Shown here piece by piece: positions 1-64,000 of a stretch of DNA of 64,000 nt (position 1 is the stretch's first letter; each line of letters begins with the position of its first letter). Under the pieces are notes generated by a model. That model was not told the DNA's origin, did no database searches, and saw only the letters and a program-made list of their open reading frames with translations. The position numbers and the translations under genes were made by a program. The stretch is taken from contig NW_027590187.1 in the NCBI RefSeq assembly GCF_964213995.1, positions 434,001 to 498,000 of the forward strand, read 5' to 3'. Source of the stretch: Mustelus asterias. Its lineage: Eukaryota.

Positions 1-3555
<3,555 letters not shown>

Positions 3556-4409
3556 TTGTGGGAAAGGAGCGAATTCAAATCAATGTCGCCCTTAGTCAGA
3601 GATTTCAAATCCCTTCTATTGATTTGCTTTTATTCAGCTCTTCCTGTCACCAATCGCAGGCGCGGCTTTAACATTTTCTTTCAATGTGCTTCATTCTCCT
3701 ATCGCTTTCTAACTGTTCCGGGCGGGAATCAATCCCTGTTCACAGCATTCCCAGAAGGAAAACACTCCGTTTCGTCTTCAATCAGAACCCACTCTCCTTC
3801 ACAGGAAACAGGGAGCCGGATCGAGTCCGCACACTGTCCTTATTCCGCTCTGTAATAATCCCACTCCGGAATGTTACCCTGCGGAGAATTACTGTGAATA
3901 AAATGATGAATCAATGAACATTTCAGGAATTGAGAGAAGGGACCGTTACCGTGAAAAACAGCCGCGAATGGGGTCATTTTGGAGCTGTGAAAACAACAGA
4001 ATAATAACAGTTTTCAGCACAAAGCGAAGGCAGTGAGTGAATTCTGGGTCAGTATTTGGTTTACAGGGCAGGAGACACAAACAGCAGTCGAAGTTATTCC
4101 ATTTTACATTCTAACCTTCGAATAGGAAGGTGCCGGATACAGCTTTTCACAGAGACTGACGATTAGATTTCCTCACCCAAATGTTATTGGAATGATGACC
4201 AAATAGGATTCGGGAAAGATTTTTCCCTCCATCCCTTCCATTCTCTGGATTTACACCGGCTGAAAGAACAACGAGAAAAGTTCATAGTGACAGAAACAGA
4301 TTATCCTTGGGAACACATTTAGTTTGAAACGTCCTTGTGATGTAATCGAGCAGAGTGGTTATGTTTGTGGCGAGATGCAGGAAACTGCAGACGAACAGAG
4401 GGCCGTGTT

Positions 4410-4775
4410 TTTTAAAAATTCATTTGTGGGACATGGGCATCGCTGACTGGCCAGCATTTAATGCACATCCTGAGTTGCCCTTGTTCAGAGGACAGTTGAG
4501 AGTCAACCACAGTGCTGTGGCTCTGGAGTCACATGACGGCCGTACCGGGTCAGGACGGCAGATTTCCTCCCTAAAGGAAGTGAACCAGATAGGATTTTCT
4601 GACAATCGACAATAGCTTCACGGTCATCAGTAGATTTTTAATTCCAGATATTTTTTTATCAAATTTAAATTCCATAAACTGCCGTGGCAGGATTTGAACC
4701 CGGGTCCCCAGAACATTAGCTGAGTTTCTGGATTAATTGCATAGTGATAATACCACTCGGCCATCACCTCCCCCA
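4410..4775 (-). mobile_element. tRNA-derived SINE, probably SacSINE1/DeuSINE type (related copies ~13590-13895 +, ~43940-44480 +, ~52860-53190 -)
   Basis: Head GGGGAGGTGATGGCCGAGTGGT...GGGTTCAAATCC (A/B boxes) and a shared body (AAATCTGGAATTAA, ACATGTGACTCCAGA..CACAGCAATGTGGTTGACTCT). The family name is recalled, not searched. Confidence 0.65.
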
Positions 4776-5080
4776 GTGTACAGATATCATTAACTGGAAG
4801 GTGAAGTAATAAAGCTAATAGTCTATGAAGGATTGGAATTTGTGTTACAGTTGGAGAAAACTCTGTTCAGACCCCATTTCGATCACTGTGTTCATCCCAG
4901 GAAGATTAGATTGGCCTTGGAGTGGGAGCAGCAGAATTTCACCAGTGATGCCAGACTCAAATGATGAGGACAGATTGCAAAGACTAGTCCTGTAATAACC
5001 TGAACATGGAAGATTAAGTGGTGATGTGAGTGAGATGTTTACAGTGAATGATTTGATAGGGTGCAGAGAGATAAACTGTT

Positions 5081-8000
5081 AGAATGAAAACAGATGGGTG
5101 ACGGTGAGAGGGGCTGGGAGAAAGCAGTCCGTGCAGGGATCCCCGGTGGTCGTACCCCTTAGCAACAAGTATTCCACTTTGGATACGGTTGAGGGGGATG
5201 ACATACCAGTGGTGAGCCGCAGTGAGAGGATCTCCAGCACTGTGTCCGTCTCTGTGGCTCGGGAGGGTAAGGGGCAGAGCGGGAGGGCTATAGTAATTGG
5301 GGACTCGTTAGTTCGAGGGATAGATAGGAGGTTCTGTGGCAGCAAAAGACACTCACGGATGGTATGTTGCCAACCGGATGCCAAGGTCCGTGACGTCACA
5401 GACCGTGTTTTCCGGATTCTGAAGGGGGAGGGGAAACAGTCACAAGTACCATTGGTACCAATGACATAGGTAAGAGAAGGGACAGGGATTTAAAGCAGGA
5501 ATTTCTGGAGCTGGGCTGGAAGCTGAGAGCCAAGACAAAACATGTGGTCATCTCTGGTACATTGCCGGTGCCACGTGATAGCGAGTTGAGGAACAGGGAG
5601 AGAGTGCAGTTAAACATGTGTTTGCAGGGATGGTGTAGGAGGGAGGGTTTCAGATACGTGGATAATTGGAACACATTCTGGGGAAGGTGGGACCTGTACA
5701 AACAGGACAGGGTGCACCTGAACCAGAGGGGCACCAATATCCTGGGAGGGAAATTTGTTACGGCTCTTCAGGGGGGTTTAAACTAATTTGTCAGGGGAGT
5801 GGGAAAAGGAGTTGTAGTCCAGAAGTCAGTGAGGGTGGTGAGGTATTGGGGAAGGTATCAGGGTCAAGGGTGGGTACCGGTAGACAGGAAGGTGGGTTGA
5901 AGTGTGTCTACTTCAATGCAAGGAGCATCCGGAACAAGGTAGATGAACTTGGGGCGTGGATTGGTACTTGGGACTACGATGTTGTGGCCATTACGGAGAC
6001 GTGGGTAGAACAAGGACAGGAATGGTTGCTGGATGTTCCGGGGTATAGATGTTTCACTAAGTGTAGGGAAGCTGGTAAAAGAGGTGGAGGAGTGGCATTG
6101 TTAATCAAGGATAGTTTAACGGCTGCGGAAAGGCACTTCGAGGGGGATCTGTTCACTGAGGTAATATGGGCTGAGGGTAGAAATAGGAAAGGAGCGGTCA
6201 CGTTGTTAGGAGTTTACTATAGGCCCCCAAATAGTAATAGAGATGTGGAGGAAGAAATTGCTAAGCAGATTATGCATATGTGTGGGGGTCACAGGGTAGT
6301 TGTCATGGGGGACTTTAACTTTCCAAATATTGATTGGAACCTTTGTAGGTCAAATAGTTCGGATGGGGCAGTTTTTGTGCAGTGTGTACAGGAGGGTTTC
6401 CTGACACAATATGTGGATAGGACGACAAGAGGTGAGGCCACATTGGATTTGGTACTGGGAAATGAACCGGGCCAAGTGTTAGATTTGGTTGTGGGAGAGC
6501 ACTTTGGAGATAGTGACCACAATTCGGTGTCTTTTGTTTTTGCAATGGCGAGGGATAGGGCCGTACGGCAGGGCAAGTTTTACAATTGGGGGAGAGGTAA
6601 TTATGATGCGATTAGGCAAGAATTAGGGGGCATAAGCTGGGAACAGAAACTGTCAGGGAAAGGAACTAATGAAAAGTGGAACTTTTTCAAGGAACAAATA
6701 CTGGATGTCCTTGATAGGTATGTCCCTGTCAGGCAGGGAGGAAATGGCCGAGTGAGGGAACCATGGTTCACGAAAGAGGTGGAATGTCTTGTGAAAAGGA
6801 AGAGGGAAGCTTATGTAGGGATGAGGAAACAAGGTTCAGATGGCTCGATTAAGGGTTACAAGTTAGCAAGGAATGAGCTGAAAAAGGGGCTTAGGAGAGC
6901 TAGGAGGGGACACAAGAAGTCGTTGGCGGGTTGGATCAAGGAAAACCCCAAGACTTTTTACTCTTATGTGAGGAATATAAGAATGACCAGGGTGAGGTTA
7001 TGGCCGGTCAAGGACAGTAGTGGGCACTTGTGTATGGAGTCAGTAGAGATAGGCGAGGTGAGGAATGAATACATTTCTTCAGTGTTCACCAAGGAGAGGG
7101 GACATGTTTTTGAGGAAGAGAAGGCGTTACAGGCTAATATCACAAATTTGATAGAATTTTTTGAGGAGGTAACTAAGTGTGTTGATGAAGGTAGGGCAGT
7201 TGATGTCATATACATGGATTTTAGTAAGGCGTTTGATAAGGTCCCCCATGGTCGGCTTATGATGAAAGTGAGGAGGTGTGGGATAGAGGGAAAATTGGCC
7301 GATTGGATAGGTAACTGGCTGTCTGATCGAAGACAGAGGGTGGTGGTCGATGGAAAATTTTCGGATTGGAGGCAGGTTGCTAGCGGAGTGCCGCAGGGAT
7401 CAGTGCTTGGTCCACTGCTCTTTGTGATTTTTATTAATGACTTAGAGGAGGGGGCTGAAGGGTGGATCAGTAAATTTGCTGATGACACCAAGCTGGGTGG
7501 AGTAGTGGATGAGGTGGAGGGGTGTTGTAGGCTGCAAAGAGACATAGATAGGATGCAAAGCTGGGCTGAAAAATGGCAAATGGAGTTTAAACCATAGAAA
7601 CCCTACAGTGCAGAAGGAGGCCATTCGGCCCATCGAGTCTGCACCGACCACAATCCCACCCAGGCCCTACCCCCACATATTTACCCGCTAATCCCTCTAA
7701 CCTACGCATCCCAGGACTCTAAGGGGCAATTTTTTACCTGGCCAATCAACCAAACCCGCACATCTTTGGACTGATAAATGTGAGGTGATTCATTTCGGTA
7801 GGACTAATTTAAATGTGGATTACAGAGTCAAAGGTAGGGTTCTGAAGACTGTAGAGGAACAGAGAGATCTTGGGGTTCATATCCACAGATCTCTAAAGGT
7901 TGCCACTCAAGTGGATAGAGCTGTGAAGAAGGCCTATAGTGTGTTAGCTTTTATTAACAGGGGGTTGGAGTTTAAGAGCCGTGGGGTTATGCTGCAACTG

Positions 8001-8550
8001 TACAGGACCTTGGTGAGACCACATTTGGAGTATTGTGTGCAGTTCTGGTCACCTCACTATAAGAAGGATGTGGAAGCGCTGGAAAGAGTGCAGAGGAGAT
8101 TTACCAGGATGCTGCCTGGTTTGGAGGGTAGGTCTTATGAGGAAAGGTTGTGGGAGCTCGGGCTGTTCTCTCTGGAGCGGAGGAGGCTGAGTGGAGACTT
8201 AATAGAGGTTTATAAAATGATGAAGGGGATAGATAGAGTGAACGTTCAAAGACTATTTCCTCGGGTGGATGGAGCTATTACAATGGGGCATAACTATAGG
8301 GTTCGTGGTGGGAGATACAGGAAGGATATCAGAGGTAGGTTCTTTACGCAGAGAGTGGTTGGGGTGTGGAATGGACTGCCTGCAGTGATAGTGGAGTCAG
8401 ACACTTTAGGAACATTTAAGCGGTTATTGGATAGGCACATGGAGCACACCAGGATGATGGGGAGTGGGATAGCTTGATCTTGGTTTCAGATAAAGCTCGG
8501 CACAACATCGTGGGCTGAAGGGTCTGTTCTGTGCTGTACTGTTCTATGTT
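5081..8550 (+). mobile_element. CR1 LINE with frameshifted esterase ORF1, ORF2 with an internal deletion, and an intact 3' end
   Basis: IVIGDSLVR esterase; endonuclease motifs [22 protein letters not shown]; RT motifs GVPQGSVLG and FADD; C-terminal ORF 7785..8477; GTTCTAT tail. Confidence 0.95.
7593..7773 (-). mobile_element. 3' fragment of an HE1-like V-SINE inserted in the CR1 RT
   Basis: Interrupts TTTAA(CC)CTGATAAATG, which is uninterrupted at ~22665-22681. Confidence 0.9.
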
Positions 8551-8721
8551 AGCTCTAAATGGGGGAACCTCACCATAAAATGAGAGTGAGACATTTCAGG
8601 GATAATTTAGACCATAAGATATAAGAATATGGCCACTCGGCCGCTTGAGTCTGCTCTGCCAATGAAGCATAGCTGATATTTTTCTCATCCCCACTGTTCT
8701 GCCTTTTGCACACGAAGCGGC

Positions 8722-8916
8722 AATTTTAGCATGGCCAATCAGCCTAACCTGCACATCATTGGACTGTGGGAGGAAACCGGAGCACCCAGAGGAAACCCAT
8801 GCAGACACGAGGAGAATGTGCAAACTCCACACAGACAGTGACCCAAGCCAGGAATCGAACCAGGTCCCTGGAGCTGTGAAGCAGCAGTGCTAACCACTGT
8901 GCTACCGTGCCGCCCC
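8722..8916 (-). mobile_element. HE1-like V-SINE, 5' half
   Basis: GGGCGGCACGGTAGCACAGTGGTTAGC head with A/B boxes, followed by the conserved V-domain. Confidence 0.88.
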
Positions 8917-9279
8917 AATGCCCTACAATTCCAATTTATACCAATCTTACCCATGTAACTGTCTAAATGCTTTTTAAAAGACAAAATTATACCCACCTCT
9001 ACGACTGCCTCTGGCAGCTCGTTCCAGACACTCACAACTCTGTGTGTGAAAACCCTCTGGTTCTGGGTTCCTAGTCCATGAATCAGAAAAGGCTAATATA
9101 GATGTGCAGCAAATAATTAGGAATGCAAATAGAATGTTATTGCTTAATGTGAGGAATTGTCGGGAATTGATGCTTCACTTGAACAAGACGAGGTAAGACC
9201 ACATCTGGAGGGTTGTATACAGTATTGGTCCCCTTATCGAAAGAAAGATGTAAACACGTTAGAAGCAGTGTAAGTGTGC

Positions 9280-12100
9280 AATGAATACTCTCTCAATCTA
9301 TCAGCGTGTGTGCGTGAAGAATCAACTCTCTCAATCTATTACTGTATGGGTGTGGAATTAACTCTCAATCTATTAGTATGAGAGTGTGGAATTAACTCTC
9401 TTTCAATCTATTACTGTGTCTCAGTGTGTAATTAACTCTATCTTAATCTAGTGCTGTGTTTGGGTGGAATTAACCTTCTAACAATCTATTACTGTCTGTG
9501 TGTGTGGAATTAAAACTCTCTCAATCTAACAGTGTGTGTGGGTGTGGAATTAACTTTCTCTCAATCAGTTGCTGTGTGTCGGTGTGGAATTAACTTTATC
9601 TTAATCTATTACTGTGAGAGAGTGTGCAAGTAACACTGACAATCTATTAGTGTGTGGTTAACTCTCTCTCTCTCAGTCTATTACTGTGAGAGAGTGTGGA
9701 ATTAACTCTCCCTCTCAATCTATTACTGTGTGAGAGTGTGTTGAATTATCTAGCTGACAATATATTACTGTGTGTGTGTGTATGTGGAACTAACTCTCTC
9801 TCAATCTATTACTGTGTGAGAGTGTGTGGAATTAACGAGCTGACAATATATTACTGTGTGAGTGTGTGTGTGTGTATGTGTGTGTGTGGAACTAACTCTC
9901 AATCTATTACTGTGTGAGTGTGTGTGTGGTGTGTGTGGAACTAACTCTCTCTCAATCTATTACTGTGTGTGTGTGTGGAGTTGACTCTCTCAATCCATTA
10001 GTGTGTGAGAGCGGCAATTATAATTGTCTCAATCTACTACTGTGTGTCAGTGTGGCAGAAACTCTCTCTCAATCTATTACTATGTGAGAGTGTGGCAGTA
10101 ACTCTCTGACAATCTATTACTATGTGAGAGTGCAGAATTATCACTCTCTCAATCTGTTACTGTGTGTAGAATTAATTCTCTCTCAATCTATTAAGGTGTG
10201 TGTGTGTGTAATTAACCCTCTGTCAGTCTATTACTGTGTCTGAGTGTCGAATTAACTCTCTCAATATATTAGTGTGTGTGTAGAATTAACTCTCTCACTC
10301 TATTACTGTGTGTGAGTGTGGAAATGACTCTCTTCTAATACTTTACCGATTACTGTGCAGAATTAACTCTCTCAATCTATTATTGTATGTGAGTGTGGAA
10401 TTAACTCTATCCTATTACTGTGTGTGCATGTGTGTGGAATTAACTCTCTCTCAATCTATTCCTCTGTGTGATTGTGGAAGTAGCTCTCTCAATCTATTGC
10501 TGTGTGTGAAATCATAGAAATCATAGAAACCCTACAGTGCAGAAGGAGGCCATTCGGCCCATCGAGTCTGCACCGACCACAATCCCACCCAGGCCCTACC
10601 CCCACATATTTTACCTGCTAATCCCTCTAACCTACACATCTCTGGACTCTAAGGGGCAATTTTTAACCTGGCCAATCAACCTAACTTGCACATCTTTGGA
10701 CTGTGGGAGGAAACCGGAGCACCCGGAGGAAACCCACGCAGACACGAGGAGAATGTGCAAACTCCACACAGACAGTGACCCGAGCTGGGAATCGAACCTG
10801 GGACCCTGGAGCTGTGAAGCAGCAGTGCTAACCACTGTGCTACCATTGAATTAACTCTCTCGCAATCTATCACTGTGTGATTTTGGAATTAACTCTCTCT
10901 CAATCTATTGCTCTGTCAGTGTGGAATTAACTCTCTCACAATCTATTACTGAGTGTGAGTGTGGAATTAACTATCTCTCAATCTATTACTGAGTGCAAAT
11001 GTGCAAATAATACTCTCTCAATCTATTACTGTGTGAGAGGGTGGAATTAACTCACATCTATTATGAGGTGCGAGTGTGGAATTAACTCCCTCTCAATCTA
11101 TTCCTGAGAGTGTCTGGAATTAACTCTCTCTCAATCGATTACTGAGTGTGAGTGTGGAATTAATTCTCTCTCAATCTATTACTGTGTGAGAGGGTGGAAT
11201 TAACTCTCTCTCAATCTATTACTGAGTGCGAGTGTGCAAATAATACTCTCTCAATCTATTACTGTGTGAGAGGGTGGAATTAACTCCCATCTATTACTAT
11301 GCATGAGTGTGGAATTAACTCCCTCTCAATCTATTCCTCAGAGTGTGTGGAATTAACTCTCTCTCAATCGATTACTGAGTGTGAGTGTGGAATTAATTCT
11401 CTCTCAATCTATTACTGTGTGAGAGGGTGGAATTAACTCCCATCTATTACTATGCATGAGTGTGGAATTAACTCCCTCTCAATCTATTCCTGAGAGTGTG
11501 TGGAATTAACTCTCTCTCAATCTATTACTATGTGATAGTGTGGAATTAACCGTCTCAATCTGTTAGTGTGTGTGTCTGGAATTAACACCCTCTGAATTGA
11601 ATTGTGAGAGAGTGTGGAATTATCTCTCTCAATCTATTACTGTGTGCGAGTGTGCAATGAATAATCTCTCAATCTATCACTGTGTGAATGTGTAATTAAC
11701 TCTCTCTCAAACTATTACTGTGTTTCAGTGTGGAATTAACTCTCAATCTATTACTGTGTGTCAGTGTGGAATTGACTCTCTCTCAATCTATTGCACTGCG
11801 TGCGAGCGTGGAATTTACTGTCTCTCATTGTATTGTTGTGTGTGAGGATAGAAGAACTCTCTCTCAATCTATTACTGTGTGAGAGTGTGGATGTAACTCT
11901 CTCTCAATATGTTACAGTGTGAGAGTGTGAAATTGACACTCTCTCAACCAATTACTGTGTATGTGTAATTAACTCCCTCTCAAACTATTACTGAGTGTGA
12001 ATGTGGAATTAACTCTCTCTCAATCTGTTACTGTGTGATAGTGGAAATAACTCCCTAGCTATCTATTAATAATGTATGCAATTAACTGTCAGTCTCTGTT
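9280..12100. repeat. Minisatellite array, ~36-42 bp unit GTGTGGAATTAACTCTCTCTCAATCTATTACTGTGTGA
   Basis: Dozens of tandem copies with variable TG and TC tracts; the most homogeneous part is ~10850-11560. Confidence 0.95.
10512..10845 (-). mobile_element. Near full-length HE1-like V-SINE inside the minisatellite
   Basis: (TTTCTATGA)n tail, V-domain and tRNA-like head. Confidence 0.9.
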
Positions 12101-12109
12101 ACTGTATGG

Positions 12110-13030
12110 AAGTGGGTCACTGTCAGCTTAGCAAACTGCTGCTAGTAGAGAGCTACAGGGATCAGTGCTGGGTTCTCAGCTATTTACAATCTACACTAAT
12201 GACCCAGATGAAGGGACAGATCAACACCAGATTTTCAGGCAATATATAGGTAAGTGGGAAAGCAGGTTGTGAGGAGGCCACAAAAAGTCTGCAAGGGGAT
12301 ATAGAGAGGTTAAGTGAGTGGACACAAATCGGGCAGGTAGGATCCAATGTAGGAAAGAGTGAGGCTTTCCACTTCAGTGGGAAGAATTGGAAGGCAGAAC
12401 ATTATTTAATTAGAGGAAGAGACAGCAGAATGTTACAGTACAGAGGATCTAACTGTAATTATAAGTACATATGTGGAGTATAAAAGTAGGGAAATGTTGC
12501 TGCAAATACATGGCATTGCTGAGTCTACACGTTTATATGCTTTCTCTGATTTAAAGAGGGAAACACTTGTATTGTAGGCAATGAAGATTCACTTGGTTGA
12601 TTGCTAAGATGAAGGAGTCATCTTATGAGGAAAGTTTAATCAAGTTAAGCTAATATCATAGAAGTTGAGAAGAATGAGAGATGATCATATTGAAGAATCT
12701 GAGGAGACTGGACAGGGTAGATGTTGAGAGGAATGTTTCCATTTATGGGCAAAATTGGAACTACAGGACACAGTTTAAAAATAAAGTATGCCCCACTTAA
12801 GATGGAGATGAGAAGGAATTTCTCCTCTCAAAGTGTCCTTAATTTTTGGCATTGATTAGATTCCATCCTAATTTAGGAAGAATTTTGATCTACGAGAGAG
12901 ACAAGGGTTATAGGGCAGGCAATAAAATGGAGTTGAGGCCATAATCACATCAACCATGATCTTACTGAATGGTGGGGCAACCCGAAAGAACAAATTGCCT
13001 TCTGCTACTCCTGCTTCATATGTTCTGATT
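12110..13030 (+). mobile_element. Old degenerate CR1 3' fragment
   Basis: QGSVLG-like CAGGGATCAGTGCTGGG and CR1 3'-UTR motifs, with many stops. Confidence 0.7.
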
Positions 13031-15118
13031 TGATGTCAATGTGGAACTAACTCTCTTAGTCTCTGTTTCAGTATTTCAGTGTGGAATTAACTTACGTTTG
13101 ACACTGCATATGAGTGCAGAACTGATTCCCTTTCCATTACTAATTTTATATGAGTGTGCAATGTCTCTGTCAGTCTCTGTTACTGTACAGGACACCTTGA
13201 TGAGAAATGTTTGGGCCCGACTGGTCTCAAATGTACTCAGGGTTAAACCCATCAGCTTTTCCTCCATCAACACTCCAGTTCAAAGCCAGCCAACAAGAAC
13301 ATACCTTCACAGAAAGTGAGACACCAATTTTCACAACCAATATCCACCCTGGTTCAAATGGATTCTTCGTCCATTTCTGGCCTCATTTCTCTGAGCAACA
13401 GCTACAATAATTCACTGGTAAAATCATGTGGCCACTGGAATTTTGAAACAAGGTGAAAATTCTGGAATACACAACAGGTCAGGTAGCATCTGCAAAGAGA
13501 GAAACAGAGTTGATGTTTCAGCTCACTGACAATCAGCATGAGATAAAACACTTCCTAATATCCACTCATGGCGGCCGCAGTTCGCACATGGGGAGGTAAT
13601 GGTGTAGTGCTATTGTCACTGGACTAGTGATCCAGTGTAATGCAATGGGAGCAAATTTTACCACAGCAGAGAGTGCAATTTGAACTAAAAAAAAATCTGG
13701 AATTAAGGTCTAATGATGACCACGTCATGACAACCGACTTCATTTACTGATGCTCCTTTAGGCAAGCAAATCTGCCCAAATTTACTGTTCTGGCCTACAT
13801 GTGACTCCAGACACACAGCAATGTGGTTGACTCTTAAGTGCCCTCTGAAATGGCCTAACAAGCCAGTGATGCCCACATCACATGAATTAATAAAAACAAT
13901 GCTCTGTGCCCCGGAAGTGCTCTATCCAGGACACTGACTTGCCCAGGCACAGCCACAGGGCAATCTGTGCTGGAACATTCCCCAGTGCCACTTGTAAAGT
14001 TTATTTATTTGTGTCACAAGTAGGGCTTACATTAACACTGCAATGAAGTTACACTGACAACTCTCTAGTCACTGCACTCTGGCGCCTGTTTGGGTACACT
14101 GAGAGAGCATTTAGCATGACCAATGACCAGAGGAAACCTATGCAGACATGGGGAGATTGTGTAGACTTCGCATCGACAGTGACCTAAGCCAGGAATCGAA
14201 CCCGGGTCCCTGGCGCAGTGAGGCAGCAGTGCTAACCACTGTACCACTCCCATTCCACCAAGCTGCCCGTGTCTTATTGAAGTTTCCCACTTTCCTCCTC
14301 ACAGTTGCCAATGCCTCCAAGATTGGTGGCGTATGGAAATGTTGAGCTTGAGTCCTGTACACCAAGGTGTGTGTCATTAATATATATCAGGAAGAGCAGA
14401 GCTCCTAAAACCGAGCCCTGGGGAACTCCACTAGAAACCTTCCTCCAGTCTGAAACACAACCATGAACCACTACTCTCTGTTTCCTCTCACTCACACTGT
14501 TCCATATGGGGCGGTGAAGATGGCCTCAGCACCCTAGCTATGACTGTAACACTGCATTCTGCACTCTCTCCTATCCTTCTCTGTGAATGGTATGCTTTGT
14601 CTGTATAGCACGCAAGAAACAATACTTTTCACTATTTACTAATACATGTGACGATAATAAATCAAATCATACCTCAATCTGAGAATGTATTTCAGATTTG
14701 GATTTGTATCAAATGTATTTGTGAATATTCACTGTGGCCATTAGTACAGTCAATTCAAAACCCCTGATTTGCGTGATGTATTTAAGTCGAATCTCAGAGT
14801 TCATTATTAATGTTCATTGTGTAACTTTTAATTAGATTCCATGTGTCAGTTTTATCATATATTTAATTTGGAGCTAAGGCTGCTCTATTGTGGGATTGAC
14901 ACTGTGATGATCTGATGGCAGGAGTCAATTTGGACTTGGATTTATGGATCCCACTATCAATGGTACTGGGTTTGATTTGATTTATTATTGTCACACGCAT
15001 TGGTATACAGTGAAAAGTATTGTTTTCTTGCGTGCTATACAGACAAAGCAGACAGTTCATACAGCACATAGAGCAGAAGAAAAGGAGAGGGTGCAGAATG
15101 TAGTGTTAAAAGTCCATT

Positions 15119-15201
15119 TAATTGGAGTGCGGTTCAAATGCACACGGACAGAAGTCCATTGGATCTTAAGTCCAACCGCTTAACCACTCGGCCATCCTGG
15201 T
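15119..15201 (-). pseudogene. tRNA-Leu(TAA) pseudogene
   Basis: ACCAGGATGGCCGAGTGGTTAAG..TTGGACTTAAGATCCAATGGAC matches vertebrate Leu-TAA; T-arm and 3' acceptor strand are decayed. Confidence 0.85.
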
Positions 15202-15326
15202 AGGATATTTAGAGTCACATGGACAAAAATGTCTGTCTCTCCTGCTCTGTTTGATTGATGGATTGAAAATGTGTCTGCAACTATTTCTGCTCTCTGAGAC
15301 CGTTGAACTAATAAGATGTCTGTGTG

Positions 15327-16566
15327 TCTGGAATTGGTTGCATTCTTGGACATACGCATCTCCATCAAGGACGGTCACCTCAGCACTTCACTGTACCGCA
15401 AGCACATGGATAACCTCATGATGCTCCACTTCTCCAGCTTCCATCCTATACACGTTAAAGAAGCCGTCCTCTGTGGACAAGCCCTCTGTATACACAGGAT
15501 CTGCTCAGATGAGGAGTATTGCAACAGACACCTACAGACGCTGACAGATGCCCTCATAACAACAGGATATGGTGCTCGACTCATTGACCGACAGTTCCGA
15601 TGTGCCACAGAAGACAAACACAGGACATGATAGACAGAGTACCCTTCATTGTCCAATATTTCCCCAGAGCGGAGAAGCTACGACATCTTCTCCGGAGCCT
15701 TCAACATGTCAAGAATGAAGACGAACATCTCGCCAAGGCCATCCCCACACCCTCACTTCTCGCCTTCAAACAATCGCATAACCTCAAACAGACCATTGTC
15801 TGCAGCAAATTACCCAGCATTCAGGAGAACATTGACCACGACACCACACAACCCTGCCACAGCAACCTCGGTAAATGTGCCGGATCATTGACACTGATGC
15901 CACCATCTCACATGAGAACACCATCCACCACGTACACGGTACATATTCTTGCGAGTTGGCCAATGTTGTCTACCTGACACGCTGCAGGAAAGGATGTCCC
16001 AAGGCATGGCACATTGGAGAGACTATGCAGACACGATGACAACGGATGAATGAACACCGCTCAACAATCGCCAGGCAGGAGTGCTTCCTTCCTGTCGGGG
16101 TACACTTCAGCAGTCATGGGCATTCAACCTCTGATCTTCGAGTAAGCGTTCTCCAAGGTGGCCTTCACGACACATGACAACGCAGAATCACTGAACAGAA
16201 ACTGATAGCCAAGTTCCGCACACATGAGGACGGCCTCAACCGGGACCTTGGGATCATGTCACACTATCTGTAACCCCCACAACTTGTCTGGGCAAAATAT
16301 CAATAACTGTCCTGGCTGGAGACAATACACACCTCTTTAACCAGTGCTTGGCCCTCTCTCCACTTACACTGTCTGTAATTTTAAGACTTGATTACCTGTA
16401 AAGACTCGCATTCTTACCATTATCTTGTAAATTGAGTTTGTGCCTGTATGCGCCCTGTTTGTGAACACAGCTTCTCACTCACCTGAAGGAGCCTGAGACT
16501 CCAAAAGCTTGTGCTGCCAAATAAACCTGTTGGACTTTAACCTGGTGTTGTGAGACTTCTTACTGT
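15327..16566 (+). mobile_element. Penelope-like element: RT C-terminus, GIY-YIG endonuclease and pLTR; degenerate
   Basis: FLDIRI...LYRK, NVVYL.RC..GC...W.IGET, KFRTHEDGLNRD; pLTR end AATAAACCTGTTGGACTTTAACCTGGTGTTG. Confidence 0.9.
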
Positions 16567-18181
16567 CTGAGCTCCGTCAGAGACAACGTGAGAAGGAGCC
16601 GGCGACTCACTTCCCTGTAACTTGCGTGGAGGAGACATCACATTTATTCACGTTCCTTCAATAATTTGTCTGTGGAAACAAAGTATATTTTAAAATTCAA
16701 GTACAGGTGAGAGAGAAGATACAGATTCCGTCAGTTTAATCTCTATTAATAATCATTGTGAGCGGTTTGTGAGGCTGCAGCCAGACTCGAGCTCTGATTG
16801 GTCACTCACATTTCAATCAGATTCGTAACCAATGGGAGGATCAGGGAGAAGAAATGGGAGGTTTTGATTGGTTCACATTTTCAAATTGGAAAAGCCCGCC
16901 AATTTCAGTGCAGGAAAAATACAAAATAACCGAACGCCTGAATGTTCAGGAAACTACTTCAATCTCACACTTTATAATCTGTTTATTGTATTTTCCTCCA
17001 CAGAATCCTGGCGCTATTTTAGGAACAGTTTGAACTTCTCAATCTCTTATCGAGAACCCGCGGTAATCAGACCCCGTTCCGCAATTTAAAACGGAGCAAA
17101 TCTCAGATCAGTGGAAAAGCAGAAACAGAGAGATCACCAACCAACCCCTTCACACAGGCTTCACAGGGACAGAGGGAAACGGTTGATTTCTGATCCTCTC
17201 CCCTGAAAGCGGCCGGGACTGTTACAATGGGAAGTGCGGAAAGAATCCCCGGCCCGATCCCGCCGGTGGAACAGGCAGCTTTGTGTCTGGAGAATAGGGA
17301 GCGCCGGGGGGAGGCAGATCTTAAAGCGCTGCAATGGACTCAGGTCCTGTGTGTGCAGAAATCTCTGATTCCGTCCTCTGGGAAAACTGCGGAAGAAACA
17401 GATCAGCCCGAGAATAACCTCTTCATTCCCGCCTTTACTCTGTTCCGGGAGCGACGCCCAGATCATCCGACAGAGGAAAATATATCATTCTCCAACTGCG
17501 AAATTCTTCCTTGTTGTCGATAATGCACCGGGATAGACTCGGTATGAAGCAAACTGAAGGATTTATAAAAACCTTGATTCTGACACCATGTCGTTCAATT
17601 ATTCACTTGAGCTCAATATAGAGAGGGAACTGAAAACATCAGTAAACAAATCAGAAACAGATCAATCCACCGTGACAATAACTCCATCTCTGACTCCCTG
17701 CTGCCAGGAAGCAGCCCTTTCACCGAACCTGTGAGTTTATGTGTTAAATCTGAATGGGCTTGAGAGAAAAGGGACAGAGATCGAGTCTAACGCACTAAGT
17801 GGAGGAAGATAGACTTCAAATCCTCTCTGTACCTGTAACAATCTGTGTAAGAATGGAATAAAGTCTTAGTTTGCACAGATGGTTATTTGCTGCACAAAAA
17901 ACGGCGCAAATGATGAAATTGTTGATTAACTGAAATCAGAACCCGAGTTCCAGATATCAACTATTAATAAAAAACAGCAACTTGCATGCATTAAAATACT
18001 GCCTGTGACAATACTATCGTAATGTGGATGGTGTATTCGCCTGATGAATTCCTCTATCTGCTGCGAGACTGATGGGGTCTATTTACTATCGTACACAGGG
18101 GGAACTCCGGATTGATAAAACAAAGCGGGAAACAGCTGGACTGTGAATAGCAGCGCAGCATCTGAGGGGCAAACAATAGAT

Positions 18182-18221
18182 CGCCCTTTTCCAGAAAAAG
18201 TGAGTGGCTCTGAAAAGAGCC
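18182..18221 (-). terminator. Histone 3' stem-loop (18206-18221) and U7-binding HDE of H2A
   Basis: AACCCAAA-GGCTCTTTTCAGAGCC-ACTCA followed by purine-rich GAAAAGGGCG. Confidence 0.93.
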
Positions 18222-18252
18222 TTTGGGTTCATCAGATTAAAGAATGGTCGCT

Positions 18253-18905
<653 letters not shown>

Positions 18906-19715
18906 GAAAGAACAAGAGTTTCGAAAATTATACGAATAGGTAATGGTTAATTAATTTTGAGCAATGTAAGAATCTCCCTTTCTCTCCTTCCCCAGTCTAT
19001 TGTTAACCTGTATCTGGCAGGTTCTGATTTTCAGCCTGGGTTTTTCGGAAAATAAGTCGAAAATAACAAAATTTTCACGATTCATTTTTGAAAAGTTCGC
19101 AGATGCATTTATAAAACAAGAAATACATTTCAAATAAAATCTCTCAATAATTAACTGTCGAACAACAAAGTGTTTAAAACATCAGTCTGTGTTTGCACCA
19201 TTTCACATTTTATCCCAAGTTGCAGATTTGCTTTTAGAATCCTGGATCCATTCGGCGTTAATCTCGGCCCTTTTTAAAACTCGAACTCGCCGCCAGAAAG
19301 TCTCATTGACATCGTTCTGTAAACGGACGGGATGTTCTCCATATTCGTGAGAATCAAGAGGGGAGTGAACATTTTCGGTGTAAATTGACCAGTGCCGAGA
19401 CTGAGGTTCCTGCACAACCGGGGCTGATAGGGAATAAACTGATCGATTATCAAGACCAAACTGGAACAGAATTGGAAGCTGACACATTTGCTCCATTAGC
19501 TCTCTCTCCCTCTCTCAAGTCGGGGAAACGGGCCTCTGAGATCTAAGTGCAGAGGCGTACGGAAACCAATTAATTAATTAATGAAACATTATTAATCAGA
19601 CGCTGGGCGATCAACTTGCATTACTCAGTACCTATCATTGATCAACAGTAAAAACAACAATTAGATTGTTCGAGACGCTTCAGAGTGAAAGATTAATTGA
19701 AACTAAATGGATGAT

Positions 19716-19757
19716 ACAGCTTTTTCAGGGAGATTGTGAGTGGCTCTTAAAAGAGCC
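19716..19757 (-). terminator. Histone stem-loop (19742-19757) and HDE of H2B
   Basis: GGCTCTTTTAAGAGCC-ACTCA, then GAAAAAGCTGT. Confidence 0.93.
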
Positions 19758-19793
19758 GTTGTGTTTGGGATGTTATTCAGTCCATGGGGGGTT

Positions 19794-20168
19794 TTACTTG
19801 GAGCTGGTGTACTTGGTCACCGCCTTTGTCCCTTCCGACACGGCGTGCTTGGCCAGTTCCCCGGGCAGCAGCAGGCGCACGGCGGTCTGGATCTCCCGGG
19901 AGCTGATGGTGCTGCGCTTGTTGTAATGGGCCAGGCGGGAAGCCTCACCCGCGATGCGCTCGAAAATATCGTTCACGAACGAGTTCATGATGCTCATGGC
20001 CTTGGAGGACATGCCGGTGTCAGGGTGAACCTGCTTCATCACTTTGTAGATGTAGATGGAGTAACTCTCCTTCCTCGACTTTCGCCGCTTCTTGCCGCCC
20101 TTTACTACCGGTTTCTTAATCACTTTCTTCGCCCCCTTCTTAGGAGCTGCTTTCTTCTCATCAACCAT
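19794..20168 (-). CDS. H2B: Histone H2B, 124 aa
   Basis: MVDEKK...[21 protein letters not shown]...AVTKYTSSK; intronless; stem-loop downstream. Confidence 0.96.
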
Positions 20169-20220
20169 CCTCACAGTTAATTTCAGACACAGAATCACTG
20201 AGTCGCGCTCGGAACTCCTC

Positions 20221-20330
20221 TTTTATAGACCAAAGCAGAGGCCTATGCTAATAAAGGATGGCTGAAAGCCCCGTTCCCCATTGGCTCATTCACAGTGATG
20301 TCAATTGGTAACGCTCTCTCTCTGATTGGT
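20221..20330 (-). promoter_or_regulatory. H2B promoter: TATA box, variant octamer (H2B box), three CCAAT boxes
   Basis: TATAAAA at 20221-20227; CTTTATTAGCATAGG with octamer variant ATTAGCAT at 20245-20252; CCAAT at ~20280, ~20305, ~20325. Confidence 0.82.
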
Positions 20331-20746
20331 TAGTTCAGATACACAAACACATCGTTTGTGGATTTGGGCAGCAACCAGTCTGTTGTCAATCCGTCCTTTC
20401 CCCTTGTCCGCCCCGATCCACCCAACCCCCTGACTCTCTCACTCCCTCTGCCGCACCAGCGCATTCTCTCTGCTGCTAATCCCACATCACTCTATCAGAC
20501 TGCTGAAACTGTTCATACATTTCCCCTTCCTCTGCTTTACTTCCGCCGATCACCGGGAGCTGGCAGTGTACAATATCTGGGCGTGTGGAAGGGGAATAAG
20601 TTTGATGAGCAACAGCCACATTGACATTGTTGCTAAAACAAAAAGCTGACTGCAAGAAGAAGTGGAATCAGAATTGGATATTACTGGCGACAAGCCTTGA
20701 TACGGTTCCACACCAGAGGCAAATAAAGAAAATGAGAGCACGTGGA

Positions 20747-20900
20747 ATGGGGGGGGGGGGTGGTTGGGGGGGGGGGAGGGGGCTGGGGGCTTGGGGGAGG
20801 AGGGGGCTGGGGGGGTGGAGGGGGCTGGGGGGGGTGGAGGGGGCTGGGGGGTGGAGGGGGCTGGGGGGGTGGAGGGGGCTGGGGAGGAGGGGGCTGGGGG
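20747..20900 (+). repeat. G-rich simple repeat (GGGGGCTGGGGGGGTGGA)n with G-quadruplex potential
   Basis: About 20 G-runs separated by 1-4 nt spacers, embedded in an old CR1 fragment. Confidence 0.9.
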
Positions 20901-21749
20901 AGAGAATATCCTGGAATAGACTGAGAACGAGCTGATGGACAGAGAACTGAGAGTAGGAACAAATGGGTCATTTTCAAGTTAGCAGGCTATGACAAGTGGG
21001 CTACCACAAGGATCAGTGTTTGGGCCACTGCTATTTCCAATCTGTGTATCAATGATTTGGGATTAAAGGTAATATTTCCAAATTGGTAGCTGTCACAAAC
21101 AAGGTGGATGTGTGAGTTGTGAAAAGGAGGCAAAGACTCTTTGTGTGTATTTGAAGAGGCTGAGCGAATGGGCAACAATTTTTGCAGATAGAATGCAATG
21201 CGCAGAGATATGAGGAGATTTAATCATTAAATATGTTCAAGAGTGAGATTGATAGATTTCTACATGTCAAAAACACCAAGGGTTACGGGGATAGTTCAGG
21301 AAAATGGTGTTGAAGTGGAAAATCAGTCATGATCTCACTGTATGGCAATGTGGACTTGAAGAGCCGAATGGCCTACTCTTGCTCCAATTTCGTATCTTCT
21401 AATTATGCTTTAGCATGGTCATCATTCTGTGACTGTAATTAACGATAATTAACGGTATTTCTTGTACCCTGTCACAATATGACTGTGGCTTTAAAAATAG
21501 AACAGAGCATGTCCATAGCTAGTGACTGACCTCCTATTTTCCAAAAGGCATTCCACAATTGAATTCCACATTTAGGTAAGGGATGGAATACTCTCCACTC
21601 ACTGGTCAGTGCACCTCCAACAACACCAAAGAATCTCAGAAACAAATCAAGTTTGTGGTTTCACTTGCAAACCATTCATCAGCTTCAGCATTTACTCCCT
21701 CAACCATTCACACACAGTGTGCACCATTTGTGAAGTACACTGCAAGAAC

Positions 21750-23690
21750 AGGCGACACAATGGTTAGACAGCTGCCTCACAATGCCATGGACCCAGGTTC
21801 GTTTCCGGCCTCGGACGCCTGTCTTTGTGGAGTTTGCATATTCTCCCCTGAGATGTTCGGAGGGAGGATGTCCTGGCAGTTTTGAATAAACTGAAGGTCG
21901 TTAAGTCCCCTGGGCCTGATTAAATGTATCCTAGGATTCTTTGGGAGGCAAGGGATGAGATTGCAGAGCCTTTGGCTTTGATCTTTGGGTCCTCGCTGTC
22001 CACAGGGATGGGGCCAGAGGACTGGAGAATGGCGAATGTTGTTCCTCTGTTTAAGAAATGGAATAGAAATGACCCTGGTAATTATAGACCGGTTAGTCTT
22101 CCTTCGGTGGTTGGTAAATTGATGGAAAAGGTCCTTAGGGATGGGATTTACGACCATTTAGAAAGATGCGGATTAATCCGGGATAGTCAGCACGGATTCG
22201 TGAATGGCAAGTCGTGCCTCACAAATTTGATAGAATTTTTTGAGCAGGTAACTAAGCGTGTTGATGAAGGTAGGCCAGTTGACGTCATATACATGGATTT
22301 TAGTAAGGCGTTTGATAAGGTCCCCCACGGTCGGCTTATGATGAAAGTGAGGAGGTGTGGGATAGAGGGAAAGTTGGCCGATTGGATAGGTAACTGGCTG
22401 TCTGATCGAAGACAGAGGGTGGTGGTGGATGGAAAATTTTTGGATTGGAGGCAGGTTGCTAGCGGAGTGCCGCAGGGATCAGTGCTTGGTCCTCATCTCT
22501 TTGTGATTTTTATTAATGACTTAGAGGAGGGGGCTGAAGGGTGGATCAGTGAATTTGCTGATGACACCAAGATTGGTGGAGTAGTGGATGAGGTGGGGGG
22601 TTGTTGTAGGCTGCAAAGAGACATAGATAGGAAGCAAAGCTGGGCTGAAAAATGGCAAAGGGAATTTAACCCTGATAAATGTGAGGTGGTTCATTTTGGT
22701 AGGACTAATTTAAATGTGGATTACAGGGTCAAAGGTAGGGTTCTGAAGACTGTGGAGGAACAGAGAGATCTTGGGGTCCATATCCACAGATCTCTAAAGG
22801 TTGCCACTCAAGTGGATAGAGCTGTGAAGAAGGCCTATAGTGTGTTAGCTTTTATTAACAGGGGGTTGGAGTTTAAGAGCCGTGGGGTTATGCTGCAACT
22901 GTACAGGACCTTGGTGAGACCACATTTGGAATATTGTGTGCAGTTCTGGTCACCTCACTCTAAGAAGGATGTGGAAGCGTTGGAAAGAGTGCAGAGGAGA
23001 TTTACCAGGATGCTGCCTGGTTTGGAGGGTAGGTCTTATGAGGAAAGGTTGAGGGAGCTAGGGCTGTTCTCTCTGGAGCGGAGGAGGCTGAGGGGAGACT
23101 TAATAGAGGTTTATAAAATGATGAAGGGGATAGATAGAGTGAACGTTCAAAGACTATTTCCTCGGGTGGATGGAGCTATTACAATGGCGCATAACTATAG
23201 GGTTCGTGGTGGGAGATACAGGAAGGATATCAGAGGTAGGTTCTTTACGCAGAGAGTAGTTGGGGTGTGGAATGGACTGCCTGCAGTGATAGTGGAGTCA
23301 GACACTTTAGGAACACTTAAGCGGTTATTGGATAGGCACATGGAGCACACCAGGATGATAGGGAGTGGGATAGCTTGATCTTGGTTTCAGATAAAGCTCA
23401 GCACAACATCGTGGGCCGAAGGGCCTGTTCTGTGCTGTACTGTTCTATGTTCTATGTTCTTATCTGCATGGGTTTTCTCCAAGTGCACTGGTTTCCTCCC
23501 ACAATTCAAAGTTGTGCAGGTTATTCGGCTTGGCCATGTTAATTGCCCCTTGGTATCCCAAGATGTGTCGTTAGAGGATGTAGCCATAGTAAATTTGTGG
23601 GGTTATGGGGATAGGGCCTGGGTAAAATGCTGAGTCAGTGTAGACTTGATGGGTCAAATGACATCCTTCTGCACTGGAGGGATTCTATTC
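21750..23690 (+). mobile_element. Old V-SINE split by the CR1 insertion (halves ~21750-21850 and ~23461-23690)
   Basis: The SINE consensus ...CATTCTCCCC / TGTCTGCATGGGTTT... resumes directly after the CR1 tail. Confidence 0.8.
21851..23460 (+). mobile_element. Young 5'-truncated CR1 LINE with an open RT frame (ORF 21924..23378)
   Basis: NYRPVSL, QHGF, DFSKAFD, GVPQGS and FADD motifs; (GTTCTAT)n tail; near-identical to 7140-8550. Confidence 0.95.
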
Positions 23691-25807
23691 TAAATCAGTG
23701 AGGCTGAGTTTGGGACTGAAATGGCATCTCTCTATTTCATGTACAGAATGCGATTAATTATGTGCCTGTAAGTATTGGGTACAGTATGTGAAACAAAATG
23801 TGTATTTGTCTGTTGATTGCCAGCTTGCATGTGTGAGATTGGCTGAACATAATTTTGAGACTCATGCACTATATCAGTCTCCACTGTGTATGTTAATATG
23901 GGGTAAATTCTGCTCACACCTGTGTCTTGAAGTGAATGTGAGTTTGATTTCGGTTCAGCAGGCATGTGTCATTGAGTAACTGTATAAGTGTCTGAATCAT
24001 ACTGTATGCATCGGTCTCTGGTACAACATCTGAGTGTGCTTTTCTGTCTGTCTGTGGTGCTGTGTGTGAATGCAGGGTTCATTCCATGGATGCTACTTGT
24101 GATACTGTGTGAGAGTGGACATCATTTTGCTTCACTGTTTCTCAAAACAAATGTAGGTATCATTCTGTAGTTGTCATTCTCTAGTATGTTTTGGAATTCC
24201 TTGTTCTTCCATCTGTCTCGAGAGAGTTTGAGAAAGTAGGATTAATTTTACATCTGTGATTCTCTGGTTATCCATGTGGGTGTAGGAATCAATCTTTATC
24301 CATTTATCTCTTGCGTTGAAGTGTGGGATACTTCTGTACTTTAACTTTACATGTATCTCAGACATTGTGATAAACACTACATGCTAAATACATAATGTAT
24401 TGATATTTGTTCATCTTTCAATTTATTTTTTCATGTAGATTTCCAGTACATTTGACTGTCCCTGTTTATATTCAGCAGCTGTGTGTGAGTATTCAATTTG
24501 TAATTCTGTGAATGGCAACAGTTGGATACATAACCTGGTAAGTAATTCCTGCAGTTTGTAGCAAAGGAATTGCTGTTACCTCTTTCTGTCTTACTCAGAT
24601 TGAGCACTTTTGGATTCATTTACATATTTATCCCTGTATATAGTATCAGGAAATTAATTGTAATTTATTCAGTATTGTACAATTATCTTTTGTCTGTCTG
24701 AGCGAAGAATTGTTACTTAATGTGTGATCAAGGTGACACCGTGTTTTATATCTGTGAGTGAATGAATTTGTTTTATTCCTGTGATATATACCTGATAAGA
24801 CAAAAGATAGGAAAATGTAGATGTACAAAAGGACTCTAGATGTTAACATGCAGGTCCAGTTGGCAATTATGAAGGCAAATGATATGTTGGACATTATTGT
24901 AAAAGGTTCTGAGCGCAGCAGAAGTGAAGTCTTACTTTAATTGTCTGGCAGCTTAGTTAGACTGCACCTGGAGAACTGTGTGCAGTTTTGGTCCCCTTAC
25001 CTTAGGAAGGATAATAATTTTGTTATAGAAAGTGTAACAAAGGTTCACCAAACTTGTTCCAAAGATCAGAGAGGCGTCTGAGTCTGTACAAACTTGGTGG
25101 GCTAAAGGGTCAGTTTCTGTTCTGTGTTGTTCTTTGTTCTTTGCATCCCTATAGTAGAGAAGGAGGATATTTATCCCATCTCGTCTGCACTGACTCAGCA
25201 TCTTACATTTGCCCACACAACCCCGCCTCCCCCCCCACACTATCCAAATAACCCACAAACCACTGAATCTACACAAGCTGGAACACAAAGGAACATGCAA
25301 CCTGTGACCATCACCCTCTGCTTTATGTCACTACGAAAGTTGTTGATGCAATTTTCCAAATCATACTGGATCCCATGTGCTGATATCTTCTTGACCAGTC
25401 TCCCATTGTCAAATGCCTTACTGAAGTCCATGTGGATGACATCAACTCACTGCCCTGATCTACAAGGATCGACACCTCCCCAAAACATTCAATCTAATTT
25501 GTTAGACATGATCTTTCCCTAACAAAGCAATGCTGACTATCCTTGATTAATCCTTGCCTCTGAAAATGGAGATTAATTTTAACCCTCACAATTTGTCTCA
25601 ATAGTTCCCCTTACACTGATTTCAGATTTTAAACAACTGGATTGTGTCCTTGTCACCTCAAGGGCATCTCCACTCTCCAACACTACAATGTCTTCCCTAG
25701 TCAGTATTGTCATCCCACCTCTCTTTTTCTCTTATCTATCTCTTTCTGAACACAATTCCTGAATATTCAGCACCCAGTCCTCACTCTTTTTAAGGCACAT
25801 TTCTGTC

Positions 25808-27062
25808 AAAGAACAAAGAACAGTACAGCACAAGAAACAGGCCATTCGGCCCTCCAAGCCTGTGCCGCTCATTGGGCCAGCTAGACCATTCATTTGTATC
25901 CCTCCAATCCCAGACTGCTCATGTGACTATCCAGGCAAGTCTTAAACGATGCCAGCGTGTCTGCCTCCACCACCCTACTTGGCAGCGCATTCCAGGCCCC
26001 CACCACTCTGTGTAAAAAACGTCCCTCTGATATCTGAGTTATACCTCGCCCCTCTCACCTTGAGCCCATGACCCCTCGTGATCGTCACCTCCAACCTGGG
26101 AAAAAGCTTCCCACTGTTCAGCCTATCTATACCCTTCATAATTTTGTACACCTCTATTAGGTCTCCCCTCATTCTCCGTCTTTCCAGGGAGAACAAGCCC
26201 AGTCTACCCAATCTCTCCTCATAGCTGAGACCCTCCATACCAGGCAACATCCTGGGAAACCTTCTCTGCACTCTCTCTAAAGCCTCCACGTCCTTCTGAT
26301 AGTGCAGCGACCAGACCTGGACGCAGTACTCCAAATGTGGCCTAACCAGCGTTCTGTACATCAGACTCCAGCTTTTATACTCTATACCCCGTCCTATAAA
26401 GGCAAGCATACCATATGCCTTCTTCACCACCTTCTCCACCTGTGCTGCCACCTTCAAGGATTTGCGGACTTGCACACCTCGGTCCCTCTGTGTGTGTCTA
26501 TACTCTTGATGGCTCTGCCATTTATTGTATAACTCCCCCCTACATTAGTTCTTCCAAAATGCATCACTTCATATTTATGTGGATTAAATTCCATCTGCCA
26601 TTTCTCCGAACAAATTTTCCAGCCTATCTATATCCTGCTGTATTGTCCGACAATGTTCATCGCTATCCGCAAGTCCAGCCATCTTCGTGTCATCCACAAA
26701 CTTGCTGATAACACCAGTTACACTTTCTTCCAAATCAGTTATATATATCACAAATAGCAGAGGTCACAGTACAGAGCCCTGCGGAGCACCACTGGTCACA
26801 GACATCCAGCCGGAAAAAGACCCTTCGACTGCTACCCTCTATCTCCTGTGGCCAAGCCAGTTTTCTATCCATCTAGCCACCTCTCCTTGTATCCCATGAG
26901 CCTTAACCTCCTTAACCATCCTGCCATGAGGGACTTTGTCAAATGCCTGACTGAAATCCATATAGACGATATCCACGGCAATCCTTCGACATCCTTCGTC
27001 AATCGTTTTTGTCACTTCCTCAAAAAACTCCATCAAATTTGTAAGGCATGGCCCCCCTCTTA
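25808..27062 (-). mobile_element. 5'-truncated CR1 LINE, same subfamily as the element at 1-3096
   Basis: ~26540-27060 matches 1-520; C-terminal ORF 25975..26475; (TTCTTTG)n tail. Confidence 0.9.
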
Positions 27063-27319
27063 TTGTCATTGCCTCTGCACCAGATTCCCACATTTCTCTT
27101 TGTCCTTCAAGCTCATCAACCTTATTTATCACACTCTGTGTGTTTACATACATTGGAAACCTGTCTTGACATTCTTCATAGTACTTGTTAGTCTCCTTCT
27201 ATCCAACATGGTATTACTTCCTTCTCCTGTATTATCCATCACTCTCCCTCCTTTCTGCCCTTCTTCCTTTCTGCTACTTTTATATGTATCACAACCTCTA
27301 TCCTATCACCCTCCTCTTT

Positions 27320-28250
27320 CAGGATGTCCTGCAGCGATTCAGTGACATCCCTGACATTGGCCAGGGAGATAACACACCATCCTGAAGTCAAATCCTTGGC
27401 CACAGAAATGCCTGTCTGCTCTACTGACTGATGAATCCCCTATCACTATTGCTCTTCCTGTCTTCTTCCTCCCCACCTGTACAAGCAAGATGCTTGTTTT
27501 GCCAGAATCTTGGCTCTGACTGCACTCCTCTGGGGTGCCTACCGCACTCTCATCTGCATCCAAAATGGAAGATGTGTTAGTGACGAGGACCCCACGGGAC
27601 TCCTGCAGTACCTGTTTGGGTGGCACGGTGACAAAGTGGTTTGCATTGCTGCCTCACAGCACGAGGGACCCGGGTTCAATTCCCGCCTTGGGTGGCTGTT
27701 TGTGTGGAGTTTGCACATTCTCCCCGTTTATGCATGGGTTTCCTCCGGGTGCTCCAAAAATGTGCAGGTTAGGTGGATTAACCATGCTAAATTGCCCTTT
27801 AGTGCCCCATGATGTGTAGGTTAGAGAGATTGGCAGGGTAAATACCTGGGGTTATGGGGATAGGGGCTGGGCAGGATTGTTATTGGTGCAGGCTCGGTGG
27901 GCTGAATGGCCCCCTTCTGCACTGTAGGGATTCTATGATTCTATTCTATGATTCTACATGCCTGTTCTTCTTGGACTGCTCAGTGGTCACCCATTTCCTT
28001 CTTTCCTCTAGTCCCTTGAGCTGTGCTGTGACCATCTCTCTAAATGTGCTGTCCACATAACTCTCAGCCTCTCAAATGCATCACAGTCTCTCCAGCTGCT
28101 CCTCAAGGTCCAGTTTCTGCAGCTGGGAACACTTCCTGCACATTTGGTCATTCAAGACACTGGCAGCATCCAAGACTCCCCACATGAGACAAACCACACA
28201 TTCCACTCAGCTGTCTTCACCTGACGTGTCTTCAATGTAAAATTTACACC
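27320..28250 (-). mobile_element. Degenerate CR1 ORF1 remnant containing a V-SINE (~27618-27950 +)
   Basis: RAIVIGDSSV...RMVCYLPG esterase motif. Confidence 0.7.
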
Positions 28251-28447
28251 TTATACTAGAACAAATCTGATGTCGTGATGCTGGCATTGGACTGGGGGGG
28301 GCGCACAGTAAGAAGTCTCACAACACCAGGTTAAAGTCGAACAGGTTTATTTGGTAGCACAAGCTTTCAGAGCGCTTCTCATGTTTCTATATGTTTCTAT
28401 ATATGCCCTGTTTGTGAATCCAACTCTCCACTCACCTGAGGAAGGAG

Positions 28448-28995
28448 TGTTTCTTCAGAAGGAACTCTTCAAAATGCAGCTCATGAAAATACAACAAAAC
28501 TTACTCCATCTTATAAATCAAAGGACGGGTTTAATAAAGAAACATCATTACTCCAAACTTGGGGCCTCACCCTGGGCCACTCCAAGCTCCCACAATTCAT
28601 AGAAATCATAGAAACCCTACAGTACAGAAAGAGGCCATTCGGCCCATCGAGTCTGCACTTACCACAATCCCACCCAGGCCCTACCCCCATATCCCTACAT
28701 ATTTACCCACTAATCCCTCCAACCTACGCATCTAAAGACACTAAGGGCAATTTTTAGCATGGCCAATCAACCTAACCCGCACATCTTTGGACTGTGGGAG
28801 GAAACCGGAGTACCCGGAGGAAACCCACGCAGACAATTCTACACAGATTCTTATTTATAGTGAATCAGCTCATCAGCTGACTGCTACATCACTCTGTGAT
28901 TGGTTCCATGCTTTGCTGGGTCAGCTGACCCTTACATCTTGTTCCCATTGATCACATTACAGCCAATCAAAGTTGTCCCCGGTTACATTCTAACA
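28448..28995 (-). mobile_element. Solo LTR (~307 bp without the nested SINE)
   Basis: TGTT...AACA termini; 5-bp TSD AGGAG at 28443-28447 and 28996-29000; minus-strand CCAAT, TATAAATA (~28851-28858) and ATTAAA. Confidence 0.72.
28599..28832 (-). mobile_element. 5'-truncated HE1-like SINE inside the LTR
   Basis: TSD ACAATTC at 28592-28598 and 28833-28839. Confidence 0.9.
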
Positions 28996-29124
28996 AGGAG
29001 CAGCGCTCTGAAAGCTCATGCTCCCCAAAGAAAACAGATGGACTTTAACCTGGTATTGTGAAACTTCTTGCTAGAACAAATAAAGATAATATATAATATA
29101 TAATAATTTTCCCAATAAATAACA

Positions 29125-29478
29125 TGCTTCATAAAATTATGAAAGGCATGGATCGGGTGAACGGTGGGAAGCTTTTCCCCAGGTCGGTGGTGACGTTCAC
29201 GAGGGGTGATAGGTTCAAGGTGAAGGGGGGGGGAGGTTTAACGCAGATATCAGAAGGACATATTTTACACAGAGGGTGGTGGGGGCCTGGAATGCGCTGC
29301 CAGGCAAGATGGTGGAGGCAGACATACTGGGAACATTTAAGACTTATCTAGAGAGCCATATGAACGGAGTGGGAATGGAGGGATACAAAAGAATGGTCTA
29401 GTTTGGACCAGGGAACGGCACGGACTTGGAGGGCCGAAGGGCCTGTTCCTGTTCCTGTGCTGTATTGTTCTTTGTTCT
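29125..29478 (+). mobile_element. CR1 3' end fragment
   Basis: KIMKGMDRV...LFPR motif and TTCTTTG tail. Confidence 0.85.
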
Positions 29479-29518
29479 ATTAGCTTCAGCTAAATATGTC
29501 GATGTGCTTGAAACAGTT

Positions 29519-29855
29519 CATAGAATCATAGAAACCCTACAGCACAGAAAGAGGCCATTCAGCCCATCGAGTCTGCACCGACCCCAATCCCACCCAGGCC
29601 CTACTCCCATATATTTACCCACTAATCCCTCGAACCTACGCATCTCAGGACACTAAGGACAATTTTAGCATGGCCAATCAACCTAACCCGCACATTTTTG
29701 GACTGTGGGAGGAAACCGGAGCACCCGGAGGAAACCCACGCAGACACGGGGAGAATGTGCAAACTCCACACAGACAGTGACCCAAGCCGGGAATCGAACC
29801 CAGGTCCCTGGAGCTGTGAAGCAGCAGTGCTAACAACTGTGCTACCATGCCGCCC
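29519..29855 (-). mobile_element. Full-length HE1-like V-SINE
   Basis: Head, V-domain and tail all present. Confidence 0.9.
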
Positions 29856-30449
29856 TACAGAGAAGTTCAGAGTTCAGAGAAGGTTTACAGGATTAATACC
29901 AGGAAGGAGCAGGTTCTCATGAGGAATTGTTGGAGGGGATAAGTTTGCATGCATGAGAGTTTAGAAGAGTAAGTATCGACTTGATTGAAATTTTACAGAT
30001 CTGAGTGGTCTTGACAGGATGGATGTGGAGAGAATATTTCCTCTTGTGGGAGAATCTAGAATAAGGGGTCACTGTTTCAAAATAAAGGGACATTCATTTA
30101 AGGCACAGATGAGGCGAGATTATTTTCTCTCAGAGGGTTGTGCGTCGATGGAACTCCCTTCCTCAAAAGGCAAAGCAAGCAAAGTCTTTCAATATTTTGA
30201 TTGCAGAGGTGGATAGAAAATCATAGAATCTCTACAGTGCAGATGGAGGCCATTTGGCCCCTCGGGTTTGCACTGATTTTCCAACAGAGCATCTTTCTGA
30301 GGGCAACTCCTTGCCACATCCCTGTAACCCCATGCATTTACCCTCCTAATCCCCTCAACCTACACATCTTGGGACACAAAGAAGCAAATTGGCATGTCAA
30401 TCCACCTAACCTGCACATCTTTGGAATGTGAGAGGAAACCGGAGTGTAA

Positions 30450-31420
30450 AAACATAGAAACCAGAAGCAGGAGGAGGCCATCCGGCCCATCGAGCCTGCT
30501 CCACAATTCATTCTGATCATTGAATTCAATATCCTGATCCCCCCCCCCCTCCCCCCATATCCCTTGATCCCTTTGAACCAAGAGCTATATCTCATTTCTT
30601 CTTGAAACCAGACAACGTTTTGGCCTCAATTACATTCTGTGGTAGTGAATTCCGCACATTCACCACCCTCTGGGTGAAGAAATTTCTCCTCACCTAAGTT
30701 CTGAAAGCTTTACTCCTTATCCTCAACCAAGACCCCTAGTTCTGGACTCCCCCACCATTTGGAACATTCTTTCTAACCGACTTAGTCTCTCTGAATTCTA
30801 AGCGAGTTAGTCTCTCATCATATGACAGACCTGCCAGCCCAGGAATCAGCCAAGTAAACCTTCATTGTACTCTCTCTACAGCAAGGACATCCTTCCTCAG
30901 ATAAGGACACCAAAAGTGCACACAATACTCCAGGTGTGGCCTCACCAACGCCCTACACAATTGCAGCAAAACATCCCTATCTCTGTACTCAAATCCTCTC
31001 GCTATTAAGGCCAACATGCTATTTGCCTTCTTTACTGCCTGCTGTACCTGCGCTCTTACTTTCAGGAACTGATGCATGAGGACTCCAAGCTCTCATTGAA
31101 TATCCACCTCTCTAAATTTACAGCCATTCATGAATAATAATCTTTTTTCCGATTCCTTCTACCAAAGTGGATAACCTCACATTTATCCACATTATAGTGC
31201 ATCTGACATGCGATGCCCATGCACTCAGCTTGTCCAAATCACACTGAAGTAACTCTGCATCCTCCTCACAGCTTACCCTCCCACCCAACTTCGTATCATC
31301 TGCAAATTTGGAGATAATACATTCAGTTCCCTCTTCTAAATCATTAATATATAATGTGAACAGTTGGGGTCCTAGCACTGATCCCTGCAGAACCCCACTA
31401 GTCACTGACTGCCACTCAGA
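30450..31420 (-). mobile_element. CR1 RT and 3' fragment
   Basis: QGSVLGPQLF, FADD, LVRPHLEYC; TTTCTATG tail. Confidence 0.88.
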
Positions 31421-31853
31421 AAAAGCACCCAGAGGAACAAATGTTGACACAGGGAGAATGTGCAAATTCCAGACAGTCACCCAAGGTTGGAATTGAACCC
31501 GGCTCCCTGGTGCTTCGAGGAAGCAAGGAGGTGAAAGATTATCGGGGATAGGTAAGGATGTGGGTTTGAAGTTACAATCAGACCAGTCATGATCATACTG
31601 AATGGTGGAGCAGGCTCAAGGGGCCAAGTGACCTACACCTGCTCCTAATTCATACATTCATCTGTCTGGGAATTTTTGAAATATGTTCAAGAGAATTTCT
31701 TGGACCAGAGTATTCTCAAGAAACTATGAACAAAGCATTGCTGGATCTGGTGCTGGGGAATGGGGTGGGCCATGGGCAAAAGATGTTCTTCCAGAGAGTC
31801 AGTGAATCTCCCTTATTGTTTGGTTCTAATTACAGCCTCTCTCTCTCTTACAG

Positions 31854-32015
31854 TCAGTCTGGGTGTTCCTGACTGAGCAGAATGGCCTGATCTCACCACA
31901 CATATTGAGAGGGAGGAGCTGCCGCTCGAGATGAAGATGATTGAGAACTCCAGCTTTCTCTCCACTCGTTTACTGAGTGGGCCTTCATCCATCATTAGTT
32001 TTCCCAGGATGTCAG
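31854..32015 (+). pseudogene. Candidate exon of an unidentified gene
   Basis: CTAAT branch, (CT)n TACAG acceptor, CAG/GTACAT donor in phase 1; paralogous acceptor at 52081-52156. Confidence 0.5.
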
Positions 32016-33967
32016 GTACATTAACATCTTCTCCTGCTGTGCACACTGACCTGACAGTGGGAAGGTATTGGAGCATAATGGGGCAGTCAACCATGTCAAA
32101 GGTGTGGGTAGGTTGAGAAGGATGAGGAGATGAGGAGGGATTGTTCAGCTGGGTAAGACTGCACTCGGCCGGTTCCATTCTTATCTTTCTGGTCATATGC
32201 AAAGTATCACCTGCAATGGTTTCTCTTCCCATCCTGTTCTGTTACCACCGAAATCACCCAAGGATATATCCTTGGCTCCTTCCTATTTTTCATCTACACC
32301 TTACCCCTCAGTGATATTATCTGAAAGCACAGTGTTAGTTTTCACATGTCTGCTGATAACACCCAGCTGTACCTCACCATCACCTCTCACAACCAATCCC
32401 CTGTTATTAAGTTATTACACTCCTTCTCCGACCTCGAGTACTGGCTAAGCAGAGAATTCCCCCAATTAAATATTTGGAAGACCAATGTTTCCACTACAAA
32501 TTATGTTCTCAGTCACTGAGTCCATCTCCCACTGTCAATGTCCGAGTTTGAAACAAACCCTCATAATCTTGGCACCTCATCAGACTCGGAAATAAGATTC
32601 CAACCACATATCTGTTCCTTCACCAAGATCACCTATTTCCAGCTGTGTAACATCACACAGTGTTTGGAATGCCTCAACTCACCCGTCCCTGAAACCCTCA
32701 TCCATGCTTCTGTTACCTTTAGACGTGACAATTCAAACACACTCTGGCCCAGCAGAATTCCTTGCTTAGAGGACATTAGTAATCCAGATAGGGTTCAATG
32801 ACAAGCGACAATTAGATTTTTGATTGCAGATTCATAGTGAATTCAAATTTCATCATCTGCCATAATATCATTACTCTACACATCTTGGGTCAATGAGTGC
32901 AGAAATTTATTCTCATGTCAGTGCGAAATGATCTGATCCTTACACTGAGCCAGCTTCCGCAATCTCCCAATGTCCACAAAATCAAACCCCTTCAGAATCT
33001 TGTATGTTTTAATGTTTTGCCTCTCATGCTTGTGAATCACAGAGAATACAGACCCAGTTTACGAAGGGTCACATCATATGAAGCCCTTTCATCCCCGTGG
33101 ACCAATTTACTGACCCTTCATTAGTGATTGAAGCACAATGAGAAAACCCTTTCCCGCAGTGAGTAGTTCAGCTCTGGGATGCATTGTCTGACAATGTGGT
33201 GATGCAGCTTCAAGTGAGGCATTCAGAAAGGAATTGGACTGTTAAAGTTACACCAGCAGAGTGGCACTGGTTAGCGCTGCTTCTTCACAGCGCCAGAGAA
33301 CCATGCTCAATTCCTCCATGGCTGACTGTCTGTGTGGAGTTTGCACATTCTCCCTGTATCTGCATGGGTTTCCCCAGGTGCTCCAGTTTCCTCCCATAGA
33401 CTAAAGATGTGCAGAATAAATGGATTAGGCATGATATATTGCCCCTTAGTGACCCAAGATGTGTAGAGTAAGAGGGTTAGCCATGGGCGAAAGATGTTCT
33501 TCCAGAGAGTCAGTGCAGATGCAATGGGCAAATGGCCTCCTTTTACACTGTGGATTATGCGGGATCCAATGGATACTCAGTGCTTCCATTTGTGAAGCCA
33601 AGGATCCCATCCACTTTGCAAGCGACTGTCCTAAACTGTCTCACTTTCAAATATCTTCCTGAACCTACTCCCTCTGAGCCTGCACACTGTTTAGAACTGG
33701 ACCATTCAGTTTATTTTGCCTCTCCCCATCTCTTCTGTCAAAAGGCAGCACCGTTCCTGAGTGTGGGATTCATAATGTGTCTCTTCCACAGTATCAGTGA
33801 GAACTGATACTGCAGCTTCTGTTTCTCCAAGAGAATCTTTCTGGCTAAAGCTGGAATTTACAAGGATTTCTGTCACTGAGACATTGTCTGGCCGTCTGTG
33901 TCTCACCTCCCTAACTCACTCTGTCTCTGTCTCTCCCTCCACCCACTCTCATCCACTCTATATGAAG

Positions 33968-34314
33968 GCGGGATATTGTTGCTTAGTGACTGAGTGCACA
34001 CAATCTGTATATTCATCTCATCAAATAGAATTCAGCTTGTGAACAATATCATCATTTCAACCAGTTCTGAGTTAAATCAGGCACAGTTCTGATTGGCTGC
34101 AGCCCCCTGAATCTGGGGAGCAGACACTGTGAGCATTGCTGGCCTCAGAGGCTTTTACAGTTACTGAGCTGGGAAACTCCAACTAATCCTTGAGAATCCA
34201 CAGCACAGAGCGGGAGGAGAGGAAAGCCTGTCCTGGGAGCTGTCAATCTGAGACAGTTTGACCCTGTCAATGTGCAGATGTGAACCTGCTCCTTCCATTC
34301 CCAAACTGTTATAA
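33968..34314 (+). pseudogene. Candidate terminal coding exon of the same unidentified gene, with five in-frame TGA
   Basis: CTAAC branch, ~50-nt pyrimidine tract, AAG acceptor in phase 1; about 116 codons with no TAA/TAG until the last. Confidence 0.42.
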
Positions 34315-34454
34315 CGAGGAATACAGAACGCCCAGTAATGACCAGCTTGTTGCAATGTGTTTGAATGAACATGATGTGATATCACCGAAGCAGCATTTTG
34401 AAATATTCATTCAATGTATTCTGATGAAATGTATTTTTATGCTCTGTGTGCATT

Positions 34455-34705
34455 CATAGAAATCATAGAAACCTTACAGTGCAGAAGGAGGCCATTCGGC
34501 CCATCGAGTCTGCACGGACCACAATCCCCCCCCAGGCCCTACCCCCACATATTTACCCGCTAATCCCTCTAACCGACACATCCCAGGACTCTAAGGGGCA
34601 ATTTTTAACCTAGCCAATCAACCTAACCCGCACATCTTTGGACTGTGGGAGGAAACCGGAGCACCCGGAGGAAACCCACGCAGACACGAGGAGAATGTGC
34701 AAACT
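34455..34705 (-). mobile_element. 5'-truncated HE1-like SINE
   Basis: Tail and V-domain. Confidence 0.88.
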
Positions 34706-34890
34706 TATGCCATTGCATAAGAATCTTCCTCTGACATGAGACCGTATTTTGCCTTTGTGCCTTGATGCTGCTTTTAAAAGAAAATGTTCATGTTATGAAT
34801 TTTCTCATCGAACCACAGGAAGAATTATAGAAAAATAACAGCACAGAAGGAAGCCATTGAACCTATCCTGCCATGCCAGTCCAAGGACAC

Positions 34891-35027
34891 AGTGAGAAGT
34901 CTCACAACACCAGGTGAAAGTCCAACAGGTTTATTTGGTAACAAAGCTTGCTGCTCCTTCATCAGGTGAGTGGGAGTTCTATTCACAACAGGGCATATAA
35001 AGACACAAATTCAATTTACAAAATAAT
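34891..35027 (-). mobile_element. Penelope solo pLTR fragment
   Basis: TSD AAGGACAC at 34883-34890 and 35028-35035; empty site in the paralogous block at ~38593. Confidence 0.85.
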
Positions 35028-35192
35028 AAGGACACCCAGGTGTCCTTTCCAAGCCCATCTTCCTGCACCCAGCCCGGAGCCATGCAGCTGAATGCACGAT
35101 GGAGATCCAAATACTAAATGCCAAAACTTGGCAAACCTTCTTTGAGCCAGTGACTGCCCTGAAGCAGGAGATTTAATATTTCAAATCGCACC

Positions 35193-35274
35193 CGCTGCGA
35201 GCAGGGTTCGAACCTGCGCGGGGAAACCCCATTGGATTTCAAGTCCAACGCCTTAACCACTCGGCCATCGCAGC
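35193..35274 (-). tRNA. tRNA-Ser(TGA), apparently intact
   Basis: 82 nt; acceptor GCTGCGA/TCGCAGC fully paired; G73; long variable arm; intact A and B boxes. Confidence 0.93.
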
Positions 35275-35575
35275 TGCTTATTTGTTGTTATGATGTAACC
35301 GCCTTAGCAACATTCACAGACCTTTATCAGGCACCGGAATGATGCAGAGCACAGCGTGTGAGTTGAAATTTGTTCGTCTCCTTTTAATTTGTATCTTTGT
35401 CTCTGATCCAGAACTCATTCACTAGTTCAGACTTGTTATTCTTTTTCAATAACCTTTCATTAAAATCAAATTGAACCCGAATTCTGCATCCGAAAAATAA
35501 AGTCCACTTCATTTCAGTCAAATGGTGCGTGGAAACCGCAAGAGGGCGCCGATAATGTCCAATATACATTACCAA

Positions 35576-35637
35576 TGCGATGGCCGGGAATCAAACCCGG
35601 GTCAAGGCAGCTATGCTCACCACTCTCCCACCATCGC
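35576..35637 (-). pseudogene. tRNA-Gly(TCC) pseudogene with a 10-nt anticodon-arm deletion
   Basis: Matches Gly-TCC except for missing CCAAGCAGTT; B box reads TTTG. Confidence 0.88.
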
Positions 35638-36384
35638 TCACTCTGCGTAAGCAGTTGTTATTTTCATTCGTTATAATTACAAAACTACCTTAGTTGCTGA
35701 TTTCAGCAGACACCAGGTGTGTCCTTGGCCCATTTTTTTAACCTGAACTTCACTTGTCTCGTTTCTCTGGACAGTTTGAGCCACCTTTTTGCTGTTGTTT
35801 CTGACTGATAACTCTGATTAGATTTGCAGTTCATTTGAACAAAGTTTCCACTGAACGGAAATTGAAGCTGGATTTTATGTTAGAAACACATGGATGATGA
35901 GAATATTTGGTGATTTTTTTTAGAACTGTCCCCCTTCTGTTCTGACCAGAGATAGCTAATTAAATAAGTCAAAACTCTGGGTCAGGAACTGACCCTTGGT
36001 CAAATGCTCGCACAGTCACCACAACACCACCTGGCTCTGTCACCCCCTCTTTATTTATAGAACGAATACACAAGCAATCAAGTGGCAGAGAAATCACAGC
36101 TTAGAGAATTATATAACCGACATTCCCGTTCTGGGAGTTTTACACTTTCCGATAGATCGGGGTGAGCATGGTCGCCCAATCAGAAAGCAGGTCCTTGGGA
36201 CATGGAATTTGATTAATATCATGTTTTGCAATCATGTTAATCGGTCAGAACCATGTTGATGTTATTTCACTCCAATCTATGAAGGTTTGATTGAATCGTG
36301 ACCTTGTTGCACAACTTGCGTTCAGCCAGGTGATGGCAGCAGGGAAAAATAATTTGGATTTGCTGTGTGTGTCAATAAATCTCG

Positions 36385-38280
36385 TCATGGAGGTTCACAG
36401 CATGGAAAAAGGCCCTTCGGCACAACATGTTCATGCCGCCCAATTTTTGCCATTAAGTTCGTCCCTATTGCCCGTGTTTGGTCCATATCCCTCTATATCC
36501 AGCTCACCCATGTAATTGTCTAAATTCTTTTTAAAAGACAAAATGGTACCCGCCTCGACGACCTCTGGCAACTCGTTCCACACACCACTCTCTGTGTGAA
36601 ATAAATTGCCCTTCTGGACCCTTTTGTATCCCTCCCCTCTCATCGTAAACCTATGTTCTCTAGTTTTAGACTCCCATATTGTGGGGAAAAGCTGTTGGCT
36701 ATCTACCTTATCTATTTCCTCATTATGATATAGGCCTCTTTATATCACCTCCAGGTCTCCTGTGCTCCAGGGGAAAAAAAAGTTCCAGTCTATCCAACCC
36801 CTCCTTATAACTCAAACCATCAAATCCTGGTAGCATCCTAATAAATCTTTTCTGCACTCTTTCTAGTTTAATATCCTTCCTTCCCATAATAGGGTGACCA
36901 GAACTGTACACAGTATTCCAAACGTGGCCTTACGAATGTCTTGTACAATTTCAACAAGATGTCCCAACTCCCATGTTCAATGTTCTGACCACTGAAACCA
37001 AGCATGTCGAATGTCTTCTTCACCACCCTGTCCACATGTGACTCCACTTTCAAGGAGCTATGAACCTGTACCCCGAGATCTCTTTGTTTTATAACTCACC
37101 CCAACGTCTTACCATGATATGAATAGGTCTTGTCGTGGTTTAATCCACCAAAATACATCACCTTACATTTATCTAAATCAAATTCCATTTGCCATTCATT
37201 GGCCCATTGACTCAATTGATCAAGATCCCACTGCAATCCGAGGTAACCTTCTTCATTGTCCACTCTGCCACCAATCTTGGTGTAAGTTGCCAACGTACTA
37301 ACCATGCCTTCTAAATTCTCATCCAAATCATTAATATAAATGACGGGGTAGGATGAGTGACTTTGCAGATGGCATAAAGATTGGCTGGGTGGTGAAAGGG
37401 AGGCTGAGTTTCTTAGTCTGCAAGAAGATATAGACAGGATAGTCAAACGGGCGGATAAGTGGCAGATGGAATTTAACCCCGAAAGATGTGAGGTAACACA
37501 CTTTGGAAGGAATAATTTGGCAAGGAAGTATTCAATGAAGGGCATGGCACTTGGAAGTTCTGTGGAATATAGGGACATTGGCGTGTCTGTCCATAATCTC
37601 TGAAGGTAGAAGGATATGTTAGTAGGATGGTGAAAAAAAAAATCATATGGGGCACTTGTCTTTAACAATCGGGGCATCGACTGCAATAAAATGTCATGTT
37701 GGAGTTGCATAGAACTTTGGTGGGGCCACAGCTAGAGTACTGTGTGCAGTTTTGGTCGCCACAAGACAGGAAGGATGTGATTGCACTGGAGGGGGTGCAG
37801 AGGAAATTCACCATGATGCTGTCTGGGATGGAACATGTAAATTCTGAAGGGAGATTGGGGAGGCTTGGATTGTTTTCTTGAGAGCAGAGAATACTGAGGG
37901 GGGACCTGATCGAGGTGTACAAAATTATGAGGGCATCGACAGAGTGGATAGGAAGGTGCTGTTCCCCTTGGTTGAAGGGTCAGTAAAAAGAGGACATAGG
38001 TTCAATGTGAGGGGCAGGATGTTTAGGGTGGATGTGCGGAAAAACATTTTTACCTAAGGGTAGTGACGGTCGGGAATGCGCTGCCTTGGAAGGTGATGGA
38101 GGCAAGTTGCCTCACATCCTTTAAAAGTATGTGTTCAGCAATTGGCATATCATAACATTCAGGCCTATGGGTCAAGTGGTGGTGGATGCGATTTGATTGG
38201 AGATCAGATGCTTCTTCGATGTCAGAGCAGACTCGATGGGCCGAAGAGCCTCTTCTGTACTGCATGACTCTATTATTCTA
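36385..38280. mobile_element. Two CR1 3' fragments head-to-head (~36385-37345 -, ~37350-38280 +)
   Basis: RP.LEYCVQFWSP motif on both strands. Confidence 0.85.
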
Positions 38281-38729
38281 TAAACAAATTCACTATGAAC
38301 CGTATCAATGTCAGCCATATTCTTTGCCAGTTCTCAGATAGGCACTGATTGATTCGAAGTTTGTTTCATTTTCCAGGATCCAGCTCAATTAAATAAATGT
38401 ATTTCTTATGTTCCGTGTGTCATTAATAAAAATCTTCCTCTGACGTGAGACCTTGTTTTGTCCTTGTGCCCCTGTTGATGCCTTTGTCATTCTGCTCATG
38501 CTTTGATTTTCCTCATGTCACCTTAGAAAGAACCAGAGAAATGTAACAGCATAGAAGGAATCCATTCGGCCTATCTTGTCCTTGCCAGACTGAGGACACT
38601 CAGGTGTCCTTTCCAAGCTCACCTTCTTGTTATGTCGCTGAAAGCATGCTGGAGATCCAAATAATTCTTTCCAAAAAAATAGGATTTGCAACTCTGTGGC
38701 TGTCTAAAGCATACATTTCCAATCACACT

Positions 38730-38811
38730 CGCTGGCAGCGGGGCTCGAATCTGCACGGAGAAACCCCATCGGGTTTCAAATCCAACGCCTTAACCACGCG
38801 GCCACAGCAGC
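38730..38811 (-). pseudogene. tRNA-Ser(TGA) pseudogene
   Basis: Paralog of 35193-35274 with mismatches in the acceptor, anticodon and T stems. Confidence 0.88.
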
Positions 38812-38820
38812 TGCTTATTT

Positions 38821-39056
38821 AACAAATTAAAGCAAATCACTGCGGATGCTGGAATCTGAAACCAAAAGAGAAAATGCAGGAAAATCTCAGCAAGTTTGGC
38901 AGCATCTGTAAGGAGAGAAAAGAGCTGACGTTTCGATTCCAGACGACCCGTTGTCAAAGCTTTGACAAAGAGTCATCTGGACTCGAAACGTCAGCTCTTT
39001 TCTTTCTTTACAGATGCCGTCAGACCTGCTGAGATTTTCCAGTGTTTTATCTTTTG
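38821..39056. mobile_element. Palindromic non-autonomous element, probably Penelope-derived, with two hammerhead motifs
   Basis: ~97-bp inverted arms centred on AAGCTT (38957-38962); degenerate TSD GCAG..CTTATTT; absent from the paralogous block at ~35283. Confidence 0.8.
38958..38996 (+). ncRNA. Minimal type-I hammerhead ribozyme motif, U3-A8 variant
   Basis: AGCT-TTGACAA-A-GAGTC-ATCTG-GACTC-GAAACGTC-AGCT. Confidence 0.68.
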
Positions 39057-39390
39057 GCAGATCTTATTTGTCTGAATAATGTAACCACCTCATTAAAGTT
39101 CATATTAACTTCATCAGGCACCATGATTGCGCAACGCACAGTGCGGGAGCTGAAATTTGTTCCTCTCCTTTTACTTTGAATCTTTGTGTCTGGCTGAAGA
39201 TTCATTTATTCGGTCAGAGTCTTGATTTTCTCTTCAATATTTTTCATTAAAAAAGAATTATGTCCGAACAAAAAATGAAAAAGGTATCTGCATTTTATTT
39301 CATTCCTGTCAAATGTTTCGTTCGCCCTGTTTTTGTCCACTCAGTTTAAAACACAAGAGGCCGTGGATAAGGTTCAAAATAAATGACCAA

Positions 39391-39462
39391 TGCATTGGCC
39401 AGGAATCAAACCTGGGTCATCTGCTTGGAAGGCAGTTATGCTCACCCCTATACCACCATCGC
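39391..39462 (-). pseudogene. tRNA-Gly(TCC), full length but probably a pseudogene
   Basis: 72 nt, anticodon TCC; B box TTCG changed to TTTG; D-loop change; acceptor mismatch. Confidence 0.85.
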
Positions 39463-40907
39463 TCACTCTGCTTAAACAACCGTTATTTTCATTAGTTATA
39501 ATTACGGAACTTCCTGAGTTGCTGATTTCATCAGATACCAGATGTGTCCATAGCACAGTTTGTAAACTGAACTTGGCTTGTCTCGTAGTTCTGGACAGTT
39601 TAGGCCACCTTTCGTTTTACAATTGTTTCTGACTGAGAACTCATTGATTAGTTTTGAGGCCTTTAATTTCATTTAAACAACATTTCAGCTGAAAGCAAAT
39701 TGAATGTGGATTTTACATTAGAAACACAGCGATGATGAGAATTTTTAATCAATTTTATTTTAGGAGTGCCCACCTACTGTTCTGACCTGCGATAGATAAT
39801 TAAATGAATTACCACTGTGATGGCCAGGAACTGACCCTTGGTCAAATGTTCGCACAGTCACCATCATCACTCACCTGGCTCTGCCACCCCCTCAGTCTGA
39901 AAATCCAGCTCTGACAGTGAATCTGGTCACCTTCGGGCCCAATCGGAGGATGGTCAGAACATGTCTGCCACTGTCAGAAACTCCATTATCAGCGAGTGGG
40001 GGATGATTATTTAACTGGCTGTCACTGGTTGTTGAGGTTGTGATTTACTGTTACCTGTCAGGGCAGGAAAAACAAATAAAACAGGAAAATTGAGAGACTC
40101 CGAGAGCAGTTAATTTGTATCTTCACCCTAAAGAAACATAATGATGTCTGCAACCGCTATAATAACTGAAAAAACAGATATAACTGGCTGTTGCCGCGGA
40201 ATCTGGTTAACAGATGTGGCCGTACACCCCATGGACTGCAGCGGTTCCAGAAGGCAGCTCATCACCACCTTCCCAAGGGCAATTAGGGATGGGCAACTAA
40301 TGCTGACCCAGAGAGCGACACTCACATTCCATGAATGAATTCAAAGACAATCTGCGGGGAGAGGGCTTCAGAGTGTTTAACAATTACTGAGGCGAAAAAC
40401 TATAACGACGCCCCCGGTATACAGAGCAAAGGCTTAAAGGAGCAGAAATTCCGTCCTGGGACCTTACAGTTGGTAAAAGTTTTGTCCTGTGAATGTGTAG
40501 GTGTGAATATTGTGGAAGAGTGGATGAAAGGAGCGGGCGGGTCAGACTAATCCAACTGTGTTTGTGTGTCTGTTCTGATCATGAGATCACCGAGTCTCTC
40601 TTGTGTAAAATAAAACAATTTTCCAATCAAAGATTCCCTTAATCCCCCTGCTGAGCCCCAAAGTGAGATTTCAAGGCAAATGGTTCGCTAAATTCAAGAT
40701 TTCAGTGGAAAAGTAGAGAACATGTCAGCTATCGCGTGTGAGAGCGCGATCAGTGCAGCAGTAAAACGGGTTTCAGTGGAAAATGGAGTTCTCAGTTCGA
40801 GTGAAATCTTTTCAACAGCAAACATTCGTGTGTCAGAGACATGAAGGATGTGAGCTGGATCTCTGGAGAGGCGGAATTTCATTGCAAGGGGAGAGTTTGT
40901 GAGGAGA

Positions 40908-40985
40908 GAGAAACACAGAGAGGCTGGAGGAGCCGGGAGCTGACAGCAGCTTGTCTCTGCTCCGTCCGCTCTCTGCCTTTAAGTT
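40908..40985 (+). promoter_or_regulatory. H1 promoter with H1 (AC) box
   Basis: AAACACA at 40911-40917; weak TATA-like TTTAAG at ~40978; no CCAAT seen between them. Confidence 0.6.
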
Positions 40986-41059
40986 GCTCTGTGCCGCCAC
41001 CACTGGATTCATTTCGGATCCAGTTCTGACTCACACAGATTTTCCACACACTCTCGGAT

Positions 41060-41710
41060 ATGACTGAAACTGCAGCCGCCGAAACGGCTCCTCCAGCCGC
41101 TCCCGCTCAAGTGAAGTCTCCCAGGAAGAAGAAGGCGGCTCCCCGACCTGCGGCAGCCGGTCCCAAGTTAGGCGAGCAGATCCTCAATGTTGTGGCGGGT
41201 TGCAGCGATCGCAAGGGGATGTCCCTGGCCGCGATAAAGAAAGCTTTGGCTGGCAGTGGAGTGGATGTGGGGAAGCGCGGCTCCCAGATCAGGTTAACTA
41301 TCAAGAGGAAGGTGGAGAAAGGCTCTCTGGCGCAGACAAAGGGACAGGGCGCCTCCGGCTCCTTCAAACTCGCTAAGAAGGAAAGCCTGGGGAAAATGGG
41401 AAAGAAGGTGAAGAAACCAACAGCCAAGAAATCTTTAGTAAAGAAAACAGCGGCCAAGAAGGTGACAACAAAGAAAGCAGCAGCCAAGAAACCCGCAGCA
41501 AAGAAAACTCCAGTGAAGAAATCAACAGTGAAGAAAACAAGCAGCAAGAAGGTGGCAACTCCAAAAAAGGTGGTGAAGAAAGCAGCCCTGAAGAAAAAGT
41601 CTCCTGTGAAGAAGGTGACGGGCGGAAAGTCTGTCAAAAAAGTGACTAAATCGAAAGCCAAACCCAAAGTGAAAGCAGCAAAAGCGAAGAAAGCGTCAGG
41701 AAAGAAGTGA
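41060..41710 (+). CDS. H1: Linker histone H1, 216 aa
   Basis: Globular domain (SLAAIKKAL...QTKGQGASGSFKL), Lys/Ala-rich tail with TPKK/SPVK sites, stem-loop downstream. Confidence 0.96.
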   Translation: MTETAAAETAPPAAPAQVKSPRKKKAAPRPAAAGPKLGEQILNVVAGCSDRKGMSLAAIKKALAGSGVDVGKRGSQIRLTIKRKVEKGSLAQTKGQGASGSFKLAKKESLGKMGKKVKKPTAKKSLVKKTAAKKVTTKKAAAKKPAAKKTPVKKSTVKKTSSKKVATPKKVVKKAALKKKSPVKKVTGGKSVKKVTKSKAKPKVKAAKAKKASGKK

Positions 41711-41746
41711 AACAACCCGAGCAAATTGTAAACCTCTGAACCCAAA

Positions 41747-41787
41747 GGCTCTTCTCAGAGCCACCCACATCTCTCAGGAAAGAGCTG
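41747..41787 (+). terminator. Histone stem-loop (41747-41762) and HDE of H1
   Basis: CCCAAA-GGCTCTTCTCAGAGCC-ACCCA, then GAAAGAGCTG. Confidence 0.95.
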
Positions 41788-42228
41788 ATCCCGCAAGGAA
41801 ATGATTCCTGTCCCGCGGCCCGGCTCGTTCTCAATAGAGATCATTTCAAATTCAGACTAAAGCGAAACAGGCTGAATTTCATTTGCTCAATCGCCACTTT
41901 CTCGCATAATAAAGATGTCTGGTAGATTCAGTAACACTGGCGGCCAAACACCGCATTCGCGCCTCATTTTTAACCGAATCCCTGCAGTTCCATCGAGTCT
42001 GCACCGACCACAATCCCACCCAGTCCGGATCCCCATGACCCTATTTACTCCCCGACACTCCGGTGCAATTTAGCATGGCTAGTCAACCTAACACGCATTT
42101 TGGTGTGCGGGAGGAAACCGGAGAAAGCCGAGGGAGAATGTTCAAACTCCACACAGACAGTGACCTCAGCCGGGAATCGAACCCAGGTGCCTGGCGCTGT
42201 GAGACGGCAATTCTTAGGCAAACATCGA

Positions 42229-42298
42229 TGTCAGGAGTGGGATTTGAACCCACGCCTCCAGAGGAGACTGCGGCCTGAGACCGCTCGGCCATCCTGAC
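42229..42298 (-). pseudogene. tRNA-Leu(CAG) pseudogene with a 13-nt deletion
   Basis: GTCAGGATGGCCGAGCGGTCT then missing AAGGCGCTGCGTT, then CAGG...CTCCTGACA. Confidence 0.9.
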
Positions 42299-42457
42299 TC
42301 CCTTAATTTTAACACAGGAGATTGCCCCAAGCAGCTTCAATAAAGTGTTTGCAAACAGCGAGAAGCAGATGTGTGTGAGGATGTTGCGGAGGAAGATTAT
42401 TGCTATAGAATCGACTGTGTTTAGGTCGGAATATGACTGACTGGGAATTGTTACGGG

Positions 42458-42677
42458 GCATGATGTGGAGATGCCGGCGTTGGACTGGGGTAAACACAGT
42501 AAGAAGTTTAACAACACCAGGTTAAAGTCCAACAGGTTTATTTGGTAGCAAAAGCCACACAAGCTTTCGGAGCTCTAAGCCCCTTCTTCAGGTGAGCTTA
42601 GAGCTCCGAAAGCTTGTGTGGCTTTTGCTACCAAATAAACCTGTTGGACTTTACCCTGGTGTTGTTAAACTTCTTAC
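42458..42677. mobile_element. Penelope inverted pLTR hairpin with tail
   Basis: ~82-bp near-perfect inverted arms; 12-bp TSD AATT(G/A)TTACGGG at 42446-42457 and 42678-42689. Confidence 0.9.
42555..42596 (-). ncRNA. Minimal type-I hammerhead motif in a Penelope pLTR
   Basis: CAC-CTGAAGA-A-GGGGCT-TAG-AGCTCC-GAAAGCTT-GTG. Confidence 0.78.
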
Positions 42678-43049
42678 AATTATTACGGGACCAGGTTTAA
42701 AAACACAAAAGAACAAAGTCACGACCCGAAACGTTAACTCTGTCTCTCTCTCTCTTCACAAAAGCTGCCGGAGCTGCTGATTATTTGCAGCATTTTCTCT
42801 TTGATTCCATATTTCAAAGCTGCGGGTTTGTGGAAACACTTGTTTGTGACGGGTTTGTGTGGGGAGCTGTGTTTCGCTTCCATTGTTAATAAACGAGTTG
42901 AAATTGGCGGTTGCAGAAACTGGAGGTGGAGATGAAAGATCAGGGGCCATTCTGTGTGTGTGTGTCAGTCCGGCTCTCTCCTCCCTCCCGCTCTGTGTTT
43001 ATTCTTCACTCTGTCTCCTCCCCTCTCTGCTCTCTCACTCCGCCTTCCC

Positions 43050-43152
43050 CAGTCAGGTCGGGGCGGGCTGTATAAAAGGAGCCTGAATGATTTCCTCTCA
43101 TATTGTGCAGAGATCTGAGTGAAGAATCATCATGTCTGGCAGAGGGAAAGGA
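43050..43152 (+). pseudogene. H4: Promoter and first 7 codons (43132-43152, MSGRGKG) of a probable histone H4, truncated by Penelope
   Basis: TCAGGTCG site-II-like motif, GC box, TATAAAA at 43071. Leader and codon usage differ from the local H2A copies, so H4 is preferred over H2A. Confidence 0.7.
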
Positions 43153-43752
43153 CAGTAAGAAGTCTCACAACACCAGGTTAAAGTCCAACAGGTTTATTTG
43201 GTAGCAAATACCATAACCTTTCGGAGCGCTGCCCCTTCGTCAGATGGAGTGAAAATATGTTCTCCAACAGTGCACAGAGACACAGAAATCAAGTTACAGA
43301 ATACTAATTAGAATGCAAATCTCTACAGCCAGCCAGGTCTTAAAGGTACAGATAATGTGGGTGGAGGGAACATTAAACACAGGTTAAAGAGATGTGTATT
43401 GTCTCCAGACAGAACAGCTAGTAAGATTCTGCAAGATCAGGGGGAAAGCTGTGGGGGTTACTGATAATGTGACATAAATCCAACATCCCGGTTTAGGCCG
43501 TCCTCATGTGTGCGGAACTTGGCTATCAGTTTCTGCTCAGCGACTCTGCACTGTCGTGTGTCGTGAAGGCCGCCTTGGAGGACGCTGACCTGAAGATCGA
43601 AGGCTGAATGCCCGTGACTGCTGAAGTGCTCCCCCACAGGAAGAGAACAGTCTTGCCTGGTGATTGTCGAGCGGTGTTCATTCTACGCTGCAGGAAAGGA
43701 TGTCCCGAGGCATGGTACATTGGGGAAACCATGCAGACGCTACGACAATGGA
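43152..43752 (-). mobile_element. Penelope-like element, 5'-truncated, with a 70-bp 5' inversion (43683-43752)
   Basis: pLTR and GIY-YIG C-terminus; the inverted piece is the reverse complement of the continuation seen at ~52724-52792. Confidence 0.9.
43211..43247 (-). ncRNA. Minimal hammerhead motif of a second pLTR subfamily
   Basis: CCAT-CTGACGA-A-GGGGC-AGC-GCTCC-GAAAGGTT-ATGG. Confidence 0.72.
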
Positions 43753-44637
43753 TATCAGTGGTATAATTACTTCTTAGGAATTCGCAAGGGCAAGGGGATC
43801 ACAGTGTCCGTGTATGAATGTAAGGGGTTAATTCACATTCACTGGAAATGAGTGAATCTCCATCACTCTCTCTCTCTCACACACCCACACACACACCCAC
43901 ACAAGCTCTCACAGACCAACACTCACACATCTCCCACCACGACAGATGGCGAAATTCAAAATCAATAAAAAATCTGGAATTAATGGCCTTGAATCAACTT
44001 TCGTAAAAAAAGACAACTAAAGCACTAATGCTCTTCAGGGAAGGAATTCTTACCTGGACTGGCTTACATACAACTCCCGACCCACAACAATGTTGTAGGC
44101 CCTCGGAGGTGGCCTACCAAGCCACTCAGTTCAAAGGAAATTTGGAGACCTTGCCTTGTGGTATCATCGCTGAAATCTGAAACTTAGCTCGTATTCTGGG
44201 GACCCGGGTTCAAATCCTGACAAGGCAGTGGAATTTGAATTCAATAAAAAATATGTGGAATTAAGGATCTCCTGATGACTATGAAACCTTTGTCGATTGT
44301 TGTATTAATCTATCTGGTCCTCCAGGGACCAAAATCTGCCGTCTTTACACAGTCTGGCCGACATGTGATTCCAGAGCCACAGCAATGTGGTTGACTCTCA
44401 ATTGCCTGCAGGCAACTAGAGTTGGGCAATAAATACTGGTCAGCTAGTGGCACCCATGTCCCATGAATTAATTTAAAAAAAAATGCAAGCCCAGTCAGCG
44501 ACGCTGAAAAAATGCATTGAAGATTCAGAATGAGGAGATCCATCAACTCGTTTACAATCCCAGAGTTTGCAAATACAGAATGGATTCCAAACTAGTTTAC
44601 TGTTCCGGGAGCTGACCGCCAGAACAAATTGCTTGTA

Positions 44638-44977
44638 CATAGAATCATAGAAACCCTACAGTGCAGAAGGAGGCCATTCGGCCCATCGAGTCTGCACCGA
44701 CCACAATCCCACCCAGGCCGTACCCCCACATATTCACCCGCTAATCCCTCTAACCTACGCATCCCAGGACTCGAAGGGGCAATTTTTAAACCTGGCCAAT
44801 CAACCTAACCCGCACATCTTTGGACTGTGGGAGGAAACCGGAGCACCCGGAGGAAACCCACGCAGACACGAGGAGAATGTGCAAACTCCACACAGACAGT
44901 GACCCGAGCCGGGAATCGAACCCGGGACCCTGGAGCTGTGAAGCAGCAGTGCTAACCACCGTGCCACCGTGCCGCCC
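44638..44977 (-). mobile_element. Full-length young HE1-like V-SINE
   Basis: Complete head, V-domain and tail, with CpGs retained. Confidence 0.92.
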
Positions 44978-45689
44978 CTCACGCGCAGTTCTACCAACAG
45001 AATCAGAAAGATCCCAATCCTCGAAAATCAGCAGATAATGCAAAACATATTCTGAATATGGCACAGATAGAAAGGTAAAGTTACCATAATCCCAAATGAC
45101 CATCCGCTGTTCCCCATCTCAACAGGGAGAGCTTAATTGTGTTGATTTAGCCTCAGGATTACTACACCTCAGGCGAGGGGCAAGGCTGAAAATATCTAAC
45201 AGCACATCTGCATTTTCTTTGCCGTAAATTTGTATAAACTTCTTGTTTTCAGTTATAAACTGGAAGATACAGTATGTTTTATTAACGGCTCTTAAAAACT
45301 GTCCTGCCACCTTCAATGACATATGCACATGTCCAAATATGTCCTGCTGCTCTTGCACCCCCTTTTGGAATTAAATCCTTTATTTTATATTGTCGCTTTG
45401 TGTTATTCCCACCAAAATTAATCACTTCATTCATCATCTGCCACATGTCCTCCCATTCCACCAACCTGTCTGTGTCCTTTCGGAGTTCGACTGGAATTTC
45501 TGTAGCTCTTTTCACAACCATCGGACGTCCCAAAATATTTTAATGATGATAAAGTATTTTTGAAATGTAATCGCTGCCCAATTGCTGAACTTTTCAACTG
45601 TCTGTTCGACGACATCAGAAATTGCCAGATGGGAACGGGGAATAGTTGCTGCAGCAATGTCTCTGTGGCACAAAGAATGGCATTTTGGA

Positions 45690-46110
45690 TTTGATTTCAT
45701 TTGATTTATTATTGTCACGTGTTAACATACAGTGAAAAAGTATTGTTAAAGTATTGTTTCTTGTGCACTATATAGACAAGGCATACCATTCATAGAGAAG
45801 GAAACAAGAGAGTGCAGAATGTAGTGTTACAGTCATAGCTAGGGTGGAGAGAAAGATCAACTTCATGCAAAGTAAGTCCATTCGAGGTAAGTCTGTGAGT
45901 TCGGAAGTTCAGGATCCAGTCGCAGAGGGAGATGCCGAGGCCCAGGCCACAGAGTTTGGAGATGAGTTTCCTGGGAATAATGGTGTTGAAGGCTGAGCTG
46001 TAGTCAATAAATAGGAGTCTGACAGAGGTAGCCTTGTTATCTAGGTGTTCCAGGGTTGAGTGCAGGGCCAGGGAAATGGCGTCTGCTGTGGACCTGTTTG
46101 CGGCAGTGGG
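45690..46110 (-). mobile_element. Rex1/Babar-like LINE fragments (related 3' ends at ~14500-14670 + and ~14970-15110 -)
   Basis: [13 protein letters not shown]...[16 protein letters not shown]; AATAAA(TCAAA)n tail. Confidence 0.8.
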
Positions 46111-46114
46111 TATC

Positions 46115-46185
46115 AGCATGTTAGACTGCGAGTCATTGTCTTGTGAAATGTTCAAAGGTTGTGGGTCCGAATCTCATCGGAGTCA
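46115..46185 (+). pseudogene. Remnant of an intron-containing tRNA-Arg(TCT)-like gene
   Basis: TTCAAAGGTTGTGGGTCCGAATCTCATCGGAGTCA resembles the 3' exon of 55920-56010; the 5' end is lost. Confidence 0.6.
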
Positions 46186-46649
46186 GCTTTCTGGGTAAAA
46201 TTTGAGGAAATTAGGAACTGGTGTGTCAGTCTTCTCAGAGAAGCGAAACTGCCGCCTCGAACTTGGAGGACATTCGGCCCATCAAGCTGAAACCGACAAC
46301 AATCCCACCCAGAATGAGTCCCCGTGACCCCATATGTTTACCATGCTAATCCCCCTGACACTAAGGGGCTATTTAGCATGGCCAAACCAGCAAATGTAGC
46401 ACTAATTTTTATGGCTGACCTGCCGATTCTGGAATGACAAAATCTGCCACTGGCGTCTGCTTTGGAGCTTCCGAAACCACATGTTGACAAACTCGTGTCC
46501 AAAGCGGGTGCCCTGATTTGAATTGACTGTCAGATCGAGTTTCTCAGAGGATGAGAATTATGGGAATATGGAATTGTTCTGGTCTGATCTCTAAAGCCTG
46601 AGTGTTCAAACTTCATCTTGGAACCTCAAAACACTGAACGAACCATCAC

Positions 46650-46731
46650 TGACGAGGATGGGATTCGAACGCACGCGTGCAGAGCACAATGGATTAGCAG
46701 TCCATCGCCTTAACCACTCGGCCACCTCGTC
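46650..46731 (-). tRNA. tRNA-Ser(GCT) variant with A73 and a T-stem mismatch
   Basis: 82 nt; two differences from the vertebrate Ser-GCT sequence as recalled. Confidence 0.88.
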
Positions 46732-46746
46732 ACGCAATAACCACCA

Positions 46747-46840
46747 AGCTTTGACAAAGGGCTCGAAATGTCAGCTCTTTTCTCTCCTTGCGGATGCTGC
46801 CAGACCTGCTGAGATTTTCTAGCGTTTTCTCTTTTGACTT
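46747..46840 (+). mobile_element. Single arm of the 38821-39056 family; hammerhead stem II partly deleted
   Basis: AGCT-TTGACAA-AGGGCTC-GAAATGTC-AGCT followed by the family body. Confidence 0.75.
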
Positions 46841-47058
46841 CTCACCAAACCAGGGTGTTTTAACACCCGTAACAAAGAACATATTTCTCCCGCATGATAA
46901 TGCTGTGTTGCTGCTTTCTTGTTAATCCGGTTCGCTGCTACTCTTCCATTCGATGTGTAACCACAGAAAGTAAAGAGGGAGACAGTTCCATTCCCTGGTC
47001 CCAGTTTGATTTTGAATTCACCGAACATAACCCGGATGTAAAATGCAGCGAGTAGTCT

Positions 47059-47130
47059 GAGCTTGTGGCGCAACGGTAGCGCGTCTGACTCCAGATCAGA
47101 AGGTTGCGTGTTCAAATCACGTCAGGCTCA
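47059..47130 (+). tRNA. tRNA-Trp(CCA), apparently intact
   Basis: 72 nt; acceptor GAGCTTG/CAGGCTC pairs; TTTT terminator at 47137-47140. Confidence 0.93.
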
Positions 47131-47514
47131 TGAAGCTTTTCTACGTCGGATTTTGTGTCTGGGTAAAATTGGTATCTTGGTAAAGTTGATTGTTCCCGAA
47201 ATGACAAATTTCAAAACGATGGTAGAAATGATATTTTAGGGATGCTTCCGGTTCGCATGCTCAGTTTTGTTTTTGCACAGTTTTATATCTGAAACAATGT
47301 GTCAGAGTTGTGAGGTGTTCATTGCTTGCAAAATTAAAGCTAGGTCCACAGACTCAGATGTTCCTATGGGTCATCAAAGGAGACAGCTGACTGTGGCGAT
47401 TTAACTGGATGATTCACACGTCAAGAGAGGAGCAAGGCTTCGAAGCCGGGCCTTCATGAACAATCTCAACCGATACTGGAATTAATCCCGTGCTTTTGGC
47501 TGAATAAGCTGTCC

Positions 47515-47605
47515 AACCATTTAATGAAAGGGCAACTCTCCGAAAGCCCATGCTACCAAATAAACCTGTTGGACTTTCACCTGGTGTTGTGAGATTACTT
47601 CCTGT
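47515..47605 (+). mobile_element. Degenerate Penelope pLTR
   Basis: CCGAAAGC...AAATAAACCTGTTGGACTTT.ACCTGGTGTTG. Confidence 0.75.
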
Positions 47606-47739
47606 GAACCTGGGACATATGCGCTGTGTTCCCAGTTAATGAAAATCAAGATGATGAAACAAATTTACTGTCGAGAAAACCCAGATTTAACTTTTGGGCA
47701 GCAGCCGAATGTTACGATTTGATGTTGGTGAGAACATGA

Positions 47740-47796
47740 TAGCAGATGATGGTTTCGATCCATCGACCTCTGGGTTATGGGTCCAGCCACTCTGCC
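47740..47796 (-). pseudogene. Initiator tRNA-Met pseudogene with a 15-nt D-arm deletion
   Basis: Matches 59899-59970 apart from the deletion; the 3' flank TCATGTTC is shared. Confidence 0.9.
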
Positions 47797-48229
47797 CCGA
47801 AACGTTGCCGCTTCCTGTCCATTCCTGTTGCGCGGGTGAGAGGAAACGATTCATTGTATTTGTATTCAAACAAGACCCACGTGTTGGGAAGCGCACCCTG
47901 GCTGGACAATAACACTTAACATCAGCCCGAATCAAACAGACAGAGAAAGACACACAGAGAAGCAGTAAGAGATGATCAGGACACACACAGAGCGATAGAC
48001 AGAGAAGGTACCGAACAAACCAACAAGATACTGAGGTGGAACAACTGATTATGTTTGAAAAGGGATCTTCTGTTACATAAAGATAGACCTTGTTTTAAAA
48101 TTAATTTCATGTAAGTGTAACTGCACTCTCTGCTGTGTAACTGTTCTCTCTGTTGTGAAACTGTGACTCTGCCGTTGACAGATCTTTGCTGTGGTTGTGT
48201 CAAATTAATCCCTGTTGTGTAAATATATT

Positions 48230-48786
48230 CATAAGACATGGGAGCAGAATTATGCCACTTGGACCTTTGAGTCTGCTCCACCATTCAATCATATATTTCT
48301 CTCATCCTCATTATCCTGCCCTTTCCCCATAACCCATGATCCCCTTATTAATCAAGAATCTATCTATTTCTGTCTTAAAGACACGCAATGACCTGACCTC
48401 CACAGCCTTCTGCAGCAAAGAGTTCCACAGATTCACCACTCTCTGGCTGAATAAATTCATCCTCATCTCTGTTTTAAAGAATCGTCCCTTTTGCCTGAGG
48501 TTGTGCCCTCTGTTTCTAATTTTTCCTACGAGTGGAAACATCCTCTCCATGCCCACTCTATCCGGGCCTCGCAGTATCCTGTAAGTTTCAATAAGATCCC
48601 CCCTCATTCTTCTAAACTCGAAGGAATACAGATCCAGAGTCCTCAACTGTTCCTTATACGACAAGCTCTTCATTCCAGGGATCATTCTTGTGAACCTCCT
48701 CTGGACCCTTTCCAAGGCCAGCACATCCTTCCTTAGATATGGGGCCCAAAACTGCTCACAATATTCCAAATGGGGTCTGACCAGAT
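48230..48786 (-). mobile_element. CR1 3' fragment
   Basis: LVRPHLEYCEQFW...FKTEIDRFL. Confidence 0.88.
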
Positions 48787-49426
48787 TCCTGGTTATGTAA
48801 ATATGAGCCATCTTGAGCAGAATTTTTATTTTCTGTTCTGCAAAGGTGTTTCTTGTTGTGTGAAATGTTCTCTGTTGTTCAGTGAAGATGTTTTCTGTGG
48901 GAAAACAATCAACAGGAATTTCAAGGCCGCCATTTCTGAGGCTTGGTTTCAAGTCCAGACTTACTTCGGCCGAATGGCCTACTCCTGTTTCTGTTTTTGA
49001 TCAATAATTCTGTGTATCAAATCAGTTAATTCAAATTTCACCAGCTGCCATGGTGGGACTTACTTCATGCCTCCAAAGATCAGTGCGGGCCTCTGGTTTA
49101 CCAGCCCAGTGACATAACCTTTCATCCCTGGAAACAAAAACACTTCATTCAGCTCATTATTAAACCTCGTGCTGAGGAAATTAGAATTACCTCCACAGAA
49201 TTTCAATCACCCAATCAATACAAAGCATTTTGCTCTAGTTGGGAACATCAATAATTTATCCAGATCAAACAGATATTGTGGAATTGTTCAGAGCTAAGAT
49301 TATTTTAGAATTGAGCTAATAATATAACAAGGACGTACATTCTGAGAAAGCACCCTGCAATGTTTGGAAGAAAATGTGGATTTAATATGATGTGGGAGAT
49401 CGGTTCCCAGGAAGCTCCACCAGAAA

Positions 49427-49515
49427 TGACCGTGACAGAACTCAAACCTGCAATTTTCTGATATCATTACTACAAACACCAAAGTCAGACACTTTATCCA
49501 TAAGGCCACGCAATC
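49427..49515 (-). pseudogene. tRNA-Arg(TCG)-derived pseudogene with a 16-nt intron-like insert (49463-49478); anticodon now TTG
   Basis: GATTGCGTGGCCTTATGGATAAAGTGTCTGACTTTGG, then 16 nt, then ATCAGAAAATTGCAGGTTTGAGTTCTGTCACGGTCA; 73+16 nt. Confidence 0.8.
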
Positions 49516-49739
49516 GGCTCATAACTACTGGAACCTGATGTTAGTACCATGTGAATAAATACTGTGAAAATATTCTTTTCGTTCTATCTCTAGATGATCC
49601 ACTGATTCCTGGATCCCTGAAAATACAAGGGAAAGCCCCAGCTGGCGTACATTGTATTTTTTGATGATAAAAGAGCCTTTCACTCTGTGAGTTGCGAAGA
49701 TTCATGAAGCATGAGGGATGGAGTATTAATGTATGATTA

Positions 49740-50680
49740 TAAGAGCAGCAAGACAATGTTGGAGCTGTACAAAACTTTGGTGAGGCCATAGTTGGAGCAC
49801 TGAGTGCAGTTCTGGTCAAATCACTGGAGAAAGGATATGATTGTACTGGAGAGGGTGCAGAGGCCATTCACCAGGATGTTGAGTGGGATGGAGAATTTGA
49901 ACGAGGAAGAGAGACTATATAGGCTCGTGTCATTTTCTTTACAGCAGAGAAGGCTGAGGGGAGACCTGATTGAGGTGTATAAGATTATGAGGATTATGGA
50001 AAGGGTGGATAGGAAGCAGCTGTTCCTCCTAGTTGCAGGGTTGATACCAAGGAAGCAGAATTTTAAGGTGAGGGGCAGAAAGTTTAGAGGGGATTTGAGA
50101 GAAACATTATTTCATCCAAAGCATGGTCAGAGTCTGGATTGCAATGCCTGGAGAGGTAGTAGAGGTGGGAAAACTCATTAATTTTACAAAGTATGTGGAT
50201 GAACACTTGAAATGTCATAACTTTCAATGCTACGAGCCAAGTGCTGGAAGGTAGGAATACTTGTAGATTTAATGTAGGTTTGTTGGTGCAGAAGTGATGG
50301 GTCAAAGCGCCTCTTCTGTACTGTATGACTCTCGCTATTATCGTCAGACTTGGCTTCTCACGGACATGTGTCAGCACCCTCTCCTCATGTTTGCACAGTG
50401 GTTAGCACTGCTGCCTCACAGCGCCAGTGACCCGGGTTTGCTTCCCGGCTTGGATCACTATCTGTTCAGTGTCTGCACATTTCCCTGTTTCTGCATGAGT
50501 GTTCTCCAGGTGCTCCATTTTCCTCCCACAGTCCGAAAAATGCACTTGTTAGGTGCATTGACCATGTTAAATTCTCCCTCAGTGTATCCGAACAGGCGCT
50601 GGAGTGTGGCGACTGGGGAATTTTCACAGTAACTTCATTGCAGTTTTAATGTAAGCCTACTTGCGATGTTAATAAATGAA
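49740..50680 (+). mobile_element. CR1 3' fragment followed by a V-SINE (~50390-50680)
   Basis: QFWS.H.RKD...RLRGDLIEVYKI; SINE A and B boxes. Confidence 0.8.
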
Positions 50681-51299
50681 CCTAAAACACTCCACAAATA
50701 CATGCAGTCAGTGATCCTAACCCAGTGAACCAACACAAACCCCGTTCAGTAAAAACTGCAGCCAAATAAGGTTGTGTCATTGCACCAATTCTCTTTTTCA
50801 TTTTCCTCACTGCAACACTGCACCTGTTCAGCCTGCACCGTCCTGATGAGAAAGACAAAATCCCGCTTCAGAAATTGAGCTCCAGGCTGCAGGTAAAGCT
50901 TGTGTGGGTGCTAACTCAGAAACTTAGCCCCAGCTCACTGAGCATTCCTTCTGAGAAGCAGATGAGACTTTAGTTTGCAACATGCAGAAAACTAAAGATC
51001 ATTTCCACCATTCCCGACTCGGAAACACCCCCAGAAACAGCATCTCCACATCATCGATTCACTCCACCAGTGATGGCTGTGCTTTCAATTCTCAGCGACT
51101 CAGCTCCAGAATTCCCTCTCTCAACCTCACTGCCTCCATCTTCCTTTCCTCTCCTTTCATTTCTATCGCGTTTCCTACATTTATTTCCTCCTTCCTTTCC
51201 CCCGAGTTCTACTTCTCTCACGCTCTGACTTTCACCAATCCTGTTGTTGCTTTAACTATCGTAAGTAAATTAGAGTTGTACAACGGTAATTCTAATAGC

Positions 51300-51740
51300 G
51301 GTGTCGCTTTAAGGATTCTTTACCCGCCGCCAGCTGTCTGATTTCTCATTGGTTTTCGCCGCGGATCGAATTGTATGACGCAATGACGCTGGGCTGGGAG
51401 TGACGTTGCTGGAACCGAACATCAGCGCCGCTTTCCGATTGGTGTATGAGTTACAGCGGCGTTCTTCGATTGGTTCAGGCCGATGTCAATCGTGAAGCAT
51501 TTCGCTCTATTGGTCAAGAATAAAAGGTCATTTCCATTGTTCGCGCACATGTCAGACAGACTGAGCTCACTGATTGGATGATGCAGCCATCACTCAATCA
51601 GCGCAGAGCGTCTATTGGATAACAGAACTGGCTCAATTTCTGATTGGTTTTCTCAGCTGTCGGTCACAGGTCGGTGGCTGTGATTGGACAGAGGGCGGGG
51701 GTACACACTGGTCCCATCAGACACCGGGCGGCGGTAAATG
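51300..51740 (+). promoter_or_regulatory. CpG-rich promoter-like element with 8 co-oriented ATTGG boxes, TGACG half-CREs and TALE-like motifs
   Basis: ATTGG at 51348, 51438, 51469, 51509, 51573, 51614, 51643 and 51683; paralog at ~63620-64000. Confidence 0.7.
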
Positions 51741-52153
51741 TCCGGCCAGTGGCTTCAGTCCCCGGGCCCAGATCCTGAGCCGGCGGTGGGGCTTCGGATG
51801 GGGGAAGGGTTTTGGCAGCGGGAATCCCGCCCCGCCCGGCTGTCAATCCGCAGCTCAGGGTTTCGAATGGCGGCTTCCTGTGTAAACATGTCACGCTGCA
51901 GCTCCCCAGTCTCGGCGCTGCAAACCCCGTCACACCAATCAGCACAGAGACTGGGATCTTCCATTGTTCTTGTGTGGGGCGCAGTGCCACACCGGGTTAG
52001 AGAACCTCACTGCATAGGCCAGTGAGAAATACTGGGATCTTCCAGTGCCCTGTGTCTGGGGCCAGGGCTTGGTTACTCTCAGTGGGTCTCCCTCATTGTT
52101 TGGTTCTAATTGCAGCCTCTCTCTCTCTTGCAGTCAGTCTGGGTGTTCCTGAC

Positions 52154-52847
52154 TGATGTGGAGATGCCGGCGCTGGACTGGGGTAAACACAGTAAGAAGT
52201 TTAACAACACCAGGTTAAAGTCCAACAGGTTTATTTGGTAGCAAAAGCCACACAAGCTTTCGAAGCTCTAAGCCCCTTCTTCAGGTGAGTGGGAATTCTG
52301 TTCACAAACAGAGCTTATAAAGACACAGACTCAATTTACATGAATAATGGTTGGAATGCGAATACTTACAACTAATCAAGTCTTTAAGAGACAAAACAAT
52401 GGGAGTGGAGAGAGCATCAAGACAGGCTAAAAAGATGTGTATTGTCTCCAGACAAGACAGCCAGTGAAACTCTGCAGGTCCACGCAACTGTGGGAGTTAC
52501 AAATAGTGTGACATGAACCCAATATCCCGGTTGAGGCCGTCCTCGTGTGTGCGGAACTTGGCTATCAGTTTCTGCTCAGCGACTCTGCGCTGTCGTGTGT
52601 CGCGAAGGCCGCCTTGGAGAACGCTTACCCGAATATCAGAGGCCGAATGCCCGTGACCGCTGAAGTGCTCCCCAACAGGAAGAGAACAGTCTTGCCTGGT
52701 GATTGTCGAGCGGCGTTCATTCATCCGTTGTCGCAGCGTCTGCATAGTTTCCCCAATGTACCATGCCTCGGGACACCCTTTCTTGCAGCGTATCAGGTAG
52801 ACAACGTTGGCCGAGTTGCAAGAGTATGTACCGTGTACCTGGTGGAT
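52154..52847 (-). mobile_element. Young Penelope-like element: GIY-YIG half, pLTR and tail
   Basis: Open frame NVVYLIRC..GC...WYIGET...KFRTHEDGLNRD (ORF 52497..52745 and upstream). Confidence 0.93.
52248..52292 (-). ncRNA. Minimal type-I hammerhead motif
   Basis: CAC-CTGAAGA-A-GGGGCT-TAG-AGCTTC-GAAAGCTT-GTG. Confidence 0.77.
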
Positions 52848-53920
52848 TGCAGGTATTTTGCATTGAACTCAAATTCCACCAGCTACCGTGGCGGGATTTG
52901 AGCACGGATCCAGACAGAAATTAGTTGAGTTTCGGGATCAATATTCCAGCGATAATACCACAAAGACATCGCCCCCAAAATTCCCTCCAAATGAGTGGCT
53001 TGGCCGGCCACCTTTGAGGGCAGCTCAGAGTCAACCGCATTGCTATTGGTCGGGAGTCACATACAGGCCAGACAAGGTAAGAATTCCTTCCCTAAAGAGC
53101 ATCAGTTTATCAGTTGTTGTTTCTTTTTCTACGACAATCGAATTCCAGACATTTTTATTGATGTCGAATTTCACCATCTGCCGTGGCGGTGGATGTGTGA
53201 GTGTTTATATGAGTGTGCGTTTGAGAGAGAGATTAACTCATTTTCATTCTGCTTGTGAGTGCGGATTATTCCCCTATATTCCCTCACAAACAATGTGATC
53301 CCTTTGAACCGGTGAATTCTTATTTTTTTAAAAATACTTGTACCCTTGTGACCCTGATGGGCGGATGGGAGGTGTGGTGAGCATTGAAGACAATGCCGCA
53401 GGGTGCTGAGTGTAAAACAGCCGATTTTAAAGCGTGTGTGTAGGAAAGTGAAGAGTGAACTTGTCTGTGAGAAGATCACAGAAAAGCTGTATCTGGAGCT
53501 GCGTAAAAGAGACAGGTTTTGGTTGTCAGACAATGACCTCCTGTAATGAAGGCACAAAATCAGAACCAGGAAATGCTGGAAATGTTCTGCAGCTCCGAAA
53601 GCAGCTGTGGAGAGATATTCATGTCACCAGGATGTAACTCTCCAATTGAATACATCATGTTGCTCAGATCTGACCCTCTCAACACCTTCATGGAAGGAAC
53701 AGGGAGGGCGGGAATTGGGTCTTTGTTGATTTGGGCGAACAGAACAATGCAGCAATGAGAAACTGCTCACCCCCCGGCGGCTTGGAGAAGGATGGGACTC
53801 AGATACGAGCCTCTGGCTGGGATTGACAAATGGAAAAAACACATCGAGTTTTAAATGTAATAACAATAAAGATGGAATTCAAATCGATTTGTGCAGAGTT
53901 TTTACGCTAGTTCCAGTGTA

Positions 53921-54003
53921 GGCAGGATGGCCGAGCGGTCTAAGGCGCTGCGTTTAGATCGCAGTCTCCTCTGGAGGCGTCTGTTCAAATCCCACTCCTG
54001 ACA
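53921..54003 (+). pseudogene. tRNA-Leu pseudogene with a CAG-type body and anticodon TAG
   Basis: 83 nt; T-stem GTCTG/CCCAC mismatched; G2:A71 mismatch. Confidence 0.85.
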
Positions 54004-54768
54004 ATTGTTATTGCGTCGCGAGGCACCTTCGAAACGCAAGGCAACTCTCACCTGGCTGCACATGGGCAGCAGATGCAGAACAACAACAACGACGACGACC
54101 TGCAAGATCCACTCCATCCTGACTTGGAAATATATCGCCTTTGCTGTGGCCAGCTCACAATCCTGGAACTCTATCCCGAACAACAGTGTATATACACAGA
54201 CACCACATGGACTGCAGTGGCTCAAGAATGAGTTCACCGCCAATTACTGAGAAGTATTTAAATTGATCAATAAATGCTTCCCAGGCCAGTGACACACATA
54301 TCCCGTATGAATGAAGTATTAAAAAATAACCAACTTTAGAATAGTAAATTATACGTGTGAATCAAATCCTGAACACGGCTACTTTTATACCAGATGTGTG
54401 CCTGAAAACAGTAAATGGAACCAGCTCAATGATTAGCGGAAGAGTTTCACTGAGTGATGTGTGCGATTCCCTCTGATGTGCTTGTTCAATGTCGGGGAAA
54501 GGCGGATTTGAAATGTTTACTGGGAATTCGGTGCAGTCTCGATGGGCCACTGTGGGATTCAATTATTTTCTTTCATGAATCTATCCGAGATCCCATAGCA
54601 TCTGGGGAGAGAGAAACGGTCGTTCCCGTGAAAGGTCTGCATCTGAAATGTGAACGACCTCTATTTTCTCAGATACGTTCCAGATCTGGCAGTATCTCTT
54701 TTTTCACAAACACCAACAGATCTGGAGCTTATTTCCAGCATTCTGCTGCACCAGGAGTAGCAGTATCA

Positions 54769-54844
54769 GGCTCTGCAGCTGAGTTGGTTAAAGCCCATGT
54801 CTAGCAACAGGTAGATCCTGGTTTCACGGACACGAGCAGTGCCT
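54769..54844 (+). pseudogene. Highly degenerate tRNA-Thr(AGT)
   Basis: GGCTCTG..GCTGAGTTGGTTAAAGC...TGTCTAG..ACAGG.AGATCCTGG...GTGCCT; T-loop destroyed. Confidence 0.7.
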
Positions 54845-55919
54845 TGATTACTTTCACGTGATCTTTCAAGTGTTCATTGCAATTACTCAAGTTACAATGT
54901 CCCTTTCCTGCTTGTCAATATTGTCTTTCCCTTTACAGTGGATGATCTACAAAGATGAAACAAACACAGATTTCGAGACTCCCCACGAGTATCTCGACTG
55001 TTTATTTACACTATTCGGTTATTTTCATCATTTTGCAGTAAAAAATAATCTCCAATAAACCCAATGCTGTAAATTCTACAAAGACAGTTTTCCTTTTTAT
55101 TTCCTCAGGGAATTTCTAACACAGTCAAATGGCCTGAGAATCACACAATCCCGACAGTGCTGAAAGAGACCATTCTGCCCATCGGGCCTGTACCGACTCT
55201 CCGACAGAGAATCGCACACAGGACCTTTCCACCCCGCTAATCTACCGATACAAACACCTTGGGGAATCTAGCATGGCCAATCCACACAACCTGCTCATCT
55301 TTGGGCTGTGGGAGGAAACCGGAGCACTCGGTTTCCTGGGATAACTTGCTTCGGTGAATGCAGCTTGTACAGCACTACAGTTTGGCACCATCCAGGACAA
55401 AGCATCCCACGTCATTCCCTTCCCATACATAAAAATTCACTCCGTTCGCTACCAATACACAACGGCAGCAGTGTACACCATCTACAAGATGAACTGCACA
55501 ACTCAGCAAGGCTACTTTGCCAGCACCTTCCCAAACCCACGACCACTACAGCCGAGAAGGACAAGCGCAGCAGACACATCAGAATAATACCACTAGGTTG
55601 CACGGCGCTGATATTTAGTTATTGATTGTAGTTATTTATAAGTTGTTGTCGTTCAGTGTGTGTTCTTTAATCTTCTTTATCTTCCAATGGAAGCGAAATA
55701 TCTAATTGAAAAATTACTATTTCTAACCCAACCAGCGAATGTTGTGTCAAACTTTAAGAAAGCCCCCGGGGATTGCGATTTCTTCTCGAGTCAGTGGTTT
55801 CCCTGGGAGCCGAGTAAACAGAAACAGCATGGAGAGATGGCAGAGCAGGAAATGTCGGTGCCAAACAGAATCAGATCAATGAAGGAGCAAGCTGTTTGTT
55901 ACGAATCTGATCCAAAATT

Positions 55920-56010
55920 CGACTCTGGTGGGATTCGAACCCACAACCTTTGAATTGCTAAGCTGCCATCTTTTAGAAGTCCAACGCGCTATCCATTGCG
56001 CCACAGAGCC
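55920..56010 (-). tRNA. tRNA-Arg(TCT) with an 18-nt intron (55956-55973), apparently intact
   Basis: Canonical exons, intron after position 37, TTTT terminator directly downstream. Confidence 0.95.
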
Positions 56011-57849
56011 GCGCGCTAGGAATTCACTTCTCAGGTCCATACATGGATGCATGACAAGGTAGAAACGACTGGTAAGTTCAGAACTCTCGTAGTTAAAATG
56101 TCAAGAACTGTTGAGAGGAACTTCATTGATTGCAAGTCATGTTGGGGCATCTTATGTCTGTTCAGAAGGCTGTGGAAATACAAACCTTTGTGTCCTTTAT
56201 ACGGGAAACCTGTCCATCACAGAATGATCCTCCCTGTCTCTCCTCCTCATTCTCCTGTACATCTTGGAGATTAATCTCGCGGTTTTGATAGTCGGGAGAC
56301 ACATTCCACTCTATCTGTCACAGGACTGATCAGAACCTGTTCCCTGTTCCAGGGAAACATCTGCACAGAACACAACGCAAAGCTGGAAGCTGGAAATCTG
56401 AAAGAAACACAAAAAATGCTGGAAATGCTCACCAGGTGTGGCAACATTTTTGATTAATGGAGATTTCCATAAAACCAGTTCCTGAAGCAGAGCACAGCTG
56501 CACAGTTTAAAGTTTCCTTTCATCAACAATGGATGCTCCATTCTATGATTTTGAATAATTCAAATTGATAATCTGCATTGGTATTCTAGTCGCCACAGCC
56601 CTGAAAATCACTTCAGGCATTGAGGTCACCCTTGGATTTTAAACTTGAAAACCCAATCTCTATCTTTTTAAAGCTATGATTGAAACTGTATCCAATACCC
56701 GCTCAGTCCTTTGTGAAAGAGAAGGAGAATTGAAAATATATTTGAATAACTTTCCTTTGACTCAATTTGTACAGAAGCATAAAGGTGGGAATCACACACA
56801 GCACTTCATGAAACTCACCCGCAAAACATTGAAAGGTGACAGTGTTTATTCAAGGGATGGTTCTATTTATTCATTCATTATTAATGGAGAATAGAAAAGT
56901 TGGAACAGTATGCAATCTGGGCAATATAACTGATCAAAGTGAAACACAATGGATACTGGGCAGAGTAAGCCTACCATGGGCAATAGACAAAGTGAAGGTG
57001 CGACATTGACGGAGTTGTCAGATGGAGCAGGGAGTCGTTGCAGAGTGAAGGGACATAGGAAAGTAGGTGTGCTAAATGTTTAATGTTCACAGTACAAGTA
57101 GATGGTGAAATGCAGACTCCAGGCTGGATATTCAGTGGGTTCTGAAATGTGTGGAGAGACTGCGGCATCTTGGTGTGGTAAAGGTGCAATACGGATTAGG
57201 AACGCTAAATGTTTTTATATAAAATATAAATTGTTTTATATCGTCTCTCCTTGATCTTCGGACCAAGATGTATCAGTTCACACTTCCTTACATTAATTAA
57301 GTTGCAATATGTCACGTGTCTGCACATTCCACGAGCCTGTCCATATCTTCTTGAAGATTATCAATATCCTTCTCACTAAAGTTCATAATCTTTTCAAGTT
57401 TTGCACCACTGGTAAATTTTGAGATTGAAACCTGTACACCCAGATATAGGTCAATAATATCTGTCAAGAAAAGCAAGTTTCTCTTTATGTACTACCCCAA
57501 TTATAAATAGATAAAACTTTGTGTAATATATGCTTTAATAGGTTTGTACTAATAATTAAACCGTTGCATAATGAAATTCTAACCATGCTAAACAACAATG
57601 ATTCAAAATGCCACTTGGTTGAAAAGAGAATACCGACTGGTGCTAATACTTTCACTTAAAAATACTTAAAAAGCATAGCCTTGCTGATTCATGGGTATTT
57701 AAATGGTGAATACAGAGCAAAGCAGCGTACTGGTCAATTTCGAATTGGTATGGCCAACATATTTAATATTCCGAAATTCCTCCGTCCCAGGTTCAATATA
57801 ATGTGAACATTTCCTGTCTGTTGTATCCCTCTCTGTCTAAACTTCAGAC

Positions 57850-57989
57850 CCCACTCACCTGAAGAAGGGGCTTGCAGCTCCGAAAGCTTGTGTGGCTTTT
57901 GCTACCAAATAAACCTGTTGGACTTTAACCTGGTGTTGTTAAACTTCTTACTGTGTTTACCCCAGTCCAACGCCGGCATCTCCACATCG
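57850..57989 (+). mobile_element. 140-bp Penelope solo pLTR with tail
   Basis: Perfect 11-bp TSD AAACTTCAGAC at 57839-57849 and 57990-58000. Confidence 0.92.
57851..57895 (+). ncRNA. Minimal type-I hammerhead motif
   Basis: CCA-CT-CAC-CTGAAGA-A-GGGGCT-TGC-AGCTCC-GAAAGCTT-GTG-TGG. Confidence 0.8.
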
Positions 57990-59898
57990 AAACTTCAGAC
58001 GACCAGAGTGTGCTGACATCTACTGGCCGCAATACAGAACTGCAGTAGAGCAGAGATAAAAGACATGAACTATCGCTTTTGCAGAGACAGATCAAACAGG
58101 AATTAATGATTGGATGTCAGCCTTATATCCCATGGAGAATTCAATGTTAATGTACTTTCCCATGTAGTCAATATAACTTGCAATTTGCTATTACCTGGAG
58201 CAGTTGAGTCGACTAGCACCAATGTACTAAAGGGAAACCTAGGCAATAAGACGATGGAGAATGAATTTCAGAGATAAGTAGATGCTGTTACATTGAAGAT
58301 TTAGAGTAGAGGATCGTATGGAATCATGTACTAATTAGAACAAAAGGCCCGGTTCCAATTAGGTATCTTGCGGGTAGAATGTGTACAGATTTGCAAAATC
58401 TCTCACATAGATTTAAAATGAATATCACACACATATGTCGCACCAGAGACAGAGCGATACAGAATGAGTCCAACACTCATACATACAGAATCTCAGAATG
58501 CATACAACAAAGAAAGGGAGACCATTCGGCCCTTTGCCTGTGTGCTGGTCTGTACAAGAACGACTCAGCTCTTCCCTTTCCCAGTCCTTGTCTCATATCC
58601 CTGCAAATCCTTTCACTTCAGGTGCTGAACCCATTCCCCTTTGATAGCCCTGATTTGATGCTGCCTCTGCCACAGTCTCGGGCAGTGCAATCCAGGTCCT
58701 AATCACTCAGCGCATTAAAAACCATCCTTCTCTCCTTTGCCAATTGGAACAATATTTTTTTTCATTTTCTCTCCTTAGACTGCACCCACAAACCCACCAC
58801 CTCTACCACCTCGAAGGACAGCGGCAGCAGATACATGCGAGCACCAGCACTGCAATCTCCACCACCTCCCGCTTCCACACCGCCTCCCCCCCTCCCCGCA
58901 CCCACCCCCCCCCCCCCCCCCCCATCACCCCCGCCCCAAACCGGCGTCTAACCCACTCACCGTCCTGACATGGAAATACATCGCGGCTCCTTCACTGCTG
59001 CAGTGGCAAAATCCTGAAAGACTGTTTGGCTAACAGCATTGGGGCTGTACCGACACCTCAGGGAATGCAGCAGTACAAGAAAACAACAAACCACCACCTT
59101 CTTAAGGTCAGTTAGTGATTGGCAATGAATGCTGGCCTAGTCAGTGATGCCCACCTCTCGAAATAAATAAAAACTCGCAACTACAACTGGAGACAGACAG
59201 ATACAGAACACATCTCACTGACATGCATGTATTGGATACAATATGAATCCCCAATCACATTCGCTAACAGAGGGTAAAAGACAGTCGAAATTGGGCGATC
59301 CTATTTCAGTTGCAGTTTAACCAGAATTTTATGCAAGAACAGAGAACATCTTCACACAACCTGCAACATTTTAACCCAGTATGGAACATCATGAGAGCAG
59401 ATAATTAACATTTGCTGAACAGAAAACATCTTCACGGAGAATATTTTGACTCAAGTGGGAACACGTTTACGCAGCAGGGCATATATTAACAGAATATTTA
59501 AAAAATATTGACACAAAATGGATCATATTTACACAGGCGGAAATACATTGACAGCATCAGGGAGACATGCTACACAACAACAGAAAACACCTCTCAACAA
59601 CATAGAGCACAGTTACACAGCAGGAAATATATGTACAAACATGGATTTGCAACAGAAAATTCGTTTAAAAATCAGTGATCGATCCTGCAATTCCGTTTCT
59701 TGCCGTTTTCCCAGCACCTTTGTCTGTCGTTACATGCATCCAAGCAGTCTCTCTTGCTGCTATTGTGTGTTTTTCTCTGTCGATTGTATTCTCGGTGTGA
59801 TGCAGTGATGCCTCCTCACACTCGTATTCCTGTTAAAGGATACAGGAGTGAAAATCTGCCTGGATACATTGATAGACAGCAAGGGTGGCTTGTGGCGT

Positions 59899-59970
59899 AG
59901 CAGAGTGGCGCAGCGGAAGCGTGCTGGGCCCATAACCCAGAGGTCGATGGATCAAAACCATCCTCTGCTA
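59899..59970 (+). tRNA. Initiator tRNA-Met(CAT)
   Basis: A1-T72 pair, three G-C pairs in the anticodon stem, initiator-type T-loop (ATCAAAA, G57 changed to A). Confidence 0.93.
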
Positions 59971-61129
59971 TTCATGTTCACACTTATGGTGCAGTAGCAT
60001 GACGATAATCGCATATAATTTGTGACTTTAACATGGCGAAGACAGGTATTTGGCTTCTCTTTCCCGCAAAAAAACTTCGATCTGCAGCCAGCGTTTTACA
60101 GAAGAAGAGGGAACATCTTAACACAACACGCAACGATTTACTGACAAAAACATCTTCACGGAGAATCTTTGTACACATCAGGGAATACGTTTGCAAGAGA
60201 AGGGGAAATATTAACAGAACAGAAGAAAAAAATATTTACAGAGCCGGAAACACAACAACAGGGAAGGATTTTACACAACAGCAGATAAAAAAGCTCTCAA
60301 CAACATTTGAGACAGTTGCCTGGGTAAGATGGGTCTGGAGGGATATTGGCCAAACGCGGTTAATTGGGAATGGCTCCGAGGTAAAAAAAAACTGGGCGGC
60401 ATGGACACTTTGGGCCGAAGGGCCTGTTTCCATGCTGGAACACTCTACATCACAGAGCACAGCAGGAAATATATGTATAAACAGTAAAACACTTGCACAA
60501 CAACAGCGAACATCTCAGTGTAAATGCTGAGTCAACGCTTCCATTCCTGTCCTCTGAGCAGACGAGTGGCAGATAAAGTAAAAGTAAAGTAAAGTGAACT
60601 TTAAATAAAGTTTATATATTAGTCATAAGTAAGGATTTTGCCGAATAAATACTGCAATGAAGTTAATGTGAAATTCCCCCAGTCGCCATACTCCAGGATC
60701 TGTTCGCGTCAAGGGATCTCGGTTTCTAAGTACAACAATAATTGAAGTTGGTTGTGAATGTTGAGAGAGCAGAGAATAAAGCAAATGGCATCATACGTTT
60801 TCTTGGAGGATCGAATACATGAATAAGAAGGTCAAGTTGAGCTTTTAAGTACATTAGACAGGCCTCACCTGGAGCACTGAGTCCAGTTCTGGGCATCACA
60901 ATTGAAGAAGATTGTGAAGACATTGGAGAGAGTGCAAAGGAGATTCCCATGAATGATTCTATTGATCACGACCTGCAGCATTGAAGATAGATTTGAGAAG
61001 TTGGGTATTTTTCATGAGGCAAATAAGTCTGAGAGGACCTGTAGAGGGACAGGTGGCATTGAGGAAGCAGGCGTGGGGTGGGTGGGGCGCGGGGGGGGGG
61101 GGGGGGGGCGGTGGTGCGGGGGTGGTGGG

Positions 61130-61970
61130 TGGCTGCTGCAGAAGGACTTGGACAGGCTAGGAGTGTGAGCAGAGAAGTGGCAGATCGAATGCAATGTGGA
61201 AAACTGTGAGGTTATGCACTATGGAAGGAGGAATAGAAGCATAGACTATTTTCTAAATGGGGAAATGTCTCGGAAATCAGAAACACAAAGGGACTTGGGA
61301 GACCGAGTTCAAGTTTTTCTTAAGGTTAATGTGCAGGTGCAGCCGGCATTTAGGAGGGCAAATGCAATGTCGAGACGGTTAGAATACAAGAACAGGGATG
61401 TACTTCAGAGGCCGACAAAGACTCTGGTCAGACCCCATTTGGAGTATTATGAGCAGTTTGGGACCCGTATCTAAGGAAGGATGTGCTGGCCTTTTGAATG
61501 AGTCCAAAGGAGGGTCACAAGAATGATCCCTGGAATGAAGAGCTTGTTATATGAGGAACGGTTGAGGATTCTGGGTCTGCACTCGTTGGAGTTTAGAAGG
61601 ATGAGGGGGGATCTTATTGAAACTGAGGCCAGGATAGAGTGGACATGGAGAGGATGTTTCCACGAGTAGGAAAAACTAGAAGCAGAGGGCACAACCTCAG
61701 GCTAAAGGGACGTTCCTTGAACACAGAGATGAGGAGGAATTTCTTCAGCGAGAAAGTGGTGAATCTGTAGAACTCATTGCCGCAGAAGGCTGTGGAGGCG
61801 AGGTGATTGAGTGTTTTTTCAGACAGAGATAGATAGGTTCTTGATTAATAACGGGATCAGTGGTTATGGGAAAAAGACAGGAGAATGGGAATGAGATAAA
61901 TATATGATTGAATGGCGCAGCAGACTCGATGGGCAGAGTGGCCTAATTCCCCTCCTATGTCTTTTGGTCT
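61130..61970 (+). mobile_element. CR1 3' fragment
   Basis: LQKDLDRL...LVRPHLEY. Confidence 0.87.
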
Positions 61971-62999
61971 TTTATAAGAAAAAGAAGAGTGGCACAGTGG
62001 TTAGCACTGCTGCCGCACAATGACAGGGACCCGGATTCAATTCAGGCCTTGGGTGACTGCCTGTTTGCAATTTCCACATATTCTTTGTGTCCACATTGCT
62101 TTCCTCCGGGTGCTCTTGCCCCCTCCCCATCAACCCCCCCCCCTCCTCCCGCCGCCTCCCCCCCCCCCCGACACACACACACACAGACACACACACACAC
62201 TCACTCCATTGATAGGGTAAGTGAATTTACCATGCTAAATTCTCTCTGATGTGTCCCAGTATGTTTAGTTTAGAAAGATCAACAGGGTAAATATGTGAGG
62301 TTGCGTGAAGAGGTCAGAGAATCAGGGCAGACTCAATGGGCCGAATGTCCACCTTCTGCACTTTAGGGATATTATGACCAAGGTTTTCATCTTCCCGAGT
62401 TCATCAAGAACAAGATGTAAAATTTCAAACTGAGTGTCACAATTGCACCGAATCAATGCCGAATGTACACAACTTTGGACATTATAGGTACATATAGCAA
62501 GGCCAATCCACCTAACCTGCACATCGTGGAACCACGCGAGTAAACGAGAGCACCCAGGAAACCCACGGGGAGAATGTGCAGATTTTGCACAGTCACCAAC
62601 GGCCAGAAACAAACCCGGGTTTCTGGGGCTGTGAGGTGGGGGAGTGGGATTCGGTAGAATGCCGTTTCAATGAGGCAGTGTGGACTTGATGGGCCAAAAG
62701 GGTTGTAGTACATTGCAAATATTCCGTGGTTTGAGAATCTAAAACATGACCGTATTTACTGGAACAGCAGGCTTGAGGGGCCATGTGGTCCACTTCTGAT
62801 CCGATTTATTGTGCTGCTGGGTCTAAAAAGCTGCTAATTGATTTCTCATATCAGAATTTACTCCAAATACCATTCATGCATCAACCCTGTGCTCACTGAC
62901 AAACACTGACTCGTGGTTAAGTAATGCCTCAATGTTAAAATTCTTATCCCTGTTTCCAAATCCCTCCATGTCCTCAGCTCTTCCTCCCTTTCATGCCGT

Positions 63000-63331
63000 G
63001 GGCGGCACGGTAGCACAGTGGTTAGCACTGCTGCTTCACAGCTCCCGGGACTTGGGTTCGATTCCCGGCTTGGGTCACTGTCTGTGTGGAGTTTGCACAT
63101 TCTCCTCGTGTCTGCGTGGTTTTCCCCGGGAGCTCCGGTTTCCACCCACAATTCAAAGATGTGCGGGTTAGGTTGATTGGCTATGCTAAAATTGCCCCTA
63201 GTGTCCTGGGATGCATAGATTAGAGGGATTAGTGGGTAAAATATATGGAGGTACAGCCTGGGATGGGATTGTGGTCGGTGCAGACTCGATGGGCCGATTG
63301 GCCTCTTTCTGTACTGTATGTTTCTATGATT
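63000..63331 (+). mobile_element. Full-length HE1-like V-SINE (older copies at ~14020-14246, 30220-30445, 33260-33560, 41990-42205, 55137-55325, 61990-62375, 62500-62640)
   Basis: GGGCGGCACGGTAGCACAGTGGTTAGC head through TTTCTATGA tail. Confidence 0.92.
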
Positions 63332-63409
63332 CATCACCTCCAGCCCAAGAATCCTTTGAAATGTGTGAGCTCATCTGATTCTGGCCTCGTGAGCAACCCT
63401 CATTTGATT

Positions 63410-64000
63410 CTCTCCACCTGTGATTGACGTGCTTTCAGCCCTGGAAATTCAGCTCTGGAATTCCCTCTCTAAACGCCTCTGCTTCTCACTTGCGTTCCTT
63501 CCCGTTCATTCATTTCCTCTTTCCTTTCCCGCGGGTTTCATCTTATGCACAGTCTGACTTTTGACTCTTCAATTGCCATCAGCAAATAATAGTTCCACAA
63601 CTATAATTCTCTGAGCGATTCCACTTTAAGGATTCTTCCCGCCTCCAGCTCTCTGATTTCTCATTGGGATCAGCCCCGGATCGAATTGAATGACGCAATA
63701 GCGCTGGGCTGGGATTGACGCTCCGCGAGTCGCGCAAACTCGGCGCACACTGATTGGTCAGTGCGTTGCGATTGGCTAACGAAGATGTCAATCACATTAG
63801 GGCCGTGTTTTGTTCGCAGCGTGATCGTCATTTTCATTATTTTCTTAATTCAGTCGAATGGAGCTCACAGGTTGGACAAAGTAGCTGTCAATCAGTCGAC
63901 GCAGACCGTCCATTGAATAACAGTGATGCGTCAATTTCTGATTGGTTTTCCCAGCTGCCAGTCACAGGTCGATGGCGGGAATTTACCCTGGGCCCATCAG
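63410..64000 (+). promoter_or_regulatory. Paralog of the 51060-51720 promoter-like block; runs off the window end
   Basis: Collinear matches such as TTTAAGGATTCTT, CGGATCGAATTG.ATGACGCAAT, TCAATTTCTGATTGGTTTTC and CCCATCAG. Confidence 0.72.

Follow-up and report, generated by a model that had tools for sequence, protein, structure and literature searches.

A palindrome beside a tRNA-Ser gene of Mustelus asterias as a probable insertion of two head-to-head Penelope-like element ends

What is the palindrome that lies next to a tRNA-Ser gene in the genome of Mustelus asterias, and do the two hammerhead-like motifs that meet at its centre work as ribozymes? The locus lies in a window of 64,000 nucleotides (the whole stretch of DNA that was analysed), which 12 Rfam hits identify as part of a vertebrate histone/tRNA cluster. 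Histone genes with 3' stem-loops occupy positions 18182-19762 and 41060-41787 of the window, with tRNA genes in between and a histone H1-like open reading frame (ORF) at 41060-41710, and long arrays of a 38-40 bp tandem repeat fill 9268-12068. The cluster unit repeats over several megabases of unplaced contigs.

The palindrome and its two motifs

The features on which the argument rests are the following.

38829-38961, minus strand: left arm, an inverted copy of the pLTR end that runs from the AGCT opening stem I to the long 3' end (+131), tail included (BLAST with a natural dispersed copy as query: positions 1-133 match at 93%)
38958-39057, plus strand: right arm, a pLTR-end copy that starts at that AGCT as well and stops at the short 3' end (about +99), tail absent (positions 1-100 of that query, 91%)
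38958-38996, plus strand: minimal hammerhead motif, intact, with a 4-bp stem I, U3-A8 core, extra A, 5-bp stem II and ACGT palindrome
38923-38961, minus strand: mirror hammerhead motif, damaged (stem II mismatch, C after A9)
38829-38861, minus strand: one-sided tail of about 33 nt, spanning the gap between the family's two preferred 3' ends (+94 to +102 and +129 to +131 in the 3'-end histogram)
38814-38820, plus strand: likely target-site duplication, left copy, 7 nt exact, or as much as about 12 nt if degenerate positions are included (aligned to the empty paralog)
39063-39069, plus strand: likely target-site duplication, right copy (alignment with the empty paralog)
38730-38811, minus strand: tRNA-Ser(TGA), decayed duplicate, at 28.5 bits below the Rfam tRNA cut-off of 29 bits; the insertion sits close upstream of the 5' end of this tRNA
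35193-35274, minus strand: tRNA-Ser(TGA), intact paralog (66.7 bits), whose upstream flank is the empty site
46650-46731, minus strand: tRNA-Ser(GCT) gene
46747-46836, plus strand: independent solo copy of the U3-A8 family with 9 nt of stem II deleted, 15 nt upstream of tRNA-Ser(GCT)

The element proper (38829-39057) is lopsided, its left arm exceeding the right by about 33 nt, and it contains a palindrome of two 98-nt arms (38862-38959 and 38960-39057) that are 86% complementary and abut without a spacer. On the plus strand, the motif at 38958-38996 matches its earlier description exactly, and its cut is predicted from the sequence to fall after GUC, at 38992/38993. The mirror motif that had been described on the minus strand does lie at 38923-38961 and has the central AGCT in common, but it is not intact: it carries a C in place of the A after A9, and a G-A mismatch that leaves stem II unfolded, the latter absent from most paralogs in the cluster. 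Similarly, a third copy reported at 46747 shows TTGACAA (starting at 46751) behind AGCT (46747), but it is not a hammerhead, because 9 nt of stem II and the ACGT palindrome are gone. When the plus-strand, minus-strand and 46747 copies are compared, stems I and II both fold only in the plus-strand motif. Rfam scans, run with gathering as well as E-value thresholds, call neither motif of the palindrome a hammerhead and match only hairpin-shaped microRNA models and tRNA.

The original prediction of back-to-back ribozymes that work as a pair finds no support in the strand arrangement. Since the motifs lie on opposite strands, a transcript carries one motif together with the antisense of the other, which is predicted to lock it in a hairpin; specifically, the predicted fold of the transcript is one long hairpin (-137.6 kcal/mol, z -18.6). 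The stub also comes without the TATA region and, because its promoter is missing and its transcript would fold into a hairpin, the window copy is presumably inert. The palindrome is one dead stub among thousands and ordinary as an object. A non-LTR retrozyme, which comprises at least two consecutive head-to-tail units with complete hammerheads, was also considered and rejected; the arms stand head to head on opposite strands, and there is no tandem array here.

A Penelope-like family with a U3-A8 core

In the 3.68-Gb genome, 4,490 sites scattered along the chromosomes exactly match a 30-letter pattern that includes the TTGACAA core, against 0 for the reversed control, which places the motif beyond chance. 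When the pattern is opened to either base at positions 3 and 8, the matches rise to 7,473, and a hand count of the first 100 gives 71 U3-A8, 21 C3-G8, 7 C3-A8 and 1 U3-G8. At loci picked by a motif downstream of the core, 77 arms extend into the core and differ by 6 substitutions or fewer; position by position, U3 is present in 73 of them and A8 in 72. U3-A8 is thus the family norm and not a sporadic decay of CTGACGA, and searches for CUGANGA would miss the whole family, as had been anticipated. The assignment to the Penelope-type minimal hammerheads likewise holds, with a paired 3-8, GAAA, an NUH site and the extra base after A9 all present. The notion of a double core change is not supported, since the extra base is a general feature of minimal hammerheads that also occurs in the C3-G8 families here, and U3-A8 has been published for Schistosoma Penelope-like elements (PLEs).

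The C3-G8 copies constitute a sister family whose site is GUU and whose stem I has a wobble at its base; between the two families, U3-A8 swaps with C3-G8. All fetched C3-A8 copies (5/5) and the U3-G8 copy belong to this sister family, and their sequences are consistent with single-site decay within it. Across 59 distinct rows from three families, the 3-8 pair reads U-A in 27, C-G in 24 and U-G in 1, with 7 unpaired, and 92.9% of the cells in stems I and II are paired. Between families, G-C turns into A-U at 10.1-11.1 and C-G into U-A in stem I; pairs with a two-sided change are no more frequent than in shuffles (266/500), a comparison that holds few events because it covers only three families. 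A study that exchanged the hammerhead 3-8 pair reportedly found activity retained with U3-A8. The CpG positions of the motif are the most decayed among genomic copies, as is expected without selection on these copies. Sequencing runs from seven organisms contain the U3-A8 pLTR end, so the family is likely common to related species.

Longer copies lead to the parent element. Upstream, they pass through a pyrimidine-rich 3' region and reach the end of a GIY-YIG frame, beyond which lie a C-X4-C-X2-C linker and reverse transcriptase (RT) motifs. A decayed full-length element, L141 (G000:C22:61892500-61901500, element at 4733-8322), is of Neptune type and consists of an inverted pLTR piece, a 5' pLTR, a decayed ORF and a 3' pLTR, the latter two pLTRs being direct, and all three pLTR pieces hold the U3-A8 core. 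None of the long frames of L141 starts within the pLTR, and two acceptor-like sites lie beyond the hammerhead; the ORF start of L141 may therefore require splicing. TTGACAA is found in every ORF-linked copy with a scorable core (13/20 loci in one set and 16/25 in another, the sets overlapping by two loci). The family can therefore no longer be called non-autonomous: because ORF-linked copies have the same U3-A8 core in their pLTRs, the short copies are the truncated ends of an element of autonomous type.

The affiliation of this parent follows from several traits. The RT piece yields 1,841 protein matches, the best of which are shark proteins with RVT_1, several also with GIY-YIG; on the broken and decayed frames, Pfam detects no RT and matches GIY-YIG weakly, below cut-off. 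Decayed RT/endonuclease frames occur in L141-L143 and other loci, with a CX2-5CxxC linker between RT and endonuclease and a CCHH motif with two cysteines inside GIY-YIG, and the copies display pLTRs, an inverted 5' copy, a one-sided tail and a target-site duplication. The linker and the CCHH motif define the Neptune/Nematis grouping (PMC8557442), and a 2026 preprint describes vertebrate PLEs as Neptune and Poseidon only. The parent is accordingly read, on sequence grounds, as a probable endonuclease-bearing PLE of Neptune/Nematis type, with Neptune favoured over Nematis by motifs and host range.

Arm ends, cut site and the route of insertion

Dispersed copies of the family reveal how its arms are combined. 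Among 76 dispersed insertions on contig C1, taken in list order and chosen by the motif downstream of the core, 42 hold arms in both orientations, and inverted arms are the family's commonest form. These 42 insertions comprise 32 long+short pairs, 8 that join a long arm to another kind and 2 short+short pairs, with 0 long+long. Counted from U3, the 3' ends peak twice, at about +94 to +102 and at +129 to +131. Of 119 arm 5' ends, 57 fall within the AGCT (-4 to -1) and are preceded by unrelated sequence, although BLAST end calls at the self-complementary AGCT lean to -4. In long copies, a TATA-like box stands exactly 30 nt before the A of AGCT in 28 U3-A8 and 4 sister-family copies, though the spacer differs, and 25-34 nt before AGCT in 6 further U3-A8 copies; it is absent at -30 from eight older-family copies. 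An extra G precedes the start in 7 of 12 solo family-A copies (two explicable by the flank) and in 1 of 9 sister-family copies, which is no more than suggestive of a cap mark. Ahead of AGCT, a pyrimidine tract and AG also resemble a splice acceptor. The window palindrome itself is a long+short pair with a 7-nt duplication, as seen against the empty tRNA-Ser(TGA) paralog at 35193.

Taken together, the data make it highly probable that the palindrome is one insertion, in which two truncated pLTR-end copies of a Neptune-type Penelope-like retrotransposon stand head to head at a shared AGCT, likely by way of priming on both strands and run-off at the RNA 5' end. Specifically, transcription would start at AGCT, the likely RNA start with its TATA-like box 30 nt upstream. 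Reverse transcription would then be primed from both strands of the cut target, with the family's two 3' ends marking two internal start sites used on opposite target strands, and it would run off the 5' end of an RNA that presumably remains uncut. The two resulting cDNAs could anneal through the self-complementary AGCT. The insertion was later multiplied along with the histone/tRNA cluster. In vitro, the PLE protein of the anole Poseidon element cuts and extends both strands, with two internal start sites that bound the tail and an uncut RNA template (PMC11167929), a precedent that comes from a Poseidon element and is applied here to a Neptune-type family.

Copy starts bear on the ribozyme as well, and they show no excess at the cut site in either the U3-A8 family or its C3-G8 sister. 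C17 is missing from 266 of about 10,450 U3-A8-family copies; the 30 of these that were read comprise about 22 point changes in a continuing element, 7 inverted-arm junctions (6 via AGCT microhomology) and 1 deletion, with a clean solo start at the cut site in 0/30. A two-base test, blunt because its control counts take in small deletions, gives 74 at the cut (42 with the inverted-arm signature) versus 87 at a control position for the U3-A8 family and 47 versus 90 for the sister, and the class that starts one base past the cut comprises 232 pattern matches. As read from the copies, the genomic footprint would neither prove nor exclude cleavage activity. Minimal hammerheads are described as cleaving weakly in vitro (PMC4209133), and a case is reported in which cleavage requires the element's protein (PMC11167929).

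Could the palindrome instead be a distinct non-autonomous element that is mobilised as a whole and employs both of its hammerheads? That the exact 30-nt palindromic junction occurs at 164 genome sites and that short copies far outnumber long ones would speak for it, yet junctions differ from copy to copy, dispersed palindromes have independent ends, and the sole multi-copy version of the window palindrome has 3 kb of flank in common; both motifs, moreover, cannot be sense in one transcript, and ORF-linked copies have the same U3-A8 core, all of which renders such an element very improbable. A further account has the inverted arm arise by self-priming (fold-back) on the antisense or cDNA strand, with the pile-up at AGCT due to a splice acceptor, or to stalling of the RT at the hammerhead, and not to a transcription start. 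Head-to-head PLE palindromes have been read as self-priming on an antisense template (PMC3846280), an intron of Drosophila virilis ends at the 5' end of helix I (PMC4209133), and a pyrimidine tract with AG precedes the core in both families. The short copies, however, have no common upstream exon, the TATA spacing is constant at 30 nt in two families, and the pairing of long with short arms, without a single long+long case, fits two start sites better than fold-back, so that self-priming appears unlikely. Priming from both target strands with run-off at the RNA 5' end is thus the preferred reading.

tRNA genes and known systems

Both window insertions adjoin the 5' end of a tRNA-Ser gene, as first noticed, at 17 nt from 38811 and 15 nt from 46731, the tRNA at 38811 being the decayed duplicate. 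A comparison of 38730-38820 with 35193-35290 shows that the duplicate hit by the insertion has decayed (28.5 vs 66.7 bits), whereas the paralog with the empty site is intact; the tRNA-Ser(TGA) duplicate may have been silenced by the insertion, or a copy already dead may have tolerated it. The best 40 genome matches of the locus all lie in unplaced cluster contigs, and in 30/30 of the best matches fetched the flanks are common over kilobases at 93-100% identity. Because of these common flanks, the many tRNA-adjacent copies represent one insertion amplified with the histone/tRNA cluster, and a count of the 40 best matches as separate tRNA-targeted insertions was rejected. The 46747 insertion is independent and is found at 5 of 23 sampled Ser(GCT) genes of the cluster.

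The suggestion that the element targets a position about 16 bp from tRNA genes gains no further case beyond the window. A tRNA gene within 100 bp is found at 0/13 other cluster sites and 0/76 dispersed insertions (ARAGORN at its default threshold, with one prediction about 190 bp off), and SINE heads show no excess (2/76 vs 6/290). In 834 kb of cluster with 189 tRNA-like genes, the U3-A8 and older related families occupy 15 independent sites, 2 of them within 25 bp of a tRNA gene, both from the window (P ~0.005, post hoc). Given these counts, the family does not behave as a tRNA-gene-targeting retrotransposon, in which most insertions sit at a fixed short distance.

A looser preference, in which the element or a group of related elements inserts upstream of tRNA genes in open, Pol III-active chromatin and the two window sites are no coincidence, is possible but somewhat doubtful. 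Beyond the two independent insertions at 15 and 17 nt, 6 of 12 cluster sites lie up to 400 bp upstream of a tRNA gene versus about 9% expected (P 3e-4) and 1 lies downstream, with one paralogous pair merged and two index sites dropped. Near 33 dispersed tRNA-like loci, from which tandem-array and cluster paralogs are left out, 6 related fragments fall up to 650 bp upstream and 1 downstream, such that the pooled sites number 12 upstream versus 2 downstream (P 0.006). SINE sites lack such asymmetry (4 up and 6 down of 70), and under stricter clustering 8 of 25 sites lie upstream and 0 downstream within 300 bp, compared with 3 and 5 of 70 for SINEs. Against this stand the 0/13 and 0/76 counts within 100 bp and the lack of enrichment at SINE heads; furthermore, the pool combines different families and ages (73-95% identity), pseudogenes probably make up many of the dispersed tRNA-like loci, two ambiguous sites entered the count through their nearest paralog, window sizes were set after inspection of the data, and the asymmetry between PLE and SINE is alone not significant (P 0.13). 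With small numbers, mixed families and windows chosen post hoc, a weak bias within about 400-650 bp upstream of tRNA genes is a possible lead. The joint proposition, that PLEs here favour the few hundred bp upstream of tRNA genes, in a Ty1-like Pol III preference, and that the stubs record a transcript that starts at the hammerhead's first base and serves, uncut, as template from two start sites on both strands of the target, is doubtful.

Older insertions also occur near tRNA genes. Many tRNA-Asp genes have a fragment about 290-430 bp upstream, which goes back to a single old insertion within a common cassette and was counted once. At L346-L368 (G000:C8:27.28-27.44 Mb), every unit of a tandem array (about 70 copies of about 2 kb) combines a tRNA-Asp gene with an old PLE fragment that lies about 290-390 bp upstream of it, and this tRNA-Asp cassette is also present in the histone/tRNA cluster. 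The window itself contains older, more diverged PLE-end fragments without a complete core at 13421-13519, 42723-42816 and 56385-56447, two of which lie 370-425 bp upstream of tRNA genes.

These findings have implications beyond the single locus. Specifically, the U3-A8 family offers a natural test pair for cleavage by a U3-A8 minimal hammerhead, a handy one because a C3-G8 sister with near-identical stems shares the genome. For elements whose mechanism is poorly known, the stubs add in-genome support to an insertion model in which reverse transcription has two start sites, uses both strands and runs off where the RNA begins. If the bias upstream of tRNA genes were true genome-wide, PLEs would count among the elements for which Pol III genes serve as landing zones.

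In the literature searched, no shark or vertebrate U3-A8 family was found, although supplements (e.g. figures S2-S4 of PMC4209133) may list some, nor was a report of PLEs that target tRNA genes; the table of tRNA-targeting elements in PMC5911963, in its available part, includes no PLE. The two window insertions, at 15-17 nt upstream of tRNA genes, resemble those of Ty1, Ty3 and TRE5 as described in PMC5911963, and the possible broad upstream window resembles Ty1; whereas these elements sit mostly at tRNA genes, the U3-A8 family is dispersed genome-wide and at most weakly biased. As insertions, the stubs conform to standard PLE anatomy, in which an inverted 5'-truncated copy, a one-sided 30-40 bp tail and a target-site duplication recur (PMC3846280; 10.1101/2021.04.23.441226 / PMC8557442). 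They share with the endonuclease-bearing PLE insertions of PMC3846280 and PMC8557442 the inverted 5'-end copy, the tail on one end and the short duplication, and a TATA-like box in the pLTR is likewise reported there for a rotifer PLE family; unlike those insertions, both halves here measure about 100-135 nt and end at the hammerhead's first bases. The long+short arms are matched by Anolis Poseidon (Frangieh et al. 2024, PMC11167929), with its two internal RT starts bounding the tail, its use of both strands and its uncut RNA, although it belongs to another clade, has a C3-G8 core and starts its ORF inside the hammerhead, and the available part of that account does not describe palindromic stubs.

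The hammerheads themselves find their counterpart in the metazoan PLE minimal hammerheads of Cervera and De la Pena 2014 (PMC4209133), who report about 1,300 U3-A8 minimal hammerheads in Schistosoma, including the Cercyon elements of Schistosoma mansoni, as well as a general extra base after A9, the palindrome and opposite-strand pairs. Published descriptions (PMC4209133, PMC3846280) already cover the U3-A8 core, the additional base that follows A9, pairs on opposite strands and the tail on one side. The window motifs share with that class the absence of helix III, the palindromic 15.2-16.2, the extra base between 9 and 10.1, G10.1-C11.1, a 4-bp helix I, the pLTR location, the opposite-strand pairs and the prevalence of single truncated copies, whereas helix II measures 5 bp here and 7-8 there. 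The U3-A8 core is common to the window family and the Cercyon minimal hammerheads; unlike Cercyon, the present family is a vertebrate (shark-like) one of Neptune type, which numbers at least 4,490 exact copies and coexists with a C3-G8 sister family.
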